Origin: an uncultured Bacilli bacterium | GTDB taxonomy: Bacteria > Bacillota_I > Bacilli_A > RF39 > UBA660 | DNA: 64,000 nucleotides | NCBI GenBank assembly: GCA_944363595.1 | Contig: CALVUN010000010.1 | Span: 6,852-70,851, forward strand | Reading direction: 5' to 3' | Position numbers and translations under genes: made by a program | Shown here: positions 1 to 64,000 of the stretch, one piece after another | Layout: each line of letters opens with the position of its first letter | Numbering within the stretch: the stretch's first letter is position 1 | Notes under the pieces: model-generated | Databases searched by the model: none | Told to the model about the DNA's origin: nothing | Seen by the model: the letters and a program-made list of their open reading frames with translations, nothing else

Positions 1-58
1 ACTTTTTTCTATATCCAAATAGTCTACTAATCAATAATAAAAGCATATATTATTGTAG

Positions 59-433
59 GTGATTATCATGACTAAGATTGAAGAATTTAAAAGCTTTGTA
101 AAACAAAACCCAATACTTATTAACTATGTCCAAAAAGGCGAAATGACATGGCAAAAATTTTATGAAATATACGATTTATATGGTGAAGATGAAAACATTT
201 GGCATTCATATAAAGAAAGTCCCACACCTCAAAAAAGTATTTCCAATAATAGCAAATTAACCCTAAACGATCTAATAGGTATGGCCAAAAATATTGACGT
301 CGATAAAGTCCAAGATGGTATAACATCATTACAAAAAGCCATTAGTCTCTTTGGTGATCTCTTCATAAAAGATAACAAAACTAAAGAAAACAACTACGAA
401 CCCCGTCCCATTTACCGCAAATTCGACGACTGA
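59..433 (+). CDS. hypothetical protein, possibly YlbD-like; translationally coupled to the next ORF by an ATGA overlap
   Basis: ORF of 124 aa. Its stop overlaps the start of the next ORF. The size and pairing with a roughly 73-aa partner recall the B. subtilis ylbD-ylbE pair, recalled from memory rather than searched. Confidence 0.35.
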   Translation: MIIMTKIEEFKSFVKQNPILINYVQKGEMTWQKFYEIYDLYGEDENIWHSYKESPTPQKSISNNSKLTLNDLIGMAKNIDVDKVQDGITSLQKAISLFGDLFIKDNKTKENNYEPRPIYRKFDD

Positions 434-654
434 TGAACTTAGAATTACAATATAAAATAAATACCAATGACAAATATAAACACTTTTTACATGAAAACTC
501 CCATTGGTATAAACAATTAAATAGAGATCCCTTAAGTTTCAAAGCTTTTGTTAACGATATGAAAGACAAATACGAATTAAAGCCAACAGATAAAATCAAT
601 AAAGCCTTAAATAATATAAGCATGTTACAAATGTTTTTAGATGTCTTAAAATAG
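433..654 (+). CDS. hypothetical small protein, YlbE-like
   Basis: 73 aa. The HFLHENSHWYKQLNRDP ... LQMF pattern resembles the YlbE-like family (my recollection). Confidence 0.35.
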   Translation: MNLELQYKINTNDKYKHFLHENSHWYKQLNRDPLSFKAFVNDMKDKYELKPTDKINKALNNISMLQMFLDVLK

Positions 655-673
655 ATTAAATTCTATTTTTTTC

Positions 674-702
674 TTGTCCTTTTTTTTAAATTATTATATA
701 AT
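674..702 (+). promoter_or_regulatory. sigmaA-type promoter (TTGTCC-17-TATAAT) for the GT2 gene
   Basis: -35 TTGTCC at 674-679, a 17-nt spacer, and -10 TATAAT at 697-702. Confidence 0.5.
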
Positions 703-729
703 AATTATAGTAGAAAAGAGGAAGAAGTA

Positions 730-1956
730 ATGTTATTTATATATATATTATGTTTAATTTTAGCAGCCATAAGTCTAATTATTTTTATATCCAATCGCTT
801 ATTAGAGGGTGAAAACAATAACCATCCCCTTAAAGAAGAAAACAAAGATCCCGAATTTTGTATATTAATACCAGCGAAAGATGAATCCAAAGTCATAAGG
901 GGCTCTATTGAAAGTATCAAAAATCAAACCTATAAAATAAAAATGTCCAATGTCTATGTAATCGTCGAAGATATTAAAGATCCAACCGTTAACATATGTA
1001 AAGAATATAACTGTAGTTATATCGTAAGAGAACACTTAGAATTAAAAAGAAAAGGTTATGCCCTAGATGAAGCAATTAAACAAATAAAAAAAACATACGA
1101 TGCCTATTTCATCATCGATGCCGATAATATATTAGATAAAAATTTCCTAAAATATATGAATAAAGTATACCAAAAAGGTTATGACATTGGTGTAGGATAT
1201 CGTGATAACAAAAACTGGTCAAGTAACGTTATCTCAGCTTGTTCAGGTCTCGTTTTCACTATTGCCAATAATATCAATAAAAGAAAAAACAAAACAAACG
1301 AAAACATAACCATCACTGGCACTGGCTTCTATATCAAAGGAAATATTATTAAATCATTCGGTGGCTATCCCTTTCATGAAATAACCGAAGATTACGAATT
1401 AACTCTCTATGCTACCGTTAACAAATTAACAACCTATTATGAAGAAAAAGCCATTTTCTATGATGAACAACCAACAACCCTAAAAGCATCAATAAAACAA
1501 CGTATTCGTTGGATAAGAGGTTACTTCAATGCTAGAGTAAACTATCTACCCAAGTTAAGAGAAAAAATCTTCGATAATCATATGAATTATGGATCTGTCT
1601 ATAAAGAAATAATGTGGTTAAGACCAATCCTTATCTTAGCATTAGCCTTCGTAATCTTCTATATAGCCATTATTATAAATCAAATATATATGTTAATAAC
1701 ATCGACATATAATCCCCAAAGCCTAATTTTAGGTATCATCATAATAGGCATAACCTATCTAATTATGCTCATATTTACCATATATCAATTAATTATCGAA
1801 AGAAAACATATCAAAGTAAAAAATAGCCTCAAAATAAAAATAATCTTCTATAATCCCATCTTTCTTTTAACATTCATCTACTGTGCCGTAGTAGCACTCA
1901 TAAACAAAAATATAACCTGGGAAAAAATCGAACATACCAAAACCAATATCGAATAG
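730..1956 (+). CDS. processive family-2 glycosyltransferase (cellulose/chitin-synthase-like, membrane bound)
   Basis: N-terminal transmembrane segment, DXD motifs (IIDADN), a QRIRW (QxxRW) motif and several C-terminal transmembrane helices. Confidence 0.75.
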   Translation: MLFIYILCLILAAISLIIFISNRLLEGENNNHPLKEENKDPEFCILIPAKDESKVIRGSIESIKNQTYKIKMSNVYVIVEDIKDPTVNICKEYNCSYIVREHLELKRKGYALDEAIKQIKKTYDAYFIIDADNILDKNFLKYMNKVYQKGYDIGVGYRDNKNWSSNVISACSGLVFTIANNINKRKNKTNENITITGTGFYIKGNIIKSFGGYPFHEITEDYELTLYATVNKLTTYYEEKAIFYDEQPTTLKASIKQRIRWIRGYFNARVNYLPKLREKIFDNHMNYGSVYKEIMWLRPILILALAFVIFYIAIIINQIYMLITSTYNPQSLILGIIIIGITYLIMLIFTIYQLIIERKHIKVKNSLKIKIIFYNPIFLLTFIYCAVVALINKNITWEKIEHTKTNIE

Positions 1957-2036
1957 ACTTTACCAAGTCTTTTTCTTTACAAAGCCAAACAGATATAGTA
2001 TAATTTATTAAAGAAAGACAAGAATGGAGGTAAATC

Positions 2037-2600
2037 ATGAATAAAATGTTTGCCATTGTAGGCATGTGTGGTTCCGGTAAATCAATTGCCTCTGAATATT
2101 TAGAAAATAAAGGATGGACTAAAATATATTTTGGGGGCGTAACCATGAAAAAACTAACTGAAGAAAACTTACCCATAACACCCGAAAACGAAAAAATGAT
2201 GAGAAATCGTCTACGTAAGGAGTTAGGCATGGACGCCTATGCTAAAATACTAATACCAGAGATAAAAGAAGCAATCAAACATAATAATGTCGTTTTAGAT
2301 GGCGTATACTCTTGGGATGAAGTCAAAGAACTAAGCAATGAATTTAAAGATAATTTAACAATAATCAGTATTGTCGTCGATAAACAATTACGTTATCAAA
2401 GACTAGGGGTAAGAAAAATAAGACCTCTAAATATCAAACAAGCCATAGATAGAGATATATCCGAAATAGAAAACTTAGCCAAAGGAGGACCAATCGGATA
2501 TGCTGATTACTATATTTTCAATAATGGCACTATCCCTGAATATTACGAAAGATTAGAAGAAATAATAAGGAAGAAGGATAATAATGAAAAAAATGACTAG
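2037..2600 (+). CDS. P-loop nucleotide kinase, dephospho-CoA-kinase-like (archaeal UPF0200-like)
   Basis: Walker A motif GMCGSGKS. The TPENE...LRKELG.DAYAKILIP...VVLDGV...DRD pattern resembles archaeal-type DPCK-like kinases. Its 3' end overlaps alaS by 17 nt. Confidence 0.55.
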   Translation: MNKMFAIVGMCGSGKSIASEYLENKGWTKIYFGGVTMKKLTEENLPITPENEKMMRNRLRKELGMDAYAKILIPEIKEAIKHNNVVLDGVYSWDEVKELSNEFKDNLTIISIVVDKQLRYQRLGVRKIRPLNIKQAIDRDISEIENLAKGGPIGYADYYIFNNGTIPEYYERLEEIIRKKDNNEKND

Positions 2601-5283
2601 TGAACAAATAATAAGAACATATCTTGATTTTTTTAAAGAAAGAGGTCACTTAGAGATACCAAGTAGTTCTCTAATACCCAAAGACGATCCAACTATACTT
2701 TGGATAAATGCCGGAGTAACACCCCTAAAAAAATATTTCGATGGAAGTGTCATACCCACTAATCGTCGCTTAACAAGTTGCCAAAAATGCATTAGAACAG
2801 GTGATATCGAAAGTGTCGGTAAAACTGCCCGTCATCACACCTTTTTTCAAATGCTAGGTAACTTTTCAGTAGGAGATTACTTCAAAAAAGAAGCTTTAAC
2901 ATGGGCTTACGAATTATTAACAAGTGAAAAATACTTTGGTTTAGATAAAAACAAATTATATATAACTGTCTATCCCGCTGATGAAGAAGCCTACAATTTG
3001 TGGGTAAGCTTAGGTATTGATCCATCACATATTATCAAATTAGAAAATAACTTTTGGGAAATAGGACCAGGACCAAGTGGCCCTGATAGCGAAATATTCT
3101 ATGACCGTGGTGAAAAATACGATCCGCAAAAACAGGGAATCAAACTATTAGAACAAGAAATAGAAAACGATCGCTATATCGAAATTTGGAATAACGTCTT
3201 TAGCCAATACAATGCCAAAGAAGGTGTACCAAGAAGTGCCTATGAAGAATTACCAAGTAAAAATATCGATACTGGTATGGGAGTCGAAAGAATGGCCTGC
3301 ATTATGCAAGAAACCGAAACCAATTACGAAACTGACCTCTTCATGCCAATTATGGATGCCATTTCCCAAATAGCCAAAATAGAATACTTAGGTCAAATGG
3401 AATTCAAAGTAATCGCCGATCACATAAGAAGTTTAACTTTTGCCCTATCCGATGGAGCAACTTTTAGTAACTATGGTCGTGGTTATGTTCTAAGAAGACT
3501 ATTAAGAAGAGCTGTACGTATGAGTCGCAAATTAAACATCAACCATAGCTTTATGGCCGAATTAGTCGATGTCGTTGTAGATAAATACAATAGCATTTAT
3601 CCCGAATTAAACCAAACCAAAGGACTTGTCAAAGAACTAATTACCAAAGAAGAAGAATTATTCCATCGTACCTTACTATCAGGTGAGAAAAAACTAGAAG
3701 AAATATTCACCACAAGTCCCGTTAAACAAATAAATGGCAGTGATGCTTTCAAACTATACGATACCTATGGTTTTCCTATCGAATTAACAGTCGAATACGC
3801 AAATGAACAAGGCTTTACTGTCGATACCGATGGCTTTCAAAAATACATGAATGCCCAAAAAGAACTAGCCAGAAGTAGCCGTAAAGTAGAAGCAAGTATG
3901 AATCTACAAAACGAAGCATTAATGAACTTTACAGAAGAAAGTACATTTATCGGTTACGATACCCTAGGCTCTGAGACAACTGTTATAGCCATTATGAAAG
4001 ACAATAATTTTGTCGATAGCTTAAATGATGAAGGATATCTAATATTAAAAGAAAATCCCTTCTATGCCGAATCAGGTGGTCAAATTGATGATACAGGTTA
4101 TCTAAAAAATGACCATTTCAAAGCAGAAGTCATGGAAGTAGTCAAAGCTCCTAATAAACAACACTTATTATATGTCAAAGTACTAGAGGGCCAAGTCAAC
4201 AAAAATGATACCGTCTTAACTCACGTATCTCAAGAAAAAAGAGAAAGCATTACCAGAAATCACAGTGCTACCCACTTACTTCAAAAAACATTACAAGAAT
4301 TTTTAGGCACTAACGTCCATCAAGCAGGTTCCAAAGTCGAAGAAGAAACCTTCCGTTTCGATTTCACTTATCCAGGTCGTTTAAGTGATGAAATAATCGT
4401 TAAAATAGAAAATAGTATCAACGATAAAGTCAATGCTGCTTATGAAACAAAAATTGAATATATGAAGAAAGAAGAAGCAATTGCCAAAGGAGCTATGGCC
4501 TTATTTGATAACAAATATACAGATAATGTAAGAGTTGTTACCATGGGACCATCAATTGAACTATGCGGTGGAACCCACGTCAAAAATACCAAAGATATAG
4601 GTCATGTTGCTATCATTTCCGTTGAAAACAAAGGAGCAGATACTTTCCGTATCGTGGGTGCCACAGATAACAACATCGCCAAAGCCTTATATGAAGCAAT
4701 AAAACCATATAACGACGAAATGAAAAAGCTCCTATCCAAAGCCAAAAAAATAATCGAAGAAGCCCATACTCTAGGTATCGATCTAACTTTAGATTTTAAC
4801 ATCAATAATGATTTACCAACCGGATATAAAGATATAATCTATAATAAACAAGAACTAGCTACATTAAAAGAAAGTATCAAAGAACTAGAAAAAACATATC
4901 TATCACAAAAGACAGCCAAGTCCATTAGTGATTTATCCGCTTTCATCGATAGTAAAGAAGAAATAAATAACATAAATGTAATTATAGCTATCACTAAAGA
5001 TTACGAAATATCTGTCTTAAAACAAGTTGTCGATGCCTTATCAAACCAAGTACCAAATAGTTTTATTCTCTTAGCTAACCTAAAAGAAAATAATGCCAAT
5101 TTCATTGCCAAAAGCAATACATCAAATGAAAAACTTAACTGTGGTAGCATTATCAAAGACTTGTCTATCAAATGTGGTGGCAATGGGGGAGGTAATCAAC
5201 ACTTTGCCCAAGGCGGTGGAACAAATGCTAGTGAATTAGGAACCCTTTTAGGTGAAGTAAAAGAAACAATCAAGAACCTTTAA
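2584..5283 (+). CDS. alaS: alanyl-tRNA synthetase
   Basis: 899 aa with full-length AlaS hallmarks: catalytic core, the editing-domain motifs HSATHLL and CGGTHV, and the C-terminal DHHA1-like GGGNGGG motif. Confidence 0.95.
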   Translation: MKKMTSEQIIRTYLDFFKERGHLEIPSSSLIPKDDPTILWINAGVTPLKKYFDGSVIPTNRRLTSCQKCIRTGDIESVGKTARHHTFFQMLGNFSVGDYFKKEALTWAYELLTSEKYFGLDKNKLYITVYPADEEAYNLWVSLGIDPSHIIKLENNFWEIGPGPSGPDSEIFYDRGEKYDPQKQGIKLLEQEIENDRYIEIWNNVFSQYNAKEGVPRSAYEELPSKNIDTGMGVERMACIMQETETNYETDLFMPIMDAISQIAKIEYLGQMEFKVIADHIRSLTFALSDGATFSNYGRGYVLRRLLRRAVRMSRKLNINHSFMAELVDVVVDKYNSIYPELNQTKGLVKELITKEEELFHRTLLSGEKKLEEIFTTSPVKQINGSDAFKLYDTYGFPIELTVEYANEQGFTVDTDGFQKYMNAQKELARSSRKVEASMNLQNEALMNFTEESTFIGYDTLGSETTVIAIMKDNNFVDSLNDEGYLILKENPFYAESGGQIDDTGYLKNDHFKAEVMEVVKAPNKQHLLYVKVLEGQVNKNDTVLTHVSQEKRESITRNHSATHLLQKTLQEFLGTNVHQAGSKVEEETFRFDFTYPGRLSDEIIVKIENSINDKVNAAYETKIEYMKKEEAIAKGAMALFDNKYTDNVRVVTMGPSIELCGGTHVKNTKDIGHVAIISVENKGADTFRIVGATDNNIAKALYEAIKPYNDEMKKLLSKAKKIIEEAHTLGIDLTLDFNINNDLPTGYKDIIYNKQELATLKESIKELEKTYLSQKTAKSISDLSAFIDSKEEINNINVIIAITKDYEISVLKQVVDALSNQVPNSFILLANLKENNANFIAKSNTSNEKLNCGSIIKDLSIKCGGNGGGNQHFAQGGGTNASELGTLLGEVKETIKNL

Positions 5284-5296
5284 GGTTCTTTTTTCT
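5266..5296 (+). terminator. rho-independent terminator after alaS
   Basis: Palindrome AGAACCTTAAGGTTCT followed by TTTTTTC. Confidence 0.6.
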
Positions 5297-5360
5297 TATT
5301 CCCTTGACAAATACAAAAACAATTGCTAAAATATATTTTCAAAAAAAGGGGGGGATAAAA

Positions 5361-6104
5361 ATGGATAAAGTATATGGCTTTACCAATGAAAACTTAGCAT
5401 CATTTACCCAAATATATGAGTTTAATAATGCTAGTGTCTTAACTGTTCTTGGAAGTGGTGATCAATATTTCCTAGCCAAACTAAATCAAGCTCAAAATGT
5501 CGATGTTTTCGATATCAATTATTTAACATGGTATCACTTCATCCTAAAATATACCGCTATTAAAGTATTATCACATGAAGAATTTATCCAAATGTTTATC
5601 AAAGATAACTTAGACAATCAAGAAATATATAACAAAATAAGTCCATATCTACCAAATGAAGTAAAATATTTCTTTGATAAATTAATCAAATTAAACCGCA
5701 AATTTTCATCGATAAAAATCAAAAATACAATCTTTAAAAATACCACCAAAGAGTATATACCATATTTAGCTAAAGATAAATATTACCAACTACAAAACAT
5801 CCTAAAAACAAGTACCTTACCACATTTCTATAACTATAATCTAATAAATTTACCCAACCATTTAACAAGTACTTACGATATAGCTTTGCTATCCAATATC
5901 TATCATTATCTACCTATCGATTGCCAAACATATCGTAAATTCTTAGATACTATACCATCACAAAATATCCTAGCTTTCTATACGTGGATATTAAATAAAG
6001 AAGAATATAATGAATTTTTAGCCAATGGTTTTAACATCACTAAAGTAGACAGCGTTATCAATCAAAAAGATTATGTTATCACTCTAAAACGTCATCTAAA
6101 ATAA
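5361..6104 (+). CDS. hypothetical protein (possibly DUF3419/BtaA-like SAM-dependent fold)
   Basis: The start is placed at MDKVYG, after a ribosome-binding site containing a G7 run (5348-5354). The VLTVLGSGDQ motif supports the family guess. The 5304 start given by the ORF track has no ribosome-binding site. Confidence 0.45.
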   Translation: MDKVYGFTNENLASFTQIYEFNNASVLTVLGSGDQYFLAKLNQAQNVDVFDINYLTWYHFILKYTAIKVLSHEEFIQMFIKDNLDNQEIYNKISPYLPNEVKYFFDKLIKLNRKFSSIKIKNTIFKNTTKEYIPYLAKDKYYQLQNILKTSTLPHFYNYNLINLPNHLTSTYDIALLSNIYHYLPIDCQTYRKFLDTIPSQNILAFYTWILNKEEYNEFLANGFNITKVDSVINQKDYVITLKRHLK

Positions 6105-6178
6105 GCAAATAAATATCACTTTCCTAAGATAATAATATAGTTTAAAACAAATGTTTCATCACCAAAGCCAACCTAAAT

Positions 6179-6207
6179 TTGACATAGAAGCCCAAATATG
6201 GTACAAT
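6179..6207 (+). promoter_or_regulatory. sigmaA promoter TTGACA-17-TACAAT (extended TG)
   Basis: Read directly from the sequence upstream of 6246. Confidence 0.5.
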
Positions 6208-6245
6208 AGAGAAGCTTTTTCAAAAAAAGCAAGAGGTGAATTAAA

Positions 6246-6887
6246 GTGAAAATATCAGGGCTGTCACTCGTGGGAATTATAACTATCTTATGTATAATTG
6301 CCACGATGACAACGTATAAATTATTATTAGTTCAAGATAAGACATCATACGAAACCATGATAGCAAGCATTGAAACACCTAAAACCAAACAACAAGAAAT
6401 CTCAAATGAAGATGCCACGATGAAAGAAGTTGCTCAAAATACCATTAATAAACTTGATGATATAACTATTACAGAACCAATTGTCTATGACAATATGACT
6501 CTAGATGAATTAGCTAATAAATTAGAAAAATCATTAAATAGTGACTTAAAAGGTTATGGTTATACTTTCGCAGCTTACTCAACTAAATTAGGTATCGACC
6601 CATATTTAGCACTAGGTATCGTTTTAGAAGAAACAGGATGTAAATGGAATTGTAGTTATCTTGTCAAAGAATGTAATAATATCGGGGGGCAAAAAGGAAC
6701 CGGTTGTGGTGCTTATCAAGCATATCCAACCCTAGAAGAAGGAATATATGGCTTTTTAAATAACATATATAATAACTATTATGCATATGGATTAACCACT
6801 GCTGAAGCAATGAATCCCAAATATGCTGAAAACCCCGCTTGGGCATCTAATGTTAATGCTCATATCATAAAAATAAAAAATAACTAA
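6246..6887 (+). CDS. secreted peptidoglycan hydrolase with a glucosaminidase (FlgJ-like) domain; GTG start
   Basis: N-terminal transmembrane/signal segment. The YLALGIVLEETGCKWNCSYLVKECNNIGGQKG region resembles a mannosyl-glycoprotein endo-beta-N-acetylglucosaminidase domain. The GTG start is preceded by an AGAGGTGA ribosome-binding site. Confidence 0.6.
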   Translation: MKISGLSLVGIITILCIIATMTTYKLLLVQDKTSYETMIASIETPKTKQQEISNEDATMKEVAQNTINKLDDITITEPIVYDNMTLDELANKLEKSLNSDLKGYGYTFAAYSTKLGIDPYLALGIVLEETGCKWNCSYLVKECNNIGGQKGTGCGAYQAYPTLEEGIYGFLNNIYNNYYAYGLTTAEAMNPKYAENPAWASNVNAHIIKIKNN

Positions 6888-6904
6888 TAATAATTATGTA
6901 AATA

Positions 6905-6935
6905 CTAGACAATTATCTAGTATTTTTTTCTTATT
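6905..6935 (+). terminator. rho-independent terminator
   Basis: Hairpin ATACTAGAcaattATCTAGTAT followed by T7. Confidence 0.6.
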
Positions 6936-6962
6936 TATGTTATTATTAAAATGGTGAAAAAA

Positions 6963-7898
6963 ATGAAAAAGATAAATATCGTCTTCATGGGAACTCCAAC
7001 TTTTGCCGTTCCTATTTTAGAAGCATTAATAAAAAATTATAACGTAACATTAGTAGTATCACAACCAGATCGTGAAAAAAACAGGCAAGGAAAACTATTA
7101 CCAACCCCTATAAAAAAATTAGCTCTTGATAATAACATCGAAGTCTTTCAACCAATAAAGATTAAAGAAGATTATCAAAAAATAATCGATCATCATCCAG
7201 ATATTATCATAACTTGTGCGTATGGCCAAATCATTCCCGATATCCTATTAAATTATCCAAAATATGGTGCCATTAATGTCCACGGATCCCTTCTTCCTCA
7301 TTTAAGAGGGGGAGCACCCATTCACTGGGCACTCATCAATGGTGATAAAAAAACAGGTATTACAATAATGTATATGAGTAGCAAAATGGATGCTGGCGAT
7401 ATCATCAGCCAAGCCGAAATTCCCATTTTAGATAATGATAACTTAGATACCCTATATCCCAAACTATCCAACTTAGGCAAAGACTTACTATTAAAAACCT
7501 TGCCAGACATAATAAATAACCAAATAACCCCTATAAAGCAAGATGAAAGTAAAGTAACATATGGCCTCAATATCAAAAAAGAAGAAGAAAAAATAAACTT
7601 TAACCAAAAAGCCATAAATATCCATAATCACATAAGAGGACTAAGTTCCAAACCAGGAGCCTATTGCTATTTAGATAATAAACGTCTAAAAATTTATCAA
7701 GCCCAAGTTACAAACATACCCTCTAAAGAAGAAGTAGGTACCATTGAAAAAATAACCAAAGATAGTTTAATGGTAGCAACTAAAGATTATTTATTAGAAA
7801 TAAAAGATATCCAAATCGAAGGCAAAAAAAGATGTTTAGTAAGTAATTACTTAAATGGAATAAATAAAGAAGAACTAATAAATAAAAAATTAAAGTAG
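6963..7898 (+). CDS. fmt: methionyl-tRNA formyltransferase
   Basis: Motifs IVFMGTP and HGSLLPHLRGGAPIHWALINGDKKTGITIM. Start moved to the ATG after GGTGA, from the ORF-track start at 6951. Confidence 0.9.
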   Translation: MKKINIVFMGTPTFAVPILEALIKNYNVTLVVSQPDREKNRQGKLLPTPIKKLALDNNIEVFQPIKIKEDYQKIIDHHPDIIITCAYGQIIPDILLNYPKYGAINVHGSLLPHLRGGAPIHWALINGDKKTGITIMYMSSKMDAGDIISQAEIPILDNDNLDTLYPKLSNLGKDLLLKTLPDIINNQITPIKQDESKVTYGLNIKKEEEKINFNQKAINIHNHIRGLSSKPGAYCYLDNKRLKIYQAQVTNIPSKEEVGTIEKITKDSLMVATKDYLLEIKDIQIEGKKRCLVSNYLNGINKEELINKKLK

Positions 7899-7912
7899 AA
7901 AGAGTGGTTAGT

Positions 7913-8749
7913 ATGGAAAATAAAAAAGAAAAAACAAGTATCAAAGAAAAATGGCAAAATTCCCAGTTTAAAGCAGCCACCAAATTAGGTCTTTATGGCG
8001 TTTTAATTATCGGTATTATCCTATATATAAATATATCCAGTGCTATCCAAAGACCTACTCAAGAAAATAACGAAACCAATACAACAAACGAAGAAGAAAA
8101 TACCAATTTATTAACAAAATTAGATAACCAAAACTATGCATTTAATATAAATATTACCATAAGTAAAGATCCCAATTATAACGAAGAATCATCCACATTA
8201 AATGAAGAACTAAGTGATGAAACATCCACTATTGAAGAAGAACCAACCATAACGGACCCTACAGAAGAAAATCCAAGTCCCAAAGATACCATCATAACTT
8301 ATCAAGGCCAAAGAAACAAAAACATAATTACCGTAATAAAAAATAATACCGATGAATATTATATTGATGACGATACATATTACAAAAAAATAAATGACAA
8401 ATACGAATTAACTAACGAAAACGATCTCTTTGATACTATCGAACATCGTTACTTAGATCTAGATAACATTAAAGAGTACATCAAAAAAGGCCATGTAGAA
8501 CACGATACCACTGATGTTGATAAAAGTCTCATCATCATAAAAGTCCCTCTAAATGCAATCATACCATCCCATCAAGGATTAGAAGAAATAAATATCGAAA
8601 TATTAGAAGAAGAAAACCAATTAACATTGACTATAGATTATACAACCTTGATGCAATTAGAAGATGAAGAAATAACTAACTATAAAATAATAATAGAGTA
8701 TAGTAACATCGATTCTATCGGAGAAATCAACAATCCAACTTTACAATAA
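7913..8749 (+). CDS. hypothetical membrane-anchored acidic protein
   Basis: One N-terminal transmembrane segment, then a Thr/Glu/Asn-rich low-complexity region. No family recognised. Confidence 0.5.
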   Translation: MENKKEKTSIKEKWQNSQFKAATKLGLYGVLIIGIILYINISSAIQRPTQENNETNTTNEEENTNLLTKLDNQNYAFNINITISKDPNYNEESSTLNEELSDETSTIEEEPTITDPTEENPSPKDTIITYQGQRNKNIITVIKNNTDEYYIDDDTYYKKINDKYELTNENDLFDTIEHRYLDLDNIKEYIKKGHVEHDTTDVDKSLIIIKVPLNAIIPSHQGLEEINIEILEEENQLTLTIDYTTLMQLEDEEITNYKIIIEYSNIDSIGEINNPTLQ

Positions 8750-8782
8750 CACAATTTCCCACAATCACTTCTATCAAAATAC

Positions 8783-8810
8783 TTGCATTTTTTTAAAGAT
8801 ATGATATAAT
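8783..8810 (+). promoter_or_regulatory. sigmaA promoter (TTGCAT-16-TGaTATAAT) driving a micro-ORF unit
   Basis: -35 box, extended -10, and a downstream 60-nt leader containing the near-palindrome TAGATAGATAT/ATCTATCAGATAG. Confidence 0.45.
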
Positions 8811-8879
8811 TAAGTTGTAGATAGATATGCGATAATCTATCAGATAGTTTGAATCTGAAAATGAAAGGAGGGAATGCTT

Positions 8880-8918
8880 ATGTGGAGCTTCATCTTAAGA
8901 ATTTTTGGATTTCACTAG
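8880..8918 (+). CDS. 12-codon micro-ORF (MWSFILRIFGFH) with its own ribosome-binding site, between a promoter and a terminator
   Basis: Ribosome-binding site AAAGGAGGG 7 nt upstream. The ORF is followed directly by terminator 8921-8952. It is not in the ORF track. Confidence 0.35.
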   Translation: MWSFILRIFGFH

Positions 8919-8920
8919 AA

Positions 8921-8952
8921 ATATAAAAGGCAATTAAAACATTGCCTTTTAT
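8921..8952 (+). terminator. rho-independent terminator
   Basis: Hairpin AAAAGGCAATtaaaacATTGCCTTTT followed by a T-rich tail. Confidence 0.6.
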
Positions 8953-9039
8953 ATTTCCTTGTCAATCAAATGTAAATAATAAAATTATAGTTGTTTTTTT
9001 TTCCTCTTTTTGTTAAAATAAAACTAAGAGGTGTAAAGA

Positions 9040-9747
9040 ATGAATAAACAAAAAGAAAGTAACATCTTTAGCCCATTAAACATAAGCATTTGCGTAATAC
9101 TTTTATACTTTATATGGCCATATTTCATGAATGCCCTTGTCAATATGGCTAATATCAAGGGGACACTTGCCCTTTATATGCAGTTTATCGCCGATTTCTT
9201 CCTTTTAGGACTAATAATATTTATTTACTATCAAAGTATCAAAGAAGATTTTCGCAAATTAAAAAATAATATCAAAAAGTATGCTCTAAAAAGTCTAATA
9301 ATTTTTGCTATTGGCCTCGGTATATATACTATAGTAAGCATATTAATAGTTAATATCTTTCCTAATATCGAAAGTGACAATACCAATAGTCTTTTAAACA
9401 TCTTCAATAAAAAACCAATCTTATTATTCATTAGCACCGTCTTTTATTATCCCGTAATAGAAGAATTAGTATTTAAAAAAACATTTAAAGGCATAATAAA
9501 TAACAAATGGCTATTCATTATAATAACCGCAATATTAAATGCATCATTTGAAGTATTATTAAGTTATAATAATCCTATTAATATCATCAATATCATTCCA
9601 AGTTTCATTCTGTATGCAACTTATTCATATATGTATTACGAAAGTGACAATATCGTTGTTCCTATCGCCTATCGTATGCTATATAATTTAATACCAAATA
9701 TTGCAACACTATTGTCAATTAGTAGTATTCTCGTATTTTGGCATTAA
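9040..9747 (+). CDS. CPBP family intramembrane glutamic endopeptidase (CAAX protease / Abi-like, bacteriocin-immunity-type)
   Basis: Multi-pass membrane protein with the EELVFK (EExxxR-like) motif 1. Confidence 0.7.
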   Translation: MNKQKESNIFSPLNISICVILLYFIWPYFMNALVNMANIKGTLALYMQFIADFFLLGLIIFIYYQSIKEDFRKLKNNIKKYALKSLIIFAIGLGIYTIVSILIVNIFPNIESDNTNSLLNIFNKKPILLFISTVFYYPVIEELVFKKTFKGIINNKWLFIIITAILNASFEVLLSYNNPINIINIIPSFILYATYSYMYYESDNIVVPIAYRMLYNLIPNIATLLSISSILVFWH

Positions 9748-9772
9748 TATTAGAGAAAGGAGAACCTATCAT

Positions 9773-17942: not shown

Positions 17943-18968
17943 ATGAAAGCAGTAGCTATTAAAGATGTTAAACAATTTTCTATTGTTGATATTGAAGAAC
18001 CAGTATCACAAAATAATGAAGTAATTATTGATGTTTCAAAAACAGGTATCTGTGGTTCTGATATCCATTATTGGGATTTAGGGGAACCAAAAGGCCTAAT
18101 CATGGGTCATGAATTCTGTGGTAAAGTAGTTGATCCAGGCTCAAGAGAAGATCTCAAAGTAGGGGATAGAGTAACTGCGTTACCTATTTCACCATGTGGT
18201 AAATGTGATGCATGCACAACAGGCAATGTTCAATACTGTAAAGAAACATGGACTAATGCAACAGGTTTATCATTAAGTCATCCTGGTGGTCTAACTAAAA
18301 GAATTAAAGTTCGTGCCGATATGGTCGTTAAAGTACCAGATAATGTAACCGATGAAGAAGGAGCCGTTGTAGAGCCAACTGCTGTAGGATTACATGCGGT
18401 CCATTTAGCTGACATTAAAGTAGGGGATAAAGTTCTTGTTATCGGTGGAGGTATCATCGGCTTAGTATCAGCGATGTTTGCCAAAAGCGAAGGAGCAAGT
18501 TATGTAGCATTATCAGAAACCAATGAAGCTCGTGGAAAGAAGTCTGTTAAATTAAATGTCGCCGATGAATGGTTTAATGCTAAAGATGAAGATTTCCTTT
18601 CTAAGGCAACCGCTAAAACAGATGACGGTTTTGATATCGTTATTGACTGTTCAGGTAACAGTGCAGCTGTCAACAGTGCCTTAACAGCGGTTCGTCAAGG
18701 TGGTAAAGTAATTCTTGTTGGAGTATCCATGAAACCAATCGAGTTCAATTCCATTTTAGCGGTCATGAGAGAATTAACCATTAAAGGTGCCATTGCTTAC
18801 ACAGTTGATGAATTTAAAACATGCATTGAACTAATGGCCAATAAACAAATCGAAATGACTAAATTTATTGACGATATTGTACCATTAGAAGAAGTTCAAG
18901 CATCATATATAAGATTAACATCAGGTACTGATGATGCAGTAAAAATATTAGTAGATCCAAATAAATAA
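17943..18968 (+). CDS. Zn-dependent medium-chain dehydrogenase (threonine/sorbitol dehydrogenase-like)
   Basis: Motifs GICGSDIHYW and GHEFCGKVV, a structural Zn Cys cluster (CGKCDACTTG) and a Rossmann GGGIIG motif. GC content is noticeably higher than in neighbouring genes. Confidence 0.85.
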   Translation: MKAVAIKDVKQFSIVDIEEPVSQNNEVIIDVSKTGICGSDIHYWDLGEPKGLIMGHEFCGKVVDPGSREDLKVGDRVTALPISPCGKCDACTTGNVQYCKETWTNATGLSLSHPGGLTKRIKVRADMVVKVPDNVTDEEGAVVEPTAVGLHAVHLADIKVGDKVLVIGGGIIGLVSAMFAKSEGASYVALSETNEARGKKSVKLNVADEWFNAKDEDFLSKATAKTDDGFDIVIDCSGNSAAVNSALTAVRQGGKVILVGVSMKPIEFNSILAVMRELTIKGAIAYTVDEFKTCIELMANKQIEMTKFIDDIVPLEEVQASYIRLTSGTDDAVKILVDPNK

Positions 18969-19002
18969 AACCTCATTTTTAACCCAAATGAGGTTTTTAT
19001 TA
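18968..19002 (+). terminator. rho-independent terminator
   Basis: Hairpin AAACCTCATTTttaacccAAATGAGGTTT followed by TTATT. Confidence 0.6.
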
Positions 19003-19005
19003 CCA

Positions 19006-19371
19006 CTAATTATCACTTTTCTTTAAATTAATTCCTATCATGCTACCAAACATAGCACTAATCAATAAAATAACATAATAAATAAGTATTTTAATTTCAA
19101 AACTGTTCATAAGGATCAAATTATTCAAAATAAGAATAACAAAAATAAAAATACCACCAAATTTAAGTCCTTCCAAAATTCCTCTTTTTTTAGCTTTCTT
19201 TCCTAATAATAAAGAATTAACAAGTAAACTACCAACGGGAATCACAAGTTTAAGTGTCGATGTAATACTACTACCTAGTAAATTAAAATAATTAAAAACA
19301 GTAACAATTAAAATAAGTATCAAAATACTAACAAAAGTATAAGCCAAATACATAAAATAATTTTTAATCAT
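19006..19371 (-). CDS. small multi-pass membrane protein
   Basis: Hydrophobic ORF. The start is placed at MIKNYF after an AGGTGG ribosome-binding site. The ORF track extends it into the divergent gene. Confidence 0.4.
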   Translation of the reverse strand: MIKNYFMYLAYTFVSILILILIVTVFNYFNLLGSSITSTLKLVIPVGSLLVNSLLLGKKAKKRGILEGLKFGGIFIFVILILNNLILMNSFEIKILIYYVILLISAMFGSMIGINLKKSDN

Positions 19372-19444
19372 AAAACCACCTAGTAATAAATATGTAATTG
19401 TATAAAAAAATATAACCATAACCATAATATAATAGGTGATCAAA

Positions 19445-20092
19445 ATGGAATTATTTATGGTTTTTATAAGAACATTATTTTTCTATTTCTTTATCTTTAT
19501 TATCTATCGTATTATGGGAAAAAGAGAAGTAGGTCAACTAGGAATAATTGATTTAATAGTATCAATTCTCATCGCCGAATTAGCGGTCATCAGTATTGAA
19601 AATTATGATAATAATTTTCTATTTTCTGTAATCCCCATTATAACTTTAACCCTTCTTCAGATGATTTTAGCATATTTCACACTAAGAAAACCAAAGTTTA
19701 GAAGTTTTCTGGATGGTAATCCATCAGTTATAATAAAAAATGGAAAAATAAACTATAAAGAAATGCTCAAGCAAAAATATAATCTTGATGACTTATTAGT
19801 TCAAATTAGAGAAAAAGGCTATCGTAGTATTGAAGAAATTGAATATGCCATTCTAGAGAACAATGGAACTTTATCCGTTTTTAACTATCCCCAAGAAAAA
19901 AATAAAACGCCATTACCACTTCCTCTAATTTTAGATAGCAAAATTCAAGAAGACACCCTAAGATACTTAAAAAAAGATGAAAAATGGGTTTTTCAACTTC
20001 TAAAAACTAGAAACATCAAACTAGAAGAAGTATTCTATGCCTTTTATAAAGATAAAAACGTTTTTATAATCAAAAATAGTGATTTATTATAA
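19445..20092 (+). CDS. DUF421 (YetF/YdfS-like) membrane protein
   Basis: RIMGKREVGQLGIIDLIVSILIAE matches the N-terminal DUF421 consensus. Ribosome-binding site AGGTGA. Confidence 0.65.
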   Translation: MELFMVFIRTLFFYFFIFIIYRIMGKREVGQLGIIDLIVSILIAELAVISIENYDNNFLFSVIPIITLTLLQMILAYFTLRKPKFRSFLDGNPSVIIKNGKINYKEMLKQKYNLDDLLVQIREKGYRSIEEIEYAILENNGTLSVFNYPQEKNKTPLPLPLILDSKIQEDTLRYLKKDEKWVFQLLKTRNIKLEEVFYAFYKDKNVFIIKNSDLL

Positions 20093-20120
20093 AAGTACTA
20101 AATATTGGTACTTTTTTTCT
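20093..20120 (+). terminator. rho-independent terminator
   Basis: Hairpin AAGTACTaaatattgGTACTT followed by T7. Confidence 0.5.
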
Positions 20121-20137
20121 TAATCAATCATAAATTA
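20110..20137 (+). promoter_or_regulatory. putative sigmaK/sigmaE-type sporulation promoter (AC-17-CATAAATTA) upstream of cotE
   Basis: Matches the sigmaK consensus -35 AC, 16-17-nt spacer, -10 CATA---TA. Confidence 0.35.
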
Positions 20138-20147
20138 AAGTAAAGGG

Positions 20148-20717
20148 GTGATAGTCTTGTCTGCTTACAAAGAAATAGTAACCAAAGCTGTCATTGGCAA
20201 AGGGAAAAAATACTATAAAAATACCTATACCATAAATACCGAAAATACTCCGACAACTATCTTAGGATGTTGGGTAATTAATCACAAATTCAAAGGAACA
20301 GAAGTAAACAATAAAATAGTTATTACAGGAAGTTTTGATGTAAATTTATGGTATTCATATAATAATGATACCAAAACAACAGTTATAACCAAAACCATTG
20401 ATTATCAAGAAGTAGTATCAGTTTCCCAAAAAGCTAGCACCGATTCTGCCAAAGATATCATAGTAAGAAGTTTAAAACAGCCAAATTGCATCAATGCCAA
20501 AGAAAATGGAAATAGCATTATCATCGAAATAGAAAAAGAATTAGGTATTGAAATTGTCGGTGATACAAAAGTAAAAATAGCAATTGAAGAAGATGAAGAA
20601 CCATGGGATATAATTACTGATGATGAATATACTGATGACATTGCCAAAGAAATTGATGACAATATAAAAACAGATTATCTTAAAGAAGAACTACCAAAAG
20701 AAGACGAAACAAAGTAG
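20148..20717 (+). CDS. cotE: outer spore coat morphogenetic protein CotE (GTG, or TTG at 20157)
   Basis: Collinear with B. subtilis CotE along its length: YKEIVTKAV.GKGKK, ILG.WVINHK, WYSY.NDTKT, QPNC, and an acidic Asp/Glu-rich C-terminus. Confidence 0.85.
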   Translation: MIVLSAYKEIVTKAVIGKGKKYYKNTYTINTENTPTTILGCWVINHKFKGTEVNNKIVITGSFDVNLWYSYNNDTKTTVITKTIDYQEVVSVSQKASTDSAKDIIVRSLKQPNCINAKENGNSIIIEIEKELGIEIVGDTKVKIAIEEDEEPWDIITDDEYTDDIAKEIDDNIKTDYLKEELPKEDETK

Positions 20718-20805
20718 TTCTTTTTTTTATAAATATAAGAAAACATATTGACAAACATATGTATGTAATGATATTATGGATATAACTTATGAAAGAAGTG
20801 ATATC

Positions 20806-21420
20806 ATGATCAAAATAATAAAATATGAACAAAAAAATAACCAATATAAACTAACTTTTGATAAAAAAGAACCCATAACTATTCATGAAGAAGTAATAAT
20901 TAATAACCATCTTTTATATAAAAAAGAAATTGATAACGAGTTGTATAATCAACTAATTATAGAAAACAAATATTATATTCTATATTATAAATGTTTAAAC
21001 TATATAAAAGTAAGATTAAGAAGTATAGAAGAAATGCAAAACTATCTTCAAAAACAAGAAGTAGATAAAAAGACGAGTACAAAAATTATTAACGACTTAA
21101 TAAAAAATAAATTTTTAGATGATGAACGTTTTACCAAAGCCTTTATCAATGATAAATTAAATTTTACAAATATGGGACCATATAAAATAAAAAATGAACT
21201 ACAAAAATTAGGTATTTCCAATCATATTATAGATGAAGAGCTTTCAAATATAGATTTCCAATTAATTCAAAAACGTATTAATAAAATTATAACCAAAAAT
21301 ATAACTACAAATAAAAAATATCATGGTGAAATTTTAAAAAATAAAATATACAAAAATTTAATAAATCAAGGTTATGATCAAAATTCGATTATTGACGAAT
21401 TAAACAAATATGAATTTTAG
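20806..21420 (+). CDS. recX: regulatory protein RecX
   Basis: RecX three-repeat helical architecture: N-terminal ITKI-like MIKIIKYEQKNNQYKLTFD, repeats ending LQKQEVDKKTSTKII and LQKLGISNHII. A TTGACAAACATATGT box lies upstream. Confidence 0.75.
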   Translation: MIKIIKYEQKNNQYKLTFDKKEPITIHEEVIINNHLLYKKEIDNELYNQLIIENKYYILYYKCLNYIKVRLRSIEEMQNYLQKQEVDKKTSTKIINDLIKNKFLDDERFTKAFINDKLNFTNMGPYKIKNELQKLGISNHIIDEELSNIDFQLIQKRINKIITKNITTNKKYHGEILKNKIYKNLINQGYDQNSIIDELNKYEF

Positions 21421-21466
21421 TATAAAAAAAGAAAAATGGTAAATACTATTAACCGGAGATGATATT

Positions 21467-21964
21467 ATGAAAAAAATTATGTCCCTGTTTATATTTATAT
21501 CAATTATAATAATCACCGGTTGTAGTCTTGGTAATACACCAACAAGTAAAGTAGATGAATTAATGGGCAAATATCAACGCTTAGATACTCAAGTGAAAGA
21601 AGAAATAAAAGAAGTAATTGCAAGTAATAATATATCCGAAGATTATCAAGAAAGATATAAAAACGTTTTAGAAAAACAATATTGTAATTTAACCTATGAA
21701 ATAAAAGATGAAACTATTGATGGTAATACCGCAATAGTTAAAACACAAATTAAAGTATTAGATTACAAAAAAGCTTTACAAGAAGTAAATCGTGATACAT
21801 TAACAGATGAAGAATATTATGAACAATCATTGGAAGCATTAGAAAAGGCCAAAGACCAAGTAACATATACAATAGATTTTACTCTAACCAAAGACGAAGA
21901 AGGAAATTGGCAATTAGATGAACTATCTGAAGTTAATAAAAAGAAAATTCAAGGAACCTATTAA
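21467..21964 (+). CDS. lipoprotein of unknown function
   Basis: Signal peptide plus lipobox ITGCSL. Confidence 0.5.
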   Translation: MKKIMSLFIFISIIIITGCSLGNTPTSKVDELMGKYQRLDTQVKEEIKEVIASNNISEDYQERYKNVLEKQYCNLTYEIKDETIDGNTAIVKTQIKVLDYKKALQEVNRDTLTDEEYYEQSLEALEKAKDQVTYTIDFTLTKDEEGNWQLDELSEVNKKKIQGTY

Positions 21965-22048
21965 TAAAATAAGTTCCTTTTCAATAAAAAATTATCATAT
22001 CCCTATAAAAAGTTAATATAATTAATTAGAAAAGAAAAGAGGGAATAT

Positions 22049-22561
22049 ATGATAAATAAAAAGAATTTATGGTTTTTAACATTATTTAGTCTTGTCTTAG
22101 TTTTAAGCGTATATTATGTAACCATGCCAAATGAATTATTAGTAACTACAAATGGAAACAACTTAAAAAATACTAGTACTGATGATGACTTAAGCGAAGA
22201 AGTTTCTGTTGAAGAATCGTCCGTCATTTCTGCTTTAAAAGTCGAAGATGACAATCAAGTTTTAGAAGAAATAAACGAACTAAAAAAGACCCTAACAGGT
22301 CTAGATGTAACAACTGAAGACAAAAATGTTGCCTTTGAAAAACTAAAAACAATTAATCAAAATAATGGTAAAGAAGAGACAATCGAAGCTAAAATAAAAA
22401 AAGAATATAATTTAGAAGCTTTTGTCAAAATAACAGATGATCAAGTTCGAGTTGTCATTGGCAGCGACGAACATTCAACAAAATTAGCTAATGAAATTAT
22501 GAATACAGTTCAAGAAGAATTTGATAGTAAAATGTATATTTCTGTACAATTTCAAGCATAA
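22049..22561 (+). CDS. SpoIIIAH-like sporulation protein (YscJ/FliF-like ring domain)
   Basis: The N-terminus KKNLWFLTLFSLVLVLSVYYV matches SpoIIIAH KKQTVWLLTMLSLVVVLSVYYI. The C-terminus FVKITDDQVRVVIG...ANEIMNTV matches the SpoIIIAH ring domain. There is no spoIIIAA-AG upstream. Confidence 0.65.
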   Translation: MINKKNLWFLTLFSLVLVLSVYYVTMPNELLVTTNGNNLKNTSTDDDLSEEVSVEESSVISALKVEDDNQVLEEINELKKTLTGLDVTTEDKNVAFEKLKTINQNNGKEETIEAKIKKEYNLEAFVKITDDQVRVVIGSDEHSTKLANEIMNTVQEEFDSKMYISVQFQA

Positions 22562-22578
22562 AATAGGTAAATACTCTC

Positions 22579-22605
22579 ACTTAAATTAAAAAATAACATA
22601 CAATA
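22579..22605 (+). promoter_or_regulatory. putative sigmaK-dependent promoter (AC-16-CATACAATA) for gerE
   Basis: The sigmaK consensus is AC-16/17-CATA---TA. B. subtilis gerE is sigmaK-dependent. Confidence 0.4.
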
Positions 22606-22647
22606 TTATGAATAACATAAACCACCCTATAGGGAAGTGAGGTATTT

Positions 22648-22854
22648 ATGAACAAGAGTATATTGACCAAAAGAGAAAAAGAAGTATTTACATTGCTTGT
22701 TGCTAACAAAACAACTAGCGAAATAGCAAAGCTACTAGGAATAAGTGAAAAGACAGTTCGCAATCACGTTTCCAATGCAATGCAAAAACTAGGAGTAAAA
22801 GGAAGAGCACAAGCTGTGGTGGAATTAATAAGATTAAGAGAAATAACTCTATAA
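22648..22854 (+). CDS. gerE: GerE, LuxR-type HTH spore-coat transcription regulator
   Basis: The 68-aa product is near-collinear with B. subtilis GerE: LLTKREREVF.LLV..KTT.EIA..L.ISEKTVRNH.SNAMQKLGVKGR.QAVVEL.R. Confidence 0.9.
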   Translation: MNKSILTKREKEVFTLLVANKTTSEIAKLLGISEKTVRNHVSNAMQKLGVKGRAQAVVELIRLREITL

Positions 22855-22856
22855 GC

Positions 22857-22883
22857 CATTAATTGGCTTTTTTTATTAAACTT
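22857..22883 (+). terminator. rho-independent terminator after gerE
   Basis: Hairpin AAGCCATTAATTGGCTT followed by T7. Confidence 0.6.
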
Positions 22884-23064
22884 TAGTGTGTGGCTTAGAA
22901 GTAAGCCATCAAAAAACCACTAGCTAAGCTAGTGGTATTAATATGCTTGACATCTCTCCGTACTATAATATGATGCGTTCAAGCTCGTATAATGCACGAA
23001 AAAAGAGATGTCATGGCTAAAAGTTTAGCACATACAAAATATATGTGCAAGTACCATCTTGTGT

Positions 23065-23748
23065 TTATTCACATTCAATAGTTATAGTATAAGAACTATT
23101 TCCTCTATACTTACCATCTTTAAAGTCATCATCACCATCATAAGAAAAAGCAGTTAATACAATTGGGGACTCGATCATTTCCCAATCTGAAGATGCCGTT
23201 AACTTTATAGAAGACAAAATAGTCTCATCATTATATTCATCACTTGTAACATGACTATACCAACTACCAATTTCTTGGTGAACATCATCATATAAATAAA
23301 TTTGAATATAATCATAAAATTCATCCCCATCAGAAGGATCTAATAATAACTTATTAAAAGAAGTACCATCACTTAGACTAAATTCAATATAATAGCCAAT
23401 TCGATAATTCTCAATATTTTGATACTTATCATAATATGTTTGCCAAACAGTTTGAAAATTATCACCACTAATACTATCATCTCTTGTCAAAAAAACTTCA
23501 AAAGACCCAATATCAGCAATACCTACACACGAAGAACTATAATCTTGAATAAGCTTGCGATCTTCTCCACTTCCATTATATAAATACATCCCAAGTGTAA
23601 TAGGATTATCATCACTGTAGCTTTCTTCTTCGTCAACAACATTTTCATTATTAGAAGAAGTATCTTCTATAACTTTTTCATCTTCCACTTTATTACCACA
23701 TCCACCAAGTAATAATAAACACATTACCAAAAATAAAAAACGTTTCAT
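23065..23748 (-). CDS. lipoprotein of unknown function
   Basis: Start placed at MKRFLF after an AAGGTGG ribosome-binding site. Lipobox LLGGC, then an acidic low-complexity region. Confidence 0.5.
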   Translation of the reverse strand: MKRFLFLVMCLLLLGGCGNKVEDEKVIEDTSSNNENVVDEEESYSDDNPITLGMYLYNGSGEDRKLIQDYSSSCVGIADIGSFEVFLTRDDSISGDNFQTVWQTYYDKYQNIENYRIGYYIEFSLSDGTSFNKLLLDPSDGDEFYDYIQIYLYDDVHQEIGSWYSHVTSDEYNDETILSSIKLTASSDWEMIESPIVLTAFSYDGDDDFKDGKYRGNSSYTITIECE

Positions 23749-23845
23749 TCTATCGACCACCTTTTCTTAATTATATCCTAAAAATAAAAATAAATAAAGT
23801 CTAAAGTTAAATAAAAAAACATATACATTACTAAGGTGATTAACT

Positions 23846-24808
23846 ATGTTAAAAAAAATGTCCATTCGCAAAATAATTATATCAACACTAACTTTATTTA
23901 TTCTCTTAATAATATATTTAATACCTAGTAACGAAACCAAAGAAATTGAATTAAAAAATGATAAAGTAGAATACACATATAGTAATAATCTAAATCCCAT
24001 TTATTTATTAGATAGCAATGATTATATAGCAAGAACTTCAATCAAAACATCAAAAACAGATATAATTGAAAAAGCTAAAGAACTAATTGAAGGTCTCATT
24101 ATTGATGGTCAAAAAAGTAATATCATTCCTAATGGTTTCAAGTCCATTATTCCACCTGAAACGCAAATATTAGATATAAAATTACAAGAAGGAACATTAA
24201 CTATTAATTTTTCTAAAGAATTATTAGATATTAATGAAAAATATGAAGAAAAAATGATTGAAGCAATTACCTATACATTAACAAGCATCAAAGATATTAA
24301 TAATATTATTATCCAAGTAGAAGGAGAAGTCCTAACCAAACTTCCTAAAAGTGGTAAACAACTTCCTAGTGTTTTAGATAAAAGCTATGGTATAAATAAA
24401 ATATATGAATTAACAAGTACCAAAGATATAACATCATATACTACTTATTATGTTAGTAGTTACAATGATAACTATTATTACGTCCCTGTTACCAAATATA
24501 TAAATAATAAAAATCAAGATAAAATCAAAGTTATTATTGAAGAAATGAGTAGTGCTCCCATTTATGAAAGCAATCTAATGAGTTTTTTAAATGTAAATAC
24601 CAAGTTATTAGATTACGAACAAGAAGAAAACACTCTCAAATTAAATTTTAATGACATGATTTTATCAGATATAACTAGTAATAATATTTTAGAAGAAGTA
24701 ATATATACCATAAGTTTATCGATGAATGATATGTTAGATGTAACAGAAATTATCTTTTATGTTGATGATGAAGAAATATATACTAGTAACATAGAAAATA
24801 TAATGTAA
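23846..24808 (+). CDS. GerM-like germination/sporulation protein (two GerMN domains)
   Basis: N-terminal anchor followed by two GerMN-like repeats, each with the QSIVNTLTEF-like pattern (ITYTLTSIKDINNIIIQVEGE and VIYTISLSMNDMLDVTEIIFYVDDE). Confidence 0.6.
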   Translation: MLKKMSIRKIIISTLTLFILLIIYLIPSNETKEIELKNDKVEYTYSNNLNPIYLLDSNDYIARTSIKTSKTDIIEKAKELIEGLIIDGQKSNIIPNGFKSIIPPETQILDIKLQEGTLTINFSKELLDINEKYEEKMIEAITYTLTSIKDINNIIIQVEGEVLTKLPKSGKQLPSVLDKSYGINKIYELTSTKDITSYTTYYVSSYNDNYYYVPVTKYINNKNQDKIKVIIEEMSSAPIYESNLMSFLNVNTKLLDYEQEENTLKLNFNDMILSDITSNNILEEVIYTISLSMNDMLDVTEIIFYVDDEEIYTSNIENIM

Positions 24809-24932
24809 AAAAGATACAAGATAAAGTATCTTTTTTAACATAACTAACACATTGTAAATGATATTAACATATGATATAATTTTATTGACATTAATTGTCA
24901 TTTTGTCCATAAATGGAGTAAGGAGTGATTTT

Positions 24933-25280
24933 ATGTATTGTGAAAATTGTGGTGAAAAACTAAATGAAGGAGCGGAAATTTGTTTAAAATGCGGTCATCA
25001 AGTAAAAAAAGAACAAAAAAATAACAACAAATTCAATGAACAAAATATTCCAAGTGAATATAAACCAATATCAATGTGGGGCTATTTTGGCTATGAAATC
25101 CTATTTATGATTCCTATTATTGGTTTTATACTTTTACTAGTATTTGCTTTAGGAGGAACTTCCAACAAAAATCTAAAAAACTTTGCTCGTTCATATTTCT
25201 GTTTATTTATCATAGTTGCTGTCATCTTTGCTATCATCACAATTGCTGGAGCAGCTACAGCAAGTAGTTTATATTATTAG
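24933..25280 (+). CDS. zinc-ribbon domain membrane protein
   Basis: Starts MYCENCGEKLNEGAEICLKCGH (a two-CxxC zinc ribbon), followed by two transmembrane helices. Ribosome-binding site GGAGTAAGGAGTGA. The 24858 start in the ORF track is unlikely. Confidence 0.55.
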   Translation: MYCENCGEKLNEGAEICLKCGHQVKKEQKNNNKFNEQNIPSEYKPISMWGYFGYEILFMIPIIGFILLLVFALGGTSNKNLKNFARSYFCLFIIVAVIFAIITIAGAATASSLYY

Positions 25281-25299
25281 CAAATAATATAAAATTATA

Positions 25300-25340
25300 T
25301 TTAAAATTTCACTAGTCAATCTAGTGAAATTTTTACTATT
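25300..25340 (+). terminator. rho-independent terminator
   Basis: Hairpin AAATTTCACTAGtcaatCTAGTGAAATTT followed by TTACTATT. Confidence 0.55.
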
Positions 25341-25356
25341 TAACAATCATAAAAAA

Positions 25357-25385
25357 AAACTGGTATCATAACCAGTTTCTAAAAC
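25357..25385 (-). terminator. rho-independent terminator (minus strand) after tRNA-Arg
   Basis: On the minus strand: hairpin AAACTGGTTATGATACCAGTTT followed by T9. Confidence 0.55.
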
Positions 25386-25408
25386 TCTAAAAAGAGTATA
25401 ATTCAAAG

Positions 25409-25485
25409 TGGCGTCCCAGACAGGATTCGAACCTGTGACCGCACGCTTAGAAGGCGTGTGCTCTATCCAGCTGAGCTACTAGAAC
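25409..25485 (-). tRNA. tRNA-Arg (anticodon UCU), with CCA encoded
   Basis: Clean cloverleaf on the minus strand: GTTCTAG acceptor stem, D-arm GCTC/GAGC, anticodon stem CACGC/GCGTG around loop CTTCTAA, T-arm ACAGG-TTCGAAT-CCTGT, then discriminator G and CCA. A TTGACA-18-TGcTATACT promoter lies at 25507-25536 on the minus strand. Confidence 0.85.
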
Positions 25486-25677
25486 GTAAATCATAAATAC
25501 TTACTAAGTATAGCACCAAATATCCATCTTTGTCAATTAAAAATATCAATTTTCTATAAAAAAAGCATTAAGTAATGCAGAAATTAAAATATAATCTACA
25601 AAATTAAAAAAATAATTCAAATAACTATCAAAAATTAAAAATATGATATATAATAATAAAACACGGAGTGATTTTAT

Positions 25678-28600
25678 ATGAATGGAGTATTAGTAAAAGA
25701 AAAACAAGTAGAAAACAAAATATTAAAAGTTATTAGCTTACATGATTACAAAAAAGGTCTTTATTATAAAGGACTTATTCAACTAAATAGATTAATTAAA
25801 AATAATGACAAAACAGAATATTTTTTAAGTGTTCAATCTGAAAACAAACGTTATCAAACATATGATGTTCAAATAGACATTAATAATAATGCTGAAGTAA
25901 TAAATACATATTGTGAATGTAAACAATATGAAATATATGGTAGTTGTAAACATATTGCGGCTTCTCTTATTTATTATCAAAATAAAATGTTTAAAGATGA
26001 AGAAGAAGAAAAAAGACAAATAAGTTTAGATATTCTTAATCGTTTCTATGAAGAAAAAAAGTCTAAGTTCAAAATTCGTAAATTAGCACATATAACTGTC
26101 GATCTAGAATTTTGTGATAGAAGATACAAAAGATATGAAATAAGACTAAAAATAGGGGAAGATAAATTATATAGTTTAAATCAAAAACTATCACGCTTTA
26201 TTTACGCTTACGACAATGGGGGAACAGTAAAATTTGGAAAGAATTTCGTCTATGACCCAGATGAATATTACTTTGGTGAAGATGATACCAAATTAATAGA
26301 AAAGCTAAGAGGAATAGACTATTATAATCTCCATTACATAAGTGAATATGAACTCCATTACTATTTAGACATCATCAAAGATCATCCTATCTACATAGAA
26401 GGAATTGGTAATATTACCAAATGGGTAAATGGTAATCCATACCAAATTGAATTAACTAAGGAAAAAAATAATATTATTCTAAATATTACTAATAAAGATC
26501 AAATTTATGAATTAGAAATAAATAAAAAATATGTTGTCTATCAAAAACAAATATATATTGTCGACGAAGAAATTGGAAAACTAACATATTTAATGCAATA
26601 CTATAATTTAGATAAACTAACATTTGATGAAAAAGATTTAGAAAAATTTACTGGTGGCCTCTTAAAATTAATCAAAGAAAATGTAACAGTATCCGAAAAT
26701 TTAAAAGATACTATCATCATTACTAACAAGCCAACAGTAAAATTATATTTTGATTACTATTATAATGCTATAGTTTGTAATATAAAGCTAAACTACAATA
26801 ATAACGAAATAAATTATTTTGAAGAAAATGATCATATCGTCAGGGATAGTGAATCTGAAGAACAAATTTTAAATGACATAATAAAATATGATTTCAAAAT
26901 TATAGATGAAAAATTAATATTAGAAGATATTGATTCTATTGGTTATTTTATGGAAAAAGGCCTTTTAGAATTATCTGAAAAATATGAAATATTTACTAGT
27001 GAAAAAATAAAAAACACCAAATTTGTCCAAGCTAACGTTAAGTCAACTTTTAATATTGGTAAAGATAATATATTAAAATATCAATTTGATTTAGGAAATA
27101 TAAATCCAAGTGAAATATTCAATGTATTAGAGGACTTAAAAAACAAAAAGAAATACTATCGCTTAAAAAGTGGTGATATTCTTGACTTAGAGGCCAATAA
27201 CGATTTAGAGCAATTAGATGAATTAATTAATGATTTAGACTTAAATAATAAAAACATAACCCAAGAAGAAGGAGAAATACCTAAATATCGAGCTATTTAC
27301 TTAGATTATTTAAAGAAAGAAAAATATAGTATCATTACGACAAATAACAGTTTCGATGAATTTATTGATAATTTCAATAAATATAAAAATGCCCCAATAA
27401 CATTAACAGACAAGGATAAACAAATATTAAGAGAATATCAAGTAACTGGGGTAAAATGGCTATACAATATTTATAAATGCAATCTAGGTGGTGTACTTGC
27501 CGATGAAATGGGTCTTGGAAAATCTATTCAATTCATCTATTTCATAAAACAGGTTATTAAAGACAAAAAAGATGCCAAAATTCTTATTATCGTACCAACA
27601 TCATTAGTATATAATTGGCAAAATGAATTTGAAAAATTTGGTAAAAATTTAAAATACAAAGTCCTATACGGCAATAAAAATAAACGTGAAGAAATATTTA
27701 ATAATTTATCAGACTATAACATTCTTATAACAACGTATGGTCTTATTCGTGAAGATCAAGAAATGTACGAAAATAAAGTTTTTGAAATAGTAGCCTTAGA
27801 TGAAGCTCAAAACATCAAAAATAATAATGCCATGATGACTAAAGCAGTAAAAAAAATCAAAGCCAATTGCAAAATTGCTCTAACAGGAACACCTTTAGAA
27901 AATAGTATTACTGAATTATGGAGTATCTTTGATTTCATTATGCCAGGTTACTTAGCCAATATCAAAAAGTTTAATACCAAATATAATATTAAAGATGTCG
28001 ATGAAGAAAATATTAACAAACTAGATACCCTAAAAAGACAAATTGCCCCATTTATACTTAGACGAAAAAAACAAGATGTTTTAAAAGATTTACCAGCTAA
28101 AATCGAAAATAATATTTATGTCGACTTAAATGAAAATCAAAAGAAAATATATATTGCTGAAGTTGAGAAAACCAAAAAGAAAATAGACGAATTATTAAAA
28201 ACATCAGGTTTTGATAAATCCCGTTTTGAAATTTTAACTCTTTTAACCAAATTAAGACAAATATGTATTTCTCCAAATATAATTTTTGAAAACTACAAAT
28301 ATGAAAGCTCCAAGATTGAAGAACTAGTAAAAATAGTTAAAGAAGTAGTTAGTAATGGTCACAAGATTTTAATTTTCAGTAGTTTTAAAACCGCATTATC
28401 TTTAGTTCAAAAACGTTTTCAAAAAGAAAAAATTTCATTCTATACCATCGATGGAAGTGTAAATTCAAAGAAAAGAATGGAATTAGTTAATAAGTTTAAT
28501 GAAGATGATACCAATACCTTTCTCATTACCATAAAAGCGGGAGGTACAGGATTAAATCTAACAAGTGCTGACGTCGTTATTCATTTAGATTTATGGTGGA

Positions 28601-28839
28601 ACCCTCAAGTTGAAAATCAAGCTACTGATAGAAGTCACCGTATTGGCCAAAAAAATAATGTTGAAGTAATCAAAATAATTTGTAAAGGCACAATTGAAGA
28701 AAGAATATTAGAATTACAAAACAAAAAGAAAATCCTTGTCGATAACCTTATTGAAGGCAAAGATCGTGATAAAAATATCATTAATTCACTATCAGAAAAA
28801 GATATTCAAAACCTATTAAAATTAGATATTCAAGAATAA
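25678..28839 (+). CDS. SNF2-family helicase with an N-terminal SWIM zinc finger (YwqA/RapA-like)
   Basis: SWIM motif CECKQYEIYGSCKHIAA. SNF2 motifs I (DEMGLGKS) and II (DEAQNIKN), a helicase C-terminal domain, and HRIGQ. Confidence 0.85.
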   Translation: MNGVLVKEKQVENKILKVISLHDYKKGLYYKGLIQLNRLIKNNDKTEYFLSVQSENKRYQTYDVQIDINNNAEVINTYCECKQYEIYGSCKHIAASLIYYQNKMFKDEEEEKRQISLDILNRFYEEKKSKFKIRKLAHITVDLEFCDRRYKRYEIRLKIGEDKLYSLNQKLSRFIYAYDNGGTVKFGKNFVYDPDEYYFGEDDTKLIEKLRGIDYYNLHYISEYELHYYLDIIKDHPIYIEGIGNITKWVNGNPYQIELTKEKNNIILNITNKDQIYELEINKKYVVYQKQIYIVDEEIGKLTYLMQYYNLDKLTFDEKDLEKFTGGLLKLIKENVTVSENLKDTIIITNKPTVKLYFDYYYNAIVCNIKLNYNNNEINYFEENDHIVRDSESEEQILNDIIKYDFKIIDEKLILEDIDSIGYFMEKGLLELSEKYEIFTSEKIKNTKFVQANVKSTFNIGKDNILKYQFDLGNINPSEIFNVLEDLKNKKKYYRLKSGDILDLEANNDLEQLDELINDLDLNNKNITQEEGEIPKYRAIYLDYLKKEKYSIITTNNSFDEFIDNFNKYKNAPITLTDKDKQILREYQVTGVKWLYNIYKCNLGGVLADEMGLGKSIQFIYFIKQVIKDKKDAKILIIVPTSLVYNWQNEFEKFGKNLKYKVLYGNKNKREEIFNNLSDYNILITTYGLIREDQEMYENKVFEIVALDEAQNIKNNNAMMTKAVKKIKANCKIALTGTPLENSITELWSIFDFIMPGYLANIKKFNTKYNIKDVDEENINKLDTLKRQIAPFILRRKKQDVLKDLPAKIENNIYVDLNENQKKIYIAEVEKTKKKIDELLKTSGFDKSRFEILTLLTKLRQICISPNIIFENYKYESSKIEELVKIVKEVVSNGHKILIFSSFKTALSLVQKRFQKEKISFYTIDGSVNSKKRMELVNKFNEDDTNTFLITIKAGGTGLNLTSADVVIHLDLWWNPQVENQATDRSHRIGQKNNVEVIKIICKGTIEERILELQNKKKILVDNLIEGKDRDKNIINSLSEKDIQNLLKLDIQE

Positions 28840-29145
28840 ATTACCAATATTTACCATTTACAACAAATATGTTGTAAAAATGATAAAATTTTGTTATAAT
28901 TTATACACCTAACAATAGTTAGGTAATATGTTCATTATTAAGGATTAACTAATATTATCAAATAATTAAACTAAGAAAAAGACTAAGAAATAAGTTAATA
29001 AGTCTTACCATATATTTGCTTAGACTAATTAGTTAATTCCTTAAATGAACCATAAATAATGACTTTCAATAGTTGTCAAAAAAATGACAAGTAAGTTGAT
29101 TGTCTTTTTTTTTATGATAAAATGTTATAGAAGAAGGTAGGTAAC

Positions 29146-31062
29146 ATGAAAACAACATCATATAATGAAAATTCAATCAAAATCCTAGAGGGCCTTGAAG
29201 CTGTTAGAAAAAGACCTGGTATGTATATAGGTTCTACTGATAAAAGAGGCCTTCATCATCTTGTTTGGGAAATCGTCGACAATTGTGTCGATGAAGCCCT
29301 AAATGGCTATGGTAATCATATAAAAATAACGATGCATAAAGATGGTAGTATCAGTGTTGCAGATCACGGCCGTGGAGTACCAGTTGGTATGCATCCATCT
29401 GGTAAATCAACACCAGAAGTCATATATACTATTCTTCATGCAGGTGGTAAATTTTCTGAAGGAGGTTATAAAGTATCTGGTGGACTACACGGAGTTGGCG
29501 CCAGTGTTGTTAACGCCTTAAGTAGCATCATGGAAGTAGTAATATGCCGTGATGGAGGCGAATATTATATCCGTTTTGAACATGGTGGTAAAGTAACTGT
29601 TCCCCTAAAAAAAATAGGTACTACTAATAAAACAGGAACAACAGTTAAATTTAAACCAGACCCAGAAATATTCCCAAGCACCACATTTAATTATTCAATC
29701 ATCTGTGAAAGAATGCAAGAATGTGCTTTTTTAATGAACGGTTTAACTATTGAAATAATTGATGAAATAAACAATCGTAGTGAGAAATACAAATACGAAA
29801 ACGGCTTAGAAGCTTTTTGTGAATATCTAAATGAAAACAAAGAAGCAATCCATAAACCTCTTTGCTTCAGCGCTGAAAAAGATAAAGTTAACGTATCTGT
29901 TGCTTTACAATATACAGATAGTTATTCTGAAAACATCGTATCTTTTGTCAATAACGTAAAAACTAGTGATGGCGGAACTCATGAAGTAGGATTTAAAACA
30001 GCCTTAACCAAAGTTTTAAATGATTATGCTAAAGAAAATGGATTTATTAAAGGAAAAGACAAAAGTTTTGAAGGAAGCGATGTAAGAGAAGGACTAACAG
30101 CAATCATCAGTGTCCAAATACCCGAAGCCATTCTCCAATTTGAAGGTCAAACAAAATCAAAATTAGGAACTCCAGTAGCAAGAAGCATCGTCGAAAATAT
30201 TACGACTGAAAAATTAAAATTTTTCTTAGAAGAAAATCGTGTTATTGCCACTAAAATAGTTTCAAAAGCCATCAAAGGTAAAGATGCAAGAGAAGCAGCC
30301 AGAAAAGCTAGAGAAGAAACTAGAAAAGGAAAAGACAATAAGAAAATAGAAAAAATTTTAAGTGGTAAATTAACCCCCGCTCAGAGTAAAAACAGTAAAG
30401 AAAAAGAACTATTTATAGTAGAAGGTGATTCAGCAGGCGGATCAGCAAAACAAGGCCGCGACCGCAAGACTCAAGCTATATTACCTTTACGTGGTAAAGT
30501 TATTAATACCGAAAAAGCTAAATTAGAAGATATCTTAAAAAACGAAGAAATAAATACCCTTATACATACCATAGGTGCGGGTATTGGTGCTGATTTTAAC
30601 GTTAAAGATATCAATTATGATAAAGTTGTCATTATGACTGATGCCGATGATGATGGAGCTCATATCCAATGCCTACTTTTAACCTTCTTTTACCGTTATA
30701 TGAAACCATTAATAGAAGAAGGTCATCTATATATAGCCTGTCCACCACTATACAAATTAACTATTGGAAATAAAAGTACATATTTATGGACTAATGAAGA
30801 ATTAAAAGAAGCAACAAAAGGTAAAACAAATTATAAAATTCAAAGATATAAAGGATTAGGAGAAATGAATGCTTCCCAACTATGGGAAACAACAATGGAT
30901 CCCGCACGTCGTACCTTTATAAAAGTAAATATAAGCGATGTCGCTTTAGCAGAAAAAAGACTTAACGTTCTTATGGGTGATCAAGTAGAACCAAGAAAGA
31001 ACTGGATTGAAGAAAATGTCGTTTTCTCACTTGAAGACGATTATAAAATAAAAAGCAAATAA
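29146..31062 (+). CDS. parE: type IIA topoisomerase ATPase subunit, most likely topoisomerase IV subunit B (ParE) rather than GyrB
   Basis: GHKL ATPase, TOPRIM domain (EGDSAGG) and PLRGK motif. GRGVPVGMH...GKSTPEVIYTILHAGGKF is closer to Firmicutes ParE than GyrB by my memory. It lacks the C-terminal GyrB-specific insertion. No gyrA or parC neighbour. Confidence 0.8.
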   Translation: MKTTSYNENSIKILEGLEAVRKRPGMYIGSTDKRGLHHLVWEIVDNCVDEALNGYGNHIKITMHKDGSISVADHGRGVPVGMHPSGKSTPEVIYTILHAGGKFSEGGYKVSGGLHGVGASVVNALSSIMEVVICRDGGEYYIRFEHGGKVTVPLKKIGTTNKTGTTVKFKPDPEIFPSTTFNYSIICERMQECAFLMNGLTIEIIDEINNRSEKYKYENGLEAFCEYLNENKEAIHKPLCFSAEKDKVNVSVALQYTDSYSENIVSFVNNVKTSDGGTHEVGFKTALTKVLNDYAKENGFIKGKDKSFEGSDVREGLTAIISVQIPEAILQFEGQTKSKLGTPVARSIVENITTEKLKFFLEENRVIATKIVSKAIKGKDAREAARKAREETRKGKDNKKIEKILSGKLTPAQSKNSKEKELFIVEGDSAGGSAKQGRDRKTQAILPLRGKVINTEKAKLEDILKNEEINTLIHTIGAGIGADFNVKDINYDKVVIMTDADDDGAHIQCLLLTFFYRYMKPLIEEGHLYIACPPLYKLTIGNKSTYLWTNEELKEATKGKTNYKIQRYKGLGEMNASQLWETTMDPARRTFIKVNISDVALAEKRLNVLMGDQVEPRKNWIEENVVFSLEDDYKIKSK

Positions 31063-31066
31063 AACA

Positions 31067-31098
31067 AAAAATGACACCAATCGCGTCATTTTTTTTAT
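31067..31098 (+). terminator. rho-independent terminator after parE
   Basis: Hairpin ATGACaccaatcgcGTCAT followed by T8. Confidence 0.6.
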
Positions 31099-31119
31099 AT
31101 ACTTACCAAGGTGACCAAA

Positions 31120-31899
31120 ATGAAAGTATATATTGACCTAGTATTATTTCTAAATCTCATTATTGATCTTTTCCTCCTCATAGCGGTAACAATCATCCTA
31201 AAAAGAAAAACAAATATTAAACGCCTAATAATATCAGCCCTAATAGGAAGTCTAACCACTTTAACTCTTCTCATAAAACTAACTAATACATCTCTTTTCA
31301 TCATAAAGATAATCATATCTATTATTATGGTTATAACCGCTTTTCATTATCAAAACATTCGTTATACCATAAAAAATATAACCTATTTATATATAGTAAG
31401 CATAATTCTAGGAGGAGCCCTCTATCTATTAAATGTCCAATTTTTCTATCACCAAGAAGGACTAACTTTCTATCATGACGGTTTAGGATTAAATATTTTT
31501 GTAATTATCATTTTAAGTCCCATCATTATCTATTTATATTTAAAAAATATCAAAGAATTAAAAAACAACTATTCTAATTACTACTATCTAGACATATACT
31601 TAAAAGACCAATCAAAAATATCCCTAATAGGATTTGTTGATACGGGCAACAATTTAAAAGATCCTTATACCAAAAGTCCCATCATCATTGTAAGCAAAAA
31701 CAAAATCCCCCCCCAAGAAAATTACCTTTTAGTGCCTTTCCAAGTAATCAATCATCATGAATTATTAAAATGTATAAAGCCCCAAAAAATAATTATTGAT
31801 AACCAAATAATCACTACTAAAGCATTAATAGGTATTTCTGATAATAATATCAACATCGATGGTGTTGACTGTATCATTCATCCCGAATTAATAAAATAA
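31120..31899 (+). CDS. spoIIGA: sigma-E processing peptidase SpoIIGA
   Basis: N-terminal transmembrane helices (YIDLVLFLNLIIDLFLL) and the aspartic protease motif FVDTGNNLKDP. It lies directly upstream of sigE. It contains a C8 tract at 31697-31704. Confidence 0.85.
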   Translation: MKVYIDLVLFLNLIIDLFLLIAVTIILKRKTNIKRLIISALIGSLTTLTLLIKLTNTSLFIIKIIISIIMVITAFHYQNIRYTIKNITYLYIVSIILGGALYLLNVQFFYHQEGLTFYHDGLGLNIFVIIILSPIIIYLYLKNIKELKNNYSNYYYLDIYLKDQSKISLIGFVDTGNNLKDPYTKSPIIIVSKNKIPPQENYLLVPFQVINHHELLKCIKPQKIIIDNQIITTKALIGISDNNINIDGVDCIIHPELIK

Positions 31900-31915
31900 A
31901 AGAGAGGAGCCAAAT

Positions 31916-32605
31916 ATGCAAAAAATAATATTATTCATAAAAAAATTATTATCTCGTTTCAATCATCTTTTTTATGTAGGTAGCACTGATAAATTACCTG
32001 AACCATTAAGTAAAGAAGAAGAAATAAAATACGTCGAATTAGCTATGCAAAATGATGAACAAGCCCGCAATAAATTAATTGAACATAATTTAAGACTAGT
32101 CGTATTTTTAGCTAAGAAATATGAAAATACCAATATTGACTTAGAAGATTTAGTATCAATTGGAACAATTGGATTAATAAAAGGTGTAAATACATATAAA
32201 TTAGATAAAAATATTAAACTAGCAACTTATGCATCACGCTGTATCGATAATGAAATTCTCATGTATTTAAGAAAAACCAAAAAAAAGCGAACTGAGATAA
32301 GCTTTGAAGATAGTTTAAGTTTTGATGGTGAAGGTAATGAACTACATTTAGAAGATGTTTTAGGTACAGAACCAGATATAGTAACCAAAGGTTTAGAAGA
32401 AGATTTAGATAAAAAAACACTTTATCAAGAAATAAAAAAATTAGATCAAAGAGATAAAGAAATAATAGAATTAAGATATGGCTTAAACGGAAAAAAAGAG
32501 ATGACCCAAAAAGAAGTTGCCGACTTATTAGGTATCTCCCAATCATACATATCACGTATTGAAAAAAAAGTAATAAAAAAACTAAGTAATATTATCAAAA
32601 TATAA
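31916..32605 (+). CDS. sigE: sporulation sigma factor SigE (pro-sigma-E)
   Basis: Pro-sequence, region 2 (NLRLVVFLAKKYENTNIDLEDLVSIGTIGLIKGVNTY) and region 4 HTH (MTQKEVADLLGISQSYISRIEKK). Confidence 0.9.
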   Translation: MQKIILFIKKLLSRFNHLFYVGSTDKLPEPLSKEEEIKYVELAMQNDEQARNKLIEHNLRLVVFLAKKYENTNIDLEDLVSIGTIGLIKGVNTYKLDKNIKLATYASRCIDNEILMYLRKTKKKRTEISFEDSLSFDGEGNELHLEDVLGTEPDIVTKGLEEDLDKKTLYQEIKKLDQRDKEIIELRYGLNGKKEMTQKEVADLLGISQSYISRIEKKVIKKLSNIIKI

Positions 32606-32836
32606 CTACTTAAATCTTTTAAATTTCAAAGGATCAATTTGATCAATATCATATCCCATCTCTGTTATCACATCGATAGTCTTAACCATAAGTTGAGAAC
32701 AATTATCAATATCTAACCAACCATGTTTTACTAAAACTTTTTTTAAAGTAACATTTAAACTATCATTATTATATTTAGCATGTTCAATCATACTTTCAGC
32801 TAAAATTTTGGCCATCTCATCAATTTCCATAAACAT
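32606..32836 (-). CDS. hypothetical small protein
   Basis: 76-aa ORF convergent on sigE. No family recognised. Confidence 0.4.
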   Translation of the reverse strand: MFMEIDEMAKILAESMIEHAKYNNDSLNVTLKKVLVKHGWLDIDNCSQLMVKTIDVITEMGYDIDQIDPLKFKRFK

Positions 32837-32933
32837 CCTCCTATATTAATATTACCTTATAAAGGAACCATTGTAAAGGTATATTTAAAAAGATTTATTC
32901 ATGATACAATATAATTGACTTGGAGGTCAAAGC

Positions 32934-33203
32934 ATGAATAAATTAAGAGGGATTAGTGAGTTAAGAGATTATGGTAAAATTGCAATAACCCTAAAATCAC
33001 TCATGGATACCCATCAAGTAACAGTATATCAGATGAGCAAACTAACGGGATTAAAATATAGTACAATTAAAGCTTATTACACCAATGCACCTTTAACTAG
33101 GGTAGATTTAGATGTCTTAGCTAAATTTTGCTATGTTTTAAATTGCAATATATCTGATATTCTCAAATATGTATCACATGAAACAACTCACACAAACACT
33201 TAA
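32934..33203 (+). CDS. XRE-family HTH transcriptional regulator (YozG-like)
   Basis: Contains VYQMSKLTGLKYSTIKAYYTN (an HTH_26-like motif). Confidence 0.65.
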   Translation: MNKLRGISELRDYGKIAITLKSLMDTHQVTVYQMSKLTGLKYSTIKAYYTNAPLTRVDLDVLAKFCYVLNCNISDILKYVSHETTHTNT

Positions 33204-33222
33204 ATTAAAGTGTTTTTTTTCC
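33195..33222 (+). terminator. rho-independent terminator
   Basis: Hairpin AACACTTaaattaAAGTGTT followed by T9. Confidence 0.6.
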
Positions 33223-33345
33223 CTCATTCATATTGTAACACAAAATCTTGGTAATTTATGTAACCAATTTGGTTACATTTTAATATATTTAATAATCAGT
33301 AAAAAAAAACAACAAACAAAACATTAAAACTAGCCCTTATTTTCA

Positions 33346-33374
33346 ATTGTCAAATAAACCAATTCATGATATAA
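33346..33374 (+). promoter_or_regulatory. sigmaA promoter TTGTCA-17-TGaTATAAT for scpA
   Basis: Read directly from the sequence. Confidence 0.5.
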
Positions 33375-33407
33375 TTTAAAAGAAATAACAATTAAAGGAG
33401 GGACAAT

Positions 33408-34142
33408 ATGGATTACCAAGTAAAAATAACAGAATTTGAAGGTCCCTTAGATCTTTTATTACATTTAATCAAAGAATCTAATATAGATATTTATGATATA
33501 TCAATAGAGCAAATAACCAAACAATATTTAGATTATATTAATAAGATGGAAGAATTAAACATAGAAGTAGCGTCATCATACCTTGTCATGGCGGCAGAGC
33601 TAATGGAAATAAAATCCAAATCCCTTTTACCAACTACGGCCAAAGAAGAAGAGAGTGAGGAAGAAGAAGAAGTAACTAGAGAAAATTTAATTAAAAGACT
33701 AATTGAATATCAAAAATATAAAGATATAGCCAATGATTTTCAAGAATTAGAAAATAAAAGACATGAAATATACATTAAGTTACCAGAAAATCTAAATAAT
33801 TTAATAACTCCAGAAAATAGTTTATATCATAATCAATATGATAATAATATTAATGAATTATTAGAAGCTTTCATTTCCTTTATCCAAAGAAAAAATGCAG
33901 AAAAACCATTAAAAACAAAGATTACTAATAAAGAATATAGCGTTAAAGAACGTAAAAATCGTATAAAAAACTTATTATTGACTAAAAAGAAAGTAACATT
34001 TGATGAATTATTTGATATATATAATAAAAGTTATATTGTTGTAACATTCCTATCAATTTTAGAATTAGCTAAAGAAAATACTATTAACTTAGAACAAAGT
34101 AAAAACTTTGCTCAAATATATGTTGAATTAAAGGAGGGATAA
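33408..34142 (+). CDS. scpA: segregation and condensation protein A
   Basis: ITEFEGPLDLLLHLI N-terminus and a winged-helix C-terminus. Confidence 0.9.
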   Translation: MDYQVKITEFEGPLDLLLHLIKESNIDIYDISIEQITKQYLDYINKMEELNIEVASSYLVMAAELMEIKSKSLLPTTAKEEESEEEEEVTRENLIKRLIEYQKYKDIANDFQELENKRHEIYIKLPENLNNLITPENSLYHNQYDNNINELLEAFISFIQRKNAEKPLKTKITNKEYSVKERKNRIKNLLLTKKKVTFDELFDIYNKSYIVVTFLSILELAKENTINLEQSKNFAQIYVELKEG

Positions 34143-34143
34143 C

Positions 34144-34710
34144 ATGCAAGCAGTTTTAGAGGGATTACTATATCTCCAAGGTGATGAAGGATTATCTCTT
34201 GAACAAATAATGGATATTTTAGAAATAGACGAAACAACAGCTATAAAATTAATAAATAATTTACAAGAAAGCTATCAAGATGAAAGTCGTGGCTTAAACA
34301 TCAAATATTTGGCAAACACATATAAGTTAACAACTAAAGAAGAACATAAAAAATATTATGCAAAACTAATTTCAACGCCTAAATATTATCGCTTATCAAG
34401 TTCATCTTTAGAAACACTAGCTATAATAGCTTATAATGAACCAATAACAAGAATTGAAATTGATAAACTAAGAGGGGTTGATTCCAGTTATGTCATAAGA
34501 AAACTGGTGGCTAAAGGACTAATTAAAGAAAGTGGTAAATCAGACCTTCCTGGTCATCCCATTTTATATCGAACAACTGATGATTTTCTTGATTTCTTCA
34601 ACTTGTCATCATTAAAAGAATTACCCGATATAAGTAAATATATTAAAGAAGAAACCGAAGAAGATGACGATAAAGACTTATTTACATCAATATATAAAGA
34701 AGAAAACTAA
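34144..34710 (+). CDS. scpB: segregation and condensation protein B
   Basis: LEGLLYLQGDEGLSLEQI and two winged-helix domains. Adjacent to scpA. Confidence 0.9.
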   Translation: MQAVLEGLLYLQGDEGLSLEQIMDILEIDETTAIKLINNLQESYQDESRGLNIKYLANTYKLTTKEEHKKYYAKLISTPKYYRLSSSSLETLAIIAYNEPITRIEIDKLRGVDSSYVIRKLVAKGLIKESGKSDLPGHPILYRTTDDFLDFFNLSSLKELPDISKYIKEETEEDDDKDLFTSIYKEEN

Positions 34711-34740
34711 AAAAGGATAACAGAAAAGGGGCCAAAATTT

Positions 34741-36009
34741 ATGAATATAATAGATATCATCACTAAAAAGAAAAATAATGAAGTATTAACTGATGAAGAA
34801 ATAAAATTTGTTATTACAAACTATTTAAATGATAATATCAAAGATTACCAAATGAGTAGTTTATTGATGGCCATTGTATTAAATGGTATGAATGAATATG
34901 AAATAGATAGCTTAACTAAATATATGTTAGAAAGTGGTGATCGCATCGATTTGTCACCATTAGGAACTAAAGTAGCAGATAAACATTCAACTGGCGGAGT
35001 AGGGGACAAAACCACTTTAATAGTATCACCTTTAGTAGCATCATGTGGTGTCAAAGTTGCCAAAATGAGTGGTCATGGCTTAGGTCATACGGGAGGCACT
35101 ATAGATAAACTAGAAGCAATTCCAGGTTTTAATACCAATTTAAGTGAAGAAGAATTTTTGAATCAAGTTAAAAATATAGGCCTATCCATTATCACGAGCA
35201 GTAAAAATCTTGTCCCCGCTGATAAAAAAATATATGCTCTAAGAGATGTAACTGGAACTGTTGAATCACCAGCTCTTATAGCTTCATCAATAATGAGTAA
35301 AAAAATAGCATCAGGTAGTCATAACCTCGTTTTAGATATAAAAGTAGGCAGTGGTGCATTAATTAAAGATCTAAAAACAGCTGAAGAACTAGCAAATATA
35401 ATGATAAAAATAGGAAAAAAGAATAATATGAATATAATTTGCCTATTAACCAATATGGATATTCCTTTAGGAAATAATATTGGTAATATATTAGAAGTAG
35501 AAGAAGCTATCGCCATTTTAACAAATAAAAAAGATGGTCCTCTCCAAAAATTATGTATAACAATTGCCACATACATGGTAAGTCTAGGTCTAAACATATC
35601 CTATGAGGAGGCAGAAAAGCAAGTTTTAGATAATTTAAAAACAGGAAAGGCCTATACCAAATTTTTAGAATTTATTAAAGCACAACATGGAGATTTATCA
35701 AAAATGGTCAAAAATGCTCAAGTATATCAAGTAAAGACTAATAAGCAGGGTTACTTAACCAACATTGATGCTTATAAACTAGGTAGATTATCAATGGAAT
35801 TAGGAGCAGGACGTGAAAATAAAGAAGACACTATTGATTATTCCGCTGGTATCATTGTTAATAAAAAAATAAATGATTATTTAAACGTTGGTGATGTCGT
35901 ATATACCATTTATACCAACAAAGACATTAATAATCTAAACTTTGACATTTTTACTTTGAGTAATGAACCAATAAATGCTCCCCAATTAATACATGAAATA
36001 ATCAAATAA
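34741..36009 (+). CDS. pdp: pyrimidine-nucleoside phosphorylase
   Basis: HSTGGVGDKTTL and SGHGLGHTGGT motifs. Confidence 0.9.
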   Translation: MNIIDIITKKKNNEVLTDEEIKFVITNYLNDNIKDYQMSSLLMAIVLNGMNEYEIDSLTKYMLESGDRIDLSPLGTKVADKHSTGGVGDKTTLIVSPLVASCGVKVAKMSGHGLGHTGGTIDKLEAIPGFNTNLSEEEFLNQVKNIGLSIITSSKNLVPADKKIYALRDVTGTVESPALIASSIMSKKIASGSHNLVLDIKVGSGALIKDLKTAEELANIMIKIGKKNNMNIICLLTNMDIPLGNNIGNILEVEEAIAILTNKKDGPLQKLCITIATYMVSLGLNISYEEAEKQVLDNLKTGKAYTKFLEFIKAQHGDLSKMVKNAQVYQVKTNKQGYLTNIDAYKLGRLSMELGAGRENKEDTIDYSAGIIVNKKINDYLNVGDVVYTIYTNKDINNLNFDIFTLSNEPINAPQLIHEIIK

Positions 36010-36015
36010 AAAGAA

Positions 36016-36327
36016 TTACCTTTTTTTAACCTTAGGTAATTCTTTTTTCTCTTTAGTTAAGTCTAATTTTTGAATAAAAACATCTAAGTCATAATTAATA
36101 ACTAAATAATCAGCAATAATCTGTAATACCTTTCTATTATCAGAAATATTAATCAAATCACACACACCACTATCTTTATCATTAATAGTAATAATTTTAA
36201 ACTCTTGCCCTGTAATAATTTCTTTAGCCATATTATTATTAATAGTTACAATAACTTTAGAAACAATATCACCCATTAAAAAACTATAATAATCCTTAAC
36301 TAATAGTCCACCAAACAATTCTTTCAT
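36016..36327 (-). CDS. hypothetical protein
   Basis: 103-aa ORF, divergent from repeat element A. Confidence 0.4.
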   Translation of the reverse strand: MKELFGGLLVKDYYSFLMGDIVSKVIVTINNNMAKEIITGQEFKIITINDKDSGVCDLINISDNRKVLQIIADYLVINYDLDVFIQKLDLTKEKKELPKVKKR

Positions 36328-36370
36328 ACTATTAATATATGAAAAATTAAGTAAAAAGTCCCCAAAAAGC

Positions 36371-36591
36371 TTGTCAAATAATTAACAATATGGTAATATT
36401 AATATGTAAGATATAGAAAGGTAGGTGTCTCCCTCATGGATAAAGTAAATTATAATAAGTTAACTACAATGATACTAGGGGGGGGGGTATAAATTACCTA
36501 CTTTAAGGATAATTGATAATATAAACAGAAAAAAAACTACAAAGATTAAAGTTTAGCATATAACTAAGCTTATTTCTTTGTAGTTTTTTTC
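36371..36591 (+). repeat. copy A of a repeated roughly 170-nt micro-gene element (promoter, leader, 18-codon ORF, conserved terminator hairpin)
   Basis: TTGTCA-17-TGgTAATAT promoter at 36371-36399. Ribosome-binding site AGGTAGGTG. ORF at 36436-36492. Conserved hairpin AGTTTAG-N7-CTAAGCT at 36550-36570 inside terminator 36533-36591. Homologous to 47668-47868 and, decayed, to 53799-53888. Confidence 0.6.
36436..36492 (+). CDS. micro-ORF A: MDKVNYNKLTTMILGGGV (contains a G10 homopolymer)
   Basis: In frame with a homologous ORF in copy B. The G10 run at 36478-36487 encodes GGG. Confidence 0.4.
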   Translation: MDKVNYNKLTTMILGGGV

Positions 36592-36609
36592 TATAGGAGG
36601 AAGTAAAAG

Positions 36610-38325
36610 ATGAAAAAAATTACAATTATTTTAGGTATCATATTAGTTATTGCCTTAGTAATAAGTTCTTCATATGCCTTATTTTATCAAGAAAATACTT
36701 TAGATAATCAAGAAAGATATGCAACAGGAATATTAGATATTCAATTAGTTGAAGAAGAAGGCTACAATACAAGTATTCAATTAAATAATACTTTACCAAT
36801 GAGTGATGAAGAAGGAAAAAATACTACACCATTTAAGTTAAAATTAAAGAATGTAGGTAATTTATCATATACATTTGATTTAAAATTAATAAATACTGAA
36901 AATGAAAATAGTATAAATCCAGATTATATAAAAATAATGGTTGATAGTGATGAACCAACTACATATAGTAATTTAAATAATAATACTATTAAAACTAATA
37001 TAACTTTAGATCCAAATAAAGAAATAGTAATTGAAATAAGAGTATGGCTGAATAATAATATTTTGAATAGTGAAATTGGTAAAAAATTTAGTGGTAAACT
37101 TGTTGTAGATGGTGTAGGTAGTGAGTATGTTACTGAAAGTACAAAAACATTAGAAAAATTAAATTTAGTATCTAATATAGGAAATCCCGATTTTACTAAA
37201 ATAGCAAATACGGACGAAGGAATATATGCAGCAGAAGATGATTATGGCACAAGCTATTACTTTAGAGGAGCAGTAGAAAATAATTATGTTAAATTTGGTG
37301 AATATGCTAATGATATTTACTATGGATATAATACAGATAAAGTTAGTGCGACATCAGATTATTTACATAAAACATATAATTCTTTAGAAGAATGTCAAAA
37401 TGCAAGTGATTATAACAAATCATGTCAGCTTAGAATAAGCAAGGGAACTCCGATGTACTGGCGAATAATAAGAATAAATGGTGATGGAAGTATCAGAATG
37501 ATCTATGATGGAACAGAACCTCATGAAAATGGAGAGCAAACCTATGATAAAATTATTAATATGAGTGCTTATAATGAAATTGGAACTGATTTAAACTATG
37601 CAGGATATATGTATGGAAATAAATTCTTTGATTGGGATAGTAATTCTAGTTCTAGTGGACTTCTTGCGTATTACGATGAATTTACAGAAACAGGCTTATA
37701 TACATATCCAACTCCAATTGAAGGATCTTATTTTGAAAATATCAATGATAGTAAAGTAAAAAAAGAAATAGATAATTGGTATGCTTCTCATTTTACAAAT
37801 ACCCAATATGAAAAATATCTTGCTGATGTAATTTACTGTAATTATCGTAAGTCATATAAAAATTTTATTGATATAGCATACAAAGGAGGATTTGACTATT
37901 ATGACTTTAATTATAGTACTCCCTTTACAAGTTTAAAGTGTACAATTCAAAATGACCGTTTTACCGTAAATGATACTACTTTAGGTAACGGCGACTTAAC
38001 GTATCCAATAGGATTGATAACTATAGACGAAGTAAATATGGCAGGCGTTTTAGGTGTAGCTAATGGAAGAGCAGAAAAAAATTATTTAATGGGAACAGGT
38101 TTTTGGACAATGTCACCAAATGCTCAAATAATTTACATAGAATTATCAGACACAAACCATGAAGCAAATGTTGTTACATTACATATGGTTGACGTCAATG
38201 GTGCAACATCAAATGCTGTTTTCAATGATACTACCGGAGTGAGACCTGTAATTTCTATAAAAGGCGATACAAACTTAATAGGAACAGGTACTATCAATAA
38301 TCCATTCAGATTAGCAGAAGATTAA
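36610..38325 (+). CDS. large secreted protein with a SipW-cognate-type signal peptide and an N-terminal TasA/camelysin-like domain
   Basis: The N-terminus ...SSSYALFYQENTLDNQERYATGILDIQL fits the AxFxD...GTLDL pattern of SipW-dependent signal peptides. The following domain parallels TasA (NL.P..D....F.L.N.G.L). A roughly 350-aa C-terminal extension is unknown. Confidence 0.5.
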   Translation: MKKITIILGIILVIALVISSSYALFYQENTLDNQERYATGILDIQLVEEEGYNTSIQLNNTLPMSDEEGKNTTPFKLKLKNVGNLSYTFDLKLINTENENSINPDYIKIMVDSDEPTTYSNLNNNTIKTNITLDPNKEIVIEIRVWLNNNILNSEIGKKFSGKLVVDGVGSEYVTESTKTLEKLNLVSNIGNPDFTKIANTDEGIYAAEDDYGTSYYFRGAVENNYVKFGEYANDIYYGYNTDKVSATSDYLHKTYNSLEECQNASDYNKSCQLRISKGTPMYWRIIRINGDGSIRMIYDGTEPHENGEQTYDKIINMSAYNEIGTDLNYAGYMYGNKFFDWDSNSSSSGLLAYYDEFTETGLYTYPTPIEGSYFENINDSKVKKEIDNWYASHFTNTQYEKYLADVIYCNYRKSYKNFIDIAYKGGFDYYDFNYSTPFTSLKCTIQNDRFTVNDTTLGNGDLTYPIGLITIDEVNMAGVLGVANGRAEKNYLMGTGFWTMSPNAQIIYIELSDTNHEANVVTLHMVDVNGATSNAVFNDTTGVRPVISIKGDTNLIGTGTINNPFRLAED

Positions 38326-38328
38326 TTA

Positions 38329-38358
38329 CAAGTTAAATTATAACTTGTTTTTTTCTGT
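38329..38358 (+). terminator. rho-independent terminator
   Basis: Hairpin ACAAGTTAaattTAACTTGT followed by T7. Confidence 0.55.
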
Positions 38359-38433
38359 TAAAATTAAATAACAATAAATAAAAAAATGTGCTATAATATA
38401 CTCTGAAATTAAATTTTAAGGAGGGGCAATGCC

Positions 38434-39459
38434 ATGAAAACCGATGATTTTGATTATTATTTACCAGAAAGATTAATTGCTCAAACACCATTAGATAAAA
38501 GAGATGAATCTAAAATGATGGTTTTAGATCGCCATACAGGTCAAATAGAACATAAGCATTTTTATGATGTCGTTGATTACTTAAATGAAGGTGATGTATT
38601 AGTTTTAAATAACACCAAAGTAATACCCGCTCATCTTTTTGGTGTTAAAGAAAATACTAAAGCTCATATTGAAATTTTACTTTTAAAAAATATTAAAGAT
38701 AATACGTGGGAATGCTTAACCAAGCCTGCCAAAAGAGTTAAAGAGGGTACTATAATATCTTTTGGCGATGGTCTATTAAAAGCCAAATGTACTGCAGCAA
38801 AAGAAGAAGGAATACGTCATTTAGATTTTGTATATGAAGGAATATTTTATGAAATATTAGATAAATTAGGAACTATGCCTCTACCTCCATACATTAAAGA
38901 AAAACTAGATAATCCCGATCGCTATCAAACAGTTTATGCTAAAGAAGAAGGTAGTGCCGCTGCTCCAACTGCAGGTCTTCATTTCACACAAGAATTACTC
39001 AATAAAATTAAAAATAAAGGAATTATAATTTGTTATATAACACTTCATGTTGGTTTAGGAACTTTTAGACCCGTAAATGTTGAAGATGTTACCAAACATA
39101 AAATGCATTCAGAATTCTTTACCATGAGTGAAGAAACAGCCCAAATTTTAAATAAAGCCAAGGCTGAAAAAAGACGTATTATCAGTGTAGGAACTACTAC
39201 TACAAGAACATTAGAAACAATAATGGAAAAATATGGTCAATTTGGTAAATATTCAGGTTGGACGGATATCTTTATCTATCCAGGTTTTAAATTTAAAGCC
39301 ATTGATGGTTTAATAACTAATTTTCATTTACCAAAATCAACTTTGGTTATGCTAGTTTCTGCTTTTGCAAGCAGAGAAATAATCTTAAACGCTTATCAAG
39401 AAGCTGTAAAAAAAGAGTACCGTTTTTTCTCATTTGGGGACTCAATGTTTATCAAATAA
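38434..39459 (+). CDS. queA: S-adenosylmethionine:tRNA ribosyltransferase-isomerase
   Basis: Starts [15 protein letters not shown]. Full-length collinearity. Confidence 0.9.
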
Positions 39460-39562
39460 TGAAAAACTGTCAAAAATAAGTTGCTTTTTTTAAAAAAATG
39501 CCATAAAAAAAAGGAAAATAGCATTTTATGTAGAATATTATAATTAGAGAGGTGATTTCATC

Positions 39563-41314
39563 ATGACTAAAATTAGTGAAGAAATCATTAATGATATTCG
39601 TAAAAAAACTGATATAGTTGAAGTAATTTCTAGGTATTTACCATTAACAAAAAAAGGAAAGAACTATTTTGGTGTTTGTCCTTTTCATGATGATCATTCA
39701 CCTAGTATGAGTGTTTCACCAGAAAAACAAATTTTTACATGTTTTTCATGTGGAGCTTCTGGTAATGTTTTTACTTTTGTTTCAAATTATGAACATATTA
39801 GTTTCGTCGAAGCCGTTCGTCTTTTAGGAAATAAATTAGGCTATAATTTAGAACACAGTACTAAAATTGAAAATCCACATCAAAAAGATTTAGAAATTTA
39901 TAAATTAGCTACAAAATTTTATCAAAATAACATTAATACAGTTTTAGGTAAGAATGCTATTAAATATCTAGAAGATAGAAAAATAGATCGTGAAACAATA
40001 AAGAAATTTGAAATTGGACTAGCTATTCAAAAAGTATCACTAACAGATTATTTAAAAAGTAAAAATATTTCTTTGGATAAAATGATTGAATTAGGTATCG
40101 CTAATAATACTGGCAATGATATTTTTGTCAATCGTATCATTTTTCCATTATATGACTTATCAGGTAATATTGTTGCTTTTTCTGGGCGTATTTATAATAC
40201 CAAAGATAGTAGTAAATATCTTAACACTAAAGAAACACCATTATTTAAAAAAAGACAATTATTATATAACTATCATCGCGCCCATGAGCATCTTCGAAAA
40301 AATGATTACATCATCATCATGGAAGGTTTCATGGATGTTATAAGAGCATCGACAATTGGTATAGATAATTGTGTCGCTACTATGGGAACATCTTTTACCA
40401 AAGAACATGCTAATCTCGTTAAGAAGATGACGGATAATATTATTCTTTGTTTTGATGGTGACGCTGCCGGTGAGGAAGCAACCATCAGTGCCATTAAAGT
40501 TTTAGAGGAAATTCACGTGGAACCTAAAATAATAAGATTAGAGGACTATAAAGATCCTGATGAATATATTATTAACAAAGGTAAAGATGCCTTTATAAAT
40601 AAAATCACTAATGCTATATCTGTTATTGACTTTAAAATGCAATTATTAAGACATGATAAAAATTTAAAAGATATAAATGATATATCATTATTTCTAGAAG
40701 AAACACTCAAAGAATTAACCAAAACCAAAGATGAGATTGTCGTTGAATTAACTCTAAGAAAAATGGCCCAAGAGTTCAATATCAATTATGACACATTATA
40801 TCAAAAATATAAACAATATGATCAAACAAGTAAAGTAAATAGACAAGATAATCAAGTTGTTGTTAAGAAAAATGATACAAGCAAATATCAATACGAGAAA
40901 GCAGAACTTAGTCTCATCTATTATATGTTAAAAGATAGTGATGTAATAAATATTGTCGAAAAAAAAGTTGGATATTTCCCAACACCAACAGTAAGATATT
41001 TGTCTAATGAAATAATTGCTTATTATCATAAATATGGTCAAATAAATGAAGCAGATTTTATAAGCTATATAAGCGATAAAGAAGAATTAAAACCAGTAAT
41101 TAGTAATATCTTATCTTTAGATAGTCGACCTGAATTTAATAAAGAAAAAACCAATTTAATGGAAATAGATGATTATATTGCATCAATTAATAAATATGTT
41201 AAAAACAAAAAAATTGAAGAATTAGAACAAAGTTTAGGAAATGAGTCAGATATAAAAAAGCAATTAGAAATTATAAACGAAATTTCTAAGATAAAAGGAG
41301 TGAAAGTATGGTAG
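39563..41314 (+). CDS. dnaG: DNA primase
   Basis: Zn-ribbon [11 protein letters not shown]...CFSCG, TOPRIM domain (EGFMDV, DGDAAG) and a C-terminal helicase-binding domain. Confidence 0.92.
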
Positions 41315-42411
41315 AAGAAATAAAAAGTTATGAACAAAGAAAAGAAGACTTAATAAAGAAAGGTAAAGAAAAAGGATATATTACATATGAAGAGTTAGCT
41401 GCCGAACTAAAAGGTTTAGATCTAGATAGTGACAGTCTTGATGATTTATATAACAGCTTAATGGAAAATGACATCAACATTGTTACAGAAGAAAATATAG
41501 GAGCAGATGATAATGCTGCTGATGATACAGGTGGCGATTTAGATCTTCTATTAAAAGATGCCAATATCGCCAAAGAATTAACTATTAATGATCCTGTTCG
41601 TATGTACTTAAAAGAAATAGGTAAAATAAGTTTATTAACTTTAGAAGAAGAAACAGCTTTATCAGAGAGAATAGCTAATGGTGATGAAGAAGCAAAAAAT
41701 ATTCTTGCCGAATCTAACTTACGTCTCGTTGTATCAATCGCTAAAAGATATGTTGGTCGTGGTATGCTATTTCTTGATTTAATACAAGAAGGTAATATTG
41801 GACTTATGAAAGCCGTTGAAAAATTCGATGCCAATAAAGGATACAAATTTTCAACATATGCTACTTGGTGGATTAGACAAGCTATTACTCGTGCCATTGC
41901 CGATCAAGCAAGAACCATTCGTGTTCCTGTTCACATGGTTGAAACAATAAATAAATTATCTCGTTGTCAACGCCAATTAATTCTTGAATTAAATCGTGAA
42001 CCAACCGATGAAGAATTAGCCAAAAAAATGAATTTATCTATCGATAAAGTCCGTGAAGTAATCAAAATAGCTCAAGAACCTGTATCACTAGAAACGCCAA
42101 TTGGAGAAGAAGATGATTCTCATTTAGGTGATTTTGTCAAAGACGAAAGAAGCATGTCACCAGAAGAATTTACTATCCATGAAATGTTAAAAGATGAAAT
42201 AAGTGATGTCCTTTTAACCTTAACCGAAAGAGAAGAGCAAGTATTAAGATTACGTTTTGGTTTAGATGATGGTAGTTGTAAAACCTTAGAAGAAGTTGGT
42301 CAAATGTTTGGTGTAACAAGAGAGAGAATAAGACAAATTGAAGCTAAAGCACTAAGAAAATTACGTCATCCATCAAGAAGTCGTAAATTAAAGGATTTCT
42401 TAAATGATTAA
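41308..42411 (+). CDS. sigA: primary sigma factor SigA/RpoD
   Basis: Region 1.1 acidic, region 2 [22 protein letters not shown], and region 4.2. Overlaps the dnaG end by 7 nt, a classic operon arrangement. Confidence 0.95.
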
Positions 42412-43084
42412 AATATCCAAACGTCTCCAAGAAGTCGCAAATTACATCAAAGATAATTGTAACTTAGTCGATATAGGTTGTGACCATGGATATTTAGACA
42501 TATATTTATATCAAAATAGAAAAAATATTCATATTATTGCTAGTGATATCAACGAAAAAGCTCTAAATAGTGCCAGAAATAATATAAAAAAATTCAAATT
42601 AACAAACAAAATAGAAACAAGATTAGGAAACGGATTAGACAATATAAAACAAAATGAAGTAGATACAATAGTAATGTCTGGTTTAGGCAGTCATACTATT
42701 GTAGGAATTCTTTATACCAATCGTTCAAAATTAAAAAATGTTAACCAAATTGTTATTCAAAGTAATACAGATTTAAAATTCTTAAGGACCAAAGTAACAA
42801 AACTAGGATATTACATTCAAGATGAAAAAATAATAAAAGAAGGAAAAATAATTTATACAATAATAAATTTTCAAAAAGGAAAGAGAAGATATACCCCAAA
42901 AGAACTATATTTCGGTCCTATTCTTCTAAAAGAAAACAATAAATTATTTATAGAAAAAAACAAAGAAGAACTAAAAAAATTAGAAATATTAATAAAAATA
43001 ATTCCCAAAAACCATTATCATCTGCGAATAAAAACGCATCTCAAAATAAAGTTACTAAAACAAATTATCAAAAAAGATTATTAA
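42404..43084 (+). CDS. trmK: tRNA (adenine22-N1)-methyltransferase TrmK (YqfN-like)
   Basis: [14 protein letters not shown]-binding motif. The dnaG-sigA-trmK order is conserved. Confidence 0.75.
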
Positions 43085-43149
43085 AAGTCTCCTGAATTCA
43101 TATTAAGACTAATAATCTTTTTCTTATTTTTAAAAGGAAGGTCAATATT

Positions 43150-44892
43150 ATGAATAAAAATAAATCCAATTTTTTAAAATGTATAAAAAAAAGTTGGAAA
43201 TATATAAGAAAAACAAAACTACAATTAGTTATATATATAATTCTTGAAACACTTGTAACACTAACTATTGTTATTTTCCCAGCATTATCATCAAAAATAA
43301 TACTAGCAATAACAGATAATTTGTTAGACCAAGTAATAATTATAAGTTTAATAAGTCTTATATGTGGTATAATATACACCATTGCGGGAAATATAGCTAA
43401 TCGTTTTTCACAATACTTATATATAAAAATAGTTCAAGATATTCAAGAAAAAATGACAGAAGAAGCATTAAAAATAGAAACAAAAGAAATAGATAAAAAC
43501 GGTACAGGAATTTTTATAGAACGTTTAAATAATGATACCAACACCTTAGCGGATGTCTTTATAGTGATCATAAGTGATTTAATACCACTTATTACCAAAG
43601 TAAGTTTAATATTATCAATTTTCTTTATAAATAAATATATGTTCATATATTGCTTGTTCAATGTTGTATGTATATTTATAATAGATAGATATCGTATGAA
43701 AAAATTTTATGAAGTAAGCAATGAATTAAAAGAGCAAACAGAAATAAAAACTAGTCTTACATCAGAAATAGTAAGAGGATTTCGTGATATAAGAGTATTA
43801 AATATTGAAAAACCAATTCTAGCAAAAATGAAACAAGTCATAAGTTCATGTAACAAAAAATCATATAACTTAAGAAATATCAGAAGAAAATATAATTTAA
43901 TCGAGGGAATAGCATCTGAAATATTTAGTTTTGGCTTTATTATTTTTGGCGTTTACTTATGTAGTATAAATAAATTAGAAATAGCCAATTTCATCCTATT
44001 ATATATGTATGGAAGTAATATAGAAACAGCACTAACCCAGCTACCAGTTATCTTAGAAGAAATAAAAAGATTTGATTTATCTACAGAAAGAGTCTTTGAA
44101 GTTATAGAAAATAACAAATATGCCAAAGAAAAGTTTGGCAATGAAACAATTCCCAAAGCCCATGGAGATTTTGAATTTCAGAATGTAACATTTAGTTATG
44201 ATGGTAAACATAACGTCATAGATAACATGAGTTTTAAAATAAGAGCTAACGAAACAGTATCATTTGTAGGAAAATCAGGAGCAGGGAAGACAACGATATT
44301 CAATCTTCTAAACAAATCATATCCCATTACTCAAGGTAAAATATTAATAGATGGCAAAGATATAAATACACTTGACAAAGATAGTATTAGAAATAATATG
44401 TCAATTATTACTCAAAATCCATATATTTTCAATATGAGTATCAAAGAAAATTTAGCAATTGTCAAACCAGATCTAACTGAAGAAGAAATGGTAAAAGTAT
44501 GCAAAATAGCATGCCTCGATGATTTTATTGAAACATTGCCAGATAAATATAACACCATTATTGGTGAAAATGGTATTATGCTATCAGGAGGCCAAAAACA
44601 ACGCTTAGCTATTGCTAGAGCACTTCTCAAAAAAACAGAAATAATTCTTTTAGATGAAGCTACAAGTGCTTTAGATAACGATACCCAAAGTGAAATTCAA
44701 AAAGCAATTAACAATATGAAAGGTGAATATACTATTCTAATAATTGCCCATCGCTTATCAACTGTCATTGATAGTGATCGCATTATTCTAATCGACAATG
44801 GTCATGTCATCGATTCTGGAACTCATAATGAATTATTACATAAAAATGAATTTTACCAACATTTGTATCAGAAAGAACTAGAAGAAAACTAA
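43150..44892 (+). CDS. ABC transporter, fused permease/ATPase (type I exporter)
   Basis: Six transmembrane helices, Walker A GKSGAGKTT, signature LSGGQKQRLAIARAL, Walker B ILLDEATSALD. Confidence 0.85.
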   Translation: MNKNKSNFLKCIKKSWKYIRKTKLQLVIYIILETLVTLTIVIFPALSSKIILAITDNLLDQVIIISLISLICGIIYTIAGNIANRFSQYLYIKIVQDIQEKMTEEALKIETKEIDKNGTGIFIERLNNDTNTLADVFIVIISDLIPLITKVSLILSIFFINKYMFIYCLFNVVCIFIIDRYRMKKFYEVSNELKEQTEIKTSLTSEIVRGFRDIRVLNIEKPILAKMKQVISSCNKKSYNLRNIRRKYNLIEGIASEIFSFGFIIFGVYLCSINKLEIANFILLYMYGSNIETALTQLPVILEEIKRFDLSTERVFEVIENNKYAKEKFGNETIPKAHGDFEFQNVTFSYDGKHNVIDNMSFKIRANETVSFVGKSGAGKTTIFNLLNKSYPITQGKILIDGKDINTLDKDSIRNNMSIITQNPYIFNMSIKENLAIVKPDLTEEEMVKVCKIACLDDFIETLPDKYNTIIGENGIMLSGGQKQRLAIARALLKKTEIILLDEATSALDNDTQSEIQKAINNMKGEYTILIIAHRLSTVIDSDRIILIDNGHVIDSGTHNELLHKNEFYQHLYQKELEEN

Positions 44893-44893
44893 A

Positions 44894-44920
44894 AACCAAC
44901 CATGCATATGGTTGATTTTT
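44894..44920. terminator. bidirectional terminator palindrome between the convergent ABC and yqfQ-like genes
   Basis: AACCATGCATATGGTT palindrome flanked by A-runs and T-runs. Confidence 0.5.
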
Positions 44921-45359
44921 AAATGAAGAAATTAGGATTTTGTGAATTTGAAGAAGTAGTATTATTAATAAAAGTATTATCGTTAACTTGTTTATTATTC
45001 ATTGTATTACTATTACTATTACTATTACTATTATCAACTTTTTTACTATCAGTTTCATCCTTAAAAGCAGATGCAAGTCGCAACATAGATTTCATATTAT
45101 TAAACATAGGACCAGCCTGTTTAACAAGAGGAATAGCTTGATTAACAACACCTAAAGCCCTTGAAGCATTATTCAAAAGACCACCCCAATTAACTCCTTT
45201 AAGCAAACCAGTCCCATGTCCAATTTTGCCCATTAAACCCATTCCCTGGTTACCCAGAACTCTACCGCCTAAACCCATAGTTCCTCTTGTTAAAGCAGAA
45301 TAAGGCATCATCTGTGGCATAGACATACCATATGGAGTATAAAAACCTTGATTAAACAT
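44919..45359 (-). CDS. YqfQ/VrrA-family spore protein
   Basis: Gly/Met-rich N-terminus. LGVVNQAIPLVKQAGPMFNNMKSMLRLASAFKDETDSKK matches the YqfQ core (MLGVAQQVMPMVQQYGPLVKNLPAMWKIYKQLKNADDTDE). Contains a (SN)n tract encoded by a (TATTAC)n repeat. Confidence 0.6.
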   Translation of the reverse strand: MFNQGFYTPYGMSMPQMMPYSALTRGTMGLGGRVLGNQGMGLMGKIGHGTGLLKGVNWGGLLNNASRALGVVNQAIPLVKQAGPMFNNMKSMLRLASAFKDETDSKKVDNSNSNSNSNTMNNKQVNDNTFINNTTSSNSQNPNFFI

Positions 45360-45504
45360 ATCTTTTACCCCTTCCTAAAATATTATATGATTTACTAGCC
45401 TAAATGTTAAAAAAAATTAAAAAATAAAAAAAGAATAAAAAGTATTAAAAAAAAAACAAAAATATGATACAATATATTTAGAATAAAAATAGGAGGTGGA
45501 AAGT

Positions 45505-46890
45505 ATGATACTTGATATAATTTTAGCACCCTTTTTAGCTGTATATAAAATGTTTCATAGCATATTTTCCTTTTTAAATCGTCCTATAAATAAAAAGCCA
45601 GAAAAAGAAAAAGAAGAAAAAACTTTCGATCCAAATAGCTTAACATCTTCTGATGCTGTTAAAAGTGAAAAAAAGAAAAGATATAAATATCGAGTACGTG
45701 ATGCCTTTGGTAAAGTAAGTGAAGGTACTTTTGATGGATATTCAAAAACAGAAGTTCATTCATTTCTTTTAAGTCAAAACTATGAAGTCATTTCAATTGA
45801 AGAAGACAAATTATCTACAAGTTTAGGACTAGTTCAACTAAGTCAAACAAAAAAAATGAATTATAAAGATTTAAACTTCTTTTTAACACAGTTATCTACT
45901 TACATAAAATCAGGTATTCCCCTTGTTGATTCATTAGCAATTCTTAGCCGACAAGTAAAAAAAAGAGGTCAAAAAGGATTATATCAACGCCTAGTTTTTG
46001 ATTTAAACTCAGGTTTAAGCTTTAGCGAAGCAATAAAAAGGCAAGGTACTGTCTTTCCTAATCTATTAATTAATATGTTAAAGACAGCTGAACTAACAGG
46101 AGATTTAACAGATACACTAGATGATATGGCTGATTATTATCGTACTGCCGATTTCAATCGTAAACAAATCATTAGTGCTCTAACATATCCAAGTGTTGTT
46201 TTTGTCTTTTCGGTTGCTGTTTTAACATTTATACTAGTATATGTTGTACCAAATTTTGTCGATATGTTCGGACAAATGGGAGCAGATTTACCATTTATAA
46301 CCGTTATTGTTATTAATTTAAGTAACTTTATTACTAACAACGTCATAACAATTGTTATCATAATTGCCGCAATTATTATCTTGTTAGTAACATTGTATAA
46401 AAACATCAGTTCTTTTCGTTATTTAATGCAATCATTTCTCATGCATATACCAGTTGTAAAAAATATAATAATATATAGTGAAGTTATAACGTTCACTAAA
46501 ACATTTGCATCATTAATTAACCATGACGTTTTCATAACAGATAGTATGGAAATATTAGGAAAAATAACTAATAATGAAGTATATAAACAACTAATTCGTA
46601 GTGCCGTTATTAACTTAAGTAATGGTGATGGAGTATCCAAGGCATTCAAAGGTCATTGGGCTTTTCCAGATACAGCTTACGAAATGCTACTAACAGGTGA
46701 GAAAACTGGCCGCCTAGGCACTATGATGACTAATGTTGCAACATATTACCAAGAAGAACAAAAAAACTTAGTAACGCAATTAAAAAGCTTAATTGAACCA
46801 GTTATGATTGTTTTTCTAGCCATAAGTGTTGGTATTATTTTACTTGCCGTAATTTACCCAATGTTTAGTATGTATAGTCAAATCGGATAG
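45505..46890 (+). CDS. type II secretion / type IV pilus platform protein (GspF/PilC/ComGB family)
   Basis: N-terminal cytoplasmic GspF domain (YKYRVRDAFGKVSEGTFDGYSKTEVHSFLLSQNYEVISI), three transmembrane helices and a second GspF repeat. Ribosome-binding site AGGAGG with ATG at 45505 (the ORF track extends upstream). Confidence 0.85.
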   Translation: MILDIILAPFLAVYKMFHSIFSFLNRPINKKPEKEKEEKTFDPNSLTSSDAVKSEKKKRYKYRVRDAFGKVSEGTFDGYSKTEVHSFLLSQNYEVISIEEDKLSTSLGLVQLSQTKKMNYKDLNFFLTQLSTYIKSGIPLVDSLAILSRQVKKRGQKGLYQRLVFDLNSGLSFSEAIKRQGTVFPNLLINMLKTAELTGDLTDTLDDMADYYRTADFNRKQIISALTYPSVVFVFSVAVLTFILVYVVPNFVDMFGQMGADLPFITVIVINLSNFITNNVITIVIIIAAIIILLVTLYKNISSFRYLMQSFLMHIPVVKNIIIYSEVITFTKTFASLINHDVFITDSMEILGKITNNEVYKQLIRSAVINLSNGDGVSKAFKGHWAFPDTAYEMLLTGEKTGRLGTMMTNVATYYQEEQKNLVTQLKSLIEPVMIVFLAISVGIILLAVIYPMFSMYSQIG

Positions 46891-46900
46891 GGGGATAACA

Positions 46901-47665
46901 ATGGAAACATATTATTTAATCTTTTTCTTTATATTAGGATCTGCTATGGGATCCTTCTATCATGTAGTAGCGACACGTTTATCCAATAATGAGTCACTAG
47001 TAAAACCAGGATCCCATTGCCACTATTGCAATCATAAATTAAAATGGTACGAACTAATACCATTATTATCGTACATAATTCAAGGTGGAAAATGTCGTAA
47101 ATGCAAAAAACATATACCATTAAGTTACTTCATTATCGAATTAATAACGGGTATCATCTTTGCTGTATGTTATCATGTTTTTGATTTCAGTGGGGAATTA
47201 TTAATTGCCTTAATTTATACATCAAGTATGATAATAATTATAATAAGTGATATTGAATACATGATAATTTTAGACGAAGTATTAATCTTTGCTTCTGTTG
47301 CTATAACCATAATATATATTTTTTTCTTTGGTATAAATACAACTTTTTCTCATTTATTAAACGCCATCGCGGCCTTTGGATTAATGTATTTAATTAAAAT
47401 AATTGGTGATTTCATGTTTCAAAAAGAATCTCTTGGTGGTGGTGACATAAAATTAATGTTTTTATCAGGACTTGTCATAGGTTTACCACTAAGTGTTTGT
47501 ACAATTTTTTTAGCAACATTTATTGCCTTTCCTATTGCCATATATATATTATTAAGTAAAAAAGATAATCTAATCCCATTTGGGCCATTTTTAAGTATGG
47601 CATCAGTAATAATATTAATTTCTAAAATAAATATTCAAGATGTACTAGACTTTTTAATAAAATAA
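46901..47665 (+). CDS. prepilin peptidase (A24 family, ComC/PilD)
   Basis: N-terminal Zn-binding CxxC...CxxC (CHYCNHKL...CRKCKKHI), transmembrane helices, and the GGGD catalytic-aspartate motif. Confidence 0.85.
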   Translation: METYYLIFFFILGSAMGSFYHVVATRLSNNESLVKPGSHCHYCNHKLKWYELIPLLSYIIQGGKCRKCKKHIPLSYFIIELITGIIFAVCYHVFDFSGELLIALIYTSSMIIIIISDIEYMIILDEVLIFASVAITIIYIFFFGINTTFSHLLNAIAAFGLMYLIKIIGDFMFQKESLGGGDIKLMFLSGLVIGLPLSVCTIFLATFIAFPIAIYILLSKKDNLIPFGPFLSMASVIILISKINIQDVLDFLIK

Positions 47666-47667
47666 TC

Positions 47668-47868
47668 TTAATGTTAAATTAAAAATATGGTAATATATTA
47701 CGTCAGATCTTGAAAGTAGGGGCTCTTCCCATGCCGAAATTAAATTATAGTTTGTTAACTACAACAATACTAGGAATGGTATAAATTAACTACCTTTAAT
47801 ATAATTAATACAATAAAATTATAAAAATTAAAGTTTAGTATAAAGCTAAGCTTTTTTTTTAGCTTTAT
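47668..47868 (+). repeat. copy B of the repeated micro-gene element
   Basis: TTAATG-17-TGgTAATAT promoter at 47668-47696, ribosome-binding site AGTAGGGG, ORF 47731-47784, conserved hairpin AGTTTAGtataaagCTAAGCT followed by T9 at 47832-47860. Aligns with copy A along most of its length. Confidence 0.6.
47731..47784 (+). CDS. micro-ORF B: MPKLNYSLLTTTILGMV
   Basis: Homologous to micro-ORF A, with the same ribosome-binding-site spacing and frame. Confidence 0.4.
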   Translation: MPKLNYSLLTTTILGMV

Positions 47869-47957
47869 TGTATTTATATAGATTTCCACATAATTATATG
47901 TATTATATAGTTGTATTTTTTATAAAACATAGTATAATGTTTATAGGAAGTGATATT

Positions 47958-48377
47958 ATGTTTTATACATGGTTAATAATAATTCTTATTTTAAGTATTA
48001 TTGAAATAAGTACCACTAATCTTGTATGTATATGGTTTGTTTTAAGTGGATTATTATCTCTTGGAGTATCATTTCTTACAGATAATGTTTTTCTACAATT
48101 TTTTATATTTGTATTTTTTGGTATTATTTTTATGTTACTAACTAAGCCATTACTAAAAAAAATAAAAAATAAAGAAAGCACTAAAACTAATTTTGATCGT
48201 ATAATAGGTATGAAAGGTTTAGTTAAAGAAACTATACCTAAAGATGGCTTTGGAGTAGTGAAAGTTGATGGAAAATTATGGACTTCATATGCAAATGAAA
48301 AAATTGAAGAAGGAACCTATGTTAAAATATTAAAAATCAACAGTGTTAAACTAGAAGTTGAGAAATGGAAGGAGTAA
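47958..48377 (+). CDS. NfeD-family membrane protein (YqeZ-like, short form)
   Basis: Two or three transmembrane helices plus a C-terminal OB-fold (GMKGLVKETIPKDGFGVVKVDGKLWTSY). Directly upstream of a flotillin gene. Ribosome-binding site GGAAGTGA. Confidence 0.7.
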   Translation: MFYTWLIIILILSIIEISTTNLVCIWFVLSGLLSLGVSFLTDNVFLQFFIFVFFGIIFMLLTKPLLKKIKNKESTKTNFDRIIGMKGLVKETIPKDGFGVVKVDGKLWTSYANEKIEEGTYVKILKINSVKLEVEKWKE

Positions 48378-48381
48378 TAAT

Positions 48382-49278
48382 ATGGATGTATTATTAGTAA
48401 TCTTAATTTTAGTCGTGGCATTTATCGTATTGAGTATCAAAATAGTACCACAGGCCAAAGGATATGTAATTGAAAGAATAGGCTCATACTATAAAACTTG
48501 GAATAATGGGCTACATTTTATGATACCATTTATTGATCGCATATCAAATAAAGTGTCATTGAAAGAAATCGTTAAAGATTTTGCCCCTCAACCCGTAATT
48601 ACTAAAGATAATGTAACTATGCAAATAGATACTGTTGTATACTTTCAAATTACTGATCCAAAACTTTATACATATGGTGTTGATCAACCAATAAACGCCA
48701 TTGAAAATTTAACTGCTACAACTTTAAGAAACATAATTGGCGAATTAGAATTAGATCAAACCCTAACATCAAGAGACATCATAAATAGTAAAATGCGTTC
48801 TATTCTTGATGAAGCAACAGACCCATGGGGCATCAAAGTCAATCGTGTCGAAGTAAAAAATATTATTCCACCTCGCGATATTCAAGATGCAATGGAAAAA
48901 CAAATGCGAGCAGAACGTGAACGCCGTGAGAAAATTCTTCAGGCAGAAGGTGAAAAAAAATCTAGCATCTTAATCGCCGAAGGAGAAAAAGAAAGTGCTA
49001 TTTTACGCGCAGAAGCTAAGAAAGAAGCCCAAATTAAAGTCGCTGAAGGTGAGGCTGAAGCTATGTTAAAATTAAAACAAGCTGAAGCTGATGGTATTAG
49101 ATTATTAAAAGATGCTCAAGCTGATACCAGTGTCTTAACCTTAAAAAGTTATGAAACCCTAGCTAAAGTTGCGGATGGTCAATCAACAAAAATAATTATA
49201 CCATCAGAATTACAAAATGTAGCAAATATAGCAACCGTTATCAGTGAAATGCTCAAGAACGATAAAAAGCAAAAATAA
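48382..49278 (+). CDS. floA: SPFH/band-7 flotillin-like protein (FloA/YqfA-like)
   Basis: N-terminal transmembrane segment, SPFH domain, and Ala/Glu-rich coiled-coil repeats (AEGEKESAILRAEAKKEAQIKVAEGEAEA). Confidence 0.8.
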   Translation: MDVLLVILILVVAFIVLSIKIVPQAKGYVIERIGSYYKTWNNGLHFMIPFIDRISNKVSLKEIVKDFAPQPVITKDNVTMQIDTVVYFQITDPKLYTYGVDQPINAIENLTATTLRNIIGELELDQTLTSRDIINSKMRSILDEATDPWGIKVNRVEVKNIIPPRDIQDAMEKQMRAERERREKILQAEGEKKSSILIAEGEKESAILRAEAKKEAQIKVAEGEAEAMLKLKQAEADGIRLLKDAQADTSVLTLKSYETLAKVADGQSTKIIIPSELQNVANIATVISEMLKNDKKQK

Positions 49279-49387
49279 CTATTTAAACATTGACATATGT
49301 TGTCACAAAAAAGTGTATAATTGTAATATAAATTACTTACAATTAGCATTTTTTTTGTTATAATGTTATAAGGAAGAGGTGACTAAT

Positions 49388-50482
49388 ATGCGTGTTATTG
49401 TAAGTGCTGGTGGCACCGGTGGACACATATATCCCGCATTAGCTATAATAAATAAAATAAAAAAAGAAGAGCCAAATAGTGAAATATTATATATAGGAAC
49501 TCATAATCGTATGGAAAAAGATTTAATTCCAAGTTATGGTATCAAATATGAACCCATCGTCATCACAGGTTTTAAAAGAAAACTAACACTTGAAAACTTT
49601 ACTACTATTAAAAATTTCTTAAAAGCAAGAAAACATTGTAAAGAAATTATCAGTAAATTCAATCCTGATGTTGTTATAGGTTGTGGTGGCTACGTAACAG
49701 GCCCTGTTATTTGGGCTGCCAAAAAACTAGGAAAAAAGACTTTTATTCATGAACAAAATTCTGTCGTTGGCTTATCTAATCGTTATCTAACAAGATATGC
49801 TGATCGTATTGGTGTATCTTTTGAAAGTACTTTAAGTGAGTTTCCAAGCGACAAAGTAAGTCTAACTGGGAACCCATGTAGTGAAAGAGCTTTATCCGTC
49901 AAAAAAGCTAAAAAAGAAGATTATGGATTAAGTCAAGAAAAACAATTAGTCTTAATTGTTATGGGATCATTAGGAAGTAGAACTGTCAACGAAAAAATAA
50001 CAACATACTTAGAAAGTTTTCGCTCCAAAAATTATGAAGTAGCTTTCATTACTGGGGAAACATACTATGAAAAAGTAAAAAAATTACGTATTCCAAACAA
50101 TGTAAAAATAATCCCTTTTGTTAAAGAGTTACCATCATTGATGAAATGTAGTGATTTAATAATCTCACGTGCAGGAGCATCAACCATAAGTGAAATAACA
50201 GTTCTAGGTATACCGACAATTTTCATACCAAGTCCATATGTAACTAATAATCATCAATATAAAAATGCCAAAGACTTAGTTGATAAAAAAGCAGCTTTCT
50301 TAATTGAAGAAGAAAAATTAACTAAAGATACTCTTATCAATACCATTGATAAGATCCTAAATAACAAAAAATTATATGATGAGACTAAAAAAAATCTAAT
50401 CCCATTAGGAATTAAAGATAGCAGTAGTCGTATTTATGAAATATTAAAGGAAATGATTCTTGATGATAAAAAATTTTTTTAA
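49388..50482 (+). CDS. murG: UDP-N-acetylglucosamine--N-acetylmuramyl-(pentapeptide) pyrophosphoryl-undecaprenol N-acetylglucosamine transferase
   Basis: Begins MRVIVSAGGTGGHIYPALAI. Start placed at the ATG after an AGGAAGAGGTGA ribosome-binding site. Confidence 0.9.
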   Translation: MRVIVSAGGTGGHIYPALAIINKIKKEEPNSEILYIGTHNRMEKDLIPSYGIKYEPIVITGFKRKLTLENFTTIKNFLKARKHCKEIISKFNPDVVIGCGGYVTGPVIWAAKKLGKKTFIHEQNSVVGLSNRYLTRYADRIGVSFESTLSEFPSDKVSLTGNPCSERALSVKKAKKEDYGLSQEKQLVLIVMGSLGSRTVNEKITTYLESFRSKNYEVAFITGETYYEKVKKLRIPNNVKIIPFVKELPSLMKCSDLIISRAGASTISEITVLGIPTIFIPSPYVTNNHQYKNAKDLVDKKAAFLIEEEKLTKDTLINTIDKILNNKKLYDETKKNLIPLGIKDSSSRIYEILKEMILDDKKFF

Positions 50483-51353
50483 AGAAAACGATATTAAATA
50501 CCAAGAGGATGTATCACTAAAAAAGTATAATACCTATCGTATTGATATAAAAGCTAAATATATTGTTTTCCCTCAAAATAAAGATCAATTATTAAAAATA
50601 TTAAAACATTTAAAACAAAATAAAATAAAATACTTAGTCCTTGGTAATGGCTCTAATATCATATTAACAATGGATTATTATGATGGTGTTATCATAAAAT
50701 TAGATAATCTAAACAATATAAATATTCAAGGTCAAGAAATAGAAGTAGAAGCAGGTTGTTTTCTTCCTCAATTAGCAAAACAAATTTCAGACTATAACTT
50801 AAGCGGCTTAGAATTTGCTAGTGGTATTCCAGGCCAAATAGGAGCTTCTATTGCTATGAACGCAGGTGCATATAATAAAGATATGGCAAGTATTGTCACT
50901 AGTGTAACTGTTATTAATCCTCATTTACAAGAGCAAACATTTTTTCCTAAAGATTTAAAATTCAAATATCGTTCATCATTTCTAAAAGAAAATGAAGATT
51001 ATATTGTTATTAAAGCAACATTAAAATTAGAAAAAGGTAATAAAGAAGAAATTATAAGTCTTATGCAAGATCGCCAAAAAAGAAGACTAGCTTCTCAACC
51101 ATTAGAATATCCTAATTCAGGTAGTGTTTTCCGTAATCCCCCAGATAATTATGCAGGCTTTTTAATTGAAAATTGCCATCTAAAAAATTATCATATTAAC
51201 GACGCATACATATCAGATAAACATGCAAATTTTATTATTAATAAAGGAAAAGCTACAGGTAAAGATATTGTCAATTTAATTACATATATCCAAAAAAAAG
51301 TAAAAGAAAAATATAATATTGAATTAATTTTAGAACAAAAAATAATAAAATAG
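50463..51353 (+). CDS. murB: UDP-N-acetylenolpyruvoylglucosamine reductase
   Basis: FAD-binding N-terminus (LGNGSNIIL), the GASIAMNAGAY motif, and a C-terminal SGSVFRNP motif. Confidence 0.9.
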   Translation: MIKNFFKENDIKYQEDVSLKKYNTYRIDIKAKYIVFPQNKDQLLKILKHLKQNKIKYLVLGNGSNIILTMDYYDGVIIKLDNLNNINIQGQEIEVEAGCFLPQLAKQISDYNLSGLEFASGIPGQIGASIAMNAGAYNKDMASIVTSVTVINPHLQEQTFFPKDLKFKYRSSFLKENEDYIVIKATLKLEKGNKEEIISLMQDRQKRRLASQPLEYPNSGSVFRNPPDNYAGFLIENCHLKNYHINDAYISDKHANFIINKGKATGKDIVNLITYIQKKVKEKYNIELILEQKIIK

Positions 51354-51364
51354 GGTGAATAAGT

Positions 51365-52198
51365 ATGGGTCAAAAAACAATAAAAGTTAAAGTAAAAAAG
51401 AAAAAATTAAAAGTAAAACGTATTATACTATGTTTATTAGTTATTGTTTTTCTGTGCCTTTCTGTCAACTATTTAATAAAAATGCCCATTAAAAACATCT
51501 ATATTTTAAACAATAACATTTTAAAAGATCAAGAAATAATAAATAACGCAAAAATCCAAAACTACCCATCTTTCATTCTAACATCATCTAAAGCAATGAA
51601 AGAAAATATTTTAAAAAATCCTTACATAAAAAACGTAACTATTGAAAAAAAATTATGGGGAAAAGTATATATCACAGTTGAAGAAAATCGCCCATTATGT
51701 GTTACTGAAGATACAAATGAACTTGTTTTATCGAATGGTATTATGGTAAGTAATGATCGCTTTTTAAGAGACCTACCAGTATTAATTAATGATATAAGTA
51801 GTATTAAAGAAAGCTTTGCTAAAGGTTTTAGTAAAGTAGATAATGATACCTTATCAAAGATATCTCAAATTGAGTATAGTCCTGTTGCGGTAGATCAAGA
51901 ACGTTTTCTTTTATACATGAATGATGGAAATTTAGTATATATTACTCTCACTAAAATTGAAAAATTAAATAAATATACCAGCATATATCAAGAAATGGAA
52001 GGTAAGAAAGGCATCATTTATTTAGATTCTGGTGATTATATTGAAGTAAAAGAAGATCCAAGTAAAACAAATAGTCAAGACGAAAATAATGCAGATAAAG
52101 ACGATTCAAATAACCAAAATGAAAATACAAATGATCAAGAACCAAATACCAATAACAGTGATGAAAATCAAGATAATATCATAGAAGATCAAGAATAG
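51365..52198 (+). CDS. ftsQ: cell division protein DivIB/FtsQ
   Basis: N-terminal Lys-rich segment plus transmembrane helix, POTRA domain, and an acidic Asn/Asp/Gln-rich C-terminal tail. Confidence 0.75.
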   Translation: MGQKTIKVKVKKKKLKVKRIILCLLVIVFLCLSVNYLIKMPIKNIYILNNNILKDQEIINNAKIQNYPSFILTSSKAMKENILKNPYIKNVTIEKKLWGKVYITVEENRPLCVTEDTNELVLSNGIMVSNDRFLRDLPVLINDISSIKESFAKGFSKVDNDTLSKISQIEYSPVAVDQERFLLYMNDGNLVYITLTKIEKLNKYTSIYQEMEGKKGIIYLDSGDYIEVKEDPSKTNSQDENNADKDDSNNQNENTNDQEPNTNNSDENQDNIIEDQE

Positions 52199-52209
52199 AA
52201 GGTGAAAAA

Positions 52210-53733
52210 ATGAGAACAAAGAAAGTAGCATTAAATACAATATGTGACATTGTACCATATATTTTAATTGGAATTGTTGGTATAATTAAAGTAAATATTT
52301 TAATAAAGTATATAGGTGACGTAGGAAACGGTTATTATCAAGTTATAAATCAAATAATAGCTTATGTATTTTTAGCCCAAGCAGGCTTTGGAGATGCAGT
52401 TATATATAAATTGTACAAGCCATTTGTTGATAAAAATAAAGATGATATTAACGCTATATATTCGGGTGCAAGAAAAATCTTTCGTATCATTGGCTTTATC
52501 ATTTTAGGCATCATTTTCCTTGTATCATTAGGATTATACCTCTTTTATGGTTTTGAAGATGGTTATCGCAATAGTGCATTATTCTGTTTTATTGTAATTT
52601 CAACATCATACCTAATTGCATATTTTGGTAAAAATCAAACATATATGGCAGTTTTAAGCGCTGCTCAAGAAAAATATGTTTATTCTCTAATTTCAAATAC
52701 CATGAAATTAATTTGTGATATTCTAACAATTGTTGTTGTTATAAAATTCCAAAATCTTGAATCAATTGCTATTCTTATCGCAATCATTAAAATAATTGAA
52801 GAAATTGTCATGCGAATTGTTGTTGGTCACAAATACAAATGGTTAAAAGAAATAGAAAGAAAAGATACATCTATGGTAAAAATGACCAAAGATTTAGTTT
52901 GGGTACAAGTCGGTTATTTAGTTTTAAATAATGTTGATTCATTATTATTAGTAACATTTATAGGACCGGCCATGGTAAGTATCTATACATCGTATAATTT
53001 TATAATAAGATATCTAACAGAAGTATCTTCTCGAGTCGAAATGGGTGCAGTGTACTCTTTTGGTAACGTTTTTGCCAAAAAAGAAAAAGAAAAAAAAGTA
53101 TATTCTTTATTTAAAGAATTTATGATGCTATTTGCTATTTTAGGCTTTAGTATGTCGCTAACATTCCTCCTTGGGATAAGAAGCTTTGTAACAGTATGGA
53201 TTGGCAAAGAAAACTATATTTTAGGTTATTTAACAGTTGTTTTCTTTACTCTAGCAGTCTTTCTAAATATCATATATTATCCACTATTAGCACTAATAAA
53301 TGCCAATGGTCTATTTAAAGATAATAAAAGACACATATTTATTTGTGCTGCTACAAACCTAGTATTATCATTAATATTAATTAATTTCTTTGGTATCAAT
53401 GGTATTCTTTTTGCCACAGCTTTATCATTTTTAATAAATGTTTTTCTAAAAACCAAATTAATATCTAAAAAAATATTAAAAAGCATACCACATTCAGAGT
53501 TAATCAAAAAATATAGTATAATGATAATAATATTTATTTTATGTTGTATTGTATTATATAAACCAGAAAGTATTATTTTAAATATGACAACGTCATTCCC
53601 ATTGTGTATTTTAACCATTGTTGCTATCTTTGTTTTCTTAAGTATGATCATTGTGGGAACGCTATATTTATTAAATAAAGACACAAGAAATTTAGTAAGT
53701 AGAATAATAAAATTAATAAAAAGAAAATTCTAA
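52210..53733 (+). CDS. MOP-superfamily oligosaccharide flippase (Wzx/SpoVB/MurJ-like)
   Basis: 507 aa with about 14 transmembrane helices in a polysaccharide_biosynthesis-type topology. Sits in a dcw cluster where ftsA/ftsZ would be expected. Confidence 0.65.
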   Translation: MRTKKVALNTICDIVPYILIGIVGIIKVNILIKYIGDVGNGYYQVINQIIAYVFLAQAGFGDAVIYKLYKPFVDKNKDDINAIYSGARKIFRIIGFIILGIIFLVSLGLYLFYGFEDGYRNSALFCFIVISTSYLIAYFGKNQTYMAVLSAAQEKYVYSLISNTMKLICDILTIVVVIKFQNLESIAILIAIIKIIEEIVMRIVVGHKYKWLKEIERKDTSMVKMTKDLVWVQVGYLVLNNVDSLLLVTFIGPAMVSIYTSYNFIIRYLTEVSSRVEMGAVYSFGNVFAKKEKEKKVYSLFKEFMMLFAILGFSMSLTFLLGIRSFVTVWIGKENYILGYLTVVFFTLAVFLNIIYYPLLALINANGLFKDNKRHIFICAATNLVLSLILINFFGINGILFATALSFLINVFLKTKLISKKILKSIPHSELIKKYSIMIIIFILCCIVLYKPESIILNMTTSFPLCILTIVAIFVFLSMIIVGTLYLLNKDTRNLVSRIIKLIKRKF

Positions 53734-53798
53734 TACAGTAAATATAAAAAAATGATAATTAAGATTAAAAGAAAATAAAAAAGAATTATAATTATCTA

Positions 53799-53888
53799 TG
53801 CCAAAATTAAATTATAATATGTTAACAATAATAATATTAAGTAATATAAAACTAAATAGTACCTTTAATATTTACCTTAGATTTTAAA
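53799..53888 (+). pseudogene. copy C (decayed) of the micro-gene element; ORF MPKLNYNMLTIIILSNIKLNSTFNIYLRF lacks a ribosome-binding site and terminator hairpin
   Basis: ATGCCAAAATTAAATTATAATATGTTAAC... is homologous to copy B (ATGCCGAAATTAAATTATAGTTTGTTAAC...). The downstream ...TACCTTTAATAT block is retained. No SD sequence and no conserved hairpin. Confidence 0.4.
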
Positions 53889-54029
53889 ATATTATAATTA
53901 TTTAACAATATATATTTTGTTATATTATAGTCTTTTTAACAAATATCATGTAAAGTACACAAAAATAATTGTAATTTATTTAAAACTATGGTAAAATGAT
54001 ATCAGAGTAAAAAGAATAGGAGAGATATT

Positions 54030-54431
54030 ATGGCCTTAAATAAATTAAAAAAGATGATCATCGAAGATGAAGAAACAACTGGAGAAGATGAATATTATGA
54101 TGCCAAAGATGCAAATTCTTCTAATAATAAGGGAGGTAAGATGATACTTTTAGAACCACGTGCATATTCTGAAAGTCAGCAAATTGCCGATCACTTAAAA
54201 AAGAGAAATACAGTCGTTGTTAACATGAAAAGAGTAACGCCAGACCAAGCTAAGCGTATTGTTGATTTTTTAAGTGGTACTGTTTATGCTATTGGTGGGG
54301 ATTTACAAAAAATAGGTATGGGAATTTTCTTATGCACTCCTAAAAACGTTAACGTTGAAGGAAGTATCTCGGAAGATGATGACAAAGCAAAGAAAAGTAA
54401 AGATGATATTGACCCAGATTGGAAATTTTAA
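54030..54431 (+). CDS. sepF: cell division protein SepF
   Basis: [32 protein letters not shown]...[10 protein letters not shown] (YlmF family). Confidence 0.85.
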
Positions 54432-54445
54432 TGAGGTGAGGCTTT

Positions 54446-54874
54446 ATGAAAAGGTTTAACGTAGTTTCTAATGGCTATGACATCAATGAAGTAAATCGTT
54501 TTATTGATGTTGTCATAAATAGGCTTGATAAGTTAAACAAAGAAAATGAGCATTACATCAAAGAAATCGCAGATTTAAAAGAAAAACTAGAAGAAAACAA
54601 AAGAGTTGACGAAAAATTAAGCCAGGCAATTATTGCTGCACAAGAAACATCAGATCGTATGAAACAATTAGCTAAAGAAGAAGCAACATTAATCATTAAT
54701 GATGCCAAGAGGAATGCCAATGCCATTGTACATGAAGCACTAGTTGAAGCTAGTAAAACCGAAAATGAAGCCAATTTATTAAGAAAAAATATTACAGTAT
54801 ATAAAAATCGTGTTAAAAACATATTAAAATCTCAACTAGAAATAGCTGAAGATTTAGATAAATTAGAACTATAA
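54446..54874 (+). CDS. divIVA: DivIVA-domain cell division protein
   Basis: FNVVSNGYDINEVNRFIDVV (DivIVA N-terminal motif) followed by a coiled coil. Conserved sepF...divIVA-ileS neighbourhood. Confidence 0.8.
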   Translation: MKRFNVVSNGYDINEVNRFIDVVINRLDKLNKENEHYIKEIADLKEKLEENKRVDEKLSQAIIAAQETSDRMKQLAKEEATLIINDAKRNANAIVHEALVEASKTENEANLLRKNITVYKNRVKNILKSQLEIAEDLDKLEL

Positions 54875-54888
54875 AAGCATTCTTAGAC

Positions 54889-54918
54889 AAGTTTAAAAAA
54901 ACTTGTTTTTATCTTGTA
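54889..54918 (+). terminator. rho-independent terminator after divIVA
   Basis: Hairpin ACAAGTTTaaaaaaACTTGT followed by TTTTAT. A second hairpin TTGCAAATT-N11-AATTTGCAA followed by T5 lies at 54935-54968. Confidence 0.55.
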
Positions 54919-55024
54919 TTATAAGGGCTTGTAGCAAATTGAAAATTCAAAATTTGCAATTTTTCTCATAATTTGGTAAAATAACTATCGTGCACCAAAA
55001 AAATACAAGAAGGAGAGAAGTTTT

Positions 55025-55762
55025 GTGAAATTATTTTTTAAGAAAAAAATAATTGAAACAAGTGCAATATTAACATTGTTTCTTGTTATCATTTATTTAG
55101 TAAGTTTTCTTGACTTAAATGTTTTAACACTTAAAGTAAATAAAGAACATTATGTTGCTTTAGATTTAAACGTTCAAGAGACTGAAGACTTAAAAGTACT
55201 TGTAACAAATCGTCATTATACAAGTCCAAACTTAACGGCTATACCATTAAGTTTAGAAATTGAAGTACCTAAAGAAGAAGAAAACAAAGAGAAAATAGAA
55301 GAGGAAGTTGTAGCAGAAGAAACACCACAAGAATCAGCACCAGCTGTTGTGGAAGAAACTCCACCAGAACCAGAACCAGCACCAGTTACTGATACAACTA
55401 ATTATGATTTAGGCAATCAAATTGTCCAATATGCCAAACAATTCGTGGGAAACCCATATGTCTATGGTGGTACTAGTTTAACCAATGGTGCCGACTGTTC
55501 TGGATTTACAATGAGTGTTTTTGCTCATTTTGGTATTTCCATTGCTAGATCATCATATGACCAAATAAATTCTGGTTATCAAGTATCTATAGCTAATATA
55601 GCTCCAGGTGATCTTGTTCTATCAGGTTATGATGGTGTTATTTCCCATTCATCAATGTATATTGGTAACAATCAAATTATTCATTCATTAAATGAAGATG
55701 TAGGAATTGTTATTACCGATTTGTATATTATGCCTATAATTGCAGTAGTGCGCGTTATTTAA
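55025..55762 (+). CDS. NlpC/P60-family peptidoglycan endopeptidase (GTG start)
   Basis: N-terminal transmembrane anchor, a Glu/Pro-rich linker, and a C-terminal NlpC/P60 domain (YVYGGTSLTNGADCSGFT ... H). Confidence 0.8.
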   Translation: MKLFFKKKIIETSAILTLFLVIIYLVSFLDLNVLTLKVNKEHYVALDLNVQETEDLKVLVTNRHYTSPNLTAIPLSLEIEVPKEEENKEKIEEEVVAEETPQESAPAVVEETPPEPEPAPVTDTTNYDLGNQIVQYAKQFVGNPYVYGGTSLTNGADCSGFTMSVFAHFGISIARSSYDQINSGYQVSIANIAPGDLVLSGYDGVISHSSMYIGNNQIIHSLNEDVGIVITDLYIMPIIAVVRVI

Positions 55763-55895
55763 AATTGTTACAACAGGCGCGTTATTTAAAATTGTTACTA
55801 TAGCTTGCTAAAATAAAATAATTATAGTATACTTTATTAAGAAAGTATCACAAAGCTATAGTAACAATTTTCTTTTTCAAAAGGGGGGAATAAAA

Positions 55896-56396
55896 ATGAA
55901 TAAAGATATACAAACATTAAATAATATCAATAAAATTCAAGATGAACTAATATTTTTATCACAGTTATCTCAAAAAATTCAAGAAGATCATCAACAACAT
56001 ATAGAAATAAAAAGAAAAATTATTAATTCATCAATTCAAGATTTACACGAAAAACTACAAGAAGAAAAAGCCAGTCACTCTCACCAATTACTACTATATT
56101 TAGGTCGCAAAGAAAAAAAACAATATTATATATGCCCAATATGCGAAGAAGTAATTATAAGAAATCAAAAAATAAAAAATAAATATATTATTGATATTTC
56201 ATCATACATAGACAATATAGATGATGAAATGACAAATCATAACATTGTCAAATTAATTATCTCACATGTAAGAAATACCATTCAAAGATACAATAAGTTA
56301 TTTACTAAAGTAATTATTGAAGAAGTATATAAATATTTACAAAACCAAATAGATAATCAAAGCCTAATCATCCGTGCCAAAAAACATCGTAAATAG
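55896..56396 (+). CDS. hypothetical protein
   Basis: 166-aa ORF whose ribosome-binding site contains a G6 run. A single CPICEE motif. No family recognised. Confidence 0.45.
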   Translation: MNKDIQTLNNINKIQDELIFLSQLSQKIQEDHQQHIEIKRKIINSSIQDLHEKLQEEKASHSHQLLLYLGRKEKKQYYICPICEEVIIRNQKIKNKYIIDISSYIDNIDDEMTNHNIVKLIISHVRNTIQRYNKLFTKVIIEEVYKYLQNQIDNQSLIIRAKKHRK

Positions 56397-56425
56397 TTGA
56401 CAACTGTCATAAAATATATTATAAT
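56397..56425 (+). promoter_or_regulatory. consensus sigmaA promoter TTGACA-17-TATAAT driving a T-box leader
   Basis: Perfect -35 and -10 hexamers with 17-nt spacing, immediately after the stop codon at 56394-56396. Confidence 0.6.
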
Positions 56426-56429
56426 TAAC

Positions 56430-56648
56430 ACGTATTTTAAAGCAAATGAAAGAGACGATATAATAAGTTTTCTTAATAGAGAGTTCATGTATGGTGGAAA
56501 TGGACAAGAAAGTATTATATAGATCACTCTGGATGTTCTTATCTGATATTAGGATAAGACGGTAGTAATACCGTTATTAAATTAAGTAATAAGGTAGGAT
56601 GGTACCGCGTCAGAAACGCTCCTAAATAGGAGTGTTTTTTTTCATTTA
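56430..56648 (+). promoter_or_regulatory. T-box riboswitch leader (probable Ile specifier AUC) with intrinsic terminator
   Basis: Stem I elements (GA/K-turn region, AGAGAG box at about 56476). Candidate specifier AUC-A at about 56523. T-box sequence AAGGTAGGATGGTACCGCG at 56591-56609. Terminator ACGCTCCTaaatAGGAGTGT followed by T8 at 56614-56648. Confidence 0.6.
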
Positions 56649-56882
56649 AAATATAAATTTATTTTTTCTCCAAAAAAATATTGACAAACATATGTTTGTG
56701 TGTTATTGTTTTGTCATGGGAAAAGATAATATTTAATGTAAAAAATCAATTCAAAATATTTACAAGAACCATTTTATATAAGCATATAAATAATTTTTTC
56801 AAAACAATCATATAAAATAAAAGATAGTGCTAAGACTTTTTAATAAAAATTTAATAAAACAAAGATACAAAGGAGAAAAGAA

Positions 56883-57722
56883 ATGAATAAAAATATAATT
56901 TCACTTTTAAGTTTTATAGAATTAAATTATCAAAATGCAATAAATAATGTCATTGAACAAAAATTAAGACCTATTATTGAAAAAATAGATAAAGAGTTTT
57001 ATAAAGACAATGTAACTATCAGTAAAATAATTAATTATTATAGTAAAAAATCAATTACTATATGTGTTGTTTTACAAAAAAATGAAAAAAAATATCAAAA
57101 CTATAATTTACAATTAACCAGTAATGGCTTAGCATATCAAGACGATAATCATCGACGAAAAAATAATGACTTAAATAAAGAAAATTATTTTAATAATATA
57201 TATATAGAATTAATAAATAGTTCTAATATACATGTTTATATATCTGGTTATCAAGCAATTATCAATTTAGGTAAAATAAATATTACATATGATTTAATAA
57301 AACAAGAAATTATTCAAGTAAAGCCTAATATTATTTCCCATGATAGTGGTATTAAGCTTTTAAAAGATACCCTTATTATTGATGGTAAAGTAATATATGA
57401 AGAACATTACCAAGAACAAGTATTATCAAAAAAAATATATGAAGCAACTACATCAGATGAAAAAGTTAGGTACAAATTAAATTATAGACATCCTAATGTT
57501 CATCAAATAGAACCTGGTATAGCTAAAATAGAATTAGGAGAAGCTACAGTTATTTATGATAATATTAATAGAAGAATAAAACAAATTATTCCTAATATTG
57601 TTTCAGAAGAAAGTTGTTTTATTGAAATGATAAAAAAATCGATGATAAAAGTTCGTTATTATCATGAAGAAAATGAAGAAAAAATAAATTATCAAGAATA
57701 TAAAAGAAGGAGAGTTAGATAA
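56883..57722 (+). CDS. hypothetical protein, translationally coupled to ileS
   Basis: 279-aa ORF with a good ribosome-binding site. Its stop lies 1 nt before the ileS ATG. No family recognised. Confidence 0.5.
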   Translation: MNKNIISLLSFIELNYQNAINNVIEQKLRPIIEKIDKEFYKDNVTISKIINYYSKKSITICVVLQKNEKKYQNYNLQLTSNGLAYQDDNHRRKNNDLNKENYFNNIYIELINSSNIHVYISGYQAIINLGKINITYDLIKQEIIQVKPNIISHDSGIKLLKDTLIIDGKVIYEEHYQEQVLSKKIYEATTSDEKVRYKLNYRHPNVHQIEPGIAKIELGEATVIYDNINRRIKQIIPNIVSEESCFIEMIKKSMIKVRYYHEENEEKINYQEYKRRRVR

Positions 57723-57723
57723 C

Positions 57724-60432
57724 ATGAATTATAAAGAAACATTATTAATGCCAGAAACAAGTTTTCCTATGCGTGGAAATTTACCTGAAAATGAAAAAAT
57801 TAAAAGAGCAGAATGGGAAAAAATGGATTTATATAATAAAGTAAAAGAAAAGAATAAAGGAAGAAAGCCATTCATTTTACATGATGGTCCGCCATATGCC
57901 AATGGCGAGATTCATATTGGACATGCTATGAATAAAATTTTAAAAGACTTTGTTAACCGCTATAAAATGATGAGTGGATATGATATTACATATATACCTG
58001 GATGGGATACACATGGCTTACCAATTGAACAAGCCGTAACCAATAGCGGTATTGACCGTAAATCAATGAGTAAAAGTGCTTTTCGTGAATTGTGTGATAA
58101 ATATGCTCATGAACAAGTCGCTAAACAAATGGCAGGTTTTAAAACATTAAATGTACTTGCCGATTGGGAACACCCATATTTAACATTAGATAAAGAATTA
58201 GAAGCACGTCAAATTGAAGTATTTGCAGAAATGGCAAAAGCTGGTTTAATTTTTAAAGGCTTAAAACCCGTTTATTGGTCACCATCTAGTGAATCAGCCT
58301 TAGCGGAAGCCGAAATTGAATATAAAGACCGAAAAGATCCATCAATTTTTGTAGCTTTTACTGTTGTTCAAGGTAATGACAAAATCAAAGAAGGCGAAAA
58401 ATTAGTTATTTGGACAACCACACCTTGGACTCTTCCAGGCAATTTAGGAATAGCAGTCGGTGAAAAATTTGAATATGCTAAAGTTAAAGTCAATGATGAA
58501 ATTTATATTGTTGCAAACGATTTAGTTTCTAGTTTAAGTAAAGAATTTGGCTGGGAAAACTATGAAATAAAAGAAGTCGTCGCAGGTACAGATTTTAATA
58601 ATGTTAAATACAAACATGTTTTTATGGATCGCGTTTCACCTGTTGTTATAGGTTACCACGTAACTTTAGATGCAGGTACAGGTTTAGTTCATATTGCCCC
58701 AGGTTATGGTGCTGATGACTTTATTATTGGAAAACAATATAATTTAGGTCTTATAAATGGTGTTAACGACCAAGGTGTTTTAACAGAAGAATCTGGTGAA
58801 TTTGAAGGATTATTTTTTGAAGATGCAAATAAGGCTGTCGTTCAAAAATTAGATGATTTAAAAGTATTATTAAAGCTAAAATTTATTACTCACTCATACC
58901 CTCATGATTGGCGAACTAAAAAACCAATTATCTTTAGAGCAACACCACAATGGTTCTGTAGTATTGAGCCAATAAAAGAAAAAATATTAAATGAAATTGA
59001 AAACAATATTGTTTTCCATACACCATGGGGTAAGAAAAGATTGTACAATATGATTAAGGATCGTGGTGATTGGTGTATTTCAAGACAACGTGTTTGGGGT
59101 GTCCCAATTCCTATCTTCTATAATGAAGATGGAAGTGAAATAATGGATTATGATGTTATGATGCATGTTGCAGAATTATTCCGTAAATATGGATCTAATA
59201 TCTGGTTTGAAAAAGAAGCCAAAGATCTATTACCAGAAGGTTATACCAATGAAGCATCTCCTAATGGTAAATTTACTAAGGAAGAAGATATTATGGATGT
59301 ATGGTTTGATTCAGGATCAACTCATACTGGCGTTCTAATTGCAAGAGGATTAGATTATCCTGCTGATTTATATTTAGAAGGATCAGATCAATATCGTGGC
59401 TGGTTTAACTCCTCATTAATTACAGGAGTGGCCATTTATGGTAAAGCGCCATATAAACAATTAGTATCTCATGGATTTACTTTAGATGGTAATGGAAATA
59501 AAATGTCCAAAAGCTTAGGAAATACTATTGACCCCGCAGATGTTATTCGTCTTCATGGATCAGATATATTAAGATTATGGGTATGTTCTGTTGATTACAC
59601 TGAAGATGTTAAAATAAGTAATGAATTAATTAATCAAGTAAAAGAAAGCTATCGAAAAATAAGAAATACATATCGCTTTATGTTAGGAAATCTTAAAGAT
59701 TTTGATCCAGATAAAGATAGTGTAAATTATGAAAATATGCCATATTATGATAAGTATCTCATGATAAAATTGCAAAAATTTACCAACGAAGTTTTAAAAA
59801 ACTACGAAGAATATACTTTCCAAGAAATATATAAACAAGTAAATAATTTTATTTCATTTACTTTATCAAATTTCTATTTAGATTTCACTAAAGATATTCT
59901 CTATATAGAAAGAAAAAATGCACCAACAAGACGAAGTGTACAAACTGTATTATATAACATAATTAATAATTTAGCTAAATTACTTGCACCAATCTTACCA
60001 TATACAAGTGAAGAAGTGTATAAATTATTGCCTCATCATGAAGAAAGTATACATTTAACAGATATGCCTAAAGTAATAACATATAAAGATGAAGAAGAAA
60101 TAATGGGCTTATTTGAATTATTCTTTGAACTAGAAGAAAAAGTTAATAAAGAACTAGAAAATGCAAGAAATAATAAAGAAATAGGTTCAAGCCTTGAAGC
60201 AGAAGTACATATTAAGCTAGAAGAAAAATATCAAATCGTTAAAGAAAAATTAGGACCATATCTTCATCAATTGTTTATAGTATCAAAAGTTGTATACGAT
60301 GATAAAGCTGATGGTATTCAAGTAATTAAAAGTAATGGACATAAATGTGCTCGTTGTTGGAACTATGTTGATACATTAGAAGACGATATATGTCCAAGAT
60401 GTCACAGTATAATAAATAAACCTATGAATTAA
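57724..60432 (+). CDS. ileS: isoleucyl-tRNA synthetase
   Basis: HIGH motif (PYANGEIHIGHAMN), KMSKS motif (NKMSKSLGN), the CP1 editing domain, and a C-terminal Zn-finger (CARCWNY...CPRCHS). Confidence 0.95.
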   Translation: MNYKETLLMPETSFPMRGNLPENEKIKRAEWEKMDLYNKVKEKNKGRKPFILHDGPPYANGEIHIGHAMNKILKDFVNRYKMMSGYDITYIPGWDTHGLPIEQAVTNSGIDRKSMSKSAFRELCDKYAHEQVAKQMAGFKTLNVLADWEHPYLTLDKELEARQIEVFAEMAKAGLIFKGLKPVYWSPSSESALAEAEIEYKDRKDPSIFVAFTVVQGNDKIKEGEKLVIWTTTPWTLPGNLGIAVGEKFEYAKVKVNDEIYIVANDLVSSLSKEFGWENYEIKEVVAGTDFNNVKYKHVFMDRVSPVVIGYHVTLDAGTGLVHIAPGYGADDFIIGKQYNLGLINGVNDQGVLTEESGEFEGLFFEDANKAVVQKLDDLKVLLKLKFITHSYPHDWRTKKPIIFRATPQWFCSIEPIKEKILNEIENNIVFHTPWGKKRLYNMIKDRGDWCISRQRVWGVPIPIFYNEDGSEIMDYDVMMHVAELFRKYGSNIWFEKEAKDLLPEGYTNEASPNGKFTKEEDIMDVWFDSGSTHTGVLIARGLDYPADLYLEGSDQYRGWFNSSLITGVAIYGKAPYKQLVSHGFTLDGNGNKMSKSLGNTIDPADVIRLHGSDILRLWVCSVDYTEDVKISNELINQVKESYRKIRNTYRFMLGNLKDFDPDKDSVNYENMPYYDKYLMIKLQKFTNEVLKNYEEYTFQEIYKQVNNFISFTLSNFYLDFTKDILYIERKNAPTRRSVQTVLYNIINNLAKLLAPILPYTSEEVYKLLPHHEESIHLTDMPKVITYKDEEEIMGLFELFFELEEKVNKELENARNNKEIGSSLEAEVHIKLEEKYQIVKEKLGPYLHQLFIVSKVVYDDKADGIQVIKSNGHKCARCWNYVDTLEDDICPRCHSIINKPMN

Positions 60433-61361
60433 TTCATAGGTTTTCTCATTCTTTCAAACTTATTTTCTTTATTACAATATCCTAGATATTGATATAAAAA
60501 ATATAATTTTTCTCTATCATTATTAAAAATCAAATTAGCAAGTTCTAAAGCATTATCATCACAACTATTCATAAAATCTTCATTAATAATTTTATAATTA
60601 ATAAAATCATTATCAAAATTATTGCTTTTAGCATAGTTAATTAATTTAACAATAAAATTAACGTTATTTTGCCAAATGAAAGGTTCAAGAGTACCATTTG
60701 GGTATCTAAATTCTATAGTATTATCAAATAAAAACGTATCATATTTCATTTTATTAAAATTAATACCATATGCGCCATTACTAAAAGCTCGTGCCAATTT
60801 TGTAACTAACGAATAATAATCACATGTATCGTCAATCTCCCAAATCATATCTTTTAATATCAATTTCAATTTTTTAGCATTATCACCAATTATACTTCTA
60901 GCATTTCTTCCAGCATATCCCATTTTGTAAATTATATCTTCATACACCAACCAAATTTTTAATAAATTAGTTAAATATTTTGCATTACCCATAAAAATTT
61001 GCGAACCAATATTAATGTGCCCACCAGATAAATCACCACAATAAGCACCTAATTCTTTTAATTTATCACAAACTATTTTTAGTTCTTTCCATGACGTAAC
61101 TTCATCAATTTCATCCATACATATAGGTGAGTTACACTCACCACCATGAATCACACCAGCATGTCCCTGAAAAGGATCGACAGTTTGTTCAAAAACTACT
61201 CTCCATCCTTCATCAATTGGTAATTTAAAAATTTCATCTACTGCTATATCTAATAATAATTTTTCAAATTCAATTTCTAAGCCAAATGTTACATTATTAT
61301 CAAGATGTAATGATTCAAGATAATGTGGTGTAAAAAATTTAACTTCTTTTAATAAATTCAT
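60429..61361 (-). CDS. putative amidoligase / carboxylate-amine ligase (glutamine-synthetase-like fold, GCS2/amidoligase_2-like)
   Basis: FGLEIEFE near the N-terminus, GGHINIG (compare GxHVHVG), and TIEFRYPNGTLE (a conserved Glu...Arg motif) resemble GS-fold amidoligases. Confidence 0.4.
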   Translation of the reverse strand: MNLLKEVKFFTPHYLESLHLDNNVTFGLEIEFEKLLLDIAVDEIFKLPIDEGWRVVFEQTVDPFQGHAGVIHGGECNSPICMDEIDEVTSWKELKIVCDKLKELGAYCGDLSGGHINIGSQIFMGNAKYLTNLLKIWLVYEDIIYKMGYAGRNARSIIGDNAKKLKLILKDMIWEIDDTCDYYSLVTKLARAFSNGAYGINFNKMKYDTFLFDNTIEFRYPNGTLEPFIWQNNVNFIVKLINYAKSNNFDNDFINYKIINEDFMNSCDDNALELANLIFNNDREKLYFLYQYLGYCNKENKFERMRKPMN

Positions 61362-61425
61362 TTTAAAATCCCCCTTTTAAAAACTATTATATAATACCAC
61401 CTTATACTTCAAATGTCAAAAAAAG

Positions 61426-61866
61426 TTAATATTTCCTTCTTAATTTCAGATCTTTAGTTAATTCTCTAAGTATATTTTCACCAAGTCTAAAATTATAATC
61501 ATTAGCCAATTCATAGTCTAAATTATTATCTATTAAGTAAAAACATTTATCATTTGAATCAAAGCAAAAAACCTTTTCTTTACTAGCATAGAGTCTAACT
61601 AACGTATGACTTTCATTTGTTATAATTACATCACCAATTATTTCCGCTTGACATATCCAATTACCAATTGAAGTAAAATTATTTATAAAATTAATTATAT
61701 CACAATACCAAAATTCCTTTTTGTCCTTTGTAAAGACAAGTAGAGCAACTTTATCTTCAAAAATACCAATAAACTGAAAGAAAGCATAAGAATAATCACT
61801 TATATTATTAATATATTTATTATCATTTAAAACAAATATATCCATCATTACAAAAATATTATTCAT
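61426..61866 (-). CDS. hypothetical protein
   Basis: Start placed at MNNIFVMMD after an AGAAGG ribosome-binding site. Confidence 0.4.
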   Translation of the reverse strand: MNNIFVMMDIFVLNDNKYINNISDYSYAFFQFIGIFEDKVALLVFTKDKKEFWYCDIINFINNFTSIGNWICQAEIIGDVIITNESHTLVRLYASKEKVFCFDSNDKCFYLIDNNLDYELANDYNFRLGENILRELTKDLKLRRKY

Positions 61867-61978
61867 AAGATCAAACCTTCTTTCATTTATCAAATATTTT
61901 ATCAAAAAAAAAGATAATAAGCAATTAAAAGTAAGCAATATAATAACATTTTGGTTAACATTGCTTACTTAATTTTAA

Positions 61979-62845
61979 TTATTTATAAAGTTCTTTGTTT
62001 AAAAGTTCAATATTACTATTCATCACTGTTAAATAATTTTCATTAGAATTAGTAATTCCACCATCAATACTATCCATGGCATTAATAGTAATAAGCTCAA
62101 TATCATATTCATCTAGTAAACTATTAACAGTTTCATTGCTTTCCGTATCAATAGAGTAAATATATTTAATATTACCATCACTAATTAACTTTTTAACTTC
62201 TTCAACAGTAGGGGCCAAAATTTCTTCACTATCATCAAGTGATAATACCGTTAAATTATATTTTTCTAAAAACTTAAATAACTTATTATCTGTAACAATT
62301 GTTTTATAACTAGCATTATTAATTGTTTCTTTTAAAGTAGCATCTAATTTAGATAAATTATATTGTAAGTCATCGTAATTAGCATCGATTTCTTCTAACA
62401 AATAAGGATTAGTAATATATTGATTAAGGCCTGTTTTAAGATTTTGTGCCATCATTAAATAATTATAAGGATTTAACCATAATTCTTCAACTCCATTAGT
62501 ATAATTCATTCCCAAAGAAACATCAATAACTTTTAAATCAGGATTTTTATTAATCATATCGACAGCATAATCTCTATCCTTATCTAAACTATTAAAAACA
62601 AATAAATCACTATTACTATATTCTGTAAGTCTTTTATCCGATAGCTCATAAGTATCAATATCAACACCACCAGGATAAATACTATATATTTTAGCATTAT
62701 CACTATATAAACAATTAACTAAATAATTGATTGGATAAATTGTTGTATAAATATCAATATCTTCCATAGTATCTCGCTTAAAAAAACATCCACTTAACAT
62801 TAGTAAACAACAACCCAAAACCAACAAACATCTAAATTTCTTCAT
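61979..62845 (-). CDS. lipoprotein with a TroA/ZnuA-like solute-binding fold (metal-binding His residues apparently lost)
   Basis: Lipobox LMLSGC. The ...[10 protein letters not shown]...DLFVFNSLD...WLNPYNYL pattern parallels ZnuA-like ...TTIYPLADIV...DLFVYNG...DPHVWLDP, but without the His residues. Confidence 0.4.
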
Positions 62846-63080
62846 TCTTTTTCTCCTTTTTCTTAATCGGTACAGGATCATAACCACCTTTACTAAAAGG
62901 GTTACACCTCATAATTCTTTTTATAGTAAGAAAGCACCCATGAATACTTCCAAATCTTTGAATTGCCTCGATTGCATAATTAGAACAAGTTGGAATATAT
63001 TTACAATTATAATGAAAATTACCAGGTGTTTTCTGATATAATCTAATGACTTTTACTAAAATATTTTTCATTTTAATCAC
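62832..63080 (-). CDS. yidD: membrane protein insertion efficiency factor YidD
   Basis: [30 protein letters not shown] matches the YidD signature. Confidence 0.85.
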
Positions 63081-63142
63081 ACTTAATATTTTACAGTATT
63101 TTTTTTAATTTGTAAATTAGATTAATAGAATATTTAAAAAAG

Positions 63143-63171
63143 TTGAAGAAAGATGTAAAAAATGCTATAAT
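63143..63171 (+). promoter_or_regulatory. sigmaA promoter TTGAAG-17-TGcTATAAT for rnc
   Basis: Read directly from the sequence. Confidence 0.45.
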
Positions 63172-63196
63172 AAACAAAGAAAAGAGGTAATACTAC

Positions 63197-63853
63197 ATGA
63201 AGGTACTGAAAAAATTTGATTTTAATCCTGTAAATATGAATTTATATTATGCAGCATTTACTCATACATCATATACCAATGAATACCCATCAGCGGAAAA
63301 TTATGAACGACTAGAATTTCTAGGCGATGCAGTTTTAGAGTTAATAATTAGCGAATATTTATATAAAGAAAGGCACTTAGAAGAAGGTGTTATGACTAAA
63401 ATGCGTTCAAGTTATGTTTGTGAAAATGCTTGCGCTACCTATGCAAAAGATTTAAACTTTCCTAACTATATTCGCCTTGGTAGTGGGGAGCCAGAAGCCA
63501 ATAATACCATTCAAGCAGATGTTTTTGAAGCTTTTGTGGCCGCGGTATATTTAGATCAAGGCTATGAATGTATAAAAAAAATCGTTTTAGATGAAATAAC
63601 AAAATATATCGATCAAAATATTGATTTCTTACATGACTATAAATCTCAATTACAAGAATTAGTACAAACAGTAAAAAAAAGTGTTATTTACGAAATTATC
63701 GATGAAAAAGGTCCGTCTCATAATAAAGAATTTACATGCCAAGTTAAAGTTGATAACATCATCTATGGTAAAGGAAAGGGAAGAAGTAAAAAAGATGCTG
63801 AACAAGAAGCAGCCCGTGTTGCTCTATCCAAAAGAGCTAAATTAATAAAGTAA
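63197..63853 (+). CDS. rnc: ribonuclease III
   Basis: RNase III signature ERLEFLGDAVLELIISEYLY, plus a C-terminal dsRBD (GPSHNKEFTCQVKVDNIIYGKGKGRSKKDAEQEAA). Confidence 0.92.
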   Translation: MKVLKKFDFNPVNMNLYYAAFTHTSYTNEYPSAENYERLEFLGDAVLELIISEYLYKERHLEEGVMTKMRSSYVCENACATYAKDLNFPNYIRLGSGEPEANNTIQADVFEAFVAAVYLDQGYECIKKIVLDEITKYIDQNIDFLHDYKSQLQELVQTVKKSVIYEIIDEKGPSHNKEFTCQVKVDNIIYGKGKGRSKKDAEQEAARVALSKRAKLIK

Positions 63854-64000
63854 CATGCTTAGTCATGTTATTTTATTAACAAAAAATATACTAAATTAAA
63901 CTATAAGTTAAAAAAGTAAATTAACTAAAGTAAATATCATAACTAAAAATAACTTTCTTATAACCATTCCATTACAAAAATAAAAAAATTGTCTAAAATG

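Follow-up and report, generated by a model that had tools for sequence, protein, structure and literature searches.

The window, a 64,000-nt stretch of DNA from an uncultured Bacilli bacterium, contains three related copies of a short element, here called A, B and C, all within 17.5 kb. Copy A is located upstream of a gene for a secreted or membrane-anchored protein, referred to as the cargo gene. The features of the three copies are as follows.

36371–36399, + strand: promoter of copy A, with −35 box TTGTCA (36371–36376), 17-nt spacer, TG (36391–36392) and −10 box TAATAT (36394–36399); from the sequence and a consensus scan
36417–36427, + strand: Shine-Dalgarno sequence of copy A, AAAGGTAGGTG, 8 nt 5′ of the ATG at 36436; predicted to pair with the anti-SD at 36496–36504
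36436–36492, + strand: upstream ORF of copy A, MDKVNYNKLTTMILGGGV, 18 codons and TAA (short state); homologous ORFs of 17–20 codons in nine further copies
36478–36487, + strand: G10 tract of copy A, three GGG codons and the G of GTA, the proposed slippage site; from a run survey, codon usage and G9/G10 in relatives
36488–36556, + strand: alternative long frame of copy A, from TAT AAA to the TAG at 36554–36556 inside the terminator hairpin; from frame analysis
36496–36504, + strand: anti-SD of copy A, ACCTACTTT, closing the predicted hairpin around the upstream ORF; from folding and covariation
36530–36590, + strand: predicted two-tier intrinsic terminator of copy A; from folding, arm complementarity and compensatory changes in homologues
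36595–36603, + strand: ribosome-binding site of the cargo gene, AGGAGGAAG; from the sequence
36610–38325, + strand: cargo gene, for a protein of 571 aa, secreted or membrane-anchored, from an uncharacterised family of paralogues; from Pfam, NCBIfam, fold search and paralogues
47664–47880, + strand: copy B, a putative orphan leader; from blastn against A, alignment and relatives
47691–47696, + strand: TG-extended −10 box TAATAT of copy B; from the sequence
47713–47722, + strand: Shine-Dalgarno sequence of copy B; from the sequence
47731–47784, + strand: upstream ORF of copy B, MPKLNYSLLTTTILGMV; from the sequence
47790–47797, + strand: anti-SD of copy B; from the sequence
47830–47860, + strand: terminator hairpin and T-run of copy B, enclosed by an outer stem (47804–47877); from inverted-repeat comparison
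53739–53938, + strand: copy C, a decayed copy of the B type; from blastn and alignment

The homology of A and B at the DNA level, stated in the initial annotation, is borne out by blastn (72% identity over 221 nt, E = 6e-31). Copy C aligns with copy B (63% identity over 209 nt, E = 5e-12) and with copy A (67% identity over 105 nt, E = 4e-5); it had been recognised as a decayed third copy, but its extent is wider than the 53799–53888 first assigned to it. Full copies are also found in relatives with nhmmer E-values from 1e-57 to 1e-67. As the whole unit recurs there, the resemblance goes beyond chance similarity of AT-rich DNA.

The TG-extended promoter of copy A is also chosen by the consensus scan, and its spacer and −10 region, TTAACAATATGGTAATATTAATAT, are nearly identical in the relatives L004, L006, L009, L017, L041 and L058. 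Promoter-like matches by themselves are not enriched in the AT-rich DNA of the window; the promoter assignment, which agrees with the initial annotation in both the extended −10 and the TTGTCA box, is therefore based on conservation across the copies. The ribosome-binding site 8 nt ahead of the ATG and the in-frame micro-ORF described earlier are present in A and B, and the relatives contain homologous ORFs. In ten copies the upstream ORF comprises 17–20 codons, with the Shine-Dalgarno sequence 7–8 nt ahead of the ATG throughout, and nine of the ten use the same TAA. The ORF frame is also kept elsewhere: insertions and deletions within the ORF are multiples of three (G10 versus G7 versus GGAATGG; a one-codon gap in L005), whereas the untranslated parts of the element differ arbitrarily in length between copies.

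The hairpin AGTTTAG-N7-CTAAGCT noted previously in A and B is, in copy A, the inner tier of a larger predicted terminator hairpin. Its outer stem is formed by AAAAAAACTACAAAG and CTTTGTAGTTTTTTT, its arms of 27 nt each (36530–36556 and 36564–36590) are 85% complementary, and it ends in a run of seven T (36584–36590). A candidate internal promoter in the hairpin (TTGCAA-N16-TAGTAA) was rejected by eye for its poor −10 box.

From the T-run to the ATG of the cargo gene there are only 19 nt, which is too short for a separate cargo promoter. A related MAG (uncultured Bacilli bacterium) carries at least seven copies of the element on seven different contigs. Six of these copies have downstream sequence, and in all six the hairpin is directly followed by the ribosome-binding site and ATG of a gene paralogous to that for the 571-aa protein; the flanking genes vary between copies. 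The orthologues L004, L001, L003 and L005 have the same leader arrangement upstream. Related uncultured Bacilli provide nine full copies in which no more than about 20 nt separate the end of the element from the ribosome-binding site of a paralogous secreted-protein gene. With its terminator this close to the start of such a gene, copy A is, judged by its arrangement, the 5′ leader of that gene and not a free-standing small gene.

The cargo protein matches no family in Pfam or NCBIfam, nor does its AlphaFold model (pLDDT 79.5) when searched against the PDB with Foldseek. Its N-terminal domain resembles only a generic Ig/PapD-like sandwich in this model, and the earlier designation as TasA-like is not supported by these searches. 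The divergently oriented neighbour of copy A is a 103-aa ORF with no family match; the other neighbours are housekeeping genes.

GGG is the rarest glycine codon (3.5% of Gly codons; genome GC 28%), GGG-GGG pairs are absent from 15,382 codons of long ORFs and the G10 of copy A is the sole G or C run of at least nine in the window. Codon usage thus does not explain the tract. G10 is present in copy A and six MAG copies, and G7 in L004. The scheme does not hold uniformly, since L005 has just G5 and its frames are arranged differently. Where the tract is G10 or G7, the stop of the ORF is 28–34 nt ahead of the terminator stem. The long frame of copy A, whose entry requires G9 or G12, has a predicted product of 39 aa; across nine copies the long-frame stop is located 21–47 nt into the terminator stem. 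In the nine copies with a G tract the long frame contains no stop, compared with 19 and 27 stops in the remaining two frames, a contrast to be read with the relatedness of the copies and with the weak deviation of each single copy from shuffled sequences (P 0.10–0.32). The G10 tract in the ORF together with the stop-free frame into the terminator is the decisive feature, which the initial annotation missed. Two further homopolymer runs in the window, G7 at 5348 (a ribosome-binding site) and C8 at 31707 (within a gene), are unrelated to the element.

In copy B, GGAATGG takes the place of the G tract and the long frame closes early. There is no cargo gene; nfeD follows 70 nt further on and has its own −10 box. 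The insertion point of copy B is immediately 3′ of the pilD stop codon, and a strain with a 95%-identical PilD carries the start of an element at the same point, after the pilD stop. Because GGAATGG is non-slippery, the long frame is closed early and a cargo gene is missing, copy B is to all appearances an orphan locked in the short state. Copy C lacks a Shine-Dalgarno sequence and a G tract, its hairpin is not intact, and loss of its stop codon extends the ORF to 29 aa; it is apparently a relic. Both copies look like orphaned or decaying leaders, apart from any cargo gene.

The copies had originally been taken for autonomous small genes. On this view each would give a separate RNA of about 150–190 nt, and its product, a secreted SHP/XIP-like signal peptide or a type I toxin, would act without regard to the gene next to it. 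This description fits the present state of B and C, and since nfeD has its own −10 box, copy B would indeed give a separate short RNA. The element as a whole has its own promoter, ribosome-binding site, conserved ORF of 17–18 aa ending ILGG(G)V and terminator, and in the short state most transcripts would end at that terminator. For copy A, which is the leader of a 571-aa gene, the description fails. Outside B and C, the terminator of every full copy with downstream sequence is immediately followed by the ribosome-binding site of a paralogue of the cargo gene, and no promoter intervenes. Moreover, copy C and in part copy B are decaying, and independent small genes would leave the rare-codon G tract and the stop-free alternative frame without a role. 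Autonomous genes therefore have very little probability as an explanation of the family.

The candidate functions proposed for such genes fare no better. As in SHP/Rgg and ComS/ComR systems, the ORF of the element is very short (17–18 aa), is preceded by a ribosome-binding site of its own and encodes a hydrophobic C-terminus with GG. The element differs in that the ORF is followed by a terminator abutting the cargo gene and in that the glycines are encoded by a slippery tract of rare codons. The neighbours of the seven MAG copies are diverse and mostly housekeeping-looking, and in their ORF lists no rgg or comR neighbour and no obvious partner of that size was noticed; the sole HTH-like candidate noticed has 117 aa and lies 1.6 kb away. 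A pheromone of the SHP/ComS type finds no support in these lists. The element resembles type I toxin-antitoxin mRNAs in having a small ORF and in masking the Shine-Dalgarno sequence of that ORF by long-range pairing, but its position relative to the cargo gene is fixed. Its peptides of 17–18 aa, with a hydrophobic stretch of about 10 residues, have neither the length nor the hydrophobicity for crossing a membrane. Nothing points to the suggested dual-function small RNA. A double-glycine bacteriocin leader (likeness M.K.N[YF]...ILGG) was also considered and rejected: there is no core peptide in a fixed frame, and the nearby ABC transporter (580 aa) has no Pfam peptidase domain.

A secondary structure is conserved in the element RNA. 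In the alignment, 93.7% of the cells are paired, compared with 46–59% when the partners are slid. Compensatory changes affect eight pairs versus 1.6 in shuffles, and none of 500 shuffles scores as high; the hairpin is kept in copies elsewhere, as is the ORF frame. The helix between the Shine-Dalgarno sequence and the anti-SD stays paired across the copies although both of its strands have changed. When full-length and shortened leaders are folded by minimum free energy, only two domains appear; the apex of domain 1 has a conserved sequence yet is predicted to be unpaired. No conserved antiterminator is found in these folds or in the comparison of pairing across copies. A complementarity (I4) between AACTACAATGA, a segment of the upstream ORF, and the 3′ arm of the terminator is confined to window-type copies and was not built upon. 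The initial annotation did not recognise the family; Rfam likewise gives no credible match across 36300–36650, either at the gathering score or at E ≤10. At the gathering score, the Rfam scan of the window finds one T-box and one tRNA only, both away from the element.

These data also bear on the alternative that the element is a structured cis-regulatory leader RNA, riboswitch-like or protein-binding, with a terminator. In that case the ORF-like appearance and the G tract would serve folding only, CCUCCC pairing with GGGGGG and the Shine-Dalgarno sequence with the anti-SD, and variation of the tract would be incidental or an assembly error. The conserved two-domain fold with its compensatory pairs is in keeping with this. 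So are the codons: the conserved ones, among them the non-preferred CTA and GGG, do not vary at any of their three positions, and the variable ones change equally at positions 1, 2 and 3. The conservation may accordingly stem from RNA structure or gene conversion and not from the peptide. Furthermore, the promoter core is nearly identical across genomes whose cargo proteins are only 59% identical, and the palindrome ACAATAT-N10-ATATTGT within it could be an operator. On the other hand, a purely structural leader lacks an Rfam match even at E ≤10 and a conserved alternative antiterminator pairing (I4 being restricted as described). It also does not account for the restriction of multiple-of-three indels to the ORF, the Shine-Dalgarno spacing, the stops in exactly two frames or the open third frame through the terminator. 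The apex of domain 1, conserved but predicted unpaired, fits coding better. We consider a purely structural leader unlikely.

The dispersal of the element raises the question whether it is a miniature mobile element or repeat of the MITE, BOX or REP kind, with incidental promoter- and terminator-like parts. Three copies are clustered in the window and at least seven are dispersed in the related MAG. In some copies the 5′ UTR is interrupted by an inserted hairpin of about 50 nt, and in L001 a tyrosine recombinase trio sits exactly at the GGTATAAATTAAC box, flanked by a pair of inverted leader remnants. Terminal inverted repeats joining the ends of copy A are nevertheless missing, copy B shows only a weak AT-rich match, and the element is absent from the viral contigs that were scanned. 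All full copies are oriented alike and keep a constant distance to a paralogous gene, which indicates that leader and gene duplicate together and not the leader alone. A mobile element is thus an exceedingly improbable explanation.

The distribution is narrow. The element is absent from gut Bacilli with a 66%-identical PilD (L042–L051), and a 37%-identical cargo homologue (L052–L057) is preceded by a plain promoter only. A scan of JGI metagenomes with the terminator pattern gave 19 loci, all of which are chance matches by nhmmer. Given its absence from L042–L051 and L052–L057, the element is apparently restricted to a narrow lineage.

The length of the G tract varies naturally. L017 (G10) and L058 and L059 (G9, two samples) are identical over about 310 nt but for one G, with two flanking substitutions besides in L059. 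L058 and L059 originate from one study, and the difference between G9 and G10 could be a homopolymer assembly error. Long-frame proteins were sought with a profile of the hypothetical long-frame products. This search retrieved 16 real predicted database proteins of 36–67 aa from public assemblies. P0241 is the exact G9 product of L017, and P0255 and P0256 are long-frame products of window-type copies. In P0245 the tract is interrupted (GGE) and fixed in the long frame. All nine copies from a search with a DNA pattern are in the short state, though the pattern admits G9 as well; hence, the long state may be rare or artefactual.

From the observed anatomy, its conservation and the stop positions in each frame, the element is likely to be a phase-variable leader-peptide attenuator cassette for secreted-protein genes with an architecture like that of pil1 and pil3 of Streptococcus gallolyticus, and by this analogy the G run probably switches the cargo genes on and off at random. 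The cassette would consist of a sigma-A-type promoter with an extended −10 box, an upstream ORF of 17–18 codons with a strong Shine-Dalgarno sequence, a G7–G10 tract close to the end of the ORF and an intrinsic terminator whose end lies fewer than 20 nt from the cargo ribosome-binding site. In the completed transcript, the ORF's Shine-Dalgarno sequence and start codon would lie folded against its 3′ end and the downstream anti-SD. The upstream ORF is presumably translated and the hairpin presumably terminates transcription.

The G tract is proposed to slip in replication. With G10, G7 or G11 the peptide would end in the conserved box GTATAAATTAA, which offers two TAA codons roughly 30 nt ahead of the terminator. 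The terminator would then form and the cargo gene would be transcribed by read-through alone (low or OFF). Copy A with its G10 is predicted to be in this low state. With G9 or G12 the ribosome would enter the third, stop-free frame and read into the terminator hairpin. Because it would trail the polymerase closely, it would block the hairpin, and transcription would run on into the cargo gene (high or ON). The equation of the long frame with ON follows S. gallolyticus pil1/pil3 and is suggested by analogy. The ORF of copy B counts against the attenuator model: it is intact despite the missing tract and cargo gene, which the model does not require.

A physiological signal might be superimposed on the heritable switch. 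At G10, the Gly peptidyl-tRNA would re-pair one base forward on the GGG run, resulting in a programmed +1 frameshift into the long frame. The peptide and the helix sequestering the ribosome-binding site would set the rate, which could depend on decoding capacity or growth state. We regard such a frameshift as distinctly improbable; if true, a physiological signal would act on top of the G9/G10 switch at no fewer than seven surface-protein loci simultaneously.

As a portable cassette before at least seven paralogous secreted-protein genes per genome, the attenuator would permit combinatorial, stochastic variation of the cell surface. It would also reveal a blind spot of annotation: scans for contingency loci cover annotated genes and promoter spacers, and upstream ORFs of 18 codons are never annotated. 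The signature of Shine-Dalgarno sequence, short ORF with a homopolymer, two-frame stop box, open third frame and terminator can be searched for elsewhere.

Poly-G/C contingency loci are known from Campylobacter, Neisseria and Helicobacter, and poly-G tracts in 5′ leaders from Moraxella uspA1 and H. pylori tlpB/RepG. Classical contingency tracts either lie within the structural gene and truncate its product or occupy the promoter spacer. The element resembles these loci in its run of G9–10, the AT-rich genome, the surface-protein genes and the single-base length polymorphism. Its tract, in contrast, is part of an unannotated upstream ORF and would act via a terminator.

In E. coli pyrBI, whose leader ORF extends through the attenuator, as well as in trp and his, a ribosome that translates the leader near the RNA polymerase decides whether the terminator hairpin forms. 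The signals are physiological, namely UTP-dependent pausing or the supply of charged tRNA, and are relayed by antiterminator hairpins or by the coupling distance. The proposed choice between ribosome and terminator hairpin is the same as in pyrBI, but the element has no conserved antiterminator and the proposed signal is a heritable change of frame. Although a run of GGG codons is present, an attenuator of the trp/his type is not indicated: no conserved alternative pairing with the terminator arms is found, and the cargo, a secreted protein, shows no link to a matching pathway.

The closest architecture is that of S. gallolyticus pil1 and pil3, with which the element shares a promoter, a small ORF with ribosome-binding site and hypermutable repeat, a stem-loop terminator and a promoterless gene for a surface structure. 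The short leader peptide stops 39 bp ahead of the terminator in pil1 and 33 bp ahead in pil3 (Danne et al. 2014, PLoS Pathog, PMC3894217); the corresponding distance in the low state of the element is 28–34 nt. In high-expressing pil1 variants the peptide stops within or beyond the hairpin, and the effect is translation-dependent, the long peptide allowing the ribosome to disrupt the terminator (PMC3894217); in the other state of the element the stop is inside the hairpin. There is no sequence homology, and the element is an analogue by architecture. The leader repeat of pil1 and pil3 comprises 13–22 GCAGA units (PMC3894217), whereas the repeat of the element is a G homopolymer and GCAGA repeats are found in none of its copies. 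With TAA present in two frames of the conserved box, a long peptide results from only one of the two possible frame shifts in the element. A conserved helix, of which the tract is part, masks the ribosome-binding site and start codon of the ORF. The element occupies at least seven dispersed loci per genome, before a paralogous family and not sortase pili, and its host is an uncultured AT-rich Bacilli lineage. To our knowledge, and according to a literature search, a change of repeat length in a leader peptide that decides the overrun of a terminator has been demonstrated only at two pilus loci of one Streptococcus species. The same switch logic appears to have arisen separately in the element, with a homopolymer as the repeat, in uncultured host-associated Bacilli.

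Three homologous stretches are present in the window, whose genes include murG, sepF, divIVA, pilC/pilD and scpAB (genome GC content 28%). Copy A (36366-36612) and copy B (47660-47880) are 72% identical over 221 nt (E = 6e-31). Copy C (53739-53938) aligns with copy B over 209 nt (63% identity, E = 5e-12) and with copy A over 105 nt (67% identity, E = 4e-5). These alignments bear out the homology described in the initial annotation. The decayed third copy exists as well, but its extent is wider than the 53799-53888 assigned to it. The promoter, ribosome-binding site, micro-ORFs and hairpin described there were each found in the sequence.

Features of the copies
Copy A: promoter TTGTCA, 17-nt spacer, TGgTAATAT (read from the sequence, also chosen by a consensus scan)
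Copy A: Shine-Dalgarno sequence (SD), 8 nt 5' of the ATG (read from the sequence)
36436-36492: upstream ORF of copy A, peptide MDKVNYNKLTTMILGGGV
47731-47784: upstream ORF of copy B, peptide MPKLNYSLLTTTILGMV
Most copies of a seven-copy metagenome-assembled genome (MAG): upstream ORF peptide MQKLNFKSLTYCILGGGV
L004, locus of a relative: upstream ORF peptide MKKLNFKSLTYCILGGV
Copies A and B: hairpin AGTTTAG-N7-CTAAGCT (read from the sequence)
36530-36556 and 36564-36590: terminator arms of copy A, 27 nt each, 85% complementary
36610-38325 (+): 571-aa cargo gene of copy A

In copy A the cargo ATG at 36610 lies only 19 nt beyond the T-run. The 571-aa gene can thus be transcribed only through the hairpin, and the element is a 5' leader, not the autonomous gene initially proposed; the earlier observation is confirmed and its interpretation was partly right. 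Orthologues of the 571-aa protein were collected by protein search and their contigs inspected. L004 carries the full element, L005 a diverged element, and L003 and L001 its terminator part. A scan of species-representative genomes for the pattern of the ORF end gave 16 loci, seven of them in one MAG ('uncultured Bacilli bacterium BRZ_EL__bin60') and the others chance matches. A profile search confirmed these seven copies (E 1e-57 to 1e-67) and found no further ones in 575 kb of retrieved DNA. The seven MAG copies lie on seven separate contigs with unrelated neighbours. In each of the six with downstream sequence (6/6), the RBS and ATG of a gene lie within about 20 nt downstream of the T-run. 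These genes are mosaic paralogues of each other and of the 571-aa protein (23–86% identity).

An autonomous pheromone or toxin gene, as first suggested, is therefore very unlikely: the element has a fixed position before a cargo gene, no partner gene is apparent among the ORFs listed around the MAG copies and the hydrophobic stretch is short. Still less probable is a mobile miniature element, since terminal repeats are absent and the polarity to a paralogous gene is always the same.

The proteins encoded behind the leader carry a membrane anchor or signal at the N terminus, after which come motifs such as SSYALF, GTYAMFTS or SSLAWWTW. Searches of Pfam and NCBIfam gave no family beyond a weak DUF6273 match, and comparison of an AlphaFold model (pLDDT 79.5) with the PDB gave nothing significant; the N-terminal domain of the model is no more than a generic Ig/PapD-like sandwich. 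The label 'TasA-like' is thus unsupported, and the accurate one is an uncharacterised secreted protein family.

Copy B lies directly 3' of the pilD stop codon, and in a strain with a 95% identical PilD the same point holds the beginning of the element. It has GGAATGG in place of the G tract, its long frame closes at the hairpin base and its terminator is proper; nfeD follows 70 nt further on, behind its own -10. This makes copy B an orphan, fixed in the short state. Copy C has lost the SD, tract, stop codon and hairpin. The -10 boxes of nfeD (TAGTATAAT, 47925-47935) and sepF (TATGGTAAAAT, 53985-53998) lie about 50–70 nt after copies B and C, respectively. Neither gene relies on the leader promoter.

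The cassette and gene of copy A lie between pdp and queA. At this position, upstream of queA-dnaG-sigA-trmK, the gut relatives (L042-L051:1-1110) carry a pair of unrelated small ORFs, of 176 and 154 aa, so cassette and gene behave as an insertion or replacement unit. The element is absent from gut Bacilli with a 66% identical PilD, and a 37% identical cargo homologue has only a plain promoter. It was not found in a JGI metagenome scan or a viral scan. The cassette arose recently, within a narrow lineage.

At L001:675-3968 there are three tandem tyrosine-recombinase genes, resembling a 'recombinase in trio' unit. They are flanked by a 162-nt inverted repeat (92% complementary; arms 728-889 and 3751-3912). 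Each arm leads outward into the 3' part of a leader, beginning exactly at the box GGTATAAATTAAC, then into a terminator and a different paralogous cargo gene. Here, element sequence with GCGTATAA repeats takes the place of the promoter, upstream ORF and G tract. This could mean that the trio inserted in a targeted manner or that the locus is an expression site able to invert or recombine.

Among the copies the -35 box is TTGAAA, TTGTCA or TTGCCA, followed by a 17-nt spacer and a TG-extended -10. In the window and in genomes with cargo proteins of only 59% identity, the promoter stretch TTAACAATATGGTAATATTAATAT is almost unchanged. The -10 box lies at the centre of a palindrome, ACAATAT-N10-ATATTGT (36386-36408, with counterparts at homologous positions in relatives). 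The palindrome is highly conserved across the same genomes and may be an operator for a regulator common to all copies. Some leader copies have an insertion of ~50 nt (GTACAAAATAATTCGCAATTATCGCGTAC...; L004:160-215) downstream of the -10 and ahead of the upstream-ORF SD. It carries a small hairpin (AUAAUU/AAUUAU), is also found in L006, L008, L015, L017, L041 and L058 (loci of relatives) and is absent from copies A and B.

The leader folds into two domains, the second being the terminator. In domain 1 the SD (GGUGGU; GGUAGGU in copy A) pairs with an anti-SD 3' of the stop codon (AYCACY; ACCUACU in copy A), the G tract forms a helix with the spacer CCUCCCU, and the start codon lies enclosed. 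Paired cells amount to 93.7% over 10 copies, compared with 46–59% for slid partners, and there are 8 compensatory pairs where 1.6 are expected (0/500 shuffles); the structure was derived from these same 10 copies. The whole leader of copy A folds with -46.6 to -48.5 kcal/mol (z = -4.6). No conserved antiterminator pairing was found in the leader, and a search of Rfam gave no family matching the element. Elsewhere in the window are a T-box leader (RF00230, 99.1 bits, E = 1.3e-20; 56437-56626 (+)) upstream of an ORF starting at 56883, and a tRNA gene (RF00005, 65.2 bits; 25412-25485 (-)).

The motif AGTTTAG-N7-CTAAGCT of copy A is the inner tier of a longer hairpin that ends in a run of seven T. 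Within the upstream ORF, the segment AACTACAATGA (36462-36472) repeats the terminator's 5' arm, and its complementarity to the 3' arm (36575-36585) is 91%. This complementarity is present in the window-type copies A, B and L005 and has no counterpart in the MAG copies; it was thus left out of the model. The 3' arm with the T-run (TTGTAGTTTTTTTC, 36578-36591) is 93% complementary to GAAAAAAATTACAA (36612-36625), codons 2–5 of the 571-aa gene, and the RBS falls in the loop of this pairing. The match may be fortuitous, given the Lys codons and the T-run.

The upstream ORF ends with CTA GGG GGG GGG GTA TAA. GGG is the rarest Gly codon of the genome (3.5%), in-frame GGG-GGG pairs do not occur in 15,382 codons of long ORFs, and, apart from the G10 of copy A, no run of G or C in the 64 kb reaches 9. 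A C8 run (31707-31714), unusual at this GC content, lies inside the ORF 31111-31899 (+) and could be a conventional in-gene contingency tract. The conserved box GTATAAATTAA after the G tract provides TAA in two frames; one is stopped immediately and the other after a further 6 nt. The third frame (TAT AAA TTA ...) is free of stops for 60–81 nt in 9/9 tract-bearing copies; the other two contain 19 and 27 stops over the same stretch. Taken alone, the open frame is weak evidence, being only mildly unusual in each copy (shuffle P 0.10–0.32) among related copies. The short ORF stops 28–34 nt before the terminator stem and the long frame 21–47 nt inside it. Deletion of a single G (G10 to G9) would thus convert an 18-codon ORF into one of 37–44 codons entering the terminator.

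Within the ORF, lengths differ in steps of three nucleotides (G10, G7, GGAATGG and a one-codon gap in L005); in the 5' UTR, the spacer after the stop and the hairpin loop they differ by arbitrary amounts. Conserved codons are invariant at all three positions and variable ones change at all three, so selection on the amino-acid sequence cannot be asserted. It is the frame, the stop codon and the RNA that the copies conserve. The block-like nucleotide conservation would fit a purely RNA-level element, a reading that is unlikely and leaves the SD spacing, the indels in multiples of three, the two-frame stop box and the open third frame unexplained.

Putative natural variants in the long frame of the leader ORF occur in public sequence data. 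A profile of hypothetical G9 products was searched against a collection of 5.8 billion proteins, whose gene callers never report ORFs of 18 aa but can report those of 40 aa. It yielded 16 predicted proteins of 36–67 aa. P0241 is exactly the product predicted for a G9 form of the L017 locus, P0255 and P0256 (NCBI assemblies) are of the window type (MDKVYYNKLTTMILGGGYKLTTFNIIN...), and P0245, whose tract is interrupted (…LGGEYKL…), is fixed in the long frame. P0241 is encoded by DNA from two samples of a separate study (L058 and L059). Over ~310 nt, from the promoter to the start of the cargo gene, L058 matches L017 exactly save for G9 instead of G10; L059 has G9 plus two flank substitutions. 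A second check of the sequences confirmed the tract lengths. Judged from these sequences, the difference is the signature of a slippage-prone contingency tract; it may instead be a homopolymer assembly error.

The same architecture has been dissected experimentally in pil1 and pil3 of Streptococcus gallolyticus (Danne et al. 2014, PMC3894217). There, GCAGA repeats lie within the leader-peptide ORF. The peptide of low-expressing cells ends 39 bp (pil1) or 33 bp (pil3) short of a stem-loop terminator, and isolates with a stop 28 nt or more upstream show low expression. Repeat changes that shift the frame yield longer peptides stopping within or beyond the hairpin, and their translation blocks terminator formation and raises transcription, as evidenced by ATG mutants, added stop codons and terminator deletion (PMC3894217). 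The stop-to-terminator distances of the nine tract-bearing copies lie within the same ranges, and the same mechanism was therefore adopted. We infer that the leader ORF is translated and that the hairpin terminates transcription. With G10, G7 or G11, a short peptide would let the terminator form and cargo expression would be low, the predicted state of copy A (G10), a complete cassette before its gene. With G9 or G12, the ribosome would overrun the terminator and expression would be high. The RBS-sequestering helix of these leaders is not part of the pil1/pil3 model. It would restrict initiation to ribosomes loaded during RNA synthesis, presumably the only ones that could arrive at the terminator soon enough. 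A new, multi-copy form of the phase-variable leader-peptide attenuator, built on a homopolymer, describes the element best; it is analogous but not homologous to the S. gallolyticus pil1/pil3 switch.

Follow-up and report, generated by a model that had tools for sequence, protein, structure and literature searches.

The closest described systems are the pil1 and pil3 loci of S. gallolyticus, in which GCAGA repeats within a leader peptide ORF set its reading frame (Danne et al. 2014, PMC3894217). In its short form the leader peptide stops 39 bp (pil1) or 33 bp (pil3) ahead of a hairpin terminator, and little expression results; when the repeats put the ORF out of frame, translation continues into the hairpin or beyond it, and termination is prevented by the ribosome (PMC3894217). 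This was demonstrated by deletion of the terminator and by start-codon and stop-codon mutants (PMC3894217). The S. gallolyticus pili were the only worked example, in the literature searched, of a leader-peptide repeat that controls a terminator.

Poly-G and poly-C contingency loci are known from Campylobacter jejuni, Neisseria and Haemophilus influenzae, where the tract lies in the coding region or the promoter spacer of the regulated gene, and the hallmark of such loci is high reversible switching, at about 1e-3 to 1e-5 per generation. A phase-variable terminator in the 5' leader of a cell-surface protein gene is found at cwpV of Clostridioides difficile, where it is controlled by site-specific DNA inversion. 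The poly-G and poly-C loci are also taken up in the discussion of the pil study, as is the E. coli trp leader, the example of ribosome-mediated attenuation of amino-acid operons (PMC3894217).

The window analyzed here is the whole stretch of 64,000 nucleotides from an uncultured Bacilli bacterium. The G run of interest lies in a micro-ORF, 118 nt upstream of a gene for a 571-aa protein, and is part of a conserved unit of about 220 nt (nhmmer extent, 36371-36590). The order in the unit is promoter, very strong Shine-Dalgarno (SD) region, micro-ORF and hairpin terminator, with the downstream gene following directly:

36371-36399, + strand: promoter with an extended -10 (TTGTCA, 17 nt, TAATAT, with TG upstream)
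36416-36427, + strand: strong SD region of 12 nt, GAAAGGTAGGTG, serving the micro-ORF; 5' strand of helix P1
36428-36435, + strand: CU tract TCTCCCTC, immediately ahead of the ATG; partner of the G run as the 5' side of helix P2
36436-36492, + strand: leader micro-ORF in its present G10 short state, 18 codons from ATG to TAA, reading MDKVNYNKLTTMILGGGV and stop
36478-36487, + strand: G10 homopolymer, a candidate slipped-strand tract, comprising three GGG Gly codons and the first base of a Val codon; 3' strand of helix P2
36488-36556, + strand: alternative long frame, joined to the micro-ORF by one G fewer (G9) or two more (G12), reading YKLPTLRIIDNINRKKTTKIKV and stop, with the TAG at 36554-36556 inside the terminator hairpin
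36496-36504, + strand: anti-SD ACCTACTTT; 3' strand of helix P1
36529-36590, + strand: intrinsic-terminator-like hairpin, -24.1 kcal/mol, ending in U7, 36 nt past the short-frame stop
36610-38325, + strand: downstream gene, 571 aa, starting 19 nt past the terminator, with the SD AGGAGG at 36595-36600

The promoter spacer ATTAACAATATGRTAATATT is almost invariant between lineages, an A-rich linker separates the anti-SD from the hairpin, and the gap between the terminator and the 571-aa ORF is too small for a promoter. The hairpin was not flagged by a simple terminator scan of the window because it has few G-C pairs. A search of Rfam over 36330-36620, at the gathering thresholds and at E up to 10, gave a best E of 0.18, with all matches far below gathering.

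On balance, the G run is probably the mutable element of a phase-variable leader-peptide attenuator, a homopolymer form of the pil1/pil3 switch. This reading is favored because the geometry equals that of the S. gallolyticus switches. The conserved promoter would give a short leader with a very strong SD and the micro-ORF that holds the run. With a run of 1 modulo 3 (G10, G7), the ribosome would halt at the TAA three bases past the run, 32 to 36 nt before the hairpin; the terminator would then form, and little transcript would enter the downstream gene (OFF or low). Slipped-strand mispairing during replication would remove or add G residues to give 0 modulo 3 (G9, G12), fusing the ORF to the second frame. 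The translating ribosome would then run into or through the hairpin and block its folding, and RNA polymerase would continue into the promoterless gene for a putatively exported protein (ON). The helix formed by the SD with the anti-SD and by the CU tract with the G run may limit leader translation to ribosomes that load during RNA synthesis, and could also serve as a pause hairpin coupling ribosome and polymerase. The reading thus supposes that the ORF is translated, that the hairpin is an active terminator, that the tract switches at a high rate within a population, and that the effect on transcription has this direction.

The likeness to pil1/pil3 extends to most elements of the unit. In the present units, as at pil1 and pil3, a simple-sequence repeat lies inside a leader ORF upstream of a gene; the short frame stops a little before a hairpin (32 to 36 nt here), and the long frame reaches it, ending here in the loop or the 3' arm. 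A hairpin and U run stand between leader and gene with no promoter after them, repeat number differs between homologous leaders and shifts the frame, promoterless genes for (here putative) surface proteins follow, and there are several loci per genome. There are also differences. The repeat is a G homopolymer rather than GCAGA, and there is no sequence similarity; only one out-of-frame phase reaches the hairpin here, since G8 or G11 would stop 29 nt before its G-C part. The present unit has an extra helix that would sequester the SD and in which the repeat itself pairs with the CU tract, for which the model in PMC3894217 has no counterpart. Moreover, the N-terminal peptide is conserved, the downstream genes form an uncharacterized family rather than sortase pili, and the present system is known from sequence alone.

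The other systems match less closely. Like the poly-G/poly-C contingency loci, the unit has a long G run in an AT-rich genome, in or upstream of genes for surface products, with a length that shifts the frame; unlike them, the tract is in a separate leader ORF and would act via a terminator. The trp leader likewise combines a leader peptide, a hairpin terminator and a decision by ribosome position, and the upstream hairpin here could be a pause element; in contrast, no alternative antiterminator pairing was found here, and the signal would be a heritable frame change rather than tRNA charging, despite three rare GGG codons. A phase-variable terminator in the 5' leader, as proposed here, is shared with cwpV, also of a low-GC Gram-positive organism, whereas cwpV uses inversion and has no leader peptide.

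The window holds exactly ten uninterrupted G residues on the + strand at 36478-36487 (...ATGATACTA GGGGGGGGGG TATAAATTACC...), and the claim of the first-pass annotation that such a run is far beyond chance was supported by both a shuffle test and codon usage. G/C runs of at least 7 gave 7 overlapping matches in the window compared to 0.58 expected from dinucleotide-preserving shuffles, and 0 of 100 shuffles reached 7. The only other such runs in the window, where the GC content per 2 kb is 24 to 35%, are a G7 at 5348 and a C8 at 31707; apart from these two, runs of this length were confined to the leaders in 143 kb of related DNA. In the long ORFs of the window, GGG accounts for 27 of 772 Gly codons (3.5%), and the probability of three consecutive GGG codons is about 4e-5 by codon usage, while the Gly codons of the tract were GGG throughout in every lineage compared. 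Since GGG is this rare among Gly codons here, the homopolymer itself was deduced to be under selection. The statement in the same annotation that the run keeps the frame was also correct, as the window unit reads CTA GGG GGG GGG GTA TAA (..LGGGV and stop) and a second copy, copy B, reads CTA GGA ATG GTA TAA (..LGMV and stop).

Homologous leaders with a tract were found in metagenomes and MAGs, and in these the run was always uninterrupted and of 7, 9 or 10 G. The same locus in another sample of the window's lineage (L002, with SNPs) was reached via the divergent 103-aa neighbor protein of the window and has G10. When 185,579 species genomes were scanned for a 22-base pattern of the ORF, the outcome was one true relative, L004, from another species-level MAG of an uncultured Bacilli bacterium (MHKLNYNMLTRMILGGGV and stop; G10; last sense codon GTG, not GTA), and one chance match (L005). 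Homologues of the 571-aa protein gave four further loci (L007 to L010), of which L007 has a G7 leader (..ILGGV and stop) and L009 is without a leader. No locus was found in a first scan of JGI metagenomes; a second scan with a variable gap returned 59 loci, of which only L071 (G10) was real. Eight contigs (L011, L012 and L072 to L077) have an uninterrupted G9, one of them at 11x coverage. Exact-protein look-ups with the 571-aa protein, a pyrimidine-nucleoside phosphorylase-like neighbor and the database peptide P0132 gave no further strains of the window's lineage. Since the 10 matches among viral contigs were all chance, no link to phages was deduced.

The most direct comparisons are between leaders at one locus. 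The G7 leader of L007 and the G9 leaders of L011 and L012 share a common upstream gene and are 88 to 100% identical, and the G10 leader of L071 and the G9 leader of L074 are near identical and both stand behind a glycyl-tRNA synthetase gene. Repeat number differs and the leader frame changes in both L007 versus L011 and L071 versus L074. Every G9 locus was found through its called long ORF, and the sequences retrieved irrespective of tract length were all in the short state (5/5; four G10 and one G7); G10 could for this reason be a stable allele.

The layout of leader plus terminator predates the long G run; L010 (1-250) has this layout with only G5. It carries a 54%-identical orthologue of the 571-aa gene behind a diverged leader ORF of 28 codons (..KVNDMLTTSKYGGQIYY and stop), with a different terminator and no obvious SD-sequestering helix. 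A 45-nt insertion forming a GTAC..GTAC hairpin lies between the transcription start region and the SD in L007 (170-215), L011 (3935-3980) and L072 (about 4935-4980), and is absent from the window, L004, L071 and L074. The position of a GGG-GGG-GGG leader directly behind a glycyl-tRNA synthetase gene in L074 (3555-4928) and L071 (1-107) is probably a coincidence. A link to glycine supply or Gly decoding, suggested by the three GGG codons and these two loci, is less likely, as the other copies have unrelated upstream genes.

The frames beyond the tract were compared among seven lineages. The long frame is open for 22 to 27 codons in all seven, four of which are now in the short state, while the other two frames stop after 0 and after 2 to 5 codons; in the window, one G more (G11) gives a 23-aa product with a stop at 36504-36506. 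The stops of the long frame lie in the hairpin loop or as UUG UAG just ahead of the U run, the latter in L072 and L074, where UUG UAG forms the last bases of the hairpin 3' arm. The short-frame stop is 32 to 36 nt from the hairpin in the seven lineages.

These comparisons bear on the remaining claims of the first-pass annotation. A slipped-strand length switch that shifts the frame of the micro-ORF and alters the fate of the 3' transcript is supported by the comparison of sequences between lineages (7, 9 or 10 G, two frames, and an alternative frame open in all lineages). The architecture of a contingency locus was supported as regards a frame-changing tract length; the unit is always joined to a terminator and a promoterless gene, which suggests a leader with a regulatory role and not a contingency gene of the classic intragenic kind. 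The proposal that the tract marks a signaling or toxin peptide family was not upheld, as there was no Pfam or NCBIfam match and the unit is always joined in this manner.

A peptide function was nevertheless considered further. The long ORF of 36 to 44 aa may be a real small-protein gene, for example for an exported peptide with a double-glycine-like leader cut after ILGGG; the tract would then switch the peptide, the hairpin would only be its terminator, and the downstream gene would be expressed by constitutive read-through. This is rather unlikely, and is compatible with the attenuator rather than exclusive of it. Hypothetical fusion peptides (G9 or G6) were built for three lineages and searched against a protein collection, with at least 14 significant small proteins of 36 to 67 aa as the outcome (e.g., MQKLNFKSLIYCILGGGYKLTQTTGNKELQTTKISLVRG and MDKVYYNKLTTMILGGGYKLTTFNIINRIKLQRLKFSI), which counts in favor of the attenuator; more long-form peptides were found among cluster members and in an exhaustive search of representatives. 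The motif M-x-K-L-N-[FY]-x-x-L-T-x-x-I-L-G-G-G is kept across lineages with conservative changes (K/R, L/V, Y/F), and past the tract 33 of 69 codon differences are synonymous in the long frame compared to 16 of 83 and 11 of 72 in the other frames. The conserved N-terminal peptide also counts against the attenuator, as a pure spacer role leaves it unexplained. However, almost no synonymous change was seen in the N-terminal half (5 versus 92), from which it was deduced that its conservation may be at the RNA level. The C-terminal part is of low complexity (K/T/N/E) and coincides with the anti-SD and the hairpin arm, and its stop position and length vary (36 to 67 aa). The family is also tiny, with 9 matches among 1.84 billion representatives in the exhaustive search, and seven peptides searched against Pfam and NCBIfam at E up to 10 gave no match, bacteriocin and pheromone leader models included.

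Double-glycine leaders, found in class II bacteriocins and competence pheromones, usually have hydrophobic positions at -4/-7/-12/-15. The present peptide resembles them in having a short N-terminal segment with hydrophobic residues and Gly-Gly, followed by a short cationic peptide, but it matches no HMM and does not fit this pattern. No dedicated C39 peptidase-transporter was seen in the neighborhoods of the leader copies, and the sole ABC transporter of the window (43150-44892, 580 aa) has membrane helices at its start, leaving no apparent room for a C39 peptidase domain. Two of the database peptides, P0141 and P0124, are long forms reading ILGEG and VLGGE, which implies, at the level of sequence, A-interrupted G tracts and thus alleles locked in the long frame.

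The RNA folds were examined with RNAfold for the window and three relatives. The predicted structures contain two helices in the leader, P1 between the SD and the anti-SD and P2 between the CU tract and the G run. P1 is supported by covariation, with GGTAGGT/ACCTAC in the window versus GGTGGT paired with ACCACC, ACCACT or ATCACC elsewhere. The consensus fold recovers P2 and the terminator hairpin, the stem of which shows compensatory changes of A-U to G-C and of C-G to U-A. Across the relatives the hairpins are of -15 to -24 kcal/mol with U6-7, and the next ATG is 19 to 25 nt on. No conserved antiterminator pairing that competes with the hairpin was found in the RNA folds or the alignment.

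The G run could instead have a constant role in structure and coding, providing one side of the SD-sequestering helix (its 3' strand) and a Gly-Gly-Gly segment, with its different lengths being old, stable differences between lineages. CU tract:G run pairing is predicted for all lineages and by the consensus fold, three separate lineages and both samples of the window's own lineage have G10, and copy B holds a weaker helix, UUCC:GGAA. That copy B retains a helix without the homopolymer was also counted against the attenuator. A helix, however, could form without an unbroken run made up of the rarest Gly codon, tract length differs with a change of frame between leaders that are nearly identical and share a locus, and a never-used long frame would not remain open in the short-state alleles of an AT-rich genome. 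A fixed feature was accordingly judged unlikely. A more general point against the attenuator is that ribosome-mediated attenuation depends on the coupling of transcription to translation, and this coupling is believed to be loose in some Firmicutes at least.

The open long frame in the G10 and G7 alleles could also be explained by recoding, in which slippage of RNA polymerase on the G run, or a -1 frameshift of the ribosome there, would send a constant fraction of ribosomes into the long frame from the G10 allele, tuning read-through without a change in the DNA. On the sequence G GGG GGG GGG, tRNA-Gly could pair again perfectly once shifted by -1; the stop of the 0 frame is two codons further on, and decoding would be slowed by the rare GGG codons. 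Most known sites of transcriptional slippage in bacteria are runs of A or T, and G9 alleles are present in the DNA, indicating that mutation does occur; recoding was thus considered improbable. An error of sequencing or assembly at the homopolymer is hardly credible, in spite of the low coverage of several contigs (about 2-3x for L007, L012 and L076), since every length came up again in separate samples and studies (G10 for the window, L002, L004 and L071; G9 for the eight contigs), and the tract is internal with conserved sequence on its flanks.

Two further copies of the unit are present in the window:

47675-47868, + strand: copy B, behind a prepilin peptidase gene, with a micro-ORF at 47731-47784 (MPKLNYSLLTTTILGMV and stop)
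53780-53887, + strand: copy C, strongly decayed, with an ORF at 53798-53887, without a G run (nhmmer E = 0.17)

Copy B has GGAATGG (47773-47779) where the first unit has the G run, and its long frame is closed after 14 codons by a stop at a position where its relative P0132 has Gln. Because of these two features, copy B was assigned, from its sequence, to a decaying relic locked in the short state. It has its own promoter and terminator and precedes an NfeD/flotillin-like pair, with no gene of the downstream family after it. Directly before it (45496-47665) are genes for a type IV pilus/competence-like platform protein (T2SSF) and the prepilin peptidase (A24).

Every tract-bearing leader stands before a member of one mosaic protein family, whose members share 29 to 73% identity and have N termini of three types, all of which include a hydrophobic helix. 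Over 5000 homologues belong to the family, and their annotation is uninformative. In the AlphaFold model of the 571-aa protein (pLDDT 78), an N-terminal hydrophobic helix is followed by beta-sandwich domains, and the modeled protein looks exported. The model had no match in the PDB at E below 0.001, with weak Ig-like/PapD-like similarity, and a profile search of PDB sequences was empty. A SipW/TasA-type signal peptide on the downstream proteins was considered and found to be without NCBIfam or Pfam support.

In L007 versus L011 and in L071 versus L074, identity drops to about 45% right past the leader, so that at each of the two loci a shared upstream gene and leader stand before unrelated members of the family. 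From these alignments, the leader seems to mark a boundary for cassette exchange or recombination. In L008 (1300-1400), unrelated sequence takes the place of the unit's promoter and ORF, with the junction falling exactly where the G tract would be (..GGGCGTATAA/GGTATAAATTAACC..); the locus adjoins two phage-integrase-family genes and retains the terminator and downstream gene. In L075 (1321-2973), the family gene is broken into parts of 295 and 232 aa, even though its leader has G9. A second tract was considered as the cause of this split and rejected in favor of a nonsense substitution relative to L074 and L076.

A bolder and unlikely reading is that the unit is a portable, multicopy cassette promoter, with a conserved leader peptide that is itself functional (as a pause signal in the nascent chain or as an exported peptide produced in the ON phase only) and a leader that serves as a homology site for the swapping of mosaic surface-protein genes. 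If so, a single element in uncultured, spore-forming Bacilli of the gut would combine on/off switching with the exchange of cassettes. For the attenuator, if correct, the setting is a sequence-unrelated homopolymer version in a different, uncultured lineage, with several loci per genome and a large family of putatively exported proteins; the leader-repeat terminator logic would then have arisen more than once and would be a general means of surface variation in Gram-positive commensals. The 18-codon state escapes gene callers, which record the 39- to 44-aa state as a hypothetical protein, and the expression of the downstream family would be unpredictable from a genome unless the tract length is read.

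The two other long G/C runs of the window are in different contexts. The C8 run at 31707-31714 encodes Pro-Pro (ATC CCC CCC CAA) within a 262-aa ORF (31111-31899) that has a DTGN motif, resembles SpoIIGA, a protease of sporulation, and is followed by a sigma-E-like gene (31916-32605). CCC makes up 17% of Pro codons, and a change of ±1 base in the run would truncate the SpoIIGA-like protein. The G7 run at 5348-5354 makes up the ribosome-binding site (AAAGGGGGGGATAAAAATG) for an ORF that begins at 5363, and a change in its length would alter the strength or spacing of this SD. Ordinary features include a T-box leader (56437-56626; 99 bits) and a tRNA gene on the minus strand (25412-25485).

Follow-up and report, generated by a model that had tools for sequence, protein, structure and literature searches.

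A putative promoter-leader cassette of fast-evolving secreted-protein genes in an uncultured Bacilli lineage, with a degraded copy between pilD and nfeD

Introduction

Two related copies of a small element, each made up of a promoter, a ribosome-binding site, a mini-ORF and a hairpin followed by a run of U residues, are present in a 64,000-nucleotide stretch of DNA from an uncultured Bacilli bacterium (the whole stretch analysed, hereafter the window). One of these, copy B, is situated between the prepilin peptidase gene pilD and the gene encoding NfeD. The original prediction, which was based on this sequence, described copy B as a second, independent instance of a micro-gene that might encode a toxin or a signal. 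The question raised by the locus is whether copy B is indeed an autonomous gene for a very small protein, or whether its parts are better understood from the company that the element keeps elsewhere in the window and in related genomes.

Results

Homology and distribution of the element

Copies A and B are identical at 160 of 220 positions (73%). A profile built from the copies finds A and B as its sole matches in the 64-kb window (E of 1e-51 or better), and the only other profile scores below 1e-3 in the window come from the palindromic terminator of copy A, read in reverse. The likeness between the two copies reflects homology rather than chance. Copy B is a genuine second instance, with an identical order of parts, and the five conserved blocks named in the original prediction are found in both copies. 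The associated claim that the linkers hold most of the divergence is borne out only in part, since the ORF itself differs at 12 of 54 bases and by a 3-nt indel, and mostly non-synonymously.

Just three further variants (copies C, D and E) were found, all of them in near relatives whose PilD is 93-95% identical, giving five copies and four independent sequence variants. At gathering thresholds, Rfam searches of the whole window returned only a T-box and tRNA, both located elsewhere, and searches with copies A and B at E <= 10 returned noise only. Exact-pattern scans yielded five chance matches in genome contigs, which do not contain the GGTATAAATTA block and have profile E > 0.01, none and then 13 chance matches in metagenome contigs, and seven chance matches in viral contigs; wherever such matches were checked with the nhmmer profile, zero were confirmed. 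No match to the element was found by blastn in PLSDB plasmids. As far as the data reach, the element appears to be restricted to uncultured gut Bacilli of a single species-level lineage, with a G+C content of 28%.

Genomic association and synteny

Four of the five copies are located directly 5' of a hypervariable gene encoding a secreted protein of 504-571 aa, and the copies move with this gene. Copy A (36370-36592) is flanked by genes encoding a 103-aa protein, which has no Pfam match, and the 571-aa protein. Copy C, present in contigs L025, L026 and L027, lies between pilD and the gene for a 504-aa homologue, and copies D (L051) and E (L050) directly precede genes for homologues of 564 and 561 aa, respectively, which are 59% identical to the window protein. 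Copy B alone has no such gene behind it. In copies A, D and E, three of the four that are gene-linked, the big gene abuts the terminator and leaves no space for another promoter; we therefore take the unit to be the promoter and leader of that gene. In copy C, about 120 nt lie past the terminator and include a TGtTATAAT box (identified by eye), so the big gene there may not need the leader.

The history of the copy B site was read from relatives with PilD 93-95% identical. In L025-L028 the pilD-nfeD site carries the element plus the 504-aa gene, in L031 it is empty, and L017-L021 carry a different insert of 167 bp. The original prediction had staked its call on the presence of the element in close relatives, and at the copy B site this expectation fails. 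Copy B is positionally orthologous to the L025 copy, both following straight after the pilD stop codon, and the left junctions of copies B and C are homologous. In the window genome, the gene behind copy B has evidently been lost. The copy A cassette, in turn, is missing in L017, L025 and L031. Among more distant relatives (PilD 65-69% identical) no element was found at the orthologous sites, and the gene for a 521-aa homologue starts 12 nt past pilD without the leader. Family members of other lineages (L011-13; L052) have no such leader.

The big protein matches no Pfam or NCBIfam family above cut-off and has no PDB relative by sequence. An AF2 model of the 571-aa protein (pLDDT 70) comprises an N-terminal helix followed by beta-sandwich domains, for which the structural matches are generic only (Ig-like or PapD-like beta-sandwich); the N-terminus may resemble SipW/TasA-type signal peptides. 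Big proteins from near-identical genomes share 33-37% mutual identity, compared with 63-81% for their leaders. The element was also considered as a possible duplicate of the 5' end of the big gene; by eye, the two are about 67% identical over 27 nt, where nhmmer detects nothing. A role as template repeat of a diversity-generating retroelement, a class of element for which DUF6273 is a known target domain, was considered and rejected, since the element has no homology to the 3' end of the gene, its own position being at the 5' end.

Anatomy of the cassette

All of the parts listed for copy B in the original prediction are present in the sequence at 47668-47868 (Table 1). A consensus scan identified the promoters of copies A, C and D (TTGTCA, TTGCCA or TTGAAA, a 17-nt spacer and TAATAT with an upstream TG). 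The promoter of copy B shares its TGgTAATAT box with these three copies and was missed by the scan, its -35 sequence scoring 3/6 matches. In every copy the SD is 7-8 nt from the AUG, which is conserved, and the computed SD:16S duplex amounts to -15.6 to -16.3 kcal/mol in A, C and D and to -9.2 kcal/mol in B.

Table 1. Features of copies A and B and of their surroundings in the window
Feature	Position	Strand	Description
Copy A promoter	36371..36399	+	TTGTCA, 17 nt, TAATAT with upstream TG; consensus scan
Copy A P1 hairpin	36417..36504	+	Around the mini-ORF; -23.2 kcal/mol; 0/500 shuffles as good
Copy A C tract	36428..36435		Part of P1
Copy A mini-ORF	36436..36492	+	MDKVNYNKLTTMILGGGV, then stop; inside P1 hairpin
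Copy A G10 tract	36478..36487		Part of P1
Copy A anti-SD	36496..36504		ACCTACTTT; part of P1
Copy A terminator	36529..36590	+	Long two-tier hairpin ACTACAAAG..AAAGTTTAG / CTAAGCTT..CTTTGTAGT, then U7; folding
571-aa secreted-protein gene served by copy A	36610..38325	+	Start codon 19 nt past U-run
Prepilin peptidase gene, pilD	46901..47665		PF01478/PF06750; upstream neighbour of copy B
Copy B promoter	47668..47696	+	Weak -35-like TTAATG (47668-47673), 17-nt spacer, extended -10 TGgTAATAT (47688-47696)
Copy B SD and C-rich tract	47713..47730	+	SD AAAGTAGGGG (47713-47722), C-rich tract CTCTTCCC; 5' strand of predicted SD-occluding helix P1
Copy B mini-ORF	47731..47784	+	MPKLNYSLLTTTILGMV, ATG..TAA; 17 aa, 18 codons including stop
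Copy B anti-SD	47790..47797	+	CTACCTTT, just past stop codon; 3' strand of P1
Copy B intrinsic terminator	47830..47860	+	AAAGTTTAG, 7-nt loop, CTAAGCTTT, then U9; arms within 47830-47854, nine T's at 47852-47860; folding
nfeD own promoter	47911..47938	+	TTGTAT, 16 nt, TATAAT; outside element, sets its right-hand limit
nfeD	47958..48377		Downstream neighbour of copy B

The predicted P1 helix, which in copy A also includes the SD AAAGGTAGGTG and a conserved bulge TATAAATT, has energies of -21.9 kcal/mol in copy C and -18.4 kcal/mol in copy D, and in A, C and D only 0-3 of 500 shuffles folded as well. In copy B, P1 is predicted at -10.5 kcal/mol, with 28 of 500 shuffles as good. The G10 tract of copy A is the sole run of at least 9 G or C in the window (28% G+C), and copy B, unlike the other copies, holds GGAATGG (47773-47779) at the corresponding position. 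Covariation between P1 columns (MAFFT alignment of 4 sequences) was not above the shuffle control (232/500), and therefore the evidence for P1 is the folding energy of each copy. The terminators of copies A, C, D and E have stabilities of -18 to -24 kcal/mol and are followed by U5-U7; that of copy A reaches -24.1 kcal/mol (z -7.5, with z -4.06 in another fold run) and is directly adjoined by the RBS of the next gene, and that of copy B has -10.3 kcal/mol (z = -3.9 against shuffles). None of the hairpins was called by a consensus terminator scan, which for copy B is explained by criteria that demand at least 3 G-C pairs in an uninterrupted stem.

Between pilD and nfeD in the window genome, no terminator-like hairpin was found besides that of copy B. 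Alignment indicates that a GAGAAC..GTTCTC terminator, which precedes the nfeD promoter in relatives, is absent from the window, and that the nfeD promoter stretch is kept in the syntenic relatives covering it, with or without the element. The gene following nfeD encodes an SPFH/flotillin-like protein; exact-protein look-ups of the window PilD and flotillin returned no record.

The mini-ORF is intact in all four sequence variants (17, 18, 18 and 17 aa), both internal indels being 3 nt long, in agreement with the original prediction. Variable columns are distributed over codon positions 1, 2 and 3 as 7/8/7 (counted on the alignment) and conserved blocks run over the stop codon, a pattern that gives no indication of the peptide being under purifying selection. 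The peptides have GRAVY values of 0.12-0.83, with Lys, Asn, Thr and Gly throughout. A candidate internal promoter, in which the G tract would separate GTTAACT from TATAAAT, was rejected, as its spacer would have to measure 19-22 nt, which is too long.

Discussion

A proposed leader cassette, with copy B as its probable orphan

In our assessment there is roughly an even chance (a probability of about 0.5) that the cassette is the promoter-leader of the fast-evolving genes encoding secreted proteins of 504-571 aa, and that copy B is its orphan. An intact cassette would begin with a strong sigma-A promoter of the extended -10 kind and would continue with a very strong SD, a 17-18-codon ORF, a spacer of about 40 nt and a very stable intrinsic terminator, with the RBS of the big gene following directly. 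Given this immediate succession of terminator and RBS, the big gene would be transcribed only by read-through. A long-range helix is predicted to shut both the SD and the AUG, through pairing of the SD with the anti-SD just past the stop codon and of the C tract with the G tract at the ORF end.

Copy B is the most degraded of the copies and not, as the original prediction would have it, equally constrained. Its -35 box and most of its SD strength have been lost, its G tract is broken, and half of the stability of both helix and terminator is gone. Most likely, copy B would still end the pilC-pilD transcript, and any RNA made from it would at most be short and poorly translated. It is best seen as an orphan in decay, with a hairpin that would now serve to end that transcript, and annotation as a small-protein gene is not warranted. 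The ORF of copy B is still intact, which could mean that some function is retained. The consequences of copy B itself are small. The family as a whole shows how a very fast-evolving secreted-protein gene can be packaged with a conserved promoter-leader-terminator cassette in an uncultured gut Bacilli lineage, and how such a cassette has been gained, lost and relocated among strains that are otherwise about 95% identical.

Read-through of the terminator might be controlled by a translation-coupled gate, a mechanism that, on its own, we put forward tentatively. In the usual frame, the ribosome would depart 37-48 nt before the hairpin, allowing the terminator to form. If one G were lost from the G tract, through slippage at the level of DNA or RNA or through a +1 ribosomal shift, the ORF would be extended and would stop within the hairpin, so that the ribosome would block the hairpin and RNA polymerase would read into the big gene. 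In A (G10), in C and C2 (both G11) and in D (G7), the minus-one-G frame continues for a further 21-26 codons before it reaches a stop codon within the hairpin, and the other shifted frame closes at once in each of them; in dinucleotide shuffles, the chance that the minus-one-G frame extends to the hairpin is 0.063 for A, 0.162 for C and 0.230 for D. This extended stretch differs in length by 9 nt between A and C. The ORF is in the short frame in all five of the assembled G tracts, and no tract-length polymorphism was found among L025, L026 and L027 (three samples of allele C), all of which have G11. Contigs L006, L028, L029 and L030 break at or just before the element, an observation that is suggestive only. 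We consider it doubtful that a frame-shift terminator gate of this kind, OFF in the short frame and ON in the hairpin-reaching frame, switches the pilC-pilD-linked hypervariable family, with copy B as a fossil that became locked in the short frame once its G tract and its gene were both lost. If true, a hypermutable G7-G11 run would switch a secreted-protein family heritably or stochastically. The family offers a cheaply testable idea, namely that a homopolymeric tract can be coupled to termination, in a new way, via the frame of a leader ORF.

Alternative explanations

The element could instead be a structured non-coding RNA in which the ORF is incidental and the functional unit is P1 with its conserved 8-nt bulge UAUAAAUU and AU-rich apex; such an RNA may be a trans-acting small RNA, or may work in cis upon RNA polymerase or a binding protein, for instance as an antitermination element of the put or EAR type ahead of a terminator. 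This would account for conserved blocks that disregard codons and span the stop codon, for the lack of a third-position excess among the variable columns, for a P1 whose stability in A, C and D greatly exceeds that of shuffles, and for a unit that has its own promoter and strong terminator and for which we found no ribosome-dependent alternative fold. Against it stand a very strong SD at 7-8 nt from a conserved AUG in every copy and an ORF that is intact in four of four variants, with both indels 3 nt long. Moreover, there is no Rfam match even at the permissive threshold used here, column covariation is not significant, and the apical 45 nt are without conserved pairing. We regard this explanation as unlikely.

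A stand-alone small-protein gene, with the 17-18-aa peptide functioning as a secreted SHP/XIP-type signal or as a type I toxin and the big gene being no more than a neighbour or a co-transcribed partner, comes closest to the original micro-gene reading. Of that reading, the ORF, the order of the parts and the intact frame stand: every variant, the orphan B among them, retains the ORF with its SD, AUG and UAA, the ORF indels are in frame, and three differences are synonymous (CCG/CCA, TTA/TTG, GGG/GGA). As in the mRNAs of type I toxins, the SD is predicted to be hidden by 5'-3' pairing, and the basic N-terminus and Gly-rich C-terminus of the peptides may be loosely SHP-like. What is not supported is an autonomous toxin or signal gene, given the tight linkage of four of the five copies to one gene family, the nature of the peptide and the degradation of copy B. 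Codon positions show no bias, and residues 2, 7, 8, 11, 12 and 16 change non-conservatively. With regard to a toxin, the peptides are too short and too polar to be the hydrophobic, membrane-spanning product expected, and no antisense promoter is common to all copies, the big gene abutting the terminator in A, D and E; a minus-strand promoter common to C and D faces away from the ORF and is located in a 5'-UTR insert absent from A and B. With regard to a signal, neither copy A nor copy B is adjoined by an Rgg/RNPP-type regulator or by a receptor-regulator of the Rgg, PlcR or PrgX type. A small-protein gene thus seems to us quite improbable.

A classical ribosome-stalling attenuator, in which stalling at the GGG run or by an antibiotic would free an antiterminator, is very improbable: the arrangement, in which a promoter is followed by a short ORF, a terminator and then the gene, fits known leader-peptide attenuators of the trp/his/pyrBI/bmrB type (a short ORF with an SD is present in the leaders of A, C and D, and a terminator between leader ORF and gene in the gene-linked A, C, D and E), and the ORFs of A, C and D have, close to their ends, 2-3 consecutive GGG codons, which we would expect to be rare in this 28% G+C genome, but masking of 28 nt at the ORF start, middle, end or stop leaves the terminator hairpin unchanged in all four copies with nothing pairing to its 5' arm, the stop codon is 37-48 nt upstream of the hairpin, and the downstream gene is neither a biosynthetic nor a resistance gene. 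A hand search for a classical antiterminator, in which the anti-SD region would pair with the 5' arm of the terminator, gave candidate pairings of 6-7 AU-rich bp in A, B and C that D does not keep, and, with masked folding also providing no alternative, this candidate was rejected. Since no antiterminator pairing appeared at the four ribosome-mask positions, read-through would not necessarily be regulated in the promoter-leader cassette that we favour, and its terminator may simply leak.

Comparison with known systems

In type I toxin mRNAs such as hok, aapA1 and tisB, the SD is occluded by pairing between the 5' and 3' ends. The cassette shares with these systems a tiny ORF, a strong promoter, its own terminator, a putatively buried SD and AUG, and multiple copies with a patchy occurrence among strains. 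It differs from them in that its peptide is not hydrophobic, no antisense RNA gene was found, and it is tied directionally to a large gene.

Contingency loci include the poly-G and poly-C tracts of Neisseria, Campylobacter and Haemophilus and the poly-A promoters of Mycoplasma vlp genes. The G7-G11 run, in a genome of 28% G+C, is similarly placed 5' in the expression unit of a hypervariable surface- or secreted-protein family, and the conserved 5' cassette in front of divergent genes recalls Mycoplasma vlp/vsp. The known tracts, however, fall either in the spacer of a promoter or within the coding sequence of the gene that they regulate, and not in a separate mini-ORF followed by a terminator. 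We know of no described phase-variation mechanism that joins a homopolymeric tract, a separate leader ORF and translation-coupled antitermination, and our literature search found no precedent for the combination of homopolymeric tract, leader peptide and terminator.

Close parallels to the proposed gate are the translation-coupled attenuators of E. coli pyrE (rph-pyrE) and pyrBI, where the regulated gene follows an upstream ORF and an intrinsic terminator and read-through is set by the position of a ribosome near the hairpin. In E. coli K-12, the rph-1 frameshift reportedly places the stop codon at a greater distance from the attenuator, and pyrE expression is reduced (work attributed to Jensen, 1993), which is the same logic as that of the short and long frames of the cassette. 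In pyrBI the upstream ORF, pyrL, is said to have 44 codons and the signal to be UTP-dependent pausing of the polymerase, as described by Turnbough and co-workers. The pyr systems thus depend on UTP-dependent pausing and a long (rph) or 44-codon (pyrL) upstream ORF, whereas in the cassette the frames would be split by a G tract of 7-11 nt, the SD would be closed by a helix and the product is a variable secreted protein.

The passage on Clostridioides difficile cwpV in PMC5914908, citing Emerson et al. (2009), describes a gene with a sigma-A promoter upstream that is turned ON or OFF by an intrinsic terminator in the leader, in a heritable and stochastic manner. As presented in that passage, cwpV resembles the cassette in that a variable cell-surface protein gene is switched by the formation of a terminator in the leader RNA. 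The two differ in the origin of the switch, which for cwpV is given there as a RecV-mediated DNA inversion between inverted repeats, whereas the cassette has no invertible segment and its candidate switch would be the G tract in the leader ORF.

Results

Copy B of the element, a unit of about 200 bases that joins a promoter, a mini-ORF and a terminator, lies between the prepilin-peptidase gene, pilD, and nfeD. The original prediction had described it as a micro-gene, encoding a toxin or a signal; the promoter, ribosome-binding site, ORF and hairpin with nine T's that it named can all be read in the sequence, and its five conserved blocks are all common to copies A and B, which are 73% identical. 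A profile built from the copies detected no third copy in the window.

Features of copy B and its surroundings (window positions)
Feature	Position	Strand	Remark
Prepilin-peptidase gene (PF06750, PF01478)	46901-47665	+	
Copy B −35-like TTAATG	47668-47673	+	followed by a 17-nt spacer
Copy B extended −10, TGgTAATAT	47688-47696	+	
Copy B SD, AAAGTAGGGG	47713-47722	+	
Copy B ORF, MPKLNYSLLTTTILGMV*	47731-47784	+	18 codons including the stop
Copy B hairpin, AAAGTTTAG / CTAAGCTTT	47830-47854	+	runs into nine T's, ending at 47860
nfeD	47958-48377	+	3′ of copy B; SPFH/flotillin-like gene next
Copy A	about 36370-36592	+	

Rfam searches with copies A and B separately gave noise only at E ≤ 10. The Rfam matches in the window were a T-box leader (56437-56626, plus strand, 99 bits, above the gathering score) and tRNA-Arg(TCT) (25409-25485, minus strand), both unrelated to the element. 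Exact patterns were also scanned for in a collection with one genome for each GTDB species, in JGI metagenomes (two patterns) and in IMG/VR; the matches were due to chance only, and the element profile rejected them wherever it was run. A PLSDB plasmid search gave no match. The host, an uncultured "Bacilli bacterium", is known through metagenome assemblies.

In peptidase orthologues at 63–69% identity, pilC-pilD is kept, the downstream genes are different and the element was not found in the intergenic gaps (12–95 nt). Contigs L011–L013 carry, 12 nt after pilD and co-oriented with it, a 521-aa gene without Pfam match (L011 3777-5342) that is homologous to the 571-aa gene behind copy A, at window 36610-38325 (E 4e-59). 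Close relatives, taken as members of the peptidase 90% cluster that are 93–95% identical to the window protein, are fully syntenic with the window (pyrimidine-nucleoside phosphorylase gene, queA, dnaG, sigA, pilC-pilD, nfeD and murG) and present three states at the pilD-nfeD site, which is an insertion/deletion hotspot. L025–L028 contain the element and, some 120 nt further on, a 504-aa homologue of the 571-aa gene (L025 11142-12656), followed by a terminator and nfeD. L017–L021 contain an unrelated 167-bp insert whose ends are perfect 15-bp inverted repeats. L031–L036 are "empty" (61 nt), a state that in L031 fits a joint deletion of element and gene at short TTTT(T)AG repeats. Copy B and copy C of L025 have homologous left junctions with the pilD stop codon, and copy B is therefore the positional orthologue of C; the window has lost the gene that C still serves at this site.

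The 167-bp insert (L017 10723-10889; also in L018–L021), with its repeats GTTACTATTCACAGC and GCTGTGAATAGTAAC, looks like a MITE and has no match in the window at up to 3 mismatches. At the "empty" site of L031 (10780-10800), the pilD frame runs into a GAACC..GGTTC-type terminator, giving a PilD C-terminus of ..DFLEPK versus ..DFLVK or ..DFLIK.

Between the small minus-strand gene and queA, where the window has copy A and its 571-aa gene, L017, L025 and L031 have neither. Comparison with L025 1150-1345 and L026 1330-1575 places the A segment (window 36363-38350) between near-perfect direct repeats of 10–11 nt, AATAATTAACAA in the promoter spacer and GATTAATTACAA at the gene end. Since the "empty" A sites keep one repeat copy and a hairpin/T-run (ACAAGTTA..TAACTTGT) with nothing upstream to terminate, they may represent deletions between the repeats, not never-occupied sites. 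Copies D and E stand before homologues of 564 and 561 aa, both with 59% identity to the window protein; D (L051) is complete and E (L050) shows the terminator only, its contig beginning there. A family member of another lineage, at 46% identity (L052), has no element in front of it. The four short contigs L006, L028, L029 and L030, which come from different samples, break off within the element, either past the promoter, inside the 5′ UTR or 5 nt short of the G tract; such breaks are typical of a repeat or a heterogeneous homopolymer that disrupts assembly.

The promoters of A, C and D consist of TTGTCA, TTGCCA or TTGAAA, 17 nt and TAATAT with an upstream TG, and all three were called by a consensus scan; B keeps the extended −10 and not the −35. 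An SD 7–8 nt before the AUG, an open frame of 17–18 codons and a terminal GTA-TAA are kept in all four sequence variants, and the two indels within the ORF are both of 3 nt. We consider it unlikely that the element is a structured non-coding RNA whose ORF is incidental: its SD is strong, its AUG and UAA are conserved and its indels are in frame. Variable ORF columns, counted by hand on the alignment, number 7/8/7 over codon positions 1/2/3, and conserved blocks such as GGTATAAATTA extend across the stop codon; it is therefore not the peptide sequence that is conserved. This substitution pattern, the properties of the peptides (short and mildly hydrophobic, GRAVY 0.12–0.83), the lack of partner genes and the close tie between the element and the large downstream gene make a stand-alone peptide gene, for a toxin or pheromone, a still less probable explanation.

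In the minimum-energy fold of every copy, the SD and AUG are closed by a long-range helix, P1. One part of it joins the SD (GGUAGGU in A; GGUGGU in C and D) to ACCUAC or ACCAC(C) directly past the stop codon, another joins the C-rich tract between SD and AUG to the G tract at the ORF end, and a conserved 8-nt bulge (UAUAAAUU) lies between these two helices. P1 has energies of −23.2 (A), −21.9 (C) and −18.4 (D) kcal/mol, matched by 0–3 of 500 shuffles. Column-wise covariation over only four sequences was not above controls, and the case for P1 is therefore made by these energies and by matching one-base deletions in both strands. The terminators of A, C, D and E are long two-tier hairpins with energies from −18 to −24 kcal/mol and z from −6 to −8; the U-run after them is U5 in C and U7 in the others. 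Copies C and D have an extra 22–25-nt 5′-UTR segment (GAAAAGTACAAAATAATTCGCAA; L025 10837-10860, L051 166-215), tandemly duplicated in D and lacking in A and B; on its minus strand there is a promoter-like TTGCGA, 17/18 nt, TACAAT, directed away from the ORF.

In A, D and E, the ribosome-binding site of the large gene lies within about 10–25 nt past the U-run, and no credible promoter was found between the two. Transcription of the gene would therefore have to come from the element promoter through its terminator, which makes the element the leader of this gene. In C, the roughly 120 nt between terminator and gene include a TGtTATAAT box, noted by eye and not called by the promoter scan, its −35 being too weak. 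C2 differs from C at 11 of 249 aligned positions, by inspection in the 3′ UTR and terminator, and its terminator no longer folds as in C, as we would expect if a gate at this terminator were dispensable at the C locus. With 5080 database proteins at E ≤ 1e-10, the uncharacterised gene family is very large, and the gene has no Pfam or NCBIfam assignment; family members from otherwise about 95%-identical genomes share as little as 33–37% identity, and the range among close strains is 33–41%. An AF2 model (pLDDT 70) comprises an N-terminal helix and Ig-like beta-sandwich domains, and no clear structural neighbour was found for it. A secreted or surface protein under diversifying pressure is plausible. 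A marginal DUF6273 score was seen in some family members; this domain is reported from the targets of diversity-generating retroelements.

Copy B is the most divergent copy, with 60–64% identity to C, C2 and D, and none of its functional features has kept its strength. The −35 box is reduced to TTAATG, the SD:16S duplex has −9.2 versus about −16 kcal/mol in the others, and P1 has −10.5 kcal/mol, a value reached by 28 of 500 shuffles. The G tract is replaced by GGAATGG, so that the frame can no longer slip, and the terminator has lost its outer stem, leaving −10.3 kcal/mol. No large gene follows; next comes nfeD's own promoter, conserved in the syntenic relatives with sequence there, whatever lies upstream. 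A GAGAAC..GTTCTC terminator that precedes this promoter in relatives is missing from the window, and thus the B hairpin with U9 is the sole terminator-like hairpin noticed between pilD and nfeD, which may explain why it has stayed intact. From these comparisons we conclude that copy B is real and homologous, and is an orphaned, eroding leader. The predicted second copy therefore stands, but not as a constrained micro-gene, so that the original interpretation is supported in part.

The G run at the ORF end counts 10 in A, 11 in C and C2 and 7 in D, and G10 is the sole run of at least nine G or C in a window of 28% G+C. The only other G/C runs of at least 7 nt there are 5348-5354, a G7 in an apparent ribosome-binding site (AAAGGGGGGGATAAAAATG), and 31707-31714, a C8 on the plus strand (G8 on the minus strand); these could be further slippage-prone sites. 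A tract shorter by one G, which has the effect of a +1 ribosomal shift on GGG-G, leaves the frame open over a further 21–26 codons in A, C, C2 and D, up to a stop that lies within the terminator hairpin. In A this stop is the UAG of AAAGUUUAG; in D it lies where the inner 3′ arm begins; in C, C2 and, by our own reading, E, it is the UAG of CUUUGUAG, within the 3′ arm. The other shifted frame closes immediately, in the conserved AAT-TAA. In dinucleotide shuffles, the chance of a long frame open to the hairpin was 0.063 (A), 0.162 (C) and 0.230 (D), values that are not simply multipliable because the copies are related. The middle of the long-frame stretch is the element's most divergent part, with a length difference of 9 nt between A and C.

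Masking 28 nt, as by a ribosome, at the ORF start, middle, end or stop produced no alternative fold in the four copies, and the terminator was unaffected in 4 of 4. Masking frees no structure that competes for the terminator 5′ arm; a classical stalling attenuator thus fails the antiterminator test and is unsupported and highly improbable.

Discussion

The element is a lineage-specific version of a known device, a leader ORF and terminator before a regulated gene. A ribosome that enters a terminator hairpin prevents its formation, an established principle in the E. coli attenuators pyrBI and rph-pyrE, and for this reason we infer, as the preferred mechanism, a terminator gate operated by reading frame. 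In the short frame, the ribosome would be released 37–48 nt upstream, the terminator would form and the gene would be off; in the long frame, the ribosome would enter the hairpin, polymerase would read through and the gene would be on. P1 would limit initiation to ribosomes that load during RNA synthesis and are thus coupled to polymerase. Against the gate, all five assembled G tracts are in the short frame and allele C is G11 in three samples. The unusual feature, and a testable one, is that a G tract stands between a short frame and one that invades the terminator. The closest described parallel is cwpV of C. difficile, which the account in PMC5914908 presents as a terminator-in-leader switch of a variable surface protein; cwpV is switched by DNA inversion, whereas the candidate switch in the element is the G tract.

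Follow-up and report, generated by a model that had tools for sequence, protein, structure and literature searches.

The window, by which we mean the whole 64-kb stretch of DNA analysed, contains an isoleucine T-box leader, an orphan gene coding for a 279-aa protein, and ileS. The leader is preceded by a 166-aa ORF whose stop codon adjoins the -35 hexamer of the leader promoter P1. At the distal end a convergent Amidoligase_2 gene overlaps the ileS stop codon. The locus is composed of the following elements.

56397-56425, + strand: P1, sigma-A-type promoter of the T-box leader, TTGACA-17-TATAAT (12/12 match), found also in the related loci L001, L081 and L162-L166
56437-56626, + strand: Ile-specific T-box leader RNA (RF00230), 99.1 bits for a gathering threshold of 93, E 1.3e-20, full model (positions 1-219)
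56523-56526, + strand: specifier codon AUC (Ile) and 3' purine A, at the specifier-loop position of the covariance-model alignment; ATCA columns invariant in 16 orthologous leaders
56591-56609, + strand: T-box sequence and antiterminator bulge, AAGGUAGGAUGGUACCGCG, aligned to the T-box consensus with high posterior probability
56612-56642, + strand: intrinsic terminator of the attenuator, with a 12-bp stem, a 4-nt loop and U8, from the terminator scan
56659-56871, + strand: AT-rich spacer of about 213 nt, 18% GC, with approximate boundaries from the alignment with L001
56681-56709, + strand: P2, internal promoter-like element TTGACA-17-TATTGT with an extended -10 (TGn), 10/12 match
56684-56699, no strand: perfect palindrome ACAAACATATGTTTGT with the core CAAAC-N4-GTTTG, a putative SOS (LexA-type) operator that overlaps the P2 -35 hexamer and spacer
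56870-56875, + strand: Shine-Dalgarno AAGGAG of the 279-aa ORF, read from the sequence, ending 7 nt before the ATG
56883-57722, + strand: orphan gene, 279 aa, the only long ORF in the interval, under purifying selection
57707-57712, + strand: ileS Shine-Dalgarno AAGGAG, read from the sequence, inside the last codons of the orphan gene (KRRRVR and stop)
57724-60432, + strand: ileS, type-1 isoleucyl-tRNA synthetase of 902 aa (TIGR00392), last gene of the operon

An earlier note on this DNA had proposed a T-box leader behind a consensus TTGACA-17-TATAAT promoter. Both assignments hold: P1 fits the consensus at every position, and the RF00230 hit, the sole match in an Rfam scan of the whole window, exceeds the Rfam gathering threshold, by 6 bits only. 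The other landmarks of the note were likewise recovered. The AGAGAG box is found at 56478-56483, the candidate AUC-A specifier is invariant among 16 orthologous leaders with ileS downstream, and the T-box motif AAGGTAGGATGGTACCGCG lies at 56591-56609, where GGTACC.CG is invariant across the 16 leaders. Within it, AGGAUGGUACCGCG (56596-56609) displays the UGGN bulge of T-boxes, here UGGU, which would pair with the NCCA end of the tRNA and presumably fits an A73 discriminator. The terminator and its U8 run are borne out by the terminator scan and by fold energy: the hairpin (56612-56639, T8 run at 56635-56642) folds at -14.5 kcal/mol (z -5.58), which none of 200 shuffles equalled. The antiterminator of the covariance-model alignment includes two non-canonical pairs and is not the minimum free energy fold of the isolated segment, as expected without tRNA. 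Orthologous leaders from 11 related loci score 93-125 bits with RF00230. The leader of the window is 89% identical to those of sister species and keeps the specifier, the terminator and all invariant T-box positions intact, which argues for continued selection on it. Judged from its sequence, it is a genuine isoleucine-sensing T-box riboswitch ahead of ileS. The ileS product itself reaches 992.9 bits against TIGR00392 (NCBIfam equivalog cut-off 621.4).

Almost all Firmicutes have kept ileS under T-box control (PMC2494555). Like the canonical leaders of B. subtilis and S. aureus, the leader of the window lies after divIVA and before ileS and combines an AUC specifier, an AGAGAG box, a T-box with UGGU bulge and an intrinsic terminator, pointing to control at the level of transcription. 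It differs from them in its Stem III, which is minimal or essentially absent, in the extra 213 nt with an internal promoter-like element between leader and operon, and in having a genus-specific orphan as the first gene past the terminator. The T-box itself is textbook; the arrangement is unusual and its parts are ordinary.

The seven other loci with the orphan gene (L001, L081, L162-L166) all have it in the same place, preceded by this Ile T-box and followed by ileS. Since the Ile T-box adjoins the ORF there, an Ile T-box governing an unknown gene together with ileS is a conserved arrangement, in support of what the note had deduced from the window. In these seven loci the terminator leads directly into the ribosome-binding site of the ORF, this site and the ATG lying within about 25 nt of the T-run. 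Terminator and Rfam scans detected no further terminator or T-box between leader and ileS in the window; as the note had stated, no separate T-box precedes ileS, none being present at 56900-57800 even below threshold. The limits of the ORF are also as described, its TAA stop ending at 57722 and the ileS ATG starting at 57724. The 1-nt spacing stands, and a gap of 1-2 nt is found in all eight carrying loci. As for the translational coupling deduced from this spacing, the sequence does no more than suggest it: a Shine-Dalgarno of its own has been retained by ileS in the final codons of the ORF, so that some coupling by proximity is possible. The sequence AGAAGGAGA precedes ileS in the cargo-free locus L004 too.

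The AT-rich spacer, put at about 230 nt in the note, is confirmed. The T-box motif is separated from the ORF ATG by 285 nt in the window versus 70-75 nt in the seven other loci; as their terminators directly precede the ORF ribosome-binding site, the segment of about 213 nt is specific to this window. It is probably an insertion in this genome, a polarity drawn from the outgroup habit and not from a rooted comparison, the alternative being a deletion in the sister lineage. The spacer matches no Rfam family (best match rimP, 26.5 bits, sub-threshold), its ends show neither flanking direct repeats nor terminal inverted repeats, and, apart from the 27-nt promoter/operator stretch described below, nothing in it recurs elsewhere in the window or across 1 Mb of related loci. 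A recognisable MITE or IS remnant was rejected for want of copies or terminal repeats, and a second riboswitch for want of an Rfam family.

The spacer carries the second promoter-like element with a palindrome that the note had reported, and both are confirmed (P2 at 56681-56709, perfect 16-nt palindrome at 56684-56699). The weight given to P2 comes from comparative evidence and not from the consensus match itself: the AT-rich window holds 30 promoter-like matches of 9/12 versus 21 expected. Over a stretch of 27 nt, P2 and the recX promoter of the window (20740-20766) share 92.6% identity. The operator core is found upstream of recX in the window and, perfectly conserved, in sister species (L167/L168), while the recX element of L169 is the symmetric variant CATAC-N4-GTATG. 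It also occurs upstream of dinB and thyA in L010, and in the dinB promoters of L010 and L082 it is placed between -35 and -10. RAAC-N4-GTTY is present in 18 of 66 dinB upstream regions versus a background of 0.0026 per 80 nt, a more than 100-fold enrichment, and among orthologous dinB promoters the GAAC/AAAC and GTTC/GTTT halves occur in every combination. An additional RAAC-N4-GTTY site, at position 6145 of the window, lies upstream of a promoter-like element and not within it.

The LexA (Cheo/SOS) box of B. subtilis has the consensus CGAACATATGTTCG. The P2 site resembles the Firmicutes LexA box in being a 14-bp dyad with 4-bp spacing and 12 of 14 consensus positions, in overlapping the -35 and spacer of a promoter and in recurring upstream of recX and dinB, DNA-damage genes of the lineage. 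It departs from it by a symmetric change, the G of each GAAC half-site being A, and by what it precedes, an orphan gene and the gene of an aminoacyl-tRNA synthetase, neither being a known SOS target. With half-sites AAAC-N4-GTTT (CAAACATATGTTTG) in place of the Firmicutes GAAC-N4-GTTC (PMC4951493), the site resembles a LexA box and is not filed as canonical. As the dinB motif grades into the Firmicutes LexA box, we read CAAACATATGTTTG as an SOS-type operator and infer that a LexA-type repressor binds it. A literature search found no paper reporting such an orphan or an aminoacyl-tRNA synthetase as an SOS target.

The palindrome and P2 could alternatively have no relation to SOS and represent a chance promoter-like sequence in an AT-rich insert or the operator of a different dimeric regulator. 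We hold this reading for possible and rather doubtful. It draws on the half-site AAAC instead of the defining GAAC, on the thyA site of L010, which does not precede a classic SOS gene, and on the fact that palindromes this long arise by chance in the window (8 perfect 16-nt palindromes versus 3.8±1.9 simulated, a number not remarkable alone). Moreover, a search with the B. subtilis LexA sequence found no lexA in the 64-kb window or in the relatives' loci, so another repressor, or none, could bind the palindrome; this negative carries little information, as the loci represent a small part of each genome. Chance is opposed by the rarity of the 16-mer, which with up to 2 mismatches occurs at just four sites in 1.01 Mb of related DNA, all of them promoter-like (recX, dinB, thyA and this spacer). 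It also fits poorly with a recX copy that is either perfectly kept or symmetrically altered in sister species and with the gradation of the dinB motif into GAAC-N4-GTTC.

Under the SOS-type reading, P2 probably provides T-box-independent transcription controlled by an SOS-like operator, and it would be active in this genome. As P2 lies downstream of the terminator, its transcripts would escape attenuation. This position, together with a -35 hexamer that fits perfectly and a -10 of the extended type, raises the question of whether the T-box is uncoupled here, with most transcription of the orphan gene and ileS coming from P2 and the leader reduced to a mostly terminating relic; in at least one relative, L022, ileS seems to lack any recognisable T-box motif. 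We consider such uncoupling unlikely given the perfect consensus of P1 and the intact T-box positions, specifier and terminator of a leader 89% identical to those of sister species. P2 would furthermore be off in normal growth if a repressor occupies the operator.

The slot between T-box and ileS was compared across 80 related species. The T-box adjoins ileS, 57-147 nt away, in 44 of them, and this is the predicted ancestral state; unrelated genes fill the slot in 30. These belong to at least six mutually unrelated cargo types and include Na_Ca_ex (CaCA antiporter), Fic, CYTH, mTERF and an Abhydrolase, Mur ligase and Ddl set. Rfam searches of 14 loci, all but one cargo-bearing, place the T-box upstream of the cargo with none before ileS in 11, the T-box score being below threshold in the other three. 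In the IleRS tree, the clade of the window alone has at least five different slot states. The frequent abutment of T-box and ileS and the variety of genes found in the slot favour inserted cargo over an aminoacylation partner, the two options that the note had left side by side.

The orphan protein is basic (pI 9.0), soluble and beta-rich, with no transmembrane segment and an internal repeat (residues ~115-165 and ~205-255). Its family counts 13 sequences spanning 52% amino-acid identity, all of 276-279 aa and all with an invariant C-terminal RRRVR. The dN/dS of the gene is 0.30-0.38 (dS 0.64-1.0) versus 0.016 for ileS, about 20 times the IleRS value. Purifying selection acts on the 279-aa ORF, which is a real gene. 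No homologue beyond the 13 near-relatives was found among about 15 billion proteins: a word-indexed search of 5.8 billion clusters returned the query itself only, exhaustive HMMER over 1.84 billion representatives added one more cluster of the family, and peptide-pattern scans of GTDB species and JGI metagenomes gave no further members. An exact look-up of the window's 279-aa protein found no contig on record. Profile searches against Pfam, NCBIfam, PHROGs, PADLOC and PDB yielded no match past threshold. AlphaFold2 models have a pLDDT of 39 (2 sequences) or 51.6 (13 sequences), and Foldseek of the low-confidence model against PDB gave noise only (TM about 0.1). The orphan gene is fast-evolving and, in these searches, confined to one genus.

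Genus restriction and fast evolution, added to slot reuse, lead us to prefer the cargo option: we favour the view that the orphan gene is a hitch-hiker captured between the leader terminator and the ileS ribosome-binding site. The competing proposal is a true partner of IleRS or tRNA-Ile metabolism (a modulator, chaperone or trans-editing-like factor), co-regulated and coupled with the synthetase because stoichiometry matters. A constant position just ahead of ileS (1-2 nt away in each of the eight carrying loci), purifying selection, and a basic pI like that of many RNA-binding proteins are in its favour, and streptococcal T-boxes are known to precede "tRNA-ligase related hypothetical" genes (Wels et al., PMC2494555). 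A partnership is nevertheless improbable in our view for a gene found in a single genus, when the slot of close relatives, whose IleRS is 77-80% identical, lacks it or holds a quite different gene (CaCA antiporter, Fic or CYTH). The orphan tolerates about 20 times the dN/dS of the synthetase, bears no likeness to any known aaRS-associated domain, and has left the ancestral Shine-Dalgarno of ileS in place. We infer that no functional link joins the orphan protein to IleRS. Cargo status may still be compatible with a role connected to Ile or IleRS; selection has kept the gene beside ileS in at least three species. That the ORF is no gene at all, only an accidental open frame or what is left of a decaying gene within a long 5' UTR of ileS, is highly improbable: the lack of homologues beyond the genus and of any domain, an extremely low GC3 (7.9%) and a poor structure prediction (pLDDT 39-52) speak for it, but an 840-nt open frame is very unlikely by chance in 20% GC DNA, and this one is intact in all 13 sequences, has a dN/dS of 0.30-0.38, starts with a strong Shine-Dalgarno and ATG and conserves its internal repeat.

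We give preference to the following overall reading, which we regard as reasonably probable: an Ile T-box attenuator controls an orphan-ileS operon, the orphan is captured cargo, and P2 with a LexA-type operator was added in this genome. Transcription would start at P1. When tRNA-Ile(GAU) is charged, the 56612-56642 terminator would form and transcription stop; uncharged tRNA-Ile would pair with the AUC specifier and the UGGU bulge and stabilise the antiterminator, RNA polymerase then reading through into the orphan gene and ileS, as presumably happens in vivo. ileS would be translated from its own Shine-Dalgarno inside the last codons of the orphan gene, and the orphan gene would owe its expression to riding on the ileS leader, in a slot that, within this clade of AT-rich gut Bacilli, seems to have received unrelated genes time and again. 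A LexA-type SOS repressor would bind the CAAAC-N4-GTTTG operator overlapping P2. From P2 the orphan gene and ileS would additionally be transcribed in response to DNA damage, whatever the charging state of tRNA-Ile. A more far-reaching version makes the gap between T-box terminator and ileS ribosome-binding site a gene-capture site, with the orphan wired to IleRS and under dual control by tRNA-Ile charging and by DNA damage via a drifted LexA box. We give it little credence; if true, dual control would tie the SOS response to an operon for an aminoacyl-tRNA synthetase.

The locus offers a clear natural example of how a lineage-specific orphan can come to be expressed once it has settled between the terminator of a riboswitch and an essential gene. 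Reuse of the slot in 30 of 80 species by at least six cargo types bears on the birth and fixation of genes in small, promoter-poor genomes. It also calls for caution in annotation by T-box specifiers, as a hypothetical first gene labelled "Ile-related" can be unrelated cargo. The comparison in turn suggests a drift of the LexA box from GAAC to AAAC half-sites in uncultured AT-rich gut Bacilli, a point that matters for regulon prediction.

According to Wels et al. (2008; PMC2494555), 8% of T-boxes lie ahead of genes with an unknown or unrelated function, and cysS and asnS frequently come second behind a T-box. The operon of the window is similar to cysE-cysS and to the streptococcal hypothetical genes in that one T-box leader gates a non-aaRS gene and then the cognate aaRS. 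The first gene of cysE-cysS has a metabolic connection to the amino acid, whereas the orphan has no detectable link to Ile and its place is taken in sister lineages by an antiporter, Fic, CYTH, mTERF or cell-wall ligases.

An earlier note, made by reading the sequence, had described an Ile T-box leader, a second promoter-like element with a palindrome and a 279-aa ORF (ORF279) ending 1 nt from ileS. All these elements are present, and the covariance model places the leader above the Rfam gathering score with its AUC-A specifier:

56397-56425: P1, promoter of the leader, TTGACA-17-TATAAT, a 12/12 consensus match
56437-56626, plus strand: T-box RF00230, full model, 99.1 bits (gathering score 93), E 1.3e-20
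56478-83: AGAGAG, from the covariance-model alignment
56523-26: AUC-A in the specifier loop, same alignment
56591-56609: T-box sequence, same alignment
56612-56639: terminator, with T8 through 56642, folding at -14.5 kcal/mol (z = -5.6)
56681-56709: P2, promoter-like site in the AT-rich spacer, TTGACA-17-TATTGT with TGn
56684-56699: perfect palindrome ACAAACATATGTTTGT within P2
56883-57722: ORF279, with AAGGAG 7 nt 5' of its ATG
57724: ATG of ileS (TIGR00392 match, 992.9 bits)

The alignment shows that Stem III of the leader is essentially deleted. Scanned in full (64 kb) with Rfam, the window has no T-box but this one, and its sole other match is a tRNA (25412-25485). At permissive thresholds, 56380-57000 and 56900-57800 gave no further T-box or other riboswitch, in agreement with the note, which saw no separate T-box just before ileS. 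No additional terminator is predicted in the operon after the attenuator. The one-base gap between the TAA stop of ORF279 and the ileS ATG had been taken to indicate translational coupling; the gap stands, but ileS has its own Shine-Dalgarno, ending 11 nt before its ATG, which makes termination-reinitiation coupling possible and not required. At the end of the operon, a convergent gene of the Amidoligase_2 family (60429-61361, minus strand) shares 4 nt of stop-codon overlap with ileS, and in the L010/L043/L061 lineage ileS has paralogues of this gene on either side (L010 3836-4768 and 8088-8957).

The ORF279 gene is found in seven further loci (L001, L081, L162-L166), and all seven have the identical order of P1, Ile T-box, ORF279 and ileS, the last starting 1-2 nt past the ORF279 stop. 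The T-boxes of L001 and L081 score 100.9 and 99.3 bits in Rfam. The distance from the T-box motif to the ORF279 ATG is 70-75 nt in these seven loci versus 285 nt in the window, placing their ribosome-binding site within ~25 nt after the terminator T-run. Alignment attributes the difference to a single window-only block of ~213 nt, roughly 56659-56871. The earlier view of an Ile riboswitch ahead of an unknown gene and ileS thus extends to other genomes, while the AT-rich spacer, present in the window, is absent from the seven other carriers. From this gene order we read the Ile T-box as directly governing the orphan gene and ileS in the genus, and the spacer as secondary, confined to this genome. 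Since all other carriers together form the sister group of the window, the comparison is unrooted. A deletion elsewhere would give the same pattern, but the leader lies within ~60-150 nt of the first gene in the loci examined for its position, and the spacer is more likely an insertion in the window. Within the genus, what lies between divIVA and the T-box promoter varies as well (window 55025-56396; L081 1061-4959; L162 1532-2134; L164 454-2655). This interval holds NlpC/P60 and a 166-aa ORF in the window, and in other strains either a 733-735-aa protein (weak N_methyl match) with 124-aa and 156-aa ORFs or a 200-aa ORF; the T-box directly follows divIVA in most relatives.

The ORF279 product, reported earlier as an unknown protein, has no above-threshold match in Pfam, NCBIfam, PHROG, PADLOC or PDB sequences. 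A word-indexed search of 5.8 billion clusters returned the query itself alone, and exhaustive HMMER against 1.84 billion representatives added one homologous cluster, P0002 (52% identity). A third variant was found by tblastn of the related loci in L001; this MAG, labelled uncultured Bacilli, shares 93% IleRS identity with the window. With exact-sequence look-up the family counts 13 different sequences of 276-279 aa, which fall into three 90% clusters. Between the three lineages dN/dS is 0.30-0.38 at dS 0.64-1.0 (Nei-Gojobori), compared to 0.016 at dS 0.91 for the first 200 codons of ileS, which indicates that ORF279 is under purifying selection and evolves ~20 times faster than its neighbour. 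ORF279 is a real, genus-restricted gene. It encodes a hydrophilic, basic protein (pI 9.0) that lacks transmembrane segments and has many I, N, K and Y residues. Among the 60 ORFs of the window, whose GC3 averages 19%, ORF279 ranks last at 7.9%. Residues ~115-165 and ~205-255 form an internal repeat (38% identity over 52 aa; probability 91.5% in hhalign). A long helix at the N-terminus and then beta hairpins are predicted as secondary structure. AlphaFold2 models are poor (pLDDT 39 and 51.6), residues ~195-260 alone reaching 63-88, and Foldseek against the PDB gave nothing meaningful.

We surveyed the gap between the T-box terminator and ileS in the representative genomes of 80 species with related IleRS. 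In 44 of the 80, all distant Bacilli among them, the T-box motif is found 57-147 nt 5' of ileS; a T-box adjoining ileS is the ancestral state. Thirty species, all from the clade whose IleRS identity is 63% or more, have the motif 0.6-3.7 kb 5' of ileS with genes lodged between:

Genes found between the Ile T-box and ileS in relatives
Na_Ca_ex antiporter: six loci with homologous ~320-aa ORFs by N-terminal sequences, Pfam scan of L005 only
Fic: L057 (Pfam)
CYTH: L069 (Pfam)
Two mTERF-repeat proteins: L007 (Pfam), and L011 ORFs with matching N-termini
Alpha/beta hydrolase, Mur ligase and Ddl: 18 loci (Pfam)
Small ORFs without assigned family: L002 (Pfam)

A plus-strand T-box precedes these genes in 11 of 14 Rfam-scanned loci, a set including one cargo-free locus, and none of the 14 has a T-box between cargo and ileS. 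The T-boxes of L005 and L062 fall under the gathering score, and the contig end probably truncates that of L065. All 16 aligned leaders share ATC-A, implying the same orthologous Ile leader throughout. In the IleRS neighbour-joining tree the window's own clade has CYTH, CaCA, empty, ORF279, Fic and small-ORF states, and the mTERF and hydrolase-Mur-Ddl states sit in separate clades, indicating at least six independent gains or replacements. The C-terminal codons of ORF279 (KRRRVR*), invariant in 13/13 sequences, overlie AGAAGGAGA, which is also the ileS Shine-Dalgarno region in cargo-free L004; the cargo thus lies 5' of the ancestral ileS ribosome-binding site and extends into it. ORFs of 76-84 aa just 5' of intact ileS (L002 3693-3935, L003 2323-2577, L057 5620-5850) are IleRS N-terminal fragments whose best PDB phmmer matches are all IleRS (1ffy 3e-6, 1ile 1e-4), with a motif, FVFYDGPAFANGLP, that we take to be more like type-2 IleRS. 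They suggest a scar of past ileS duplication, as a decayed second copy, or of replacement at this locus.

L002 has a second T-box (2324-2571, minus strand, 107.9 bits) back to back with the ileS-side one and aimed at an upstream gene. The close relative L022 (3365-3908; IleRS 79% identical) has no T-box motif 5' of ileS and a minus-strand gene ~160 nt upstream instead, which may reflect loss of the leader. The hydrolase, Mur-ligase-family protein and D-Ala-D-Ala ligase are tightly packed in L041 (2167-6000) and 17 similar loci (L026, L030, L032, L033, L035, L038-L040, L045, L047, L049, L053-L056, L058, L063), apparently setting cell-wall genes behind the Ile riboswitch; this large clade includes a MAG labelled Candidatus Coprosoma.

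The P2 palindrome is not significant alone, the window having eight perfect 16-nt palindromes versus 3.8±1.9 in simulations. The 27-nt P2 stretch AAAAAATATTGACAAACATATGTTTGT shares 92.6% identity with window 20740-20766, just 5' of recX (RecX_HTH2, 4.7e-11), whose promoter has the same -35/operator overlap and TGn -10; this module is also given as ATATTGACAAACATATGTATGT. A sister species (L167/L168 ~1400-1500) has the recX element ATATTGACAAACATATGTATGTAATGATAT without any change, amid different flanking intergenic DNA. A third species (L169, ~1290-1385) has the symmetric variant CATAC-AAAT-GTATG (CATACAAATGTATG), and the more distant L172/L173 have AGAACATATGTATA. Homologues of recX have 204 aa, which probably puts its real start at the ATG of 20806 rather than 20776, giving a span of 20806-21420. 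Allowing up to two mismatches, the 16-mer occurs four times in 1.01 Mb of related loci, always in promoter-like context: the P2 spacer, recX, and the L010 promoters of dinB (IMS, 1e-33) and thyA. RAAC-N4-GTTY lies within 80 nt of the start in 18 of 66 distinct metagenomic dinB upstream regions (AAAC..GTTC 8, AAAC..GTTT 4, GAAC..GTTT 4, GAAC..GTTC 2), against a background of 0.0026 per 80 nt. The Firmicutes LexA motif is GAAC-N4-GTTC (PMC4951493), whereas the window site, CAAAC-N4-GTTTG, lacks the canonical G. We infer a putative AT-drifted SOS-type operator of this clade and, in P2, a probably repressible promoter. No lexA was found in the sequence of the window and related loci, nor any paper linking ileS to LexA in the literature searched. 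Near-canonical Cheo boxes in relatives (L042 ~1000, L044 ~892; L048 9256), with CGAAAATATGTTCG between -35 and -10 in the era-recO intergenic region and CGAACATTTGTTCT 5' of a UvrD-like helicase gene, indicate that SOS-type boxes exist across this clade. Besides the sites already named, the window has a single exact intergenic RAAC-N4-GTTY match, AAAACAAATGTTTC (6145-6158), which is ~35 nt 5' of a promoter-like TTGACA...TGGTACAAT ahead of a 213-aa membrane-protein ORF at 6246.

In the mechanism that we propose, the attenuator would gate P1 transcripts by tRNA-Ile charging, and read-through would lead to transcription of spacer, orphan gene and ileS, the latter translated from its own Shine-Dalgarno. 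P2, if active, would bypass the attenuator, and an operator-bound repressor would keep it off until inactivated.

That divIVA is followed by an ileS T-box is textbook knowledge. T-boxes have been documented ahead of hypothetical genes and in operons whose first gene is not an aaRS (PMC2494555). New here are the orphan family between Ile T-box and ileS, the evidence that one clade has captured genes there repeatedly, and the putative genome-specific internal promoter P2 with its SOS-like operator; none requires a new principle. We consider it quite improbable that IleRS, the orphan protein and the DNA-damage response are connected in a more interesting way.

The window belongs to a small-genome, 28% GC gut lineage whose relatives are labelled Acholeplasma, Tenericutes or Bacilli MAGs. 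It carries sporulation genes (regions 20148-20717, 22049-22561, 31111-32605) for CotE (2.4e-51) and a SpoIIIAH-like protein, together with SpoIIGA/sigma-E-like ORFs recognized by sequence reading only.
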